Source: Malacoraja senta (Eukaryota). Taken from it: 64,000 bases of DNA. Within the stretch, counting starts at the first letter, position 1, and every line of letters starts with the position of its first letter. The stretch covers positions 8,620,001 through 8,684,000 of the forward strand of contig CM075990.1 in assembly GCA_038087875.1 (NCBI GenBank), written 5' to 3'. Under the pieces are notes generated by a model. That model was not told the origin of the DNA. It did no database searches and saw nothing but the letters and a program-made list of their open reading frames with translations. A program made the translations under genes and the position numbers. Positions 1 through 64,000 of the stretch are shown one piece after another.

Positions 1-565
1 GAGACCACACCTGGAGTATTGCATACAGTTTTGGTCTCCTAATCTGAGGAAAGACATTCTTGCCATAGAGGGAGTACAGAGAAGGTTCACCAGACTGATT
101 CCTGGGATGTCAGGACTTTCATATGAAGAAAGACTGGATAGACTCGGTTTGTACTCGCTAGAATTTAGAAGATTGAGGGGGGATCTTATAGAAACGTACA
201 AAATTCTTAAGGGGTTGGACAGGCTAGATGCAGGAAGATTGTTCCCAATGTCGGGGAAGTCCAGAACAAGGGGTCACAGTTTAAGGATAAGGGGGAAATC
301 TTTTTTCAAGTTGAGGAAAACATTTTTCACACAGAGAGTGGTGCATCTCTGGAATTCTCTGCCACAGAAGGTAGTTGAGGCCAGTTCATTGGCTATATTT
401 AAGAGGGAGTTAGATGTGGCCCTTGTGGCTAAAGGGATCAGGGGGTATGGAGAGAAGGCAGGTACAGGATACTGAGTTGGATGATCAGCCATGATCATAT
501 TGAATGGCGGTGCAGGCTCGAAGGGCCGAATGGCCTACTCCTGCACCTATTTTCTATGTTTCTAT
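1..565 (+). mobile_element. CR1-clade (HER1-like) LINE 3' end
   Basis: RPHLEYC..QFWSP, LYSLEFRRLRGDLIETYKI and FFTQRVVHLWNSLP ORF2 C-terminal motifs; 3'UTR ends in a ctatgttt repeat. Confidence 0.9.
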
Positions 566-1828
566 ACTCTGCCCCCCACACACATTGTCTGTTGCATACA
601 TGTTCACTCTTCACACCTCTCGCAAAATGCCTTGACTATCGCCTATACCCCTATTATGTACCTACCTGTTCTTCACACTCTGAGCACATCCACCAATGCC
701 TATTTAACACACACAGATTTTGCACATTGATGAATCGAAGGACTTGATCTTTGGACCAAGGAATTATATTGTGAAACTGCCACTATCTTGAACCAGTTTA
801 GGAACCAAATTCTCAAGGCTATTTCGAGAATTGTTAATGCATGAAATGGGATGTGTTATTTTGGCAGTGACAGGTGCCTTTATGAGTCTGGGCGATAATA
901 TTACTGGCGGAGTGTGAGAAGTCTTTCCTGTGATGTTTTCTGTGTGGGCATTGATAAAATTCTCAGAGGTGAGATTGCACATAATTCCACAATTATGCCT
1001 TTTGAAATTGCACAGACAATCACCTTTTAAAATTCGATAGATGTTTCAGCCACTAGTTTTTAACTGGTTAATAGGCCTGGCTCACAAAGCTCCTCTATTT
1101 AATGACTGCCATTAAAAGATCGATTGTTCCATTTCAATGCTAAAGTCTGGAATCTTTCACTCTCGGTGAATGCTCCCCAACAATTTCCTCTCGGCCACAA
1201 AATTTGGCAATTCCAAGCTGTGTGAAGTCAGATTAAGCCCTGGTGCTCAGTCGATCACCAGCATAGGCTTGTGGTACAATCCGAGATGCCCTTTGACTCC
1301 AACAAATACTAGAGAAGATTAAAAAGTTGCTGTCACGCTTTATTGATTTTTTTTCCACTTAAAACACAATTTCGAGTCCATTTATCGATGCGGTTCAAAT
1401 ACTAACATTCTTACGATGCATTCCTGATAGAAACGAGCCTACATTTTAATTGTTCCAGCTTATTTGTACTTGGGCTGAAATTGAAAGAGATGAGTCATGC
1501 TTTAATGGGTAAGGAAACAGAGGAACAGCATTAATAGATAGGAGAGAGTTCTAATTTACTCTGGCTGTTATGAATAATAAATAAATGTTTATCCCTTTTG
1601 TCTCCCAGCCACGTCTTCTTTTTATGTTTATCTTTAATTCTAATTACTGGTCTGTTGTGATTCCCTTGGTGCTGAAGCAGTCTGTCACAAGGTGTACGAG
1701 CTCAGGGAAATACAGCTGGTTAGTGGGGACACAGAAGTCAGACGGAGGTCTCTATTCTCTTGAAAAGGACATTTCATAATTACATAAATGGGCCTTAGCT
1801 GTCCAAAAGTACTGCAGAGTATCCACTT

Positions 1829-2752
1829 GGGGCATTGTGGCGTTGTGGTAGGGTTGATGCATTGCTGTGACAAAACCTGGGTTTGATCCTGACTATGGGT
1901 GCTGTCTGTATGGAGTTTGTACGTTTTCCCCATGACCATGTAGGTTTTCTCCGGTTGCTCCTGTTTCCACCACACTCCAAAGACAATAGACAATAGACAA
2001 TAGGTGCAGGAGTAGGCCATTCGGCCCTTCGAGCCAGCACCGCCATTCAATGTGATCATAGCTGATCATCCCCCGTTCCTGCCTTCTCCCCATATCCCCT
2101 GACTCCGCTATTTTTAAGAGCCTTATCTAGCTCTCTCTTGAAAGCATCCAGAGAATCTGCCTCCACCGCCCTCTGAGGCAGAGAATTCCACAGACTTACC
2201 ACTCTCTGTGAGAAAAAGTGTTTCCTCGTCTCCATTCTAAATGGCTTACTCCTTATTCTTAAACGGTGGCCCCTGGTTCTGGACTCCCCCAAAATCAGGA
2301 ACATGTTTCCTGCCTCTAGCATGTCCAAACCCTTAACAATCTTATATATTTCAATGAGATCGCCTCTCATCCTTCTAAACTCCAGAGTGTACAAGCCCAG
2401 CTGATCCATTCTCTCAGCATATGACAGTCCCGCCATCCCGGGAATTAACCTTGTAAACCTACGCTGCACTCCCTCAATAGCAAGAATGTCCTTCCTCAAA
2501 TTAGGGGACCAAAACTGCACACAATATTCCCGGTGTGGTCTCACTTGGGCCCTGTACAACTGCAGAAGGATCTCTTTGCTCCTATATTCGATTCCTCTTG
2601 TTATAAAGATGTTCAGGTCTGCAGGTTAATTGGCTTTGATAAAGATTGTAAATTGTCCCTAGTGTGTAGGATAGACCTTGTGTATGGAGTGATCGCTGGT
2701 AGGTGCAGACGGTGGGCCGAAGGGCCTGTTTCCATACTGTATCTCTAAACTA
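1829..2752 (+). mobile_element. HE1-type tRNA-derived V-SINE interrupted by a CR1 LINE
   Basis: SINE 5' part ~1829-1984 (degenerate A/B boxes, gagtttgtacgttttcccc V-domain) and 3' part ~2605-2752 (ends tatctctaaactaa). Confidence 0.8.
1985..2604 (-). mobile_element. CR1-clade LINE 3' fragment
   Basis: ORF 2056-2559 has CR1 C-terminal motifs; (CTATTGT)n tail at ~1981-2000. Confidence 0.88.
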
Positions 2753-3477
2753 AATGTCATTGAAATGAAGTGGAGTAGAAGTCTGAAGAAGGGTTTCGAC
2801 CCGAAACGTTGCCTATTTCCTTCGCTCCATAAATGCTGCCTCACCCGATGAGTTTATCCAGCATTTTTGTCTGCTGTCATTGATATGAATACTACTCTCG
2901 TATTGGTCTTAACTAATTTCTACACAGAATTAAGGTTATTTATCATGCAGATGTTCTAATGCTGTAGGATTACAATGCCAGGTAACCTTCTGGGCTAATG
3001 TCTCATCAGATAATATGCTTCAAATAAACACTCTGCACGCTAGTTACCTGAACTGAATCCAGCTAGCCTGAATTATATTTGTTGCTTAAACTCAAGTAGA
3101 GTACTTACCTTGGTTCTAACTAGTAGTATTTTCTGCACTTGGACTCCTTACCTGGAATGAGAACTGGGATCATGTAAACAGTTTGATTGGAGAGTTTAAA
3201 TGGAATATAGTTTCATCACTGCCTCCTGAGAGGGTCCAGATTGTGCTTGATGCAGCTTGCTTGCTGCAGGTGCTCAGCGGCAGTGCATTTCCTGCGACCG
3301 CACCTAACACCTATGCAATCCGCAATCCTTGCAATGGACCTTATGGCCTAGAGTGGGCCACCAGAGTGAATGTGGTCTCCAGAGATTCTGTCACGTTGTG
3401 TTGGTCTTGTGCCTACTCCTTGCTGCTTCTACAAGGTACAAGGTTTTCATTGTACCTGTACCATGACATATTTGTGT

Positions 3478-4110
<633 letters not shown>

Positions 4111-7100
4111 GCCACAATAAATTACAGAGAATTATGAATGCAGCCCACTCCATCACACAATAAATAATTGTAACATTTTAAAAAATCATTTAATAAAAGG
4201 ATCAAAAACATTAAGATTTAAAAACAAGGAAAACATTAGCAAAGCCAGTCCGCTCCCAACTTTTAACTCGGGGTGGAAAACCCCATTGAAAGAAGGAGTC
4301 ACAATGCTAAGTGCACTGCCCGATTCAGAGTCCAAATGTGCCAAGACTTGATCTCCGGTTACAACACCCAGACTTGTCCCATGAACTGATGCCACCGGTA
4401 ATTCTCTGCATAAGCACCTGTCACAGATATGCAAAAGGTCACAAAAAGCTGGAGTAACTCAAAGCAGGCAGCATCTCTGGAGAACCAGATTCTGAGACTC
4501 AAAATCAGAGACCCAGAAGGACCTATCCATGTCCTCCAGAGCTTCTGCCTGATCTACTGAATTACTCCTACGCTTTGTGTCCTTGTGTGTATTAACCAGC
4601 ACCTGTAGTTCTTTGTTTCAGCCACAGATACACGCAACCCAGCCCAGTCACTGACTAACATGTTTCCCGAGCAGACCTGTTGGCTTTCAAGTGAGAGTTC
4701 AGAGACTTTGAGCAGATCTGATTTTTTTTGGTTTCACTTTCTGTCATACGTAGAAAGCTGTGTGCATTTCCAGAAGCCATTTGTGTAATAGGAGTGAAAA
4801 AAAATTATGCTGTGAGTTATATAAATGAAACTGCTCACTGAGCCGACATCTTATTGCCTGTCCCATTGAGCAATTATTATAGCAACTTGCAGTGTAACGC
4901 ACAGTGTGGGGAACTAGCAGGCAGCAGCTAACGGCCTTCCTCATTGACCGCAAACTCAAACGGCAATGAATGAGAGTAAGCTCGTGTTTCTGCTTCACAA
5001 CAGATCTGCAGGGGGAATGTTTTTTTCTCCATGAAGTGAAAGCATTTTGGAAATAAACTCTCCCCAACTATTGGCGCAGCCTGTGTGTATAGTGCTGATT
5101 AGTTCTGCCAGTGAAACAGATTTTGAGATGCGTCGCAGGGAAACCATTGCCAACTGAATTCAAAATAATGCAAGGTTAGGAGAAAGCGGATGATGAGTTA
5201 TTACATACAGTGAATTGAGAAAGCAATGGGGCATTAGGAACGCTAAATGGAAAGGTGCGGATGTCGTCTTGCTGCGAGGGCGAGTATAATTTAACATTCT
5301 TTACAAAGAGAGCTGGTGGTGCCAAATCAGGAGCGTTGATGAAGGCATTTCGGAAGGATACCACTGTAATTTCAGCACGAAAACCTCAAAAATCCACGTT
5401 ACCCTGATTCTTCAAGTTGTACAGAGCGAGGCAGCAAGAAATCCGCCCAGAAGTAACGAAAGCATAAGGAGGGAAGTGGAACTCAAATTTAAACCACATC
5501 GTAAAATGTACCGTGAGCTCAAAGATCTGAGATTGTACTTCGCAAATGGATTCATATCCTTTTCAACCTGTGACTTTTGGAGCAACACCTCTTTTCAGCA
5601 GGTGTGTGATAGGCAAAAGATCCCTTGGTTATACACACTTCCGGGGCTCCAAGCATGGTTCTGAAGGAAGCCTGTGAGTCTACTGCCGATGTCCCAGTTA
5701 TAATTATCCAAACCTCGTCTGAGGAAGGGTCTCGACCCGAAACGTCACCTATTCCCTTTCTCCAGAGATCCTGTCTGACCCGCTGAGTTACTCTAGCCTT
5801 TTGTGCCTATCTTCTGATTTGGAAACCCTTCTGTTAATATCCAAATTTGCACTGCTGTGCTATTTAAGAACGTTGAAAAGGAGAAACCAGATAATTGCTG
5901 GGACCATTTTGTCTAACATCTGCTGTCAGGCAATTACTAGAGTAAATGATTGAGCAGAGTAACTGAACTCTTTAAAAGCTTTCTGTCAACTACAGAGATC
6001 AATATAGATTTATGAGGGCCAGGTCACATCTGGGAAGTGTGATTGAAAATTTTGAAGAGGCAGATGTGGTGGCCAGGGGAATGTTTCTGGATGTTATTTA
6101 TATCGGTTTCCAATGATATTTGTGCAAGTCCTTCAGAGGAGAATGTTAAGGAAGGTTATCGCTCTGAAATTGAAGGCTATTTATGGGCCTTGAAAAATCA
6201 CTGATTGGCAGAAATAGATTTGGGAAAATTGGTTCACCATATCTCCCATGGATTGGGGGGGTGCAGAATTATTCAATATATTTATAAACTGATTAGAACT
6301 CAGAAAATCACAGGGGGTAATAAAGTGTAGAAGGAGGCTAGTCATCCCATTGGCTTTAGTTGAGTTTATTGTCACATGTACCGAGGTACAGTGAAAAGCT
6401 TTTGTTGCGTGCTAACCAGTCAGCGGAAAGACTACACATGATTCCAATCGTGCGATCCACAGTGAACAGATACAAGATAAAGGCAATAATGTTTAGTGCA
6501 AGATAAAGTCCTGAAAAGTCAGGTTAAAGATAATTCAAAGGTCTCCAGTAAGGCAAATATTAAGTCAGGACCATGCTCTAGTTCGTGAAAGGATGGTTCA
6601 GTAGTCTGTTAACAGCTGGGAAGAAATTGTTCTTGAATCTGGTGGTGTGTGTTTTCACACTTCTGAACCTCTTATCTGATGGGGAAGGGAAGAAGAGGGA
6701 GTGTGAGACTTGTCCTTGATTACGCTGGAGGCCTTGCGAAGTTCAAGCTGATTCTCTGTATAATCAGCATACCGAAGTAGCTCAGTGGGTCAGGCAACAT
6801 CCCTGGATGACATGGATGGACAACTTTCCAGGTCGGGACCCTTCTTCAGACTGACCCAAACACCGCCATGTCCACGTCCACCAGGAATGATGCCTGACCC
6901 GTTACGTTTCTCCAGCACTTTGTGTTTTACTCACGATTCCAGCATCTGTTGATCTTTGTGCATCAATGAGGTCAACCTAATCACTCCGATTTTCCCACAA
7001 TTTTTCTGCAACGCTGCATTGTTTTTGCTTCCTCCTATCTATCAAACCCTGTTAAAAGCACACATGTGGAGGATGTTTAAATATTTGGAACTCCCAGAAA

Positions 7101-7434
7101 TGATAATTCATGCAAGGTCAATCACTAACGTTAAATCTGAGATCGGTAGATTACTGTTATCCAAAGACATTGATGGATATGGAGGTGAGTCACTGATCAG
7201 CCGATTTCTCATTTAATGTCACAACATGCCTGGAGAGTAGGGAACGGCTTATTCACTGTGTCCTTAAAGACAATGGTTTAGCAAACTCCTGGCCAATCCA
7301 GCAAAAAGGGACTAGCTGTTACCATGATAGCCAAGATGATAAGGAGTACTATTCATTACAAGGAGGGTGGCAAAGGAATTGCCTTTATGCACAGGCACGT
7401 TTCACTTTGTTGGAGGCAAAAAGGCAGATCTGAT

Positions 7435-7714
7435 GTGGAAAAGACTGCAAAATGTTGTGAACACTGCCCAGTCCATCACCGACACTGACCTCCCCACGAT
7501 CGAAGGGATTTATCGGAGTCGCTGCCTCAAAAAGGCAGCCAACATCATCAGAGCCCCACACCATTCTGGCCACACACTCATCTCAACACTGCCATCGGGA
7601 AGAAGGTACAGGAGCCTGAAAACTGTAATGTCCAGGTTCAGGAACTGCTTCTTCCCTGCAGCCATCAGGCTATTAAACACTACAACCTCAAATAGGCTCT
7701 GAACTACAATAGAC

Positions 7715-7772
<58 letters not shown>

Positions 7773-7985
7773 GCACTATTATTGTTTGTTTTTTGGGTAT
7801 GTGTGTATGTGTATAAATATATGTGAGTATGTGTACATATACACACAGAACTTTTTTTTCTCTCTCTCGTTTATCATATTATTTACAGTGTACGATGTTT
7901 ACATATTCTGTTGTGCTGCAGCAAGTAAGAATTTCATTGTTCCATCTGTGACATATGACAATAAAACAATCTTGACTCTTGACTT
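7435..7985 (+). mobile_element. Rex1/Babar-like LINE 3' fragment with internal (TTA)n
   Basis: LQNVVNTAQSIT...RCLKKAANII..PHHSGH...LPSGRRYRSL...RFRNCFFPAAIRLLN. Related minus-strand fragments at ~6360-6740 and ~24300-24770. Confidence 0.75.
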
Positions 7986-8244
7986 GAACGTTTGAAGAAC
8001 CCTTTGTTAGATTTTTGATGCACCTCTCCATTGGTGGATAGACCATACGAAATACGTTACCAAGGATATGCCACGGTTCCCACTTTGGACTTCTACATTT
8101 TAGTTTTACATCTCACTTGATGAAGGTACCAACTGGATCCACAGTAATCTAACATGTAATCTAACATGTAATCTGCTATTTTAATGGAGTTGAGATTTGT
8201 TTACCTTCGATGGGTTGGCTCCAATAAAATGACAAACAGCTGAA

Positions 8245-8653
8245 GGCCCCTATCGGTCATGACTGACCATGGGTGATGCATCCTGGTCAGATGCAAGCCT
8301 GGGCGATGTCATATGGAGGACAGGCTGTTGCCCATGCAGCACGCCCCCCCCTCTTCATTGCGCTGATCGATCCAAAGGAACAGCAGGGCCATTACAGTTT
8401 GGCACCAGCGCCGTCGCAGGAGCTGCCAGAGCGAGGTTGTAGACAACGACGAACGGCCTTAGGGGCTTCGACTCCGGATTTTCTTGAGGTTTACTCCTGG
8501 ATATGGCCACAAGGCAGTGGAGGTTTTAAATCAAAGTTTTCCCTCTCCTAGATGGACTGCCTTCCCAGGCTGAAGAGCCCCATCTGCCCGAGACTCGTGG
8601 GGGCGGGAGCGTCTACCTTCCCGTGCAGGGCTATAGCACCTGCCCACTGCCCA
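8245..8653 (-). mobile_element. Short interspersed element, probably RTE-derived (copy 1)
   Basis: Highly similar to 57375-57850 with the same endpoints; RTE 5'UTR resemblance is from memory only. Confidence 0.6.
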
Positions 8654-10435
8654 TTGCCTATGTGCACCGTACAAACACTCCATTTGTTCATTGCCAAGGC
8701 CCAGCAGTGTTTCAAATGTCATCTCATTTCAGGATTGATAAATAATCTTCAGTTGTTCGTCAGCTTACTTAACTTTTACTCATGACTTTTGGTGATAATG
8801 TAGTTGATCATTTAGAATTAGTTTTGCTCCAACGAGTGGTGCTTGATGTCAGCAGGAAAGGAGAATTGAAATGCCAGTTGTGGAGGCTGCTCATTGTTAC
8901 ATAGATGCTGTTGTGTTGATAAGGATCGTAATGTACACAACGTTGGGGCGGCACAATGACACTGCGGTAGAGTTGCTGCCTCACAGCAGCAGAGACCTGG
9001 TTTCGATCCTGACTACGGGTGCTGTCTGTACAGAGTTTTTCTCCAGAGATGCTGCCTGACCCGCTGAGTTACTCCAGCTTTCTGTATCTGTCTTTTATTA
9101 CTGTATGATTTTGTTTATCACATCCATAAACAATATTTTAACATTGTATTTTATGTGTTTTTGACCTAAATCTTTAAACCCAGGAACACAACCAGAGTTT
9201 TTCCAATGAAACTAATTGGAAACACATTTACAGTTTATGTTTCCTCATTATGCAGTCTTTTTCCCCAGAATATAATTCCTGCATAAATGGTTTGCAATCG
9301 CAGTGTATGTTGCTTGCCATTTCATTCTGTTTGCATAAGTCTTGACCCTACAGTTGGATGTGGCAATGGAAAAATCCAGATTCTGTCTATAACACAGACT
9401 GGTGCTTGAATATTTGTAACTCTGATTATGCAGCAACCTATTTAAGTTTAACATCGATGTACAATCAACCAGCAAGAGCATCACTGGAAAACCTTGATGT
9501 TAAGCTTGGATGGTGGCCAATGTTCAAGGGAAGAATTGCAGTCAGACTTGGAAGGTTTTTGTCAAAGTGCGACAAGATAACTGATATAGAAGACCAAATC
9601 AAAAGCTCTGGTTATTTTATGAATTTGCTGAGTCCGTACATTCGCAGATGATGCTTCCTTTTCAAATTGTTTATTAATTCAGAGTGAGACGAAAATTACC
9701 TTTACATTGCTACATCCGAATTTTGTAAACTGTTAGCTGTGCGCTCTCAATTCGTTTAGGTACATTTGACAGAGAAATTACCTTCTGCAGAAGGAATCTG
9801 TTTGTGAGGTCCCAGTGGTACGGGATAATAATGGAAATCCTGTATTGGAAGTGAACAGAACATCTAGATTTATTGGCACTGACTGCAAGTGAGTAGAGAC
9901 AGAGATGGAGAAAGTTACGGGAGTAAGTGTGAAAAAGCAGATGGCTGCAGAGAGAAAGCAAGCGTTTAACAGCCTGTACCTCCAAGTTCAGAGACCTGCC
10001 ATCTTACCGGTCATTAAGATGACTCGAGGCAGCGATTGTTCTTTACAGGCAAGTCATTGCGTGTTCGCGCCAACACAAATTGCAGGGCTGCCAAGGGTAG
10101 CTTGTGGCATAAATTCAGGTTTAAGTTGGTGATGTACTGAAGAGATTGAGAGATGACTGGAAGGAAAAGATAAGAAACCAACTTTCTTGGGAAGTTTCTT
10201 GGGAACTATTTATTGGGGAAAATAAAATTAGATTGGGAAAATAAATTCAGGTAAACAGTTTATTTCTCCATTCTCTGGGAGGAAAATTGCCTGTCCCAAT
10301 AACAGAATTCTATAATTAGCTTGTCTTAAAACCTATGACCCATCATTCCAGAGCCCATTCAAAATGGTAATGTTGCTACTAAGGGGTGCAGCACATCGAG
10401 CTGCAGCCTCACTGCTCCAGTGAACCCAGGTTCAA

Positions 10436-11330
10436 TTATTTTTTATTTTATTAGAAGTATTGTACATTACAGTAATCTGCAATAATGTAAGTTTATACTT
10501 TTCTTGTACCACTTCTTATTTTAAACTTTAATAAGAGAAAAGGATAGAAAGAGTTAGTATAGATAGTAAGTGAGTGATTGAAAGAGTGGTCCAGGAACAC
10601 CCATATGGACCTAAACCACAAGAAATAGTTTAAAAAAAGAGAAAAACCAAAAGGAGGAAAAAGAAAAAAGAAAACATAAGATAAGGTAGGACACTATGAA
10701 AGGGATGTACTTACTTCATATCTTTACTCACCCCTCGCCAGGTCCTGAAACCATTTATTATCAACATTTTGTTGCACCCTATGTTTGTAATAAGTCGATA
10801 AATGGAGACCAACTCTTTTGGAATTGGTCTGGTTTACCTGCTAAGAGGAATCTCATATCTTCTAGGTGTAACAATTCCGACATATTAGAAGTCCACATTT
10901 TTGTCGTTGGCGTGGGAGCGTTGTTCCAAAATTTCAGAATACATTTTTTTGCCGTTATTAAGCCATAATTAAGAAAACTCCTTTGAAACGAAGTCAGCTC
11001 CAAACTTGCTTCTATTGTTCCAAAATTAATCTGTTCTGCATTCGGTTTCAGTTTTATTTTAAATAATTTAGTGAAAATGTCAAAAATTTAATTCCAAAAT
11101 ATTTGGATTTTTATACAAAAAACAAAAGAATGTGCTATAGTTGCTTCTTGGGTTAGGCATTTATCACAGATAGAAGAGGTATTTGGGTAAAATTTACTTA
11201 ATTTAACTTTCGAATAGTATAATCTATGTAAAATTTTAAATTGAATTAGAGTATGTCTTACGTTAATCGAGCATTTATGCACATATAACAGGTGTTTATC
11301 CCAACTCTCTTTCTAGATTTTTATAGCCAT
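10436..11330 (-). mobile_element. L1-clade LINE 3' fragment (ORF2 C-terminal cysteine-rich region)
   Basis: IQFKILHRLYYS...CDKC....TIAHSFVFC and AKKCILKFW...SWSPF motifs; A-rich tail. A second related fragment lies at ~36830-37320. Confidence 0.8.
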
Positions 11331-12388
11331 GATTCCTCTTGTGCTGTGCCCAGTAAATTCCTCAAAGCTGTTCCCATTGGGGTTATTTTTAGGGTGCTTG
11401 GAGCTGGAGCTGTTTTGGGGGTTTAGCAGAGGAAGAGGGCAGGGGACGGGTTGGGGATTGATATAGGGTTTTGTGATTTGGAGGACTGGGGTGAAGGTTA
11501 GCTGGGGCTGGGATATGTAGGTGAGGGGTGTTCATAATGTCATAAGTGATAAGGTCATAAGAATTAGGCCATTCGGCCCATCAAGAATACTCCGCCATTC
11601 AATCATGGCTGATCTGATCTATACCATGCAAGACCAATAGAGGCATGGAAGTACATTTATTGGGGCATGAATAAGCAATCCCATCGTTGTTCATAAGTTC
11701 ATCAGAGATAGGAGCAGAATTAGCCCATTCGGCCCATCACGTCTACTCCACCATTCAATCATGACTGATCTATCTCCCCCTGCTAACCCCATTCTCCTGC
11801 CTTCTTGCCATAACCTCTGACACCCGTACTAATCAAGAATCTATCACTGCCTTAAAAATATCCATTGACGGCCTCCACAGCCTTCTGTGGCAAAGAATAG
11901 AAAGATTAAACGAGAACTTACCGTTTGAAGTTTGATCTTTATTTTATGAGAAGTTGAAGTGAGGGAATACGTGAAGAGCCCGCCAGCCCCCATGCGCGTC
12001 AATCTTCAGGGCAACTGTATGAAACCACAGACCAGTTGCAGAACTTAAACTATAGAAAGACTAACGAGACTAGAGTTACCGGATGATCTTTTATGAGAAT
12101 CAGGGTTGGGAGTGGAGGGCACGTATTCCCTCACTTCAACTTCTCATAAAATAAAGATCAAACTTCAAACGGTAAGTTCTCGTTTAATCTTTCTATTTTA
12201 TTTCGAAGTCACGTGAGTGACTACGTGAAGCCTTCAAAGCTATGTGGTTTTATGCAGTAACCCAATCTGTGTGTGAAACACTTAAACAGATAAAACCATA
12301 AATGGTAAAAAGACATGGGTTATTAACAACATGATGCTAACTTGCATACATGGCCATTGCTCTTAATTGGACCATAGTCCCTATAGAC

Positions 12389-14674
12389 CAGTGGTTCTCA
12401 ACCTTGTTTGCCCCATGCACCTCTTTCACCATATGTCAGAATGTCATTCCCCCCCTCCTTTCCAAGATTGTCTGCCTCAAAAAGTGCATTCCAAATAATA
12501 TGCATATAATACTGAAAATCCTTTATTTTTTCCATATTAGTACATATACATTTACAATTTTACATGGATTATTTTTATAGTGGAGTTTTACAAATTAAAT
12601 GCCAATTGAAAATGTTGATGGATTTATAAAACTTGAATAAAAGTAAAATAGTTTTTTTAATATTTATAATGAATTACTTAACAGACCAAACTGAAGCATA
12701 ATGCAATAAACAAAAAGTTCAATAGAATACCAGGATATTGTAAATTTGTAATTAATTTTATTCAGATGAAGATTACAGTCAATGAGAAACCTGTGATTGT
12801 TTTTTCTTCGCCAATTCTGGGATACGCGGAGGAGTGCTTGAAAGGGCACAACGCAGGTCATTTTCTACCTCTAATCTACTACGTTGCTTTGTTTTAATTT
12901 GCAACAGAGTTGAAAAGCCTGACTCACAAAGATATGTCGACACAAACGGAAGCAATGCACGGATAGCTCTTTCTGCCACTTTTGGGTAGGAATCGCACAT
13001 CAAGGGCCAAAATTCTGTGATTGATTTCTCATCGAACATATCTCTTGCTCCCGAATCAGTTTTCAGCTCCAGAAATTCGTCTTGACAATCATCAGGAACT
13101 TTTTCAACTGACAATTTGAATGGATTTCGCACTAAATCCAACTCATCATCACTGAGTTCAGGAAAATATCGGCTGAATTCATTTTCCAGTGTTGTCAAAT
13201 GCTGCAAAATTTCATTTTTTGCAAATTGTGGAAGCACCTTGTCTTCACCACCAACAACAAGAACGGATGACATTTTCTCAAACATTGCAACATTTTTTAT
13301 ATTGACCTTTCTCTTCCAATTTTCCAGCTTGCTCATGAAAGCTTTCAAGGCATCCATGAATTTTATGATGTTTGTATTCCTTCCTTGCATCTGAAGATTC
13401 AGTTTATTCAGCTGCTCAAAAATATCAACCAAATAGGCAAGGCGCATGATCCATTCCTCATCATCCAGCCAGGCAAAAAATTCCATCTTACCCTGAACTT
13501 CAAAAAATAATTTGAGCTCATCTCTAGTCTAACCTCAAATATTCGCTCAGTTACATTTCCTCTTGACAGCCATCGAACATTTGTGTGGAAAAGAAGCAAA
13601 TGATGGGCTGCATCCATGTCGGTACATAACTGCTTGAAAAGTCGTGAGTTGAGAGCTCCTCCTTTGACAAAATTCACAATTTGAATTGTTTGATCCAAAA
13701 CCTTCCCTAGCGGAGCTGGAAGTGTTTTTGAGGCCAGTGCCTGACGATGGATCATACAATGAATGCCTTTCACTTTTGGAGCTTGCTTTTTCACACAAAC
13801 TTGAAATCCTGATTTTGTCCCCATAATAGCTGGTGCTCCATCTGTACAGCACCCACAGATATTATCCCACAAAAGATTTTCTGATTCAAAGAAAGATGAA
13901 ACCTTTTCCAAAATATTCGAGGCCTTGGTAGTTGTTCAAGAGGAGAACAAAAGAGAAACTCCTCTTTAAATGAACCTGTGAACATACCTTGCTAACACCA
14001 TCAACTGGGAACACGATGCCACATCAGTCGATTCATCAAGTTGAATTGAAAATAAGCCAAATGCTGAAGACTTGATCTCCTGCACAACTTGATCCTTGAT
14101 GTCAATGGCCATATCGCTGATCCTCCTTTGAACAGTACTGTTTGATAGTGGAACCGCTGCAAGTTTTTTCTCCAATCCATTTCCCAACACAATTTCCACC
14201 ATTTTGAGAGAGCAAGGTTTGATCAAATATTCCCCAAATTGTATGTGGTTTTTTCTGCTTTGCTATCTCCAGTGCTACGACATAAGAAGCTTCAGTAACC
14301 TTTTGGTTTGTTTCTGGTGGGGGTACTCGTGACAGGAGGCTAGGTCTAGGACTCTAAGCAAAGCGTAAGCTTTCGTAAGGGTACTTGCAGACGGACCACT
14401 CGGTGGCGCCTATGTCTTTCCTTTGTGGCAGCCCTGTCTATGGGTAATCTATTTTGATCCTTACGGTTCAGGAGCTTGTGGTGAACGGTTTGATAGGCTG
14501 CTTGCAGCAGGTAACCGATGCATACGGAATTTTGTGCCGCCCTGAGGAGCTCAAAGGCAATAAAAAGATCAACATTGTAACAGTTTGAGTTTGCTAATCT
14601 GTGGTCCCAATTCCCCCCCCTGAAAACCTGAAATCCCCCCCTAGGGGGAATTCCCCCCCTGGTTGAGACCCCTG
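12389..14674 (-). mobile_element. hAT DNA transposon, Buster/Charlie group
   Basis: TIRs CAGTGGTTCTCAACC (12389) and GGTTGAGACCCCTG (14661-14674); 8-bp TSD ctatagac/ctttagac with central TA (Buster nnnTAnnn target). Confidence 0.92.
12779..14290 (-). pseudogene. Frameshifted Buster/Charlie (ZBED5/SCAND3-like) hAT transposase
   Basis: Consecutive ORF pieces carry FSIQLDESTD, CTDGAPA, HCMIHRQALA, VRWLSRG and STYLCESGFS...RSRLEVENDLRCALS (DDE and dimerisation motifs); several frameshifts; no N-terminal BED finger seen. Confidence 0.9.
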
Positions 14675-16539
14675 CTTTAGACAATAACTCATGCAACCCT
14701 GTTCAGAATTCTATCTGCAAATATCCAGACATATTCAACCAAATTTTATAACTTCTGAACACGCAATATGTAAGCCTCTTGCTGTATGATGAAAGGGAAA
14801 TATCCATTCTATTGGCTGCTAATGAGTCATCAGAAATCTCTTAAGAGAGTATTAACTAACAATGAAGAAACTATCTTTTATCTCATAGGTACCAGCAAGC
14901 TCAGTGTACCTGTATACAGAATAATACCCCCAATCTCTGATCTGGTGGGTATGCTGTTAACTCCAAATGTACGCAACCATGCCCGTTTTGCTTTATGAGA
15001 TAATTCCCATAACAAGCTACCCTAATGTCAGTTATGACCCAGACACCGCCGCGCCATGCGTCGACGTATTAACATGCATGCGGGCTGGCGGGTTCTTCAC
15101 GTAGTCACTCATGTGACTTCGAAATAAAATTCTACAGATTCACCAACCTCCGACTAAAGGAATTTCTCCTCATCTCCTTCCTAAAAGAACGTCCTTTAAT
15201 TCTCAGGCTATGACCTCTAATCCTAGACTCTCCTGCCTGGATATTTTTGGCTGGGACTGACAATCATTCTCATTGAGGAATGGAATCAGGCAGGCCTCGT
15301 GCTCATGGTGAATGCTCAGTGATCTCTGCTGGATGCCTGAGATAGCCATGTACCCTGTCAACTCAAATTGCAAGGATTACAACTAAGCATAGGTCCATGA
15401 GACCTGGGGGAGATATTATGGCCTGTAGAACGTAAGGTAAAAAGTCAAGGACAAGAAATTCCATATTAAAGCTTAATCTCTTTAATTAAGATAGTTCTGT
15501 CTTGGGGTCACTACCCGGTGGAAATTAATACATCACGCTTGTTGCCCTATACATCTGGTGAAGCGGAGCAATAAAAGACCCGGTGCACCTTTGAACCATT
15601 ATACGATCAGAACCATGCATGAAGCCCTAATCGCCTGTGATAAAGTTGTAATGTATAAGGTCAATGTGCCCACTTGTCCACTTCTCCATCAGTCCATGGC
15701 AACCGTTTAAGTTTGCCACTTACAGAAAGTTTAACGGCAGTGCAGACAAAAGCAGGGAACTACAAAAATACATTGATTGATTCGCTGAGTGAGCGAGTGA
15801 GAAAAGCTGCAGCAAATGGTTTGAACTGAGGTGTGTTTGAGATTCATTCTGGAGCAAAAGAGGATTGATCTGAGTATTGCTAAGTGCATAGCAGGGGAAG
15901 AAGCTTAGGGGTAATTGAACACAAACAAACATATATAGTGTTTAGATGCAAGAAGCAATTAAAAAAGTTAATGGATTGTCAACCTTTATAAACCAATGTT
16001 GGATCTCATCTGAAATGCAGTGCAGATTCACCAGAATGTTGGCAGGCTCTTTAAGGTGCAATGATTGAGAGAATGCATAAACTAGATTTGCATTTTCTAG
16101 AATCTAAAAGGCAAAGAGGTGATTTCATAGAGGTTTCATGATAATGGAAGCAATTTATTGCGAGGGAAAGAGAAACGTTTAATGCTAGTGTGGAGAAATC
16201 AGTCATATAGAGAAAAATAGCAAGTATTTAATTTCAAATAAGTAACTTGAATTGCAGAGTTTCTGCAAACAATGTGATGTATATGATGATAATTTTCGAA
16301 GAGGAAGGATTCCTATTCCTGTTCCTTCCTATTTGAAAATTATATTGTATATTTGCATTCTTATCAATCTCTTTTTCCCAAGTCTCGCTGTCTTTATGAA
16401 TTATTTTCTCCATTCTTTCTTTGCCTTTTTGTTAGCCCCATTCCATTTCTCTCTCTCTCTGACACGATTCTTCCTTCACTCTCTCCATCTCTTTTTCATT
16501 CTTTCACCTCTATTAATTCATGCAGTATAATGTAGATAC

Positions 16540-16955
16540 ATGTGAGGTTATCCACTGTAGCGGAAAGAACAAGGAGGCAGATTATTATCTCAATGGTGTC
16601 AGATTAGGAAAAAAGGAAGTGCAATGAGACCTGGATGTCCTTGTACACCAGTCACTGAAAGTAAACATGCAGGTACAGCAAGCAGTGAAGAAAGCTAATG
16701 GCATGCTGGCCTTCGTAACGAGAGGATTTGAGTATAGGAGTAAAGAGGTCCTTCTGCAGTTGTACAGGGTCCTGGTGAGACCACACCTGGAGCATTGTGT
16801 GCAGTTTTGGTCTCCTAATTTGAGGAAGGACATCCTTGCGATTGAGGCAGTGCAGCGTAGGTTCACAAGGTTAATCGCTGGGATGGGGGGACTGTCATAT
16901 GAGGAAAGATTGGAAAGACTGGGCTTGTACTCACTGGAATTTAGAAGGATGAGGA
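16540..16955 (+). mobile_element. CR1-clade LINE internal fragment
   Basis: ORF 16667-16963: QVQQAVKKANGMLAF...RPHLEHCVQFWSP. Confidence 0.85.
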
Positions 16956-16957
16956 TG

Positions 16958-17369
16958 TTTTGACCCGGGCGCCGTCGCACTCAAAGTCCGGCACCCGGGC
17001 CAAAACTCCTCAGCTGGCCTGCCGGCTGGGCTTTGTGTTCTGCTACACGCAAAGTCCGGCACCCCATCCAACTCATGAACCGATGATCGGCTATGAGAAG
17101 GAGGGGTGGTGGTGTCGGCGCTAAGCGAAGGTCCGATGGTCGGGCTGCCGACCGATGGGGCCACGGGTGAGGGGCAGCTGCTGTACTCCATCGGCTGCAC
17201 TACATCGGGACGGGTGAGGCAGGGCCAGACACGGCGCTCTGACCCAACAGTTCCCTCGACCCAAGTAGTAGCAGTCAAATACGAGACAAGGGTGGTACCC
17301 GTACGGGACAAACCAATTTAGCCCAATATACGTGATGTCCCGGCTAATACGGGACAGTTTGCAACCCTA
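16958..17369. mobile_element. Truncated CpG-rich DNA-transposon-like fragment ending in GCAACCCTA (TAGGGTTGC-type hAT terminus)
   Basis: Abrupt switch from CR1 to GC-rich sequence; repeated cgggac subterminal motifs; only one terminus visible. Confidence 0.5.
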
Positions 17370-17929
17370 GCTGTATGGGTTTTGTGTCAGGACGTTGGAG
17401 TCAGATCATGCTTGTTCAGAAGCAGGTGGTCGCATTCTCCAGTGAAAGCTCTGAAATAAGAACATAAGAAATGGGAGCAGGAGTAGGTCACCCAGCCCTT
17501 TTATCAATATCATGACTGATCTACAACTGCAACAATTTCCAGTACTAACACCACGTCCCTTGATACTTTTAACATCTAGAAATCTATCATTCTCTGCTTA
17601 TTAACTGAGCTAGCAGAACCTTCAGGCCTGGAAAGTTCTGAAGGTGGACTACCTTCTGAGTGGAGAGACTTTTAACTATCTGAGTCCTAAATGGTCTATC
17701 CCACATTCTGCGCTGGAACTGATGTCCTCAGTCAGGGCAAAAATTCCTCCCGACATACAGCCGATACAAATTTTCAATTTCAGTAAATTAGAATGATATA
17801 AGGACTAATCAGGAGGAAATTTGAAACAGAGCACTTCAAGATCCCTGTTGTGTTTTGAAAATAGTTGTTAATCCAAAGGAATTTGGTACAGGTGCAATGG
17901 GTGTTTATATAAGAACCATATCAAGTAGG

Positions 17930-18420
17930 AAGGAGTACAGGGAGGATTTACGAGTATGTTGCCAGGACTAGAGGGTACGAGCTATAGGGAAAGGTTGAGT
18001 CAGCTGGAACTCTATTCCTTGGAGCGCAGGAGGATGAGGGGTGATCTTATAGAGGTGTATAAAATCATGAGAGGAATAGATCGGGTGGATGCACAGAGTC
18101 GCTTGCCCAGAGTAGGTGAATCGTGGACCAGAACACACAGGTTTAAGTTGAAGGGGAAAAGATTGAATAGGAATCTGAGGGGTAAATTTTTCACACAAAG
18201 GGTGGTGGGTGAATAGGCTGCCGGAGGAGACAGTTGAGGCAGGGACTATCCCAATATTTAAGAAACAGTTAGACCGGTACATGGATAGGTCAGGTTTGGA
18301 GGGATATGGACCAAACGCAGGCAGGTGGGATTAGTGTAGCTGGGACATGTTGGCCGGTGTGGGCAAGTTGGGCCGAAAGGCCTGTTTCCACATTGTATCA
18401 CTATGACTCTATGACTCTAT
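17930..18420 (+). mobile_element. CR1-clade LINE 3' end with (ATGACTCT)n tail
   Basis: ORF 17956-18216: LYSLERRRMRGDLIEVYKI. Confidence 0.85.
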
Positions 18421-19530
18421 CTATTGTAATGTTAACACTAATATTATGCTAACTAATTCAGAGTGAACATTGTGTATCTTGTTCCCCTGAGTATGAACAA
18501 TAATCATGAGCTAGACACCAAAGGAGAGGAATAATAATTGCTCTGCCACTTACTTCTCGTTTGTTATTTTTATTCTGGGATGATTGACAACCTACAAAGT
18601 AAGATTAAGGTTTTTTGCCAAGAGGCTTCATTCACAATTCTGTCTGAAGCCCGATCCATTCTTTGCCAATATTTGGCCAAGAATTTGAAAACCCTTAAAT
18701 CTCCATGTAAACAAGGAAAGCAAGGCAGGTAAATATATACAAACATCAGTGGAGCAGGAATGGGAAATTCATAAAAACAACATCAATTTTTGGACCGTGT
18801 GATGCACATGACTCTTGCACGTCAATTAGCTGTTCCCAATGGAGGTTTTTTTTAGATATAAAGGAGCTAGTGTGCATATTGTTCCTTGCTGTTGGTGACT
18901 ATGGTGCACCATCGTCCTATAAGAAGACCAGATTGCCTGTCCATCCATTAATCCATAAATGTAACTTTTATAATTTAGAATTTTTTTAAGGAATGTAAAA
19001 AATTCTATAAATATTGACATGTAACTTTTTAGCGATGTCGGTGCACCATACCGATATGTACCATCACAAACAAACATGGCCCGCCGTGGATACAATTTTA
19101 GTATTAGAATTAAATTCACATCTGAGACTTGATTTAATCTGTCGTCCTTCCCTCTGCATGTCCAACAGGGTATGTAGTCTCACCACGATTCCTCTTCGAA
19201 ACAGAGAAAGTGATTCAGTATTTCAGTTTTTCAGAGAAAGTGTTCATCAACATTCTTCAGTGTCTCATATGTTCTTTCCCTCCTGAGCAGGATTTATAAC
19301 AAGGCAACCAGCTTGAACCCTTTGATTGCTTTCACCACCTCCCATAAGAATCCCAGCCATCATTACAGCTGTATCTTTAGCCATCTTCCTGTCCAACCTG
19401 TATCATTATTAAAACAGATTGTGTTCAATTTAGTTGCTGTGTTTCGTGCACCACAACATCTCAGTGTCTACTCTATTGATCACATGCACTTTGGGATATC
19501 TTAGAGTCACGAAAAGAATGACCCATTTAG

Positions 19531-19840
19531 GGGGCAACATGGTGGCGCAGCGGTAGAGTTGCTGCCTTACCGTGCCAGTGATCCTGGTTCGATCCTGACA
19601 ACGGGTGCTGTCTGTACAGAGTTTGTACGTTCTCCCCATGACCACATGCTCTTCCTCTGGTGCTCCGGTTTCCTTCCACACTCCAAAGACGTACAGGTTT
19701 GTAGATTAATTGGGTTCATTAAACGATTGTAAATTTTCCCTGGTGTGTCGGATCATGCTAGTGTATGGTGATAGCTGGTGGGCACGGATTTGATGGGCCA
19801 AAAGGGCTGTTTCCGAGCTGTATCTCTAAATTAAACTAAA
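19531..19840 (+). mobile_element. Full-length HE1-type V-SINE
   Basis: Pol III A box TGGCGCAGCGG, B box GGTTCGATCC, V-domain and LINE-like tail. Minus-strand copies at ~22016-22303, 29000-29290, 37955-38253, 41287-41575, 56365-56640 and 58415-58657. Confidence 0.85.
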
Positions 19841-22535
19841 CAAACTTGTAAATTGAAGTAGCTTTTGATTCCAACTTGCCAAGAGGTTACTAAACAGTAG
19901 CTGATGCATTTATTCAAGTAGTTGTTTCCTCGTGCAGTCAGTTAGTGATGGTCGCAAAGCTTGGAACTGATCCTGATCATGACTACTGGTGGCAAGCTCA
20001 GAACAATGACCCTGGCCATGGACTCTTGAATCTGCCGCTGGTCAATAGTCCTGCTCTGTCTCCGGTCAGCTGTAGCAACTCTCTCCTGCTATTTCAATAC
20101 TTCCATTCAATCCCGAGTTCAATGATGTGGAATGCACTTTAATATCTCCAAATCACATGCAAAACTCAAACATCAGAGAAGTGCATGTAAACTTTCTACA
20201 TGAATCAGAATTTGAAAACTCTTCCACAATGCACCACTCTGGATTGTGAGAATTGTCAGCAACAGGTTATTTTCCTTGAGTCGCAAACATCTTTAAAGTT
20301 CAGGCAAACTAAATTTATTTTACAAATGAGGTCTGGCTGTGCAGAGTAAGGTGTGATCCAAAGTCACCGGGCTGTGATGTTGATACTTGCACTAAGGAGT
20401 TGAGAAACGACCACATGGGTCCCGACTCGAAACATCACCCATCCATGTTCTCCAGAGATGCTCCTGACCCGCTGAGTTGCTCCAGCACTCTTGTGTGTTT
20501 ATTTATAAAGCACCATCTGTAGTTCCTTGTGACCACATTACAAAGTGTGACATGCACTTTGTGGTGGAATTCATTATAGCCATTGAACACCTCATTCCAT
20601 TCCCTCTGAAAGTCTGGTGGTTTTGGAGAACCTGCTTGATGATCTTGCCTTAAGTCCCGTTCTTGCTTATATTCTGCCAGTCCTGATGACGACTCATCTT
20701 GGAGACTGGTGCAATTTTGCAAAGCTAGCTATCCTGCATCCAACACTGATTCCATTGCCATTTAGCCAGAACTTTGTTAAAAATGAATCTTCTTGTCATG
20801 TCTCACTGAGTTTTCTAAATGCCCCTGAAAAAAAGATTGTTTAAAATTCCTCACCCAGTTTCACTGGCTCTTCCTTTCTGCCCCTGGAGGTCAATGATGT
20901 TCTTACCTTAGTTATTGATCTGAAGACTATCTTAGATGACCCAAAATCGATGAGTTAGCCAGCACATTAGCTGTGCGATTGAAAGGTTAGAAGCCAGATG
21001 CCATTATCATACCGATATAACTAATCTCATGATAATAGATGCCGTTGCTGAGAAGCAATATACAGATGAGGAAAAGGAATAACCAAGGAGCAAACAGCTT
21101 CTCAGGTGAAACAATAGCAAAGCTGTTAAGTGGGTTTTTCTGGATTTCGCAGCAGTGATACAAACGGAATAGGGAGCTATGTGCCGTACAAGCCTGGCCA
21201 TTGAACGATGCAGTATCTTCTCACTAAAGGACATCCAGTCACTTTAATTTGCCTCACAGCACCCCTGGGACCCGCGTTTCATCCTGACCTCATGTGCCAC
21301 CTGTGTGGATTTTGCATGTTCTCCCTGTGGCTACGTGGGATATCTCTGGGTGCTAAGGAATGGATGATAAAGTGGGATAACATAAAATAGTTGGTCTGGT
21401 CTCGCTGGGCCAAATAACCTGTTTCTATACTGTATCTCTAAATTAAACTAAACTGGCCTAAACACAAGGGGAATTAATTTCAGAAATAAAATAATTCTAT
21501 GCTTGGCCTAAGTTACTGAATTGGTTTCTTTCCATCAGTAATACATTTAAATCAGTCAGTTAAGATATTGTTTCTGTGACAATGGCTTTAGTAGAGCCCA
21601 GAGTGATTAATGCACTCAGTATACCGACAGTTTGCTTCTTTGAGATATTAGTAAAAAATCCTGTTTTAGCATTGCTGGTGAGATTTCTGCTCGATTGCTG
21701 GACTGTGACACAAACACAGTTTATGCAAAAAAAATCTTCTTTCACATTGACTCAGGAAGATCAAAGTCATCGTTCCTGACACAGTTCCTGAATGCCCCCA
21801 CCCTGTCCATTGCTGCCCCCTCCCTGCCCACTGTCTGGGGATGAATTGGTCACTTTTGTGTTGCACCTCAAGCTGAACAGTAGCCTCCAAAACAAGGTAC
21901 ACATGTGGAACAATAACATTCCAGTAGTCTGCCACTCCTGCTAATCAGGCAACTAACATCCTTTAATCCAGAACGTGAGCCACAGATCCAGTTGGGGGTA
22001 GGAGGTTTTGTTTTTAGTTTAGTTTAGAGATACAGCGTGGAAACAGGCCTTTCGGCCCACCGAGTCCACTCTGACCAGCGATCCCCGCACACTAACACTA
22101 CCCTACACGCATTAGAGAAAATTTTACATTTGTACCAAGCCAATTAACTTACAAACCTGTAAGTCTTTGGAGTGTGGGAGGAAACCGAAGATCTCGTAGA
22201 ACACCCAAGCGGGTCACAGGGAAAACGTACAAATTCCGTACAGACAAGCACCCATGGTTAGGATCGAACCCGGGTCTCTGGCGCTGTAAGGTAGTGGCTC
22301 TATCAGCCTGCATGAGGGGGGGTTTTGGAGTACAGCCAGGACAAAGGTACCATCGAAGTGGTAATCACCGGGGTTATATACAGATACTTTTGTAATGTTT
22401 AAGAAACAGTTAATGTAGATGGGTATATGGATAGGACAGGTTTAGAGGGGAACGGTATAAAAGCCCTGCATTCATCACACCTGCTCCTGTGTGGCCGCCA
22501 CATTGAGATTAATCAAACAATGTCAACTTTTAGAT

Positions 22536-23793
22536 TGTACTAGACATCAAATGGGAGGGCTGGTCCTCCAACGCAATATTCCACCTCTCAACCAATTCCA
22601 ATATTGGCGGCCAGTGGGGGGGGGGGGGGCTTTCTGGAGCGCTAGCATGGGTGTTGTGGGTTGATCGGACTGGTTTCCAGAGGGCTAGTATGGACAGTGT
22701 GGGCCAAATGGATTCTTGGGCTGGCGGCTCACTCACTCAAGCCTGTTGTGCTGGCAGCTCAGTCACTCACGGCTGGTGGGCTGGCAGTTGACACGGCTAT
22801 TCCTTGAAATTTCATTTCAAGCAGGGTGCAAAGCCACCAAATTCAAGTGCAGTTTCGTACCACTTCAAGCAGGGTGCAAGGCCACCAAATTCAAATGAAG
22901 TTTCATACCATTTCAAGCAGGGTGCAAGGCCACTAAAGACAGCGAGTCGTGACCTCTCCCTCCTCCATCTTGCAGAGACTGAGCCACGCCCACACTTCTG
23001 GGTTTTATAATCCCTCCCACCAGAAGGGGCATGGCCTTCATGGCGTGATTGACAGGAGAGAGAATCTCAACATTTTTTAAACACTAATAACTCTTTTATT
23101 TTTCATCGATGGGAAAAATCCTCGTCACCTGATGAGTGGAGGGGGACTCTGAGTAAGATGGCCAATAATCACAGCCGTACGTGGGAGCGTTTTTTCTAAA
23201 ATCAATATAAATGCAAACAGAAAGTGGTCAAGATTAGACTTTTAATTATATAGAAGGCAAGGCAACTTTAATTAGGCAACGTAACTTTAATTATGCAACT
23301 TAACTTTAATTAGGCAACACAGCTTGAGCATTTCCAAACCAAAGGCAACACAGCTTTAGCATTTCCAAACCAAAGGCAACACAGCTTTAGCATTTCCAAA
23401 CCAAAGGCAACACAGCTTTAGCATTTCCAAACTATATTTTCAAACCACATTAAGGGCACTGACAGGTCAGTAAAACCACTCACAGTTTAGTAGACATGTG
23501 TTCAGTGTTATTCACAGCTCAGACTGAGAGACGTGACCCTCTCGCTCCCCCATCTTTCAGAGACTGACTGGGGCACTCAACATTTCCGGGTTTTATAGTC
23601 ACTCCGGAAGGGTCATGGCCTTCAGGAGAGAGAATCTCAACATTTTTAAAACATTAATAACTCTTTTATTTTTCATCAATGGGAAAAATCCTCTTGTCCT
23701 GGGCAGCGGAGGGGGACTCTGAGTAAGATGGCCAAAAATCACAGCCGTAAGTGGCAGCAACAGGAAGTGGTCAAGATCAGACTTTTATAGATG
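22536..23793. mobile_element. Putative non-autonomous rolling-circle (Helentron/HINE-like) element with duplicated end and internal minisatellites
   Basis: Starts near gtactaga; diverged direct repeat ~22947-23253 / ~23532-23791, each ending ...agacttt(..)atataga; 31-bp x~4 repeat at 23312-23432; x3 repeat at ~22815-22932. Family call is inference. Confidence 0.45.
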
Positions 23794-23887
23794 ATACATA
23801 CATTAAACTTGAAGCTGAAATACCATGATTAATTAAAAATGTAAAAATAAGTGCTTATCATTTTAAAATTTCCTTTTGAGGAAGTTA

Positions 23888-24189
23888 AGGGCCTGTCCCA
23901 CTTCAGCGACTGCCGGCACCCATCATAGTTCGCTGAAAAATTTCAATATGTTGTTGGCGACCTCAGAGCTGGCGACCTCTCACGTCCATACAGGCGACCC
24001 CCTGGCGACATGCCTCTGGTGACACCCCGCGACATGTCGCCAGGGGTCACCTGTAGAGGTCTCCTAGTCACCCGAAGAGTCGTAGCGGCTTTCTGATCGC
24101 CGCTGAATTTTCAACATGTTGAAAATTTTCGCCGACCTATGACGGGTGCCGGCAGTCGCCGAAAAGGTCGCGTAAGTGGGACAGGCCCT
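23888..24189. mobile_element. PIF/Harbinger-type MITE
   Basis: TIR AGGGCCTGTCCCACTT...AAGTGGGACAGGCCCT; TTA duplicated on both sides; internally palindromic and CpG-rich. Confidence 0.8.
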
Positions 24190-25124
24190 TTAGAGTCCAC
24201 ACACACATTCAGTCTGAGGTTTCCTGGAATAAGAAGAGGTTCTACAGTGATGCAAATCTTTTCCTTTAATATGCTTGTTTTATGTTCAGGTTATTTAGGT
24301 TATTTAGTTTATCGTCACGTGTACCGAGGTACAGTGAAAAGCTTTTGTTGCATGCTATCCAGTCAGCAGAAAGACAATACATGTACCGAGGTACAGTGAA
24401 AAGCTTTTGTTGTGTGCTATCCAGTCAGCAGAAAAACAATACATGATTACAATCGAGCCATTTACAGTGTATAGATACATGATAAGGGAATAACGCTGAG
24501 TGCAAGGTAAAGCCAGCACAGTCCAATCAAGGATAGTCCGAGGGTCACCAAAGAGGTAGATAGTAGTTCAGCACTGCTCTCTGGTTGTGTTAGGATGATT
24601 CAGTTGCCTGATAACAGCTGGGAAGAAACTGTCAATGAATCTGGTGGTGTGCGTTTTCACACTTCTATACCTTTTGCCCGATGGGAGAGGGAAGAAGAGG
24701 GAGTGGCCAGAGTGCGACTCGTCCTTGATTATGCTGCTGGCCTTGCCGAGGCAGCGTGAGATATAAATGGATATATAACTATTTATATTCAGCTGGTTGA
24801 TCACAACTAAGGAATAAGCAACATCTATGGACTTTGAGAATATATTGGTTCATGCATCAATCAAATAATGAAAACATCTTTCTCTCTGTGGTTCTTTGGT
24901 TTGAGTTTAGATTGAGAATCAATGCAGTTGATGGATTTGAGTCTGACACAGTTTAGACTCACAATCTTTATTGAGGATCCTTGTCAATCATTCAGTTGTC
25001 TCACAAAAGCAAATCTGGGAATAGAAGATCTAATAAAGGATTTGACATTTCTCCTCTGCCTTGCTCACAGAAAACTAGCACTGATTTATTTATCGATTGT
25101 TTCTTTTTATCATCTCCTCCGCAG

Positions 25125-25226
25125 CTGGCTGTTTGGGATCCAGTGATGGGTCTGAACGGGAGTCTCCAGGAGCGACGCTTGGAAAGTGACATGCAGGGAG
25201 TCATCCTGAAAGTGGTCACCATTCTG
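25125..25226 (+). CDS. GRID1: GluD1 exon (human exon 9 equivalent), NTD-LBD linker and start of S1
   Basis: Pyrimidine tract + cag| ... |gtaaac; 102 nt, phase 0/0; encodes LAVWDPVMGLNGSLQERRLESDMQGVILKVVTIL, matching the delta-receptor GLNGSL...LKVVT motif. Confidence 0.93.
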
Positions 25227-25451
25227 GTAAACAGAGATCTCCACATTAGTGTGATCAACTACTTAAAGAGTTCCAAGCCAGGTCCACTGCCCCACGAGAT
25301 CTATCACTCATCAATCCTACTCCACAACTCAAGTACTGTATTCCATCACTCCCAACAACCCCATCAGTCTTGTCATCCCCATCTCTCTCTTTGCTCAAGT
25401 CCATCATTCCCATCGCTTGAGCTCTCGATCACGTTCCAGTGACTTGACAAG

Positions 25452-25920
25452 TTTAGTTTACTTTAGAGATACAGCGCGGAAACAGACCCTTCGGCCCACC
25501 GAGATCGCGCCGAGCAGCGATCTCCGCACATTAACACTACCCTACACACACACATACACCAAGCCAATTAACCAACAAACCTGTACATCTGAAGTGTGGG
25601 AGGAAACCGAAACTCCAAAGACGTACAGGTGTGAATGTTAATTAGCTTGGTATAAATGTAAATTGTCCCTCGTGTGTGTAGGATAGTGTTAATGTGCGGG
25701 GATCGCTGGTCGGTGCGGACTCGGTGGGCCGAAGGGCCTGTTTCCACGCTGTATCTCTAAATGAAACTAAAAATTATAAAAATCACGGAGAAAACCCACG
25801 CAGGTCACAGGGAGAACCTACAAACTCCGTACAGACAGCCCCCGTAGTTGGGATCGAACCTGGGTCTCCAGTGCTGCAAGCTCTGTAAGGCAGCAACTCT
25901 ACCGCTGCGCCACCTTGCCA
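25452..25920 (-). mobile_element. HE1-type SINE containing an opposite-orientation SINE 3' half (~25612-25775)
   Basis: The SINE is interrupted at aggaaaccga| and resumes at |aatcacggagaaaacc. Confidence 0.75.
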
Positions 25921-27003
25921 CCCTGTCATTATATGGCCTTTCCAAGACTTCACTGCATCACAATTCACTGCAATATCATGTTGCCTCATCTCCCTATCCT
26001 TCATGTTGATCTGTCGACCATGACCTCTTGCCTCTGGAGCCATACCTTGCTCACCTCCACCTCCACCTCCAACTAGCAACCTTCAAAGGCTTGTCCCCTC
26101 ATAGAGGTTGAAAGAAATGCCTTTTTTTGCCTCGTACGCAGTGTATGTGATTGAGCTGTCTTTCAGATCCAGCAGCTTAGGATATTTATCAGGGACCTAA
26201 AAAAGGGCTCATTATTCTTGGTTTACCTTTATTTTTATCTCCGTAACTCCTTAAAACCAGTTCAGAAACTGATTCATGTCAATCAAGGGGATAGCTAGGA
26301 TATTAATGATCATGAAAATAATTTAAAAACTGCTGATGTTGCAAATCTAAAAACAGGAGATACTCGGAATACTTAGCAGGTCTGGCTGTGTCGGTGGGAA
26401 ATGATAAAAGGTCTTTGAGTTGAAACGTCAACCCTTTCTTTTCTCACAGATACATAGAACATAGGAACAGGATCTCCGGCCCACAAAGTCTATAATAAGT
26501 CTATAATATTCCAAGTTAAATTAATCTCCTCTGCCTGTACAATATACATACCCCTCCATTACCAGTATTTCAATGATCCTATCCAAAAGTCTCTTCAATG
26601 CCACTATCTTCACTACCCCTGACAGCATGTTCCAGGCACCCACCATTCTCTGTGTAATGATGCCACCTCACCTGCTGAGTATATCCAGTACGTTCTGTTT
26701 TTATTTTAAAATTAGGTTTATATTCATACACATCAGTGGGGATTTGCTTCATGTTCCAGGCATTATTAACTCATTGGCACAACATATATATTTTTCCAAA
26801 ACCAATACACCAATCCAATAAAATAACCAAGGCCGAAACGAGATGTAAATAAATAATATATTGTATTGATGTTGGCCGTGAATGACCTGACATAGAGTGA
26901 GGAAGATTAGACTTCTTGTGAAACATCGGTTGGGCCCCAGGTGTAGCTCTTTCCTAGTTTGAAGGTGTTAATATTTAATGCTGCCTGTATGCTCCTCAAC
27001 CTT

Positions 27004-27290
27004 GCGTGTGTGTGTGTCTGTGTGCGTGTGTGTCTGTGTCCGTGTCTGTGTGTGTGCGTGCATGTGTGTGTGCGTTTGTCTGTGTCCCTGTATGTGTGCG
27101 TGCGTGCATGTGTGCATGCGTGTGTGTGTTTGTCTGTGTCTGTGTCCCTGTATGTGTGTGTGCGTGCATGTGTGTGTGCGTGTGCGTGCGTGCGTGTGCG
27201 TGCATGTGTGTGTGTGTGTGTGCATGTGTTTGTGTGCGTGCGTGTGTGCGTACGTGTGCGTGTGCGTGTGTGCGTGTGTGTGTGTGCGTG
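27004..27290 (+). repeat. (TG)n/(TGCG)n microsatellite directly upstream of the exon-10 acceptor
   Basis: Ends 9 nt before the exon start (tacccacag|). Confidence 0.95.
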
Positions 27291-27299
27291 TACCCACAG

Positions 27300-27497
27300 G
27301 AGGAACCCTTTGTCATGGTCGCTGAAAACATCTTGGGACAACCAAAGCGCTACAAAGGGTTTTCCATTGATGTCCTGGATGCCCTCGCAAAGAATCTTGG
27401 ATTTAAGTATGAGATCTATCAAGCCACGGACCAGAAATATGGTAGCCAACTTCCTAATGGGTCCTGGAATGGAATGATCGGTGAACTCATTAACAAG
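27300..27497 (+). CDS. GRID1: GluD1 exon (exon 10 equivalent), S1 ligand-binding segment
   Basis: cacag| ... |gtgagc; 198 nt, phase 0/0; [66 protein letters not shown], a GluD1-type sequence. Confidence 0.96.
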
Positions 27498-27639
27498 GTG
27501 AGCACTCCTTTATTAACTCCTCTTGAATTTAATAATTGAATTTTACTGTTCATTTTCATTGTGGTCTGAGAATTTGATGAAACTCATGGACAACCCTAGG
27601 TTTACCATGCTGATATGGGCAAATTATCTGGTCTGGGAC

Positions 27640-28270
27640 TGATCCAGTGCATATGGTATGCTTGCTTTCATAAGGTGGGACATTGAGTGTAAGAGTCAGG
27701 AAGTCATGATACAGCTTTATAGGGCTTTGGTTTGGCTGCATTTGGAGTATTGTGTACAGTTCTGGCTGCCCCATTACAAGAAGGACGTGAAGGCTTTGAA
27801 AAGGGTGCAGAGGAGGTTTTCCACAATGATGCCTGGATTAGGGGGCATTAGCTACAGGGAGAGGTTAGACAGACTTAGGTTGTTTTCCGTTGAATGCTAG
27901 AGGATGCGGGAAGACCTGATAGAAGTATATAAAATTATAAGAGGCATAAATAGGGTTGACAGTCAGAATCTATTTTCCAGAAGAATCAAATAGGTCATAG
28001 TTTAAGGCAAGAGGGGCAAAGTTTAAAGGAGATGTGTGGGGCAGGTTATTTACACAGAGGGTGGTGAATGTCTGGAACAAGTTGTCAGGGGTGGTGGTTG
28101 AAGCAGATACGTTAATGGCATTTAAGAGACTTTTGGATAGGCATATGGATATGCGGGGAATGGGAGGGATATGGGTTATATGCAGGTAGATAAGTGATGG
28201 TCTTGGCAAAATATTCGGCACAGACATTGTGGGCCTTAGAGCTTGTTGGTGGACTGTACTCTTCTATATT
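27640..28270 (+). mobile_element. Diverged CR1-clade LINE 3' fragment
   Basis: LYRALVWLHLEYCVQFWLPHY motif with stops downstream. Confidence 0.8.
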
Positions 28271-31200
28271 TTAGATACTAGTGCTGATTGAGTGCTGCAT
28301 TATTGCAGTAGAACAGGGTGTGGAGGCAGAAAGCAAGATGTATGATGATACAAACATGAAGGATAAGGTTGAGCTCCAAAGATCATAGCAACAGATGATC
28401 GGTCCTTGACTGAACGGAATGCGGGCTGGCTCATGACCAAAGTGTTGGAACAAGACCAAAAATGGGCCTGCACCAGTTAGTAGCAGGGAACACACAGTGC
28501 TGGAGTAACTCAAGTGATCAGGCAGCATCTCTGGCGAACATAGATCGGTGACAATTCTGTTCGGGACGTGTCTTCAGCATCGGTTCCAGAGAATCACCAC
28601 ACAAAATTAAAGAAAGATTCTAGCAACGGCTAAAAAAAGGTAACAATAGGTTTAGGGCTCAAAGGTTGCATACATGGGCAGCTTGACTTTAGGGATAGTT
28701 ATAATCCAACCCAAAAGAAAGGTGTGTGTGTGTGCATGAGTTTGAATGAAAGGGAGCTGCAGCTTCCAGTGTAATTATTACCGTCTATCAGGCGGTTACC
28801 ATCTTAGATACGGAGAGTGCTATGTGCTTGAGGTGAAGATAACAACAGCGCAGAGACAATGCAGATAGACTGATGCAGTGCTAAGAAGCAATACCAGGGG
28901 AATGGGGTGCTTGGGAAGGTCAAGCTGAGAAGGCCCAGAGCTGTCAGAGGAGCAGTGCACAGAAAGAAAGCAATCTTGTTATACAGGCATTACTGCACAA
29001 TTTTAGTTTAGCTTAGTTTAGAGATAGAGCGTAGAAACAGGCCCCTCGGCCCACCGAGTCCGCACCGCCCAGCGATCCCCACACATTAACACTGTCCTAC
29101 ACACGAGGGACAATTTCACATTGATATCAAGCCAATTAACCTACAATCCTGTACATCTTTGGAGTGTGGGAGGAAACCGGAGATCCTGGAGAAAATCCAT
29201 GCACTCGTCGTCAGGATTGAACCCGTAGTCAGGATTGAACCCAGGTCCTTGGCGCTGTAAGGCGGCATCGCTACCGCTGCGCCATGATGCCCCCCTATTC
29301 AATAATACGGAAGTGCTGACCCTCAGGATAGATAAAAAAACATTATTTCAGATCTTTTGTCACATGTTATTAGCAGAGCTGTGGAGAATCACAACCACTG
29401 CCCTTTACCATCAGAAGAAGTAATGAAGATGTATCTGTCATCTTCCTATGCATGAGCTGATGGCCACATAGTTGTCCATGTGACATCAGTCCTGGAAACA
29501 GCAGGAGGCAACTCTATCCTGCATCCCTGTCTGCAGTTGGCTGAGACACTAAACAGAGGACTAAAGACAGGCACAGAGTAAGGGCAGGAGAGTTGGACAT
29601 TTTCTTGACAATAAATTAACTGGAGAACTCCCCTTCTCAAAATGGAGTGGTGTCTATTTAGTAGAAAAGATAAATAATTTATGGTAGACCAACATTAATC
29701 TATGTCTCCATGAGTCGGAGTCATTTAGTGATGGGAAGGAGAACAGGTTATGGTTACCTGCATGGAATCATAGAAGAGTATTTCTGGATGCTTCATGTCA
29801 TTTGGTGGTGGGACTAGTTCTGCTGAAGCTTTCTCAGTGTTTTATTGCTTCTTAAGAGTTAGCAAGGACAGAAGTGCTCGATGCATCACAGCTACAGTAT
29901 AATTCATCAGCTTAAAGGTCAATGTCAAAGTCAGCAGGCAACAGTTTTACATTTAAAGAAGAATGTTGAAAGGAGCTGCAGATGCTGGTTTATACCGAAG
30001 ATAGGCACAAAGTGCTGGAGTAACTTAGCAGGTCAGGCAGCCTCTCTGGCAACATCTATCTAAAGAAGATACTGGCCTTTTGCATTTTTCTCAATTTTTC
30101 ATTTATTTCCACGTACTCTTTGGAAAAAGTGTTTGCAGCTTTTCTTGTTCCTCTCCCCAAATACATTGCATTATTGATGACTCCAGACACAGAAGGGTGG
30201 CAGACCACCTGCTGATCTCTCTCTGGAAACCATCAACTGATATGGTCCAAGAATGGTCTGACTCCCATTTTAATGGAGAAGCTGGGACTCTTACCTCGGA
30301 CAGCAGAGATGCCACAGGCCTTTTGTCCAGAAGCCTCCGTCAACAGAGAAAATGTCCCATCAGAACTCCCCATCATGGCCAAACGTTGGAGATGAGAAAT
30401 TGGAATCAGTGTGACAACTGTCACCGTTCGCTCAGAAATCCATGTGCCAATTAATTATCATTGTATAATTTCTCTTAATGGAGCAGGGGGAAGAATTTCA
30501 TATTAACACATTAAGCATTCATACCCTTAATGTTTGACGTTAAATTGAAGGCTGCAGTCCATTATAACATGATTTTCTTCATCAAATTACTTGAAACTAA
30601 GTTGTTTAAATCCATGGCCATCCTCTAATTACCAGCTCTCTGGAGTTTCAAATGTCATACGGTTAATGAGCCAACCCAATGAGATTTTCACAATACCATA
30701 GTGAAATATTGGAGAATGTTTCATGCAACTTAAAATGTGCTTGTGGAGTATGAATATGGTAATCAGTACAGGCATGGGATGTAACCAAGACAATTCTTTC
30801 TCATGATAGAGTCGCTGAGCAAATCCATGTAGGTAACACTAATTATTAGGGGAAAAGCCTGCATTTCGGAGCAACTTTAATGTAATAAAAGGCTCTATAG
30901 CATTTTGCAGGAGCATTGTCAGATACAACTTTGAACCACGTATGGAAATAGCAAGATCAACAAATATAATCTAGGTTAAAGAGGTAGTGCTGCAGACAGT
31001 GTTTCAAGAGTCCAGTCAAGAGTGTTTGATTATCATATGTAGCAACAATTCAATTATTATTTGCCACAGCCTAACAAGGCTGCAAATGTAATACATTGGG
31101 AAATGATCTAAAAAATTAATTAGTAAATAACCGTAACACTAGGGCAACAAAAATCAAAGTAGTACTGCAACTAAGGACACGTTGCACTGTATGATGAGGA

Positions 31201-31705
31201 GGAATTGCTTTCGTCAGAGGCTGGTGAATCTGTGGAATTCATTGCCACAGACGGCTGTGGAGGCCAAGCCAATGGATATTTTTAAGGAGGGGATTGACGG
31301 ATTCTTCATTAGTAAAGGAGTCAGGGGTTATGGGGCAAAGGCAGGAGAATGGGGTTGAGAGGGAAAGATAGATCAGCTATGATTGAATGGCGGAGTAGAC
31401 TTGATGGGTCGAATGGCCTATTTCTACTCCTAGATTGAATGAACATGAATTTGCATTGATGTTCACTGTTGCTGAGGTTAGTGTTGTGGAGTGTTCAAAG
31501 CCTGATGGTTTGTGGGAAAAAGTTATTCTTTAACCCTTCCCACAGGGGAGGAACTACCCTTCCCACAAGGTTCAAGTTTTCTCTTTAGCTCCTGCACCTT
31601 TTTCCCAGTAGTAGGAATGAAATCAAATGGCCGGGATTCTGTGAGTCTTTGATGATATTGGCTGAGAAGAAGAGAGAGGTGGTGTTGAAGGAGAGAATTA
31701 GAAGC

Positions 31706-32270
31706 TCACATGTTCAGTAGAATTAGGCCATTCAGCCTATCGAGTCTACTCCGCCATTCAATCATGGCTGATCTCTGCCCCCTAATCCCATTTTCCTGCC
31801 TTCTCCCCATAACTCTTGACACCCTTCTAATCAAGAATTTGTCTATCTTTGCCTTAAAAAATATCCACTGATGGCCTTCACAGCCCTCTGTGGCAATGAG
31901 CTCCACAGATTAACTACCCTCTGACTAAAGAAGTTCCCCCTGATCTCCTTTTTAACATAACACCCTTTAATTCTGAGGCTGTGACCTCTGGTCCTAGACT
32001 CTCCCACCAGTGGAAACATCCTTTCCACATCCACTCTACGCCTTTCATTATTCTGTCGGTTTCAATGAGGTCCCCCTCAACCTTCTAAACTCCAGCGAGT
32101 AGAGGCCCAGTGATGTCAAGTGCTCATCATATGCTAACCCACTCATTCCTGGGATCATTCTTAAAAACCTCCTCTGGAACCTCTCCAAATCCAGCACACA
32201 CTTCCCCAGATATGGGGCCCAGAATTGCTCACAGTACTCCAAATGCATACTGACCAGCGCCTTAGAGATC
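31706..32270 (-). mobile_element. CR1-clade LINE 3' fragment
   Basis: HLEYCEQFWAPY, LYSLEFRRLRG and ESRTRGHSLRI motifs. A similar fragment lies at ~60200-60640. Confidence 0.8.
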
Positions 32271-34292
32271 CTCCGCATTACTCAGCTTGGCACCTTGGCA
32301 ATGGATTACATGAGTGCCAATGAAGTAGCAATTATTATCAAGGATAATGCAGGACCTGGTCATTGAATAGGAGTCAAGTCAAGAGTGTTTTATTGTCATA
32401 TGTCCCAGATAGATTGATGAAATTCTTACTTGCCAATAAACCCAAATGAACCAGAAGACAAGGACTTGCAGGATTGAAGAGAGAGGGAAGCAGTGAGGCC
32501 AGGGAGCGAGCTAAAAACTAGGGGAAGAAATTCAGACCCACACAAAGGGCAACTTCCAACTGCTTCCAAATTAAAAGTGGCAGAAGTATAATTGTATCAA
32601 AGTGGATTTATGCTTTCATTACAAGTGACTGCAAAACCATTATTTAATTAATAGTTTCAGGTGATATTTAATTCACAACGATAAAGCTTGAATGCTTTCC
32701 AATTACTTTATCAAAATGACTGGTTTTAGATCTTGTCAGCATTTGTTTATTTAATTACATGCTTTCTTATGTGCCAGGCAGTTTGATGTTATTTGCCTCT
32801 CCCAGTGGCAACATCATCAGCATTTATTCCAGTTATTCCTTCATTCCCAGATTAATGTTGGCAAGTTCGTCCTTGGCTTAAACAACTCTAGGCTTAAAGA
32901 CCAGCATCACACACGCAGCGTAGGTGGGTCCATGAATGTACCAGTGTATCAATGGAGTTCACGGCAAGGACATAATCCAGGAGCAGTGTCAGAGCACTCT
33001 TCAGGAGAGTTTTATTCCTTCATGTATCCCAGTCACAAAACTATCCATGAGATTACTGCAGATACAAGAAACTGCAGATGCCGGTTTACAAGAAAGGACA
33101 CAAAAAATAAATAGTTTCTATGTTTCTATGACACAAAGTGCTGGAGTGACTCAATGGGTCAGGCAGCATCCCTGGAGAACATTGATAGGTGATGTTTCAG
33201 GTCGGGACCGTTCTTCAAACTGATTGTGGTGGGTGGGGGGAGAGAGGGTAGGAGAAAGCTGGATGGAGGAAGGGAAAGGCAGAGCGTGACAGGTAACAGG
33301 TGAACACAGGTGGGGGGGGGTGGGGGGGGTGGGGGGTGGGGGTTGATAGACAGATGATTGGACACAAAGGCCAGAGATGAAATTACAGAAAGTGTGAGAC
33401 AAATGGATTGAAGAACTGTGAAAGGTTGAGAGCAAAGGGGAGGGGAGAGATAGATGCAAGTCCATGCAGGGCACAGGGGAGGCGAGGAGAAGGGGGGGGG
33501 TGTGGGGGGAGAAAGGGGTGTTTTGTGGGGAGGGATGTTTTGTTAGAGGCTACCTAAAATTGGAGAATTGAATTTAATGAGATTATTGTGTTACAATCAC
33601 TTCAAATGAAATTGTACACCAGTTTTGAAATTATATATATCTATCCACAGTAAAGGGACATAATGAAGACTGGTGGCTGCTCATTCAGTCAGGAATTTTA
33701 GGTGAAATTTCAACCATTGGGAATTTGGCTCAATATTTTTACCACAGATTATGTGCTGTAATCTGAGAGTGAGGTTTGAATTGCAAACTTTGGACGAGGT
33801 GAATGAACCATGTGGAACTGTATAACATAAAGGTAAAGACGTCAGCAATGATTGAATGGCAGAGTAGACTTGATGGGCCAATTGGCCTAATTCTTCTCCT
33901 ATCACTTATGAATTGATGAAGACATAGCCGGCTCAGCTGCTTGGCAAGGTAATTGAGGAAAGGTCCTTTCCTTCAATGAGAAATTCAGACCATCAATGAA
34001 CTTGAACAAACAAGCTAATTCCCGGAAATACTGCGATGTAAATAATTGTGATAATGTGGATGGTCGGCAACTAACCCTGAGGATCATAGACAGTTAAGAT
34101 TGTAAATAGCAATTAATGTGTTAGAAGGGAGAAAATTGAGGGATATAAAAGAAGAAAGGGCAATTGCAATCAAGGAACCAAGCTATAATGGCCGAGTGAG
34201 TGCAGGTAGTCAAGCTGAATGGTGAGACCTGGGCTTCTGATGCTAAAGTCCTGATATCAGGATAATAATTTTGCCTGTCTTCTTGTCCACAG

Positions 34293-34623
34293 AAAGCAGA
34301 CTTAGCTGTGTCAGCAATAACCATCACTCCGGAGAGAGAGAGTGTTGTGGACTTCAGCAAGCGCTACATGGATTATTCAATTGGCATCCTCGTGAAGAAG
34401 CCGGAAGAAAAGATCAACATCTTCTCAGTCTTTGCCCCCTTTGACCTTGCAGTGTGGGCCTGCATTGCCGCTGCCATCCCGCTGGTGGGGGTCCTGATCT
34501 TTGTTCTCAATCGGGTGCAGTTGGTCCGAACGCAGACTCCAACGCACTCTCAGAGTCCGGCCTCCGCCTCCAACACTCTGCATACCGCCATCTGGCTGGT
34601 CTACGGGGCATTTGTTCAGCAAG
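34293..34623 (+). CDS. GRID1: GluD1 exon (exon 11 equivalent), end of S1, M1, loop, M2
   Basis: ccacag| ... |gtaact; 331 nt, phase 0/1; [29 protein letters not shown]...[27 protein letters not shown]...[13 protein letters not shown]. Confidence 0.96.
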
Positions 34624-37600
34624 GTAACTATTGAACATCTGCTCACTGTTTTGACTTGGAAATAGTGCGTGAATGTAGTGAATCCCATGGCCCATGAGCG
34701 AACAAACCAGGAACCAGTTTGTCTGCGTGAGGGAGAATTAAGAATTGCAGAGTAAGTGTCAGAGCGAGACACCCTGAGGGAAGGATGTCAAGTGAGAAGA
34801 TAGTTGTGAATGGATGGAATTCCTCTACCTTTGAGGGCTGTAGATGCTGTTTTAGGCAGATACAGCAATGAAAGCAAGAACATTCCAGGTGTTAGAATCA
34901 GACAGTAACAGGTTGAGAGATTCACACAGAGAGTGGTGAATCTCTGGAACTCTCTGCCACAGAGGGTAGTCGAGGCCAGTTCATTGGCTATATTTAAGAG
35001 GGAGTTAGATGTGGCCCTTGTGGCTAAAGGGATCAGAGGGTATGGAGAGAAGGCAGGTACGGGATACTGAGTTGGATGATCAGCCATGATCATATTGAAT
35101 GGCGGTGCAGGCTCGAAGGGCCGAATGGCCTACTCCTGCACCTAATTTCTATGTTTCTATGTTTCTATGTTTCTAATCCTGATCTAATTAAATGGCCAAA
35201 CGGGTGTGAGGAGCCAAATGTCTTCATCCAGTTCCATTTCCTTATGTTCTAAGGCATGGGAACAAGGAGAGAAAAAAAATGTTTTGAAGGAACTGTTTGA
35301 TTGATTATTAAGCAACATGCTTTATTAATTTAACATGCATAGTACAGCTAGCCCAAGGCCAACTTGGAGAACACATTGAAGATTAATGGATAAGCCTGTA
35401 AATTAAATGAAGACCCTCAGACCACAGGAATAATAGACAATCAGAAGTGTATTTGGAACAAAGAAGTTTGCATTAGTTCCAGAGCCAAGAGTTGTGTTCC
35501 TGGCTACACTCCATCAAGTATTCCCCAATTCCCAGTAACATCAGCAGTAAGTGGCAAATACCAATGTTGGCACAAAGCCATTGCAGTCCACTAAGTTCAC
35601 ATCAGGCCGGTTACCAAGTAATACAGTCGTGTCCCAAGGCATCAAACATTCTGCAGTCTGCTCTCTCAACTCCTGATTATTTTATGGAGAATGCAAGGTA
35701 TGAATTTGGAAGCTGACTGTTACTTTCAGATCCTCGCTCACACAAAACAGATCTTTTATTTAAGACTTTTGGAACAATGAGAAGCAGTTTTATTTTCAGA
35801 TATGTATGCAATGCCCTGAGAATCTTAATCCCGCCTTTGAACACTGAGCTCCCCCCGCAGATACGGAGAAATCAGGGAGCCAGGTACAAAGGCACAAAAG
35901 TGTCACAGTGCTGTTTGCAGCAACATTAAGAAGTACCGTCCAAGTGTAGCTTGGACATGTTGGCCAGTGTGAGCAGGTTGGGCCAAAGGGCCTGTTTCTA
36001 CCCTGTATCACTCTGCGACTCTTTGACTCAATAGAGTCATAGAGTGATACAGTGTGGAAACAGGCTCTTTGGCCCAACCTGCCCACACTGGCTAACATGT
36101 CCAAGCTACACTAGTCCCACCTGCCTGCTTTTGATCCATATCCCCCCAAACTTGTCACATCCATGTACCTGTCTAACTGTTTCGATGTTGGGATAGTCCC
36201 AGCCTCAACTACCTCCTCTGGCAGCTTGTTCCATACACCCTTTGTGTGAAAAAGTTACCCCTCAGATTCCTATTAAATCTTTTCACCTTCACCTTGAAAA
36301 TTGAAGGTAAACTGAGCTCATCACCTTTAACATTGACCTTTGCACTTTATTGATATTCACAAAGAAAGATACGAAACAGCGGGTTGCTAATTACCTAGTG
36401 CCCACATCACCTTGTCTTCTGTTGTCGTACAACAGGTTAGTTAGGTTGACTTTATTGATTAATGTTTCGATGGGATTCTGATCTCAAATAGAGAAAACCA
36501 GATCCCCTCTGGCGAATGGTTCAATAACCAGAAGCCAGATATTGAAAATCATTGACAAAAGAACTAAAGGAGGTCAAGAAAACTTCTTCCCCCTTAAAAA
36601 GTTGCTAAGATCTGAAACGCTCTCCTTGAGATGATGATGAAAACTGATCTATCAGTATTTTTCAAAGAAAATTGGAATTGTGACCTTTGCCACAATGCGG
36701 TGAGGAGACAGTTTTTTCTATCAGGCATCACCCAGACAACAGTGATGCCTGATGCAAGTCAATAAAAACTATTTCCATGGCTAAAAAAGACTTTTCCATG
36801 AAACTTGTGTTATAAATGAATTTTAAAAAATATATATTTTTATTTTATTAGAAGTAAGTACAATTATATGGCACCAAAGTGCCTAATATATATTGACATA
36901 ATACATTTTATGTACAGCTTCTTATTTTTTTTTATAATGAAAAAGAAAAAGAGAGAATAGATAATAGATAATAAAAGATTGAAAAACGTGTGATATATAG
37001 TGTGTGAGAAAGAAAAAAGGGTGAAAGAAGAAAAGTGAAGAAAAGAAGATAGAAAGAAAAAGAGTAGCAAGTAAAAGATTAAGGAGATCGTTATTTATAA
37101 TCTTGACCATCCCTCACCCAGTCCTGGAACAGTTAGCTTCTACAATTGTGTTGCACCATATGCTTCCAAAAAGACGACAAATGGAGACCAACTCGTTAAG
37201 AATTGGTCTGATTTATCTATTAGGAGGAATCGCATTTCCTCAAGATGTGCGGTGTCCAACATGCTTGAAATCCACATTTTAAGCGTTGGTATAAATGCAT
37301 TTGTATAAGTATTTTTTATTTTGTAGGCTAAATTTAATTGTAGCCAGGGAGTTAATCTGTGCTCCAATGAATTCTAGGTTATTCAATTACCCAACGTTGA
37401 AAGTCTCATTGATCAGAGCAGGTGGAGGATTGAGAGATGTTCAAATTCATGATCCCAAGACAGGGACAGGGAGAAGCCAACTCTAATTTACATTAATGCA
37501 TCTTATTAACATAATAGAAGTCATTTTTGCAAAAAACGAATCTGCCAGACTTTGAATTGTAAAGATAAGTCAATTTTGTAATTATCCTAATTGGTAGATG

Positions 37601-38374
37601 TAAATTAGTGATAATGTTGCTAATGTATCTAATTTGTGTATTGTGACTAGCTACAGTTTTCACAGAAGGAAAGAATTATTTCTTTAAATTATTCAGAAAA
37701 CTTAAATCTGCATCTAATTTCCATTGTATAATCTCTCAATTTCATGATAGTTCTGCAGTATCCACAAAATGGAATTGCCTTTGAATTAAATAAAGTTTAA
37801 TAGAATAAATACCGGTGTATAGCTGGGCTGACATTCTATACTCTATACACTGCTAGTGGGTGATTTCTGTATATCTCACTGGTACACTAAACTGGCACAC
37901 ACTGGTGTACAATGTTGGTGCACACACGCTGCTCATATACTATCATGGTAACCGTTTGGTTTAGTTTAGAAATAAAGTGAGGAAACAGGCCCTTCGGCCC
38001 ACCGATTTCGCACTGACCACCGATCCCCGCACACTAATACTATCTTGCCTACTAGGGACAATTTACACTTTTACCGAAGACAATTAGCCTACAAACCTGT
38101 ACGTCTTTGGCGTGTGGGAGGAAACCGGAGCACCCGGAGAAAACCCACGCAGATCAAAGGAGAACGTACAAACTGCGTACAGACATTACCCATAGTCAGG
38201 ATCGAACCCGGGTCCCTGGCGCTGTAAGGCAACAGCTCTACCGCTGTGCCACCATTGTTGTGTGACACTGGTACACCCTGTTGGTATTAGTACACTGCTG
38301 GCTCACAACCACTTCACACTCCTAGCGAACATTGTTGTCACAATAATCTGGTTCATAATGCAGGGGGACAATAA

Positions 38375-38942
38375 TGTGTAGGAAGGAACTGCAAATGCTG
38401 GTTTAAACCGAAGATAGACACAAAAAGTTGGAGTAACTCAGTGGGTTGGACAGCATCTCTGGAGAAAAGGAATAGGTGACGTTTCGGGGTGAGACCCTTC
38501 TTCAGACTGAGAGTCCGGGGAGAGGTAGACCAAGAGATAAGGAAGTTTAAGGTGTGAAAACGATATATCAAAGCGGATGTAGATCAAGGAAAATGTAGAA
38601 TAGATCATTGTTAGCTAGGAGAAGGTGACAACAAAGCATACAGAGATAATATTTAATCAGGGGGACAGTCAGGCTGGTGGGAGAATTAGGAAGGAGGAGG
38701 AATGGAGAGTGAGGGAAAGCAGAATGGAGAGAGAAGTCAATGTTCACACTGCTGGGGCGTAAGCTGCCCAAGCGAAATATGAGGTGCTGTTCCTCCAATT
38801 TGCACTGGGCCTCACTCTGACAGTAGAGGAGGCCCAGGACAGAAAGGTCAGTGTGGGAATGGGAGGGGGAGTTAAAGTGTTTAGCAAGCAGGAGATTTAG
38901 GTTTAGGCCGACTGAGCGGAGGTGTTCAGTGAAACGATCGGC
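38375..38942 (-). mobile_element. Penelope-like element 3' fragment: GIY-YIG endonuclease tail plus terminal repeat with hammerhead core
   Basis: RFTEHLRSV...AKHFNSPSHSHTDLSVLGL...KLEEQHLIFRLGSLRP..VNIDFS, followed on the minus strand by CTGAAGA-AGGGTCTCACCCC-GAAACGTC. A related fragment lies at ~33050-33570. Confidence 0.85.
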
Positions 38943-40662
38943 AAGTGCACAATACTGGTACGCATCAATTGTGTTTGTTGATGCCACTAATGGACTACAA
39001 AGTATGAATTTGCATTTCTTTCCCACTGAACAGTAGTATCTCATAGATAATTTTAGTTAAATATTTAATGAATGTTACTAATCAACACAACTCCTTCACA
39101 AGAACAATCTTGGGAAGAAAGGTCAATTTCACTAACTATAGAACGTCCTTAAAAAGTTGAAGGCAGAGAGCAAGGCATTTAAAGGAATCAGATATTCTGA
39201 TCAGGAAGCAGAGATAAAATAAATGAATAAATCCTTCATTAAATCTATATTATTCCCCAATGTTACTTAGCTGATTAATATAAATAACATGGGAGAAATA
39301 ATGATAAACTAATGATAAGGCCTGAAACATCGGGCCTCCGCTGCGGCGACTGTGGAGGCCTCAAATAGGCCCCGACCATGGGTGAACATAGAGGAAGAGG
39401 ACTGGACTTTTTATTGCTTTCCCTCACAGTAGAAACCATTGATTCCGCTGTGGGGGGGACGTTCATGTTAAATTATATAGTGTGTTGTGCTTTTCTTATT
39501 ATTTGTATGGCTGTATGGCAACCCAAATTCTTCTATGTACAGCACTTTGGTTCAATGTGAGTTGACTTTAAATGTGCTATATAAATAAAAATTGATTGAT
39601 TGATTGATTGATAAGAGAAACGTTCAGATAAATGAAATCCGTGAGGCAAAGAATGTTAAAATTAATGGATTAAAAGCTGAAGTCTGCAATGAGGTAGATT
39701 GGAAGATGGAGACCTCACCCTAATTTAGAGGAAGACCAATCAGTAGTCTGACAACAGTGGGAACAATAGACCAGCTCGCCTGAAATGGACTGGCAACAAA
39801 ATGCTAGAATTCAATGTAAAGGATGTGGTAACAGAACATTTATCAAATCGTAGTAGGATTATTAAGAACCAAGGTGACTTTTGTTTAATTAAATCAAGTT
39901 TGCCAAATACTGTAAAATAAAGCTTTATGAGGATGTTGTTAACTGGGTGGATAATGGCAAGCTGATGATGCAAATCTGAATATTATAAAAGGCATTTGAG
40001 AAGATATTTCACAAATGTTTGTCCCATAGAATAAAGGCTCGTGGAATTGCAGAAATAAATTGTAAATAAATAAATAAATAGAGTATTAGTTAAAAGACTA
40101 ACTCGGGGAGTGGGAATAAACAAATATTTTTCCGGGATGCATGCTATTTTTCCAGAAGTGCGACAGAGACTGGTACCAGTTTAATTAATGAACTAGTGAG
40201 AAGGGTGTGAGGCCTCTCTCAAGATTAGCCCGCGTTAAGTCAAAAGTGAGCTGTGACATTCAGATCAGGTAGTGCGCTATGAGGAAAATATAATGTGGTA
40301 AAGGCAGTTGGAGAAAATATCAAGTGATGGGTAAGATTGGCAGATAGAATGTAATATATGGAATATATAGGACAGCAATACGAGTTGAGATGAGGAGAAA
40401 TATCTGACCCAGAGGTTTTGAGTCTTTAGACTGTTTGGTCCCAGGTTGGGGCTGTTCCATCAGTGATGATATTGGAGGCTGGGATTAATAGGTTTTTGGC
40501 AGGTGAGGGAGTCATATAATGGGGAGATTGAACAGTAAATAACAGGATCAGCTCTGATCTTATTGAGTGACGGGGCAGGCTCGAGGGACCACGCAGCCTG
40601 CTCTTGATGCCATTTGACATCTTCTTACCATCACAACACTTCAATGAATGTTCTGCTTGCAG

Positions 40663-40801
40663 GTGGAGACTCGCCCATGAACTCATTTGCCATGCGGATT
40701 GTGATGGGTAGCTGGTGGCTCTTCACTCTCATCGTGTGCTCCTCCTACACTGCCAACCTGGCTGCGTTTCTGACCGTGTCCAGAATGGATAACTCCATCC
40801 A
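40663..40801 (+). CDS. GRID1: GluD1 exon (exon 12 equivalent), M3 gate helix
   Basis: ttgcag| ... |gtaagt; 139 nt, phase 1/2; [45 protein letters not shown]. Contains the iGlu[10 protein letters not shown] motif; the Cys in LIVCSS is GluD1-type (GluD2 has Ile). Confidence 0.96.
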
Positions 40802-43578
40802 GTAAGTGATACCAGCGGAAGCTTCAGGACAAAATTGGACAAGCTATTGGGATGTTTCCATTTTAAGAAATGCCTTGCTTAATCTCTCTCAGTAGAAGCT
40901 GTGCTCGCACTTTGTCTCGTTTAATGCTTCTTGATTAATCTGACTCATCAGGAGGAAGATTATTGCAGTCTCAAGTTTAACATTTGCAGCATCTGCCTTG
41001 TCATTTACAAATCATCATCGATCACTATCTCCAACGCATGATTAATGCCCAGGTCTTAGCTTCAGCTGCGTTCCTGTCTCTCTGTAACACCTTTAATCAA
41101 AACTACTTTCTCATTCAAATATGCAACAACTTTGCCCTGAGAAAGATATTGAACAAATTTGCGGCACGTGTAAGATTTGAAAATATCAACCTAACATTGT
41201 TTCCTTTCTCATATTTATAGGTTAGACACTTAGAAACTTAGCCTCTCAGAGGCACCAGGAATCTCGAGTAAATGTAGTTTGAGTCAGTTTAGTTTAGTTT
41301 AAAGAATACAGCGCGGAAACGTTGTAAGTCCGCGCCGACCAGCAGTCCCCGCACACTTACACTAGCCTCCACACACTAGGGACAATTTACACTTACACCA
41401 AGCCAATTAACCTACAAACCTGTATGTCTTTGGAGTGTGGGAGGAAACCAGAGATCCTGGAGAAAACCCATGCAGGTCACAGGGAGAACGTACAAACTCG
41501 GTACGGACAGCACCCATTGTCAGGATCGAACCTGGGTCTCTGGCGCTGTAAGGCAGCAACTCTGCCACTGTGTCACTGTTGGTTAGAATTTTTTTTTCAA
41601 TATAGTGCTGTGGTGGAGACATTATCTCAGAGAACCTTTTCAGTGAGAATTCAAATCTAGTTTCAGATTAAATATATCATGGTTAAATTTACCTTTGTCA
41701 GAATTGAATGCACAGTTCCCCTGATTTACTGGCATGTCAGGGCGATGTCTGTTCTGGTCGGCTGTTGGAGTGTGATATATTGTGCCTTAGGGAATGCTCC
41801 AGGCAGAGTCTTGCTCACTCAAATAATCCTTCTAAATTCCAGGCACTGTGACATTCAAAGGATGGGGAGAGCACTTTACTGCAAGGAGATAACCTCTAGT
41901 TTTGTGATAAACTACCCATCTGTGGAATATTACATCCTGGGTCTTTTGCGACTGTTAAATAATTCATACACTTCTACCTTTAGTGGAAACCGCTGAGTAG
42001 TGTTTTGCCGTAACTCAACTTGTCACTGGTTAATAAGAAGGTAAGAAGTAGGAGGAGGAGTAGTCTCGCAGGCTGCTGGAGCTTGGAGATTCAATCAAAT
42101 TCAATAAGGCTAAACTGACAGCTGCCCTCAGTTCCATTTTCCTGCCTTGTCTCCCGAGACCAGTCTGAAGAAGGGTCTCGACCTGAAACGTCACCCATTC
42201 CTTCTCTCCAGAGATGCTGCCTGTCCCGCTGAGTTACTCCAGCATTTTGTGTCTATCTTGTGGATGATCAGCCATGATCACATTGAATGGCGGTGCTGGC
42301 TTGAAGGGCCAAATGGCCTACTCCTACGCCTATTGTCTATTGTCTCCCATGACCCTTGATTTCCCTTCTTACAATTTATTTTATCTCAACCTAGAACACA
42401 CTGGTTCCATGTTTAGTACTCAAGATGCATTCTCAGGAACAGCAGCTCATAAGTTATAAAAGCAGAATTAGGCCATTCAGCCCATCAAGTCTACCCCACC
42501 ATTCAATCATGGCTGATCTATCTTTCCCTCTCAACCCCATTCTCCTGCCTCCTCCCCCCACCCCCCCCATAGCCCCTGTCAGCCGTATGGAACCGATCAG
42601 ATTCATGAGATTTTTAATCTTGAGACCGATTAGTTTGCTTAGCAATATTCCCCTTGGTATTAAGATTGTATTAAGTTCCACTCTCTCTTTTGCCCTTTAT
42701 TTCCTACACTTTTGGCATACTTTAAATTTGTTCACAGGTGCAACATGTTAGTTTAACATCTCTGACATTTCCTTCCCCCGCTGTTACTAATTCCCGGAGC
42801 AGCTTCCAAAAGAACAGTGTTTACTTTTGCTACTTCATTCCTTGTACAAAGCTCGTACTGTTTTCATATTGCTTGCCAGTTCTTTCCCATATTATATTTT
42901 CATCCATTGTTCTCATATTATATTTTCACCCCTTCATCGATTTTCTTTTAATTAGCCTTTGTTGGTGTGGAAAATTTCCCTCGATATTCAAAGCTCTACT
43001 ATTCTTTGTGATGAAATGTCTCCTTTAACTTCTTACAACTTAAGTTTTTCAATCTGTGTCATATTATGATCACTTTTGCCCAGACGACTGGTTACTGGAA
43101 ATTCATTAATTGCACACAAATGAATCAAAAATAGCCTGATCGCTGACTGGGCCTCCAATGTACTGTTCTGTAACACTGTGTTGATTGTATTCCATGAACT
43201 CATCCCCGAGGCTATCTTAACCAATGTGATTTGCACAATCTTTGTGAAGATTAAAGTCACCCATGCATTACACCTTTGTAACAACCCCCACCTTTTGACT
43301 CTCCACCTCTTCCTTTCATCTTCCCATCCCCCCCCCCCCCCATCCACCACCCACACATCAGTCTGAAGAAGTGTCTCGACCCGAAACGTCACCTATTCCT
43401 TCGCTCCATAGATGCTGCTTCACCCACTGAGTTTCTCCAGCATTTTTGGTCTACCTCCCACCTTTTGAATGATACTTTGCCCAAAGGCATTGCCATGATA
43501 GAGATCTGAAAACTACTTCCATTGATTCCTTTGACATTGTTTCTTATCTCTTTCCAAACTAATTATATTTCCAGATTT

Positions 43579-43778
43579 NNNNNNNNNNNNNNNNNNNNNN
43601 NNNNNNNNNNNNNNNNNNNNNNNNNNNNNNNNNNNNNNNNNNNNNNNNNNNNNNNNNNNNNNNNNNNNNNNNNNNNNNNNNNNNNNNNNNNNNNNNNNNN
43701 NNNNNNNNNNNNNNNNNNNNNNNNNNNNNNNNNNNNNNNNNNNNNNNNNNNNNNNNNNNNNNNNNNNNNNNNNNNNNN
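43579..43778. other. Assembly gap, exactly 200 N
   Basis: Run of N; a round fixed size suggests a scaffolding join of unknown length. Confidence 0.99.
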
Positions 43779-45402
43779 AAACAAAAGCTCTGCCATTGTT
43801 CATGATAATAATAAACTAAAGAGAGTCTGGGCAAAAAGGACTAGCACAGATTGGCATCTTGGTTGGGCCGAAGGGCAAGTTTCTGCACTGTATCACTGTA
43901 TGGGCTAACTCTGAGAACGCTGATAGACACATGCACGCATGAGCTTGGGAACACCAACGCCGGGTCTGAAATCAAGTGTCACGACCCACGGGGATCAACA
44001 ATTTCCATAAAGTATCAGAGGCAACGTATCTTGGCCAAAGTGTCCCAGGTATGGACGGAACAGTCAGTAAGGAGACTCCCCTCTCAAAATTAACTGCTTA
44101 TTCAGGTATCCAGACAGAGATCCCATCCCACAGACCAGCCACCATGGGTCAATCCAAGATCCAGCCTGAATTGGAGTTCTTACAGCTTCTTGCGACACGA
44201 GTGGTGTAGCTATTGTTTCCAAAACGTTGTATTACACTTATGATATCCAAAGATAAAGAAGTGATGAAGACAATGATATTTATTCAAAGGGCCGCAGGCA
44301 GCAAAGCACTTCATGAAATTCACAATGAGTGTTACATGTAACTCACAATGAGTGTTACATGTAACTCACAACGAGTGTGACATATAACTCATTGTTACCT
44401 GTTGTTGGCATCAGTTGATGAGGAAGAGGTTGCCACTTGCATGGATTTCCAATCTCAGAGTTCTCGTTCTATCACACATTGATCTTAGATTTGCTTGAGA
44501 CACTTGCGTATATGTTAATATGCTCCTAAAGCTAACCCCCCCCCCCCCCCCAAGTCTAGTTCAGTAGAAAAACACCGACTCAAGCACTGGACCAACTAAT
44601 CTTTATTATTTTAGAATGAACACAAACTCCCCTAAACGATACCTAAACCACTGCAGGTTTGATCCTTGTCTCAGCTAGGCCAAGCCCTTTAGATACACTC
44701 CAAAAGGTCACGCACTCCCAAGCGCTCTTCCAGAAGATCGACACCAATCTAAAATGGAGACACCTTTTATAGGTCCACGAACCTTGAGGGACCGAACTAC
44801 ATATGGGGTGATCTCTTTACAGTCCAATCAAACATATTAATTACAACAATACATTATTGATCGCTCCCCCAATCAATTACAGAATCTCCTATACATTGTT
44901 TCTCTAAAGAGCTTCTGAAAGGAAACTAACAAACTGAATAATGCAACATTTACCCTGGAACATAAACAATCCTCTCAAGGCTTAACACTTTAACCAATCA
45001 ACAAACAGTAGGGCAACCGTCTCGCAACAGTATTTACACTATTTACAACTCTCTTACAGCCATCCAATCAAAGGGATGCATTCTCAATACCTTGGAGTTC
45101 CTTCTGCAAGATTCTCATACATAATGATACTTGGACTTCTCTTATCTGAAGGGCTGATCTGGGACCAAGACTTTCTGGCACCAGTCAGCAGCTTGTCCTC
45201 TTTTGCAGAACTTCACCATCAGGCCTTGAGAATGCATGGATTCTGTACTTAATTTTAGCCATCTTTTAGCTCCATTTTAGCCAGGATTTACATATATATT
45301 TTTCTTAGTTCTTTCTTTACTCATACTTGTGAGCTCTCACACTTACACACATTTATTGTTACTCAGGTTTATCACTATCATTTTTTCTTTGCAATTTCCT
45401 CA

Positions 45403-45604
45403 AGGGCCTGTCCCACTTGGGCGTCATTTGCGCGTCACGCAGAAGGTGCGCGAAGATTTTGAACATCCCAAAATCCTGGGGCGGCGCGTCACTGCCTACG
45501 TCACCATGCGCCATGCGCGCATCACGTGCGTGCATCGTGCGTCGTGACACGTAAATGATGTTGCGTAAATTACGCACAAATGATGCCCAAGTGGGACAGG
45601 CCCT
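45403..45604. mobile_element. PIF/Harbinger-type MITE, second subfamily
   Basis: Same 16-bp terminus extended to a ~30-bp TIR; flanks tca/tta; interior differs from 23888-24189. Confidence 0.78.
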
Positions 45605-46740
45605 TTAGCCATCTCCCTAAAATCTGAAATGTGGACACATGCCTCTGTTCAAATCCATATCCTTTCCAATCCACATCCATATCATGTACGCTAATTGATA
45701 ACGAATTACCTATCTAAATAAAGCTTGGCTTTCTACTGTTGCTGACATTCTTACATGTCTCTCCTCAACCTTTGGGCCTTAAGATTCTGAACAAGATAGA
45801 AGACAGAGAGTTGTGGTGGAAGGATAATATTGAGGATGAAGTCTGTGACCAGTGGAGTTCTGCGGGGATCTGTGCTGGGACTTCTGCTCTTTGTGATATC
45901 TATATATATCACAATTATATGTATATATATTAATGACCTGGACATGAACGTACTCTAGATAGGTTGGTTGATACATTTGCAGGTGACACAAAGATTTCTG
46001 GGGTCACGGACTGTGAGGAGGCTATCAAAATATACAGTGGGATACAGATCATCTATAGAAATGGACGGAGAAACAGTAGATGATGCTTAATCTGAAGAAG
46101 TGTGACGTGTTACACTCTGGGAGGTTGAATGTAAATGGAAAATATAGGATTAATGGTCAGCTGCTTAACAGAGGCATCTTGGGGTCCAAGTCACAAACTC
46201 CCTAAAAATGGCAATACGAATAGCAGATAGATTGGTAAAGAAAGCATATGCTTCCAACATCCCCATGATGTGCGGGTTTGTAGGTTAATTGGTCTCTGTA
46301 AATTCACCCAGTGTGTAGGGAGGGGATGAGAAAGTGGAATAACATAGAACTAGCGTCAACTTCGAGGACTCGGTTGCCGAAGGGTCTGTTTCCATGCAGT
46401 ATTCCAAAACTAAACTATGATAAACTAAATCTAGCTTCTACATTATTTTGTTTATTTACACCCCATTGCCGGTCGATGTGTGCCAGACTGTATTGTGTTC
46501 TGCTGCCTCCTACTACATTTTTTATTACTGTATCTAATTAGTAACAACAAGTTTACAATACATCCTGACCTACTTGGCTAACTAGCTACAAAATAAATTA
46601 CGTACTCATGGGAGTTGAATTTTTGAACCAAACCATCTCTTACCACATCACCTCTAAAAACAATCCTCGTTAAATGTTGGAGTGGTGCTGACTACTGTGC
46701 ATTTCTGAATCTATTCAGAGGCTGTTGGTAGGACAGGAAG

Positions 46741-47090
46741 CTAGATGCAGGAAGATTGTTCCCGATGTTGGGGAAGTCCAGGACAAGGGGTCACAGCTTA
46801 AGGATAAGGGGGAAATCCTTTAAGACCGAGATGAGGAAAAACTTTTTCACACAGAGAGTGGTGAATCTCTGGAACTCTCTGCCACAGAGGGTAGTTGAGG
46901 CCAGTTCATTGGCTATATTTAAGAGGGAGTTAGATGTGGCCCTTGTGGCTAAGGGGATCAGGGGGTATGGAGAGAAGGCAGGTACGGGATACTGAGTTGG
47001 ATGATCAGCCATGATCATATTGAATGGCGGTGCAGGCTCGAAGGGCCGAATGGCCTACTCCTGCACCTATTTTCTATGTATCTATGTATC
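46741..47090 (+). mobile_element. Young CR1-clade LINE 3' end
   Basis: Nearly identical to ~223-565, 34921-35175 and ~52340-52700. Confidence 0.9.
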
Positions 47091-48680
47091 TAGGACTTCA
47101 TTTAAAAAAACACACTTTTGTATCTGATTGTCAAATCAGCTCCATAGAGATATCCAACACAGAAACAAGCTCTTTGACCCATCAAGTTTGTACTATCAAG
47201 TTCGTACCATCAGGTTTGTACCATCAGGTCCGTACCATCAAGTTCGTAACCGACCATCAACCACCAATTGACATTGATTTACTAGAATCCCATTATTTTA
47301 TTCCCCCCTCATTCCCACCAACTCTCCCAGATTCTATCTCTCACCCTTAAACCAGTGACAATTTGTAGTAGCATATTAACCTATTAACTTGTGTATCTTT
47401 GGGGTGTTGGAGAAAACCAGACCACTGGAGGAAAACCTACATGCTCACAGGGAGAACGTGCAAACTCAACACACGCAGCAGCTAGGTCAGGATTGAACCT
47501 GGGTCTCTGGCACAGTAAGGCAATGGCTCGACCAGGTGCATTACAGTGGCACCCATATTGTGTTCCTAGCGTTGTTGGTTGAAATAAAAAAATAAAAATA
47601 TCGGGTGTTCGGAAGTCAGACTGCACTTCGGAACAAAGAAGGGGAGTAAAAGTGTGAGATGGTCCGATGAAATCTCATCAACCTGAAACGTCAACTTTGT
47701 TTTGCTGCCCAGATGCTGACTGAGTGCTTTCTGCATTTTTTTTCATGTTTTTAGCAGCTGCAGAATGTTGCATTTGAGCCGCTCTTTGAAACTTGAATTC
47801 CAGTTTGTGTAAATATCATATAATAATAATAATTCATTTTATTTACTGCCGCCTTTCTAAAACCCAAGGACACCTTACAAGGCATAGAATCACAAAAATA
47901 CAAAACACATAATTGGAATAAATTAAATATAAAAACACCACGGTACACAAATCAAGGACAGAATTCAATTTCAAAAGCACAAAAAGAAAATAAGAAACAC
48001 AATTTGAGGAGAGAGCAGCGGTGACCAATTCGCGCCAGCGTCCACTCTCCCCTCCGACCGCCATCTTGCACACAGACTAACAGGCACAGCACACAAAAAT
48101 CATCCCCCACAATGACCACCACTGTGGGGGAAGGCACAATGTCCAGTCCCCAACCCAGTTCTCCCCAGAGTCAGGCCCAGTGAGGCCTCCACAGTTGCCT
48201 CTACGGAGGCAATGGCATATATGGCATATATATCGTCATAGAGTCTTATAGCGTGGAAACAAGTCCTTCAGCCCAACATGCCCACGCCGACCGACATGCC
48301 CCACCTACACTAGTCCCCCATGCCTGCGTTTGGCCCATATCCCTCCAAACCTATCCTATCCATGTACCTGTCCAAATGTTTCTTAAGCATTGTGATAGTA
48401 TCTGCCTCAACTACCTCCTCCGGCAGCTCATTTCATACACTGACCACCTTTCATGTAAAAAAAGTTGTCCCTCGGGTTCCTATTAAATCTATTTAAACTA
48501 TCCCTGGTAAGGTTGGCAGTTTATAGTGTTCCAGTGAAATGCAAACATTTTTCCCCATTACGTTAAACCTATGTCTTCTGTGTTAGATGGATCAGCCATG
48601 GCACAAAGGAACACATGGTTTATTTTTGCTCCTGAAACATATGTTTTCATTGACTACCTTGTTCAATTTGTAACCAACAG

Positions 48681-48854
48681 GAAATCAGTGATTCGGAGAT
48701 TCTGGAGCTCGTTCACAGTGCATTGGGCCGTATGACGGTGGTGAGACAGATCTTCCCTACCTCCAAGGACTTGAACCGCAGGTGTATGAGAAACAACCAT
48801 CGCATTTCCTCGCTGCTGTGCGACCCGCAGGAGGGCTACTTTCAAACACTACAG
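48681..48854 (+). CDS. GRID1: GluD1 exon (exon 6 equivalent), amino-terminal domain; not in the ORF track
   Basis: aacag| ... |gtctgt; 174 nt, phase 0/0; manual translation [58 protein letters not shown]. Confidence 0.93.
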
Positions 48855-49696
48855 GTCTGTAAGTGACAGAAGTGAATCGACCTTGTCTGCGAACCTTGTA
48901 CAGGGGTGTGTGCTTGGAATGTTCTGAAATAATTCTCCGTTCGAGCAGTTACAGGGGAGACGCACGGTCCCTGAGATCCCTCGGATCGCGATGTCCGTGA
49001 AAATAATATTAGGCATCAGTTGCTGCATAACGGCGTGAAGTCTGGAAATACACATCGAGAGCAGTCCGACAGTGTTTCTGTCTGCTCTGTCTGTGTTCGT
49101 TCTGTGAGGAGGTGGATGATAGAGAGACTGTGATCTGGAGAGGTAACATGCTTTGTTATCTGGCAAAGTAACAGCATAAATCAGGTGGAATAGTGACAAT
49201 GTCTGTCATAAGGGAAGTTGGCTGCATCTGTCACATAGAGGGTGACTGATATTTTTAAATGAAGATATTACCAATCGGGACAGAAGTTTAGTATCAACAA
49301 CCGAGATTAGGAGAAACTTCTTTAATGTTAAATTAAACATTCATCATCTGTTTCATTATTCAGCGGGGATTTTAATAATACCTTTTTTAACTGGGTCTCG
49401 ATGCTCAGCTAGGTTGAAGTTTTGTTTCTCTAATGCTGGTGTAAGGGTTCAGGTCTAACCCCTTTGGGCTGATCGTGAAACAGAGCTCTGTTTTCAGAAG
49501 ATAATTCTCCCTCTGCGTGGAAGGAGAATTTCACACAGCTTTACCAAAGGGTACTGGGAAGTAAAAAGGATCTGACTCATTTAAGAGAGCAGACACTCCA
49601 AGTGGATTGGAAGTCAAACATTTGGAAAGGCATTTTGCGCACATTATCACCCTTCCACATGTCTACGCTCACGCAAATTTACATTTGCAGACCAAT

Positions 49697-49698
<2 letters not shown>

Positions 49699-49792
<94 letters not shown>

Positions 49793-49807
49793 ACACACAC
49801 ACACACA

Positions 49808-49878
<71 letters not shown>

Positions 49879-50027
49879 ACACACTCACACACACACACAC
49901 ACACACTCACACTCACACACACACACACTCACACACACACACACTCACACACACACTCACACACACTCACACTCACACTCACACACACTCACACACACGC
50001 ACACACACACACACACTCACACACACG

Positions 50028-50058
<31 letters not shown>

Positions 50059-50321
50059 ACCCCCACACCCACACACTCACACACACACTCACGCACACGC
50101 ACACACTCACGCACACGCACGCACACTCACGCACACTCACGTACACACGCACACACACTCACACACTCACACACACTCACACACTCACACACACACACTC
50201 ACACTCACACTCACACTCACACTCACTCACGCACACACACTCACACACACTCACACACACACACACACTCACACACACTCACACACTCACACTCACACAC
50301 ACACTCACACACACACACACT

Positions 50322-50352
<31 letters not shown>

Positions 50353-50410
50353 ACACTCACACACACACTCACACACACACACACACTCACACACTCACAC
50401 ACACACACAC

Positions 50411-50444
<34 letters not shown>

Positions 50445-50515
50445 ACACACACACACACCCACACACACACTGACACACTCACACTCACACACACACACAC
50501 ACTCACACACACACT

Positions 50516-50565
<50 letters not shown>

Positions 50566-50780
50566 CACACACACTCACACACATACACACACACACACAC
50601 ACTCACACACACACACACACTCACACACTCACACTCACACACACAAACACACACACACTCACTCACACACACACACACACTCGCACACACACGCACACAC
50701 ACGCACTCACACGCACACATGCACACACGCACACACGCACTCACGCACACACACTCACACACTCGCACACACTCGCACAC

Positions 50781-50862
<82 letters not shown>

Positions 50863-50925
50863 CTTAGCCTGCATGTGCTTGCATATATACACACTGATAT
50901 TTATACACCTCTTATACAATAAAAC

Positions 50926-51016
<91 letters not shown>

Positions 51017-51026
51017 TCTCTCTCTC
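49699..51026. repeat. ~1.16-kb imperfect (CA)n/(CACT) microsatellite followed by (CT)n
   Basis: Direct inspection: 49699-50860 CA-rich, ~50926-51026 CT. Confidence 0.97.
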
Positions 51027-51694
51027 TTTTTAGTGGGTTGGATGATCAATGGATGGGGGGATGAGCTTTGTTGTGTAAGAAGGAACTGCAGATCTTGGTT
51101 TACACCAAAGCTCGACACTAAATGCTGGAGTAACTCAACGGGTCAGGCAGCATCTCTGGTGAAAAGGAATAGGTGATGTTTCGGGTCGAGACCCTTCATC
51201 ACACTGTTGGGAATGGGTGACTGAAGAGGTCTGAAGAAGAGTCGCGACCCAAAACATCACCCATTCCTTCTCTCCAGAGATGCTGCCTGTCCCACTGAGT
51301 TACTCCAGCTTTTTGTATCTATCTTCACCTGAAGAGCTAAAGCTGGTCAATAAAATAAAGCGACTTCCCTCGGTTGTGGTCCCAGCACTAGGCTTGGATA
51401 AGCCAAAGGAATCTCTAGTTCTGCAGCTACACAACCATCGGATTGGGTTGTGAGTGAATTTTGGATCAACATGATACTTTCTTTGCCTGTAGCAGTTTCG
51501 AAAAATGTTACACAAGGAATAGCATCATTCCATGCACATCCTGTTGGAAGCTGGAATGAGGACAGGGAAGATTTACAAGTATGTTGCCAGACTTTGAGGA
51601 CCCAAGTTATCGGGAGAGGTTGGGCAGGCTAGGACATTATTCCTTGGAGAATAGGAGACTGGGGAATAATATTAACGAAGTATATAAAATCATG

Positions 51695-52703
51695 ACCCCA
51701 GCTATTTACAATTTATATTAATGATCTGGATGAGGGAATTGAATGCAACATCTCCAAGTTTGCGGATGACACTAAGCTGGGGGGCAGTGTTAGCTGTGAG
51801 GAGGATGCTAGGAGACTGCAAGGTGACTTGGATAGGCTGGGTGAGTGGGCAAATGTTTGGCAGATGCAGTATAATGTGGATAAATGTGAGGTTATCCACT
51901 TTGGTGGCAAAAACAGGAAAGCAGACTATTATCTAAATGGTGGCCGATTAGGAAAAGGGGAGATGCAGCGAGACCTGGGTGTCATGGTACACCAGTCATT
52001 GAAAGTAGGCATGCAGGTGCAGCAGGCAGTGAAGAAAGCGAATGGTATGTTAGCTTTCATAGCAAAAGGATTTGAGTATAGGAGCAGGGAGGTTCTACTG
52101 CAGTTGTACAGGGTCTTGGTGAGACCACACCTGGAGTATTGCGTAGTTTTGGTCTCCAAATCTGAGGAAGGACATTATAGCCATAGAGGGAGTGCAGAGA
52201 AGGTTCACCAGACTTATTCCTGGGATGTCAGGACTTTCATATGAAGAAAGACTGGATAGACTTGGCTTATACTCGCTAGAATTTAGGAGATTGAGAGGGG
52301 ATCTTATAGAAACGTACAAAATTCTTATGGGGTTGGACAGGCTAGATGCAGGAAGATTGTTCCCGATGTTGGGGAAGTCCAGGACAAGGGGTCACAGCTT
52401 AAGGATAAGGGGGAAATCCTTTAAGACCGAGATGAGAAAACACTTTTTCAAACAGAGAGTGGTGAATCTCTGGAACTCTCTGCCACAGAGGGCAGTTGAG
52501 GCCAGTTCATTGGCTATATTTAAGAGGGAGTTAGATGTGGCCCTTCTGGCTAAAGGGATCAGGGGGTATGGAGAGAAGGCAGGTACGGGATACTGAGTTG
52601 GATGATCAGCCATGATCATATTGAATGGCGGTGCAGGCTCGAAGGGCCGAATGGCCTACTCCTGCACCTATTTTCTATGTATCTATGTATCTATGTATCT
52701 ATG
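51695..52703 (+). mobile_element. ~1-kb young CR1 LINE (RT C-terminus) nested in an older CR1 fragment
   Basis: Encodes SKFADDTK and WQMQYNVDKCEVIHFG through the C-terminus. The older CR1 runs ~51560-51694 and resumes at ~52701 (atga at both junctions). Confidence 0.88.
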
Positions 52704-53689
52704 AGGGACATTGATAGCGTGAATGCACATAGTCTATTTCCAATAATAGAAAAATCAAGAACTAGAGGGAATAGGGTTAAGGTGAGAGGGGAAGGATTCA
52801 ATAGGAACTTGAAGGTTTTTCACACAAAGGATGGTGGGTAAATGGAATGAGCTACCATAGGAAGTTGGAGGCAGGTGTAATAACAATATTAAGTCATTTA
52901 GACGTGTACATGGATAGGACAATTGGAATGAGCTTGGATGGGCACTTTGGTCGACGTGGGTGAGTTGGGGGTGAAAAGCCTGATTTTGGGCTGTGCGATT
53001 CTATGACTGTGTCTGAGGCAGAAATTTGCAAGAACAATTTGTGATGTGAATGTCTTGGGTGAATTTCCGAAATGGATTGATTTGACTTGAAAAGCTGCAC
53101 ATGTGCAGAGTGCCCTGGGATGCAGTGATTTTCCCTGCGTAGTCCTGAGAAATCAGCGCCATCTCTCTTTAGAGGTATCTCTAATTGTGTAATTTGCTCG
53201 TCCTCAATAAATGCTTAGTGCACCCTTTCCAGTTAACATTTAAATGCAGATAACACCTGTCATTGCATCCTCTTTTATTTGAAGAATAAGATGCTGTGTC
53301 CTTTGATAAGAGACAAGCACACACTTGCACCGCGTGATTTCAATGAACGGGTTGACAGGTGGGTGATAGGCATCTAGTGTCTCTGTCACCTAATGTCAAT
53401 CAACAGTGCCGGTTCAATTATTGATGTGTATGGATGAGGGTAATGAAAGCTTCTCTCAGACTCGTTTCCTCGCCCGCCACTTCACCTCATCTGTCAGAAA
53501 CCGTTTCTCTTGTCTTTGTGCAAATAAGCCTTTCTCTGATCTTGTGGAAAGGTGATCCACTTGCATCTGATCAAAGGATTCTCACTGACCTGATCACCGG
53601 AATCACTCAGAGCTAAGCGTCTTGGAAGCGTTGCTGTGGATGTGCGAGGCGGCTGGATTCCTGCCATTATTTCAGGGCTTCTTATAAAG

Positions 53690-54495
53690 TCATAGAGTCA
53701 TAGAATTATACAGCATGGAAATAGGCCCTTCGGCCCAGCTTGCCCACACCAACCAACATGTCCCATCTACACTAGTCCCACCTGCCTGCATTTAGCCCAT
53801 TTCCCTCTAGTCCTGTCCTATCTACGTGCCTGTCTAAATGTTTCAGGTCTCCAGAGATGCTGCCTGTCCCGCTGAGTTACTCCAGCTTTTTGTATCTATC
53901 TTCACCTGAAGAGATAAAGCTGGTCAATAAAATAAAGCGACTTCCCTCGGTTGTGGTCCCAGCACTAGGCTTGGATAAGCCGAAGGAATCTGTAGTTCTG
54001 CAGCCACAGAACCATCGGGTTGGGTTGTGAGTGAGTGCCTCAACTACCTCCTCCGGCAGTTCGTTCCATACACCCACCACCCTTTGTGTGAAAAAGTTAC
54101 CCCTCAGGTTCCTATTAAATCTTTCCCCCCTCACCTTAAACCTACATCCTCTTGTTCTCGATTCCCCTATTCTGGGCAAGAGACTCTGTCTATATACCCG
54201 ATCTATTCCTCTCATGATTTTGTACATCTCGATAAGATCACCCCTCAGCCTCCTGTGCTCCAAGGAATAGAGTCCCAGCCTGCTCAACCACTCCCTATAT
54301 CTCAGGCCCTCGAGGCCTGGCAACATCCTTGTCAATCTTCTCTGCACCCTTTCCAGCTTGACAATGTCTTCCCAGCAACATGGTGCCCAGAATTGAACAC
54401 AATACTTCAAATGCAGCCTCACCACCGTCTTATATAACTGCAACATGACCTCCCAACTTCTATATTCAATACTCTGACTGATTAAGGCCAATGTT
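53690..54495 (-). mobile_element. CR1-clade LINE 3' fragment interrupted by a 187-bp local duplicate
   Basis: ORF 53877-54509 shows CR1 motifs up to VWNELPEEVVEA, then switches into non-LINE sequence. Confidence 0.85.
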
Positions 54496-55162
54496 ATGAT
54501 CCAAACCAATGACCTTGTATGCTAACTTCAGCTCAGAGGTTATGAATGGTGACAAGGTTAAAAAGGGTTGTGGAAGGGTGGTTATATAGTTCTATAACTG
54601 TAATCTGCAAGTATTGATTCACAATCACAGCTCGCTCAATTATTATCGGTCTCTAATTGTGTGATTAATGAAGAAATTATGCTGGTACCTCAGGTGTGAG
54701 ACAGGGTATTGAGCAGCCTATTTTTGGCTCCCAACAATAAGCGTTTGGTCACAAAACACAGCATGCTGGAGGAACTCAGCAGGTCAGGCAGCATCCGTGG
54801 AGGGAATGGACTCAGGACGTTCCAGATCAAGACCCTTCTTCAGACTTCTTCAGCTGTCCGTTCCATCCACCAATGCTGCATGTCCCCTTTAGTTCCTCCG
54901 ACACTTTGTGTTTCCTCTTGATTCCTGCAACCGCATGGTCTTGTGCCTCGACTATAGTTTATCACCTGACTGCAGAGCGAATGGACCAGGAAGCTGAGAA
55001 GATGAATGGTGGGACAAGAACATCAATCAAATGTACAAAAGTGTTCCAGTGCTGTTATTGCTGCTTCTGACCAACAAGCATCAAAAGAGGATCCATTTAG
55101 ACGAGGAAAGGCTCAAATCAGATGTAGCTGAGTAATTGTATTGCATTGCCTTTGTACTGCAG

Positions 55163-55324
55163 ATATCCAACCTGTACCTGTACGATAGTGTCCTATTGTT
55201 GGCTGGAGCCTTCCACAAAAAACTAGAGGACCGGAAGTGGCACAGCATGGCAAGTCTGAACTGCATGAGGAAGTCCACAAAGTCTTGGAATGGAGGGAGA
55301 TCCATGCTGGACACCATTCGAAAC
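55163..55324 (+). CDS. GRID1: GluD1 exon (exon 7 equivalent), amino-terminal domain
   Basis: ctgcag| ... |gtaagt; 162 nt, phase 0/0; [54 protein letters not shown]. Confidence 0.95.
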
Positions 55325-57374
55325 GTAAGTGAAGCTGAAAAGGTGAGAGTGTTCAATATAGACAGTGGTTAGGAGAGAGACACAAAATGCTGGAGTAACT
55401 CAGCGCGTCAGGCAGCATCTCTGGATAGAAGGAATAGGTGACGTTTCGGGTCGAGACACTTCTGGCTGGCTATCAGGATATCCAGGGACATTCCAAGTCG
55501 CCCATTGAATGGTCCCATCATGAGAGTTATCAATCCCAGTTTCTTTTCCTTGTATTTAACTACCAGAAAAAGAACTTGTGTAGGAGGGAAGTGCAGATGC
55601 TGGTTTAAACCGAAGATAGACACAAAAAGCTGGAGTAACTCAGCGGGACAAGCAGCATCTCCGGATAGAGGAATGGGTGATGTTTCGAGTCGAGACCGTT
55701 CTACAGACAAGTAAATGCCGTGCTAAGCTCTTCCTCTATTTATTCCATTTATATCAACTTCCCTCTTGTTTTCCCCTCCCCATTCCATCAGCATCTTCCT
55801 TTGGTCCATCCTGATTCCACACTCCTCTCCACTGAATCTTGCCTGGGGTATATAGGCACTGAAGACATACTGTAGGGCCTCCAGCTAAATCCTAGTGTGT
55901 GGTGCATGCTAACGATAAAAAGCACTTTGCTTCTTCAGCGCGGAAACCCTAGTACAGGGGAAATTAAATCACAGAATTTCCCGAAGGGTCCCGACCCAAA
56001 ACATTGCTCATCCATGTCCTTCAAAGATGGTGCCTGACCTGCTGAGTTACTCCAGCACTTTGTGCACTAGACAGAATCTCAGCACTACTTCGTAAATGGG
56101 TCTGATGAAGCCAAAATACGCCAGAGAATTAACCAGTCGTTAATTGCACGATGATCTGTTTAAAATCTCAATAACAACCAAAGACACTCTGTTGCGAGGG
56201 ATGCTTGTCTATTTTGAAGGCAGTAGATTTTCACCCAATACCATTTTAATGCAGAAGTGACTTAGCTGCATTGTAGTTGTTTGATGGAGCTGCGTTTTTA
56301 GCTCAAAAGCTGCCTTGCCACCAATTATAGTGGACCCCGCCACTAATTTGGAACGGTGGTATAGTTTAATTTTAGTTTAGAGATACAGCGAAGAAGCAGG
56401 CCCTTTGGCCCACCGACACCACGTCGACCACCAACACTATCCTACACACACTAGGGACAATTTACAATTTTACCAAGCCAATTAGCCCACAAACCTGTAT
56501 GTCTTTGGAATGTGGGAAGAAGCCGGAGCACCCGGAGAAAACCCACGAGGTTTCGGGGAGAACACATAAACTCCATACAGATAGCACCCGTAGTCAGGAT
56601 CGAAACCAGAACGTTGGCGCTGGAAGGCAGCAACCCTACCACTAGTACTTTCATCCCACAAGGTAGTTTCTGCGGCAGAAACCTGGCTTGAAACTGCACA
56701 GAGAGATGTTGCGCCATGTACTTTCCTATTGACTATTGAATGGTGAACCCACACTAAAGTGTACTGTGTCATGGAATCTCCAGAATCGTTCTTTGCAATT
56801 AAGTTTAGACTTTGTTGGAGATAATACCAAAGAAGCATTCTCATCATGTTACTCTTCAACCAATGTCACCCACAGCCACCTCTTACATTCTTGCGCAATT
56901 ACCTCAAACGCATTGACCCCCTCAATTCCATCTCTCCATTTGCCTCAATATCTCTCCATCTCCCTCAATCTCTTCTTCACTATTATTGAAATCCTTGTCA
57001 CAATCCTTTCATCATCATCGTCTTGTGCAATATTTTCTGCCTGGTATCCAAACTCTATTACTATTTGGTTGGGTACTTACTCTTCACATCATTTTAATTT
57101 CTCATCCCTTTCATTTTTTTTAGCTTGCCCACTTCTTCTTCCTCGCCCCCACCAATTACCCTTTATAATCATAAATATGTCAATTAGTTCACCTCCAGCT
57201 GTTTTCTTATAGAGCAGAAATAACAATTTTTCTTGTTTTGATAGTCGAGTTTCAGCGAGGGAATTTCATGTTTCTTCGTGGAATTATGGGCTGATTTCTT
57301 GGCAACTTCCAGAGAAATCCAATGGTCCATTAAAGTACCGTATTGAGGAAGACATTCTTTCTTGCACTGTTGTA

Positions 57375-57850
57375 GGCCCCCCTCGGTCATGACTGACTAT
57401 GGGTGATGCATCCTAGTTGTTGGCTGCTTGCTCCAAACCTCGGCTAGAGCAGCAGGTGATGTGTGGTCGGATGCAAGCCTGGGCGATGTCATATGGAGGA
57501 CAGGCTGTTGCCCATGCAGCACGTCCCCCCTCTCCACATCGCTGATTGATCCAAAGGAACAGCAGGGCCGTTACAGTTTGGCACCAACGCCGTCGCAGGA
57601 GCTGCCAGAGCGAGGTTGTAGACAACGACGAACTGCCTTAGGGGCTCCGACTCCGGATTTTCTTGAGGTTTACTCCTGGAGCCTTTTCCATGACTGGATA
57701 TGGCCACAAGGCAGTGGAGGTTTTAAATCAGAGTTTTCCCTCTCCTAGATGGACTGCCATTCCAGCCTGATGAGCCCCATCTGCCCGAGACTCGTGGGGG
57801 CGGGAGCGTCTACCTTCCCGTGCAGGTCTATAGCACCTGCCCACTGCCCA
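57375..57850 (-). mobile_element. Short interspersed element, probably RTE-derived (copy 2)
   Basis: Second copy of 8245-8653 with two extra internal segments. Confidence 0.6.
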
Positions 57851-60800
57851 AATATAGTATTAACTATGTTTTTACATTTCCTGTTTTTGGGACTGCATGA
57901 CAGGCTAATTGTACAATCCCCTCTCCTATTTTCTTCCATTTTATCTATTCTAACTCACCTTATCCTCTTCACATTCACAATAATACTTTATTAGCCAAGT
58001 ATGTTTTGCAACATATGAGGAATTTCATTTGCCAAGTCAGTCATACAAATAAAAAGCAATGGAACACACAAAACACATTTTAACATGAACATCCACCACA
58101 GTGACTCCTCCACATTCCTCACTGTGATGGAAAGTGAAAAAAAGTACAAATCTCTTCCCTTCTATGCTCTCCCGCGATCAGGGGCCTCGAGCCCTCCGTT
58201 GACGGGATGATCTTGACTCCTGTAGCCGGCGGCGTTTGGACCCTCCGCATCGGAGCGATCAGCTCCCGCATCAGGGGAATGTCAGATCCCCCGCGTCAGC
58301 GATCGGACCCCGGGTCGGGACTGGTCAAGCCTCTACATCGTAGAGCTTCCCGTCTTGGCCTCCCCCAACACTGTGAGCTCTTGATGGTAAGTCCGCAGGC
58401 CACGGTAGGAGTGACCAGCGATCCCTGCACATTAACACTATCTTATACACACTAGGGACAATTTACATATACAAGGCAATTCACCCACAAACCTGTACGT
58501 CTTTGGAGTGTGGGAGGAAACTGAAGATCTCGGAGAAAACAGACGCGGTCACGGGGAGAACCTACAAACTCCGTACAGACAACACCCGTAGTCAGAATTG
58601 AACCCGGGTCTCCAGCACTGCAAGCGCTGTAAAACAGCAACTCTACCGCTGCCCCACCAGGCCGCCCTCTTGCTAATCCCAATTATGGATTAATGGGCAG
58701 AGTTTTGGGAGGGGAATAAGAGACAGGAACTTCTGGGAAATTGGATTGGTATCTGATGTCCAGGATTATGGAGTCAAATGAAGACAAGCGTTTAACCTTT
58801 AAAATCTTGTAATGTGCGTGACTCTTTCACAAATACAACAGCTTTTGGGAGACAAATCAGACTGCAAATGACAGATTTTATGTGTGATCACAGATGGGCA
58901 GGTGGCAGATCATACAGGCATTTTGGAATGGTTATTACCTCATGATTATGCAAATAGTTTGCCATCCAGTGCCAAGTCATGTTTCAGCCATGGAAGAATC
59001 AGAATTTATTGTTTGCATGTGAGGTCCAATGTGTAGAAATTCCTATACTTATATGCTCACCGCCCAAACCATGACACAAATGATATGGATACAGAGAGTT
59101 GTGAGTCTGTGGAATTCTCAGCCACAGAGGGCGGTGGAGGCCGGTTCTCTTGACACTTTCAAGAGAGAGTTTGATAGGGCTCTTAAAGATAGCGGAGTCA
59201 GGGGATATGGGGAGAAGGCAGGAACGGGGTACTGATTGGGGATGATCAGCCATGATCACATTGAATGTCGGTGCTGGCTCGAAGGGCCGAATGGCCTACT
59301 CCTGCACCTATTGTCTATTGTCTAACTTGCATCCCAGTGTCCAATCCAGCAATAGCTAACATACCACCACATTCACTTTGGGGGGAAAAAGGGTTCTTAT
59401 GGATGGGATCAAATATATAAAATCACATCTATTTACTGCAGTGATGTTGAGTCATACGCAACCTGCAATTAGCTGATGGAAATTCACAAATGTACAAAAT
59501 TACAAGAGGTTTTAATATCAAGACTAGTGTTCAATTACTCAAAGATTTGTGTATGGTCCAATTAGTTTAGACTTGATTTGGCATAATACCATGCTGCCCA
59601 TTATGTCCACGCTGACCATCGAACACCCGTTCATATTCGTTCTGTGTTATCCCACTTCCACATCCATTCCCGTCAAGTTTGGGGCAATGTTATTTTTACA
59701 GTGGACAATTAACCTACAAACCCGCATGTCTTTGGGATGTGGGAGGAAGCCGGAGTACCCAGAGGAAGCCCATCGGGTTACCGGGAGAACGTGCAAACTC
59801 CACACAGACACACAGTGCCCAAAGTCAGTATCAAAGCCAGATCTCTAGCATTGTGGAGCAGCAGTTCCAACAGATGCGCCACTGTGCTGCCCATATTATT
59901 CCAACTTAACCAACCATCATTCCAGAAAGAAATCTTAGAAAGCAAAGTATACCAATGAGGCCAAGGCAAAATATTGCAGGCACAGAAGACTTTGGAAAAG
60001 GAACAATGAAATTCTCACCAAAATGTCAATAAAACATTTTTTATTCTTGACATCCTTAAAATATTCAGCAAGTTAAAGGCGACATCTGTGAAAAGGGAGA
60101 AACAGATTTAATGTTTCAAGTCACTGCCCTTATATTTGATCTGGATCATTTTGGATTTGCTATGATGGGAATGGAAAAGAGTTAGTAAAGGGTTTGCATT
60201 TATAAGTATTAGTAGCAGAATTATGCCATTCGGCCAATTAGTCTACTCCACCATTTAATCATAGCTGACCTATCTTACCTCTCCTGCCATTCTCCTGCCT
60301 TCTCCCCATAACACCTGACACCCGTACTAATCAAGAACCTATTAATCTCCATCTTAAAAAAAATATCCATTGACTTGGCCTCCACAGTCTTCTGTGGCAA
60401 TGAATTCCACAGATTCACCACCCTCTGACTAAAGAAATTCCTCCTCATCCCCTTTCTTCAGGTCTGTCCTTTTATTCTGAGGCAGTCGCCTCTGGTCCTT
60501 GACTCTCCCACTTGTGGAAACATCCTCTCCACATCCACTCTATCCAGGCCTTTCATATTTGTTAAGTTTCAATGAGGTCTCCCCCTCGTCCTAAACTCCA
60601 GCGAGTACAGGCCCAGTGCTGTCAAAGGATCCTCATATGTTAGGCTTGTTTTTATGACCTCAGGTTATCTTGTAGCAACTTACAGTCGGTGAAGTGCTTC
60701 CAAGTATAACCAATGCTGTATCCTTGGGATACAACGCAGCTAATGTACGCTTAACCAGGTTCTGAAGTGATACTTAGAAAAGTAACTGGTTAACCTGTTT

Positions 60801-61640
60801 CAGCGTTATAGGTTAAGAGAAAAAAAGCTGTCTATGATGCAATGTACTGTTTAGAAAGGGTGCTTGAGGGAAATGGTTTAGCTCATTATACTTCATGTAA
60901 TAGGAAGTGAGTGGATCTATCCGAAATCTTTTTAACCTGCTTAAAATTAAATTCTGCACTGAAACTCAGGCTAAAGGCTTACAGTGCAGGAAAAGAGCTT
61001 TTACCAGTATCTAGGTAGGCACAAAATGCTGGAGTAACTCAGCGGGACAGGCAGCATCCCTGGAGAGAAGGAATGGATGACGTTTTGGGTCAAGACCCTT
61101 CTTACCAGTCTCTGCTAGCCCTTTAATAGAACAATCCTGGATTAATCCCATGGCATTGGCCTCTCTCTCCATGGACCCAAACGGATGGATTTGATTCAAT
61201 CAATTGGATTATATATTGTAATATAGAATGGTTTTGTTCATTGAGATTCTGTACACAAAGAGCAATTATAGAACAATTTTGATTGAGTGGAGTTACATGA
61301 CTCATAGCAGTGTGCATTAAATTTGCCATTATCATCTTCCCTCTGAGGAAGATGACTCAGACTTATTTAAGGGTTATGAGTTGTATCGACTGGTGAAGAT
61401 CAGCGCACTGCATGAGGGTCTTCTGGTGGGTGGAGTGGAAACGGTATGAAGTTTGATATATTCATTCATGAAAATGTTCTCCTGCTGCATGGGCTTGGTC
61501 CGAAACCTTGTCCATCCATCTATACATCGCCCCGACCTGCAGCGTTCCTCCAGCAGTTTGTTATTTTAACTCCAGATTGCAGAATCTACAGCCCGTTGTA
61601 TCTTTATTCATGACTTATTGTAACCTCCGCTTCCCTCTAG

Positions 61641-61760
61641 GGTCAAATTACTGGTCTGACTGGAGCCCTGGCTTTTGTGAATGGTGTGTCTAACACCAAC
61701 ATTCATTTTGAAATCCTTGGCACCAGTTACAGTGAAACATTTGGAAAAGATGTTCGACGG
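61641..61760 (+). CDS. GRID1: GluD1 exon (exon 8 equivalent), end of amino-terminal domain
   Basis: ttccctctag| ... |gtaagt; 120 nt, phase 0/0; [40 protein letters not shown]. Confidence 0.94.
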
Positions 61761-62305
61761 GTAAGTACATCTTTTACCTTCTCTACCTTTTCTTTCTGCA
61801 CACAACTGCTGGAGCTGTGCATAAGGCAAGTAAGATATAAACTTCACAAACTAGATTCTAGAATGATAGCTTCCACATGGAAAGTGTTCCTCTCTCTGCA
61901 GGTTTTAATAGGTTAGTGTTATTTTCAAGGTCTGTTTGTGCTAATCTTCTCCAATACTTGTTATGATCTGTGGGGTGTTTTTGTTACGTTATTATCTGGA
62001 AACTCCATTGCTCCGCTCATCTGTGGAATAAGACCATGAGGCCCAGGGGCAGAATTTGGCCATTCAGCTCATCGCATCCTCTCTGCAATTCCATCATGGC
62101 TGATCGGATAAATAAATGCTTTTCTCAGTGAAGAACCTCCCTGGGGGCCACAGGACACGTGGACCCGAGCAATGATGTCCAGAAAAGGTTGCAACTGGAG
62201 AGTTAAATTGGAAGGAAACACACTCACAATTATATCGCATCTTTATGACCCTCAGGTTACCCAAAGTGCTTCACAGCCAACTGCGTATCTCCATAGTGTA
62301 GTCAG

Positions 62306-63219
62306 TAGGAAAGAACTGCAGATGCTGGTTTAAATTGGAGGCAGACACAAAATGCTGAAGTAACTCAGCAGGACAGGCAGCAACTCTGGAGAGAAGGAAT
62401 GGATGACGTTTCGGGTCGAGACCCTTCTTCAGTCGGAAGCCGAGACAACACTTCCCCTCTCTCCCATCTACTTCCCCATCTCATGTTTGCAGTCGGAAGA
62501 AGGGGCTCGACCCGAAGCGTCACCCATTCCTTCTCTCCAGAGATGCCGCCTGTCCCGCTGAATTATTCCAGCATTTTGTGTCTACCCTTCAAAGTGTTTT
62601 ATTGACAGTGTAAACCAGCATCTGCAGTTCCTTCCAGCACATGTAGTCAGTTGTGATAGGGCAAAGAGTAGCAAGCAACTTGAAAATAGCAAACTCCCTT
62701 AAAGCATTTAGTCTGTTCTCAGAGTTTTGGCAGAAGGATAAGCAAAGGTAAGGATACCAAGTTGACAATTTAAGATAGGTTTATTTACTAAATTTGGTCA
62801 CTATTTATAGACTCATGCCTACCCTTTTCTCTGATGCACTGGCCCTCGGTACTTTAACTCTTAAACGGAGAACTTCATATTCTAAACACTACCTGGCAAT
62901 ATTCACTGCATCCATTGAAGCTGAGAATGGCAGATCTCAGTCAGCCTTTGGGGATCAGAATTAGAACCGGGAGAGGGACAGGTATTTAGTGTTTGACGTG
63001 TAGGAAGGAACTGCAAATGCTGATTTAAACTGAAGATCGACACAAAAAGCTGGGGTAACTCAGCGGGTCAGACAACATCTCTAGAGAGAAAGAATAGGTG
63101 ACATTTTGGTTCGAGACCCTTCTTCAGACGAATGGTCTCGATCTGAAACGTCACCTATTCCTTTTCTCCATAAATGCTGACTGACTCGTTGAGTTACTCC
63201 AGCTTTTTGTGTTGATCTT
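62306..63219. mobile_element. Two inverted pairs of Penelope-derived terminal repeats
   Basis: ~62306-62434 vs ~62491-62636, and ~62998-63130 vs ~63133-63219, are reverse complements of the same short unit. Confidence 0.75.
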
Positions 63220-64000
63220 GTTTGGTGTTAGATGCAGTACAGACTAAGTGTTAGAGAATGGCTGGTCCAGTGTAGTGGCGTTGTAATACTCGGATTAAAT
63301 GGTAAATGTGACAGGCTCAAATTCACCGGCTTGGGCTGATCCTGCAGCCCAGTGAAGTCACCCTGGCTTTAGCTGACAGCATGTCCATCACTGAAAGCTC
63401 TCGGCTGATCAAACACCACACATCTCTGCAGTTTGACCATGTCCTTGGTACTTACAACCTGGGAGGCATAATACAGATGGGAGTATTCACCTCCCATTGA
63501 CCTGCTGACTCCCAAAACTTTCTTGGCTACTTTGGAGTGATTTCATAAACGACTAAAGGTTGATATCTAAGACTTGATTCATTCCAACCACTGACCTTTC
63601 ATGGAATTATGTTGGAATCAGTTATGAATGATTCCCTCTGCAGTGTGAGGTTGTGACCTCCAGCTCCGCCTGTTTCAACATGAAGCTATGGTCCACGTTT
63701 ATCTTCTCCAGGTCGTCTGCTCATATCAGGCTCATTCTCAGTGGTTTCTTCCAAGGTTGAACAGCACGACTTCTCCAGCTTGTTTCAATCCACAACATTA
63801 TCCAGTGTTGCTAATCATAAGAGTCATACAGCATGGAAACAAGCGCCTTTGCCCAACTTTCCCACGCAACCACAATACTCCATCTACACTTGTCCCACCT
63901 GGCTGCATTTGGTCCATATTCTTCTAAATGTATCCAATCCATGTCAAGAGTCAAAAGTGTTTTATATGCCCCAGATAGGACAATGACATTCTTGCTTGCT

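What the first reader, a model, noticed from the sequence alone, without database searches (positions are those of the whole stretch)
11896..15130. Miniature non-coding DIRS-type element with a near-perfect circle-junction template (ICR)
Seen: 12120-12197 is an exact 78-bp reverse complement of the left end, and 12195-12230 is a 35/36 reverse complement of the right end. The two overlap in ATT, so this internal segment spells the junction of a circularised element. Short ITRs (26/28) sit inside the ends. The host CR1 is interrupted exactly at AAT, and this trinucleotide is present at both borders. Established: DIRS1-type retrotransposons have ITRs plus an ICR and integrate a circular intermediate by tyrosine recombinase at short A/T trinucleotides. 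Inference: without the hAT, the element is only ~0.95 kb with no gag, RT or YR ORF (perhaps a YR C-terminal remnant, IFADRILNRVA*, near 14690-14725 on the minus strand). It would be a non-autonomous mini-DIRS mobilised in trans, a poorly catalogued class.
Basis: partly seen in the sequence, partly recalled or inferred. Interest (0 to 1): 0.72.

Follow-up and report, generated by a model that had tools for sequence, protein, structure and literature searches.

The report
Miniature non-autonomous DIRS retrotransposon
A DIRS-type jumping gene has lost about 4 kb of its genes but kept intact the end signals needed for copying, and related genomes hold many look-alike gene-dead copies, so it likely spreads on enzymes borrowed from full-length relatives, a step that laboratory tests had left unresolved.

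Summary
11896-15130 is a DIRS1-like element on the minus strand, with ATT ends, ITRs, a 45-bp right extension and an ICR matching the ends at 78/78 and 35/36. It sits at an AAT in a CR1 LINE. Two complete 5.3-5.5-kb elements found with its terminal 21-mer share this anatomy. Without the nested hAT it measures 941 bp. Correction: it is not purely non-coding. A decayed recombinase C-half lies at 15035-14692 (57 of 120 YR proteins hit). About 3.8-4.0 kb is missing right after the 5' ITR, away from the hAT. In three related organisms both arms are covered at several hundred times flank depth or more, and paralogous contigs share the shortened, stop-ridden YR layout. So a gene-dead form was amplified. 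Not shown: that other copies share the 5' deletion or run on across the hAT site; no such joint is among 15 of 434 listed. No partner was identified. Non-autonomous YR retroelements are known (TOC1, SIRE). Ten literature searches found no ITR/ICR-type mini; Repbase and Dfam were unavailable. New variant of a known kind; interest 0.42.

The parts
11896..15130 (-). Whole DIRS1-like insertion, 941 bp without the hAT and one TSD copy
   Evidence: empty-site joint 11895>15128
15095..15130 (-). 5' terminus, begins with ATT; complementary to lICR
   Evidence: 35/36; same 36-bp length in L001 and L003
15068..15130 (-). 5' (left) ITR, 63 bp
   Evidence: 75% complementary to 11941-12003; 16 mismatches listed
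15036..15067 (-). CpG-rich 5' leader; inferred site of the 3.8-4.0-kb deletion (gag, RT/RH/MT, YR N-half)
   Evidence: 5' end to LxKQ codon: 131 nt here, 3964 in L001, 4097 in L003
14910..15035 (-). Best-preserved tyrosine recombinase remnant
   Evidence: tblastn best E 3.6e-8; 57 of 120 YR proteins at E<1e-3 on the minus strand, 0 on plus; profile score 99 against a control maximum of 48
14692..14909 (-). Decayed rest of the YR C-half: stops in all three frames, about 105 nt short; alignment not unique
   Evidence: LIKQ to end 308 nt against 138-139 codons in L001 and L003
14675..14682 (.). Right 8-bp hAT target copy
   Evidence: 7 of 8 identical to 12381-12388
12389..14674 (-). Nested, broken hAT DNA transposon in the DIRS 3' untranslated part
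   Evidence: Dimer_Tnp_hAT E 1.4e-6; TIRs; lacks 704 bp at 14315/14316 relative to contigs of X1 and X4
12381..12388 (.). Left 8-bp hAT target copy
12231..12380 (-). DIRS 3' untranslated region before the ICR
   Evidence: YR stop to ICR motif is about 204 bp without the hAT, against 232-714 in 8 relatives; high depth
12195..12230 (-). Left ICR (template for the 5' end)
12120..12197 (-). [quoted passage not shown]
12004..12119 (-). Spacer between ICR and 3' ITR
   Evidence: ICR motif to 3' motif 269 bp here, 248-305 in 7 relatives
11941..12003 (-). 3' (right) ITR
11896..11940 (-). Right extension rE, 45 bp, ends with ATT
   Evidence: outside the ITR but inside the rICR match; published range 9-75 bp
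11708..11898 (+). Host CR1 fragment, left of the insertion
   Evidence: about 82% to the copies near 31237-31432 and 60210-60405
15128..15233 (+). Host CR1 fragment, right of the insertion
   Evidence: about 80% to copies at 31902-32004 and 60403-60508

Best explanation
This is an internally deleted DIRS1-like retrotransposon that keeps both ITRs, the ICR and ATT ends but no working gene, and it likely belongs to a non-autonomous family copied in trans by full-length DIRS elements. Shown: the anatomy, the insertion at AAT in a CR1, the 3.8-4.0-kb loss after the 5' ITR, the dead YR C-half, and paralogues in related organisms with the same shortened YR region. Inferred from the published DIRS cycle: the 5' ITR drives an RNA that lacks the extreme ends; a partner's RT makes single-stranded cDNA; the ends are rebuilt on the ICR; the joined ends form the ATT junction; and a partner's YR recombines it with a genomic AAT, leaving one trinucleotide at each border. 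The hAT likely jumped into the 3' untranslated part afterwards and did not cause the miniaturisation.
For: Anatomy and borders. Complete relatives L001 (5264 bp) and L003 (5512 bp) have the same ends and gag-like, RT and YR ORFs. Amplification: interior bins 14750-14993 carry 608-1719 times the flank-bin depth in 3 of 3 DNA runs, and the lowest listed remnant site (14843) still 106-141 times (summed contig depth, not a copy number). Shared decay: X4 records 20-22 tile 14677-14968 with 3, 1 and 2 gap letters and 7-12% mismatches at single-copy depth, across a stretch about 105 nt shorter than intact YR. Records 20 and 21 overlap and differ, so there are at least two other loci. Age: ICR/end pairs differ at 1 of 114, while at least 11 of 193 remnant sites differ from nearly all depth in the relatives; with the inner ITR included it is 6 of 141, P about 0.004 under decay in place at 5.7%. 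L002 shows decay in place hitting both YR and ICR (77/85). The ICR is essential and DIRS-1 RT acts in trans (PMC7192593).
Against: No listed contig bridges 15038-15068, so sharing of the big deletion is not shown. No joint 12388>14683 is among the 15 of 434 joints displayed, despite high depth on both sides, and X4 record 17 stops matching at 12352 with 142 letters left over. The hAT flanks differ at 1 of 8 bases. The inner ITR has 5 mismatches in 27 pairs, against 24/24 and 25/25 in L001 and L003, and the Cappello model rebuilds that part each cycle, which argues for some ageing in place; at 3-4% divergence the age test is not significant. 0 of 9 metagenome loci are minis. No second copy lies in the 64-kb window, and the source genome was not available. 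No close autonomous partner was found. A truncated DIRS-1 was reverse transcribed but gave no selectable transposition in the laboratory.
Confidence: 0.66

Rival explanations
1. The gene-dead family is real but longer (several kb), and the 4-kb deletion happened once, at this locus, after insertion.
For: The 5' junction is not bridged by any listed contig; X1 record 7 and X4 record 23 end at 15038 and 15034. Inner ITR 22/27 suggests time in place. 0 of 9 retrieved loci are minis.
Against: The ends and ICR are almost untouched (1 of 114). Depth on the remnant matches depth on the ICR-to-ITR spacer, as expected of one family. Contig ends in repeats are uninformative. Even this reading needs a YR supplied in trans.
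Confidence: 0.2
2. The family is short but larger than 941 bp: this copy lost extra 3' untranslated sequence at the hAT site, for example by a transposase-driven adjacent deletion.
For: The 8-bp flanks differ at one base. No hAT-free joint is displayed, and X4 record 17 diverges after 12352. The YR-stop-to-ICR spacing, 204, is below the 232-714 range.
Against: 7 of 8 identity is what a once-mutated duplication gives. The spacing is only 28 bp below the shortest relative. 419 joints were hidden.
Confidence: 0.08
3. An ordinary full-length DIRS copy decayed in place; gene conversion kept ICR and ends alike, and the depth in relatives comes from full-length copies.
For: The 78-bp arms are only 146 bp apart. 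The 36-bp arm alone does not reject ageing (P 0.08). Depth dips at 14843-14856.
Against: Paralogous contigs cross the shortened, stop-ridden stretch with 1-3 gap letters, which intact YR copies could not do. L002, with similar spacing, was not homogenised (77/85).
Confidence: 0.06

Closest known systems
DIRS1-like retrotransposons with ATT ends (mollusc and cnidarian type, e.g. LgDIRS1, AcaDIRS1, NveDIRS6b; PMC3266345 Table 3, seen as a passage)
   Same: ITRs, right extension of 45 bp (theirs 48-49), two ICRs of 36 and 78 bp (theirs 39-86, 45-88, 40-82) overlapping on AAT, ATT at the start.
   Different: 941 bp against a stated range of 3974-6283 bp (the table also lists 3793); no gag, RT/RH or MT; YR dead. 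Their search tool required RT, MT and YR, so it could not see such an element.
Full-length elements L001 and L003
   Same: Identical 21-mer near the 3' end (selected by the search), 36-bp lICR, ATT ends, 68-69% identity over 310-343 bp of ICR and 3' end.
   Different: They carry open gag-like, RT and YR frames and perfect inner ITRs; too distant to be the partner.
TOC1 (Chlamydomonas) and SIRE (Trypanosoma cruzi)
   Same: Non-autonomous YR retroelements; SIRE is a short derivative of VIPER.
   Different: SIRE derives from a split-direct-repeat element and its mobility is debated. TOC1 is also of split-repeat type (recalled, not from a call). Neither has ITRs with an ICR.
Engineered trDIRS-1 (PMC7192593)
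   Same: DIRS with ITRs and ICR but ORF1 and half of ORF2/ORF3 removed; reverse transcribed in trans.
   Different: Laboratory construct; a full cycle could not be scored. The element here would be a natural case.
TRIMs and MITEs (recalled)
   Same: Terminal signals kept, genes lost, mobilised in trans.
   Different: Those use integrase or transposase and make target-site duplications; this has an ICR and a shared trinucleotide.

Membership tests
DIRS1-like superfamily | Inverted terminal repeats, imperfect, with a right extension | tested here: met
   63-bp ITR at 75%, 45-bp rE
DIRS1-like superfamily | ICR near the 3' end; left half complementary to the 5' start, right half to the 3' end, overlapping on 3 bp | tested here: met
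   35/36 and 78/78, overlap 12195-12197; definition
DIRS1-like superfamily | NTT trinucleotide at both ends, matching the target; no longer duplication | tested here: met
   AAT on + at both borders; empty-site joint with 3 shared letters
DIRS1-like superfamily | Sequence descent from YR-encoding elements | tested here: met
   65-75% identity of ICR and 3' end to 9 of 9 YR-bearing loci; YR remnant
Autonomous DIRS1-like element | Intact gag, RT/RH/MT and YR ORFs; 4-6 kb | tested here: not met
   No RT or gag profile hit in the window; stops in all three frames of the remnant; 941 bp
Non-autonomous miniature family | Gene-dead form present at several loci | tested here: met
   X4 records 20-22 and high depth in 3 of 3 DNA runs; relatives only, not the source genome
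Non-autonomous miniature family | Copies share the large 5' deletion and a size near 1 kb | tested here: inconclusive
   No listed contig bridges 15038-15068 or the hAT site; most table rows were hidden
Non-autonomous miniature family | Autonomous partner with the same ends in the same genome | not testable with these tools
   No genome held; the little-skate YR P0136 is not especially close
Non-autonomous miniature family | Not already catalogued in Repbase or Dfam | not testable with these tools
   Neither library is offered
Ngaro / PAT / VIPER | Split direct repeats | tested here: not met
   Terminal repeats are inverted
MITE or other DDE transposon | Matching TIRs at the very ends and a target-site duplication, no ICR | tested here: not met
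   The outer 45 bp of one end has no partner at the other end; ICR present

The most novel reading that the evidence does not exclude
A roughly 1-kb, high-copy, long-lived miniature DIRS family, the ITR/ICR counterpart of TRIMs, spread through several related vertebrate genomes and not yet described. It would be natural proof that the whole DIRS cycle, including ICR-templated end repair and YR integration, runs in trans, and it would bound the cis needs to about 95 bp at the 5' end plus the ICR-to-3'-end block.
Probability: 0.4. Interest if true: 0.62.

Novelty: new variant of a known kind. Interest (0 to 1): 0.42.

Why it matters
Whether all DIRS proteins can mobilise a truncated element was left open by the one experimental study (PMC7192593). 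A natural miniature family would answer that and define the minimal cis sequence for a reporter. It would also mean that domain-based DIRS surveys miss an abundant class, which structure-based tools could misfile as MITEs or unknown repeats. Conceptually it is expected, since most transposon orders have non-autonomous derivatives, so the gain is a filled gap rather than a new mechanism.

Tried and rejected
No whole genome is held, so the direct copy count could not be run. Self-BLAST found no second copy in the window. Rfam: 0 matches. The 21-mer scan gave 0 loci in viral contigs and 0 in GTDB genomes. Searches with the remnant itself found nothing: 45-aa piece, 4 candidates, none at E<=10; 112-aa read-through, 0 hits; Pfam on the 110-aa read-through, 0 families. 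The little-skate YR P0136 scored 52 against shuffles 32.5+-5 (maximum 45.5), lower than the five other proteins aligned, so it is not claimed as the partner. An RT-like match at 15027-15074 lies on the wrong strand with E 0.15 and was treated as chance. My interim idea that the catalytic H-x-x-R is cleanly deleted was dropped: a second alignment places an H-x-x-R near 14790-14775, so only the net shortening and the stops are claimed. The hAT as cause of the large deletion was rejected because YR homology places that deletion 5' of 15035. RNA run X24 (about 6 in 100 read) has reads on both arms in both orientations, mostly on ICR and ends; it cannot show expression of the mini. Bhikhari as a precedent was dropped: PMC9341512 calls it an ERV. 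Three look-ups of earlier scan findings returned nothing.
Full report
OBSERVATION. The repeat finder and a direct comparison give 78 of 78 complementary bases for 11896-11973 against 12120-12197, and 35 of 36 for 12195-12230 against 15095-15130. The mismatch is at 15112. The two internal halves overlap on three bases, so the internal segment spells the joined ends. A 63-bp imperfect ITR (11941-12003 / 15068-15130, 16 mismatches) contains the 26/28 core at 11968-11995. The flanks are the two halves of a CR1 3' fragment, collinear with other copies in the window. In public runs the empty site appears as the joint 11895>15128 with 3 letters fitting either side, in 2, 3 and 6 contigs of X1, X2 and X4 and in 102 reads of X24. 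A broken hAT occupies 12389-14674 between 8-mers that differ at one base. The rest is 941 bp.

SETTING. The window holds exons of an ionotropic glutamate receptor gene (Pfam Lig_chan) and many CR1 copies. The host is probably a cartilaginous fish; that rests on my recall of such CR1 ends and was not tested. No genome was held.

IDENTITY. By the published definition the ICR lies at the 3' end, with its left half complementary to the element's start (PMC8969392, PMC3266345; passages). The element therefore reads on the minus strand, starting and ending with ATT, the commonest DIRS1-like terminus. An exact 21-mer from its 3' end retrieved 9 metagenome loci. All 9 carry a YR gene: 8 open frames of 327-347 codons and one frameshifted. 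Pfam was run on two of these YRs and one RT and confirmed them. Two of the 9 are complete, L001 (5264 bp) and L003 (5512 bp), with the same 36-bp lICR and ATT ends; the other 7 lack a 5' end on their contigs. In 7 of the 8 loci that have both parts, rICR and 3' end match perfectly over 78-85 bp although the loci differ from each other; the eighth, L002, is decayed. None of the 9 is a mini.

WHAT WAS LOST. Profiles from these loci found no RT or gag remnant in the window but one YR hit. Of 120 further YR proteins, 57 hit 15035-14910 on the minus strand at E<1e-3 and none hit the plus strand; best E 3.6e-8 for the 456-bp subject. A profile from 195 proteins scored 99 there, against at most 47 in 60 shuffles and 48 in 56 other window segments. 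The distance from the 5' end to the conserved LxKQ codon is 131 nt, against 3964 and 4097 in L001 and L003, so 3.8-4.0 kb is missing just inside the 5' ITR. Downstream, all three frames have stops, and the stretch to the likely C-terminus is 308 nt against 138-139 codons. The hAT sits in the 3' untranslated part: stop-to-ICR spacing is about 204 bp without it, against 232-714.

FAMILY OR ACCIDENT. Of 24 runs listed I laid 4: contigs of organisms A, B and C and raw RNA reads of C. Interior bins 14750-14993 carry 608-1719 times the depth of the flank bin, and the lowest listed site 106-141 times. The tool warns that this is not a copy number; it does show an abundant repeat. More telling, X4 records 20, 21 and 22 cover 14677-14826, 14700-14833 and 14799-14968 with 3, 1 and 2 gap letters and 7-12% mismatches at single-copy depth. 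Intact YR copies could not align that way across a region about 105 nt short, and records 20 and 21 overlap yet differ. X4's flank shows two listed differences in 93 bp, so these are likely paralogues. A gene-dead layout was therefore amplified. Against the stronger claim of a 941-bp family: no listed record bridges 15038-15068; no joint 12388>14683 is among the 15 of 434 shown; and record 17 leaves 142 letters unmatched after 12352.

AGE. ICR and ends differ at 1 of 114 pairs, while 11 sites in 14766-14958 differ from nearly all depth in the relatives (from 40 of 319 rows shown). The inner ITR disagrees: 5 of 27 mismatches, 3 at likely CpG sites, against perfect matches in L001 and L003. Pooled, 6 of 141 is about 2% per copy; P is about 0.004 if the copy had aged 5.7% in place, but not significant at 3-4%. 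The hAT differs from X2 contigs at 8 of 1590 letters. This favours copying after much of the decay, without proving it.

MECHANISM. From PMC7192593 (abstract, passages, section 21): the transcript lacks the ends, the ICR is essential, the cDNA is single-stranded and mostly linear, RT acts in trans on a truncated element, and a full cycle of that element could not be scored. The circle junction and trinucleotide recombination are model steps. Applied here, every enzymatic step is inferred. The sequence shows only that the cis signals are intact, that the genes are not, and that the border is what YR recombination at AAT predicts. No partner was identified: searches with the remnant failed, and a little-skate YR (P0136) is not notably close.

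NOVELTY. Ten searches found non-autonomous YR retroelements only as TOC1 (PMC9940879, passage) and SIRE (PMC6681497, passages). Passages of PMC8498967, PMC5633606, PMC9210276, bioRxiv 2021.08.05.455354, PMC3783388 and PMC9341512 describe no ITR/ICR-type mini; I read no whole text and no supplement. The library lacks most subscription papers, and Repbase and Dfam could not be checked; such a family may already be entered there.

VERDICT. A real, internally deleted DIRS1-like element, very likely from an amplified gene-dead lineage (about 0.85-0.9) and likely from a family near 1 kb (about 0.66-0.74). New variant of a known kind; interest 0.42.

Noticed in passing
window 12389-14674: The nested hAT is young and low-copy in relatives: 8 mismatches in 1590 letters against X2 contigs, depth about 175 in X1 and X4 against 38-49 on the flank. 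The window's copy lacks 704 bp at 14315/14316, and X4 holds a shorter derivative (joint 12543>14370). Its central-TA target fits Buster/Charlie-type hATs (recalled). A recent invasion is possible.
   Followed up: partly
window 12120-12309 and 11896-11973: Depth on ICR and ends is roughly ten times that of the interior in X1, X2 and X4, which suggests more abundant DIRS families sharing these ends; possible partners. Double placement inflates this.
   Followed up: no
window 11915-11922 (minus) and 12171-12178 (plus): A splice-donor-like GGTAAGT lies about 25 bp from the 3' end here and in the retrieved loci. The search pattern contained it, so its conservation is selected. Its ICR copy lies on the host gene's sense strand.
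   Followed up: no
window about 27390-27510 and 34269-34631 (+): Exons of an ionotropic glutamate receptor gene (Pfam Lig_chan on the second; delta type by recall). The element may be intronic and antisense to it.
   Followed up: partly
L002 700-2324: A DIRS copy decayed in place: frameshifted YR and rICR match of only 77/85; a natural control for ageing.
   Followed up: yes
L003 191-247 / 305-361: A 57-bp inverted repeat (95%) just upstream of the element's 5' end, in the flank.
   Followed up: no
P0191, P0196: DIRS-like YR proteins carry bacterial MAG labels (Sedimenticola, Thiodiazotropha) on 4-5-kb contigs; likely host DNA binned into symbiont MAGs.
   Followed up: no
window 43579-43778; 49500-51000: A 200-N assembly gap, and a CA-type microsatellite of over 1 kb.
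   Followed up: no
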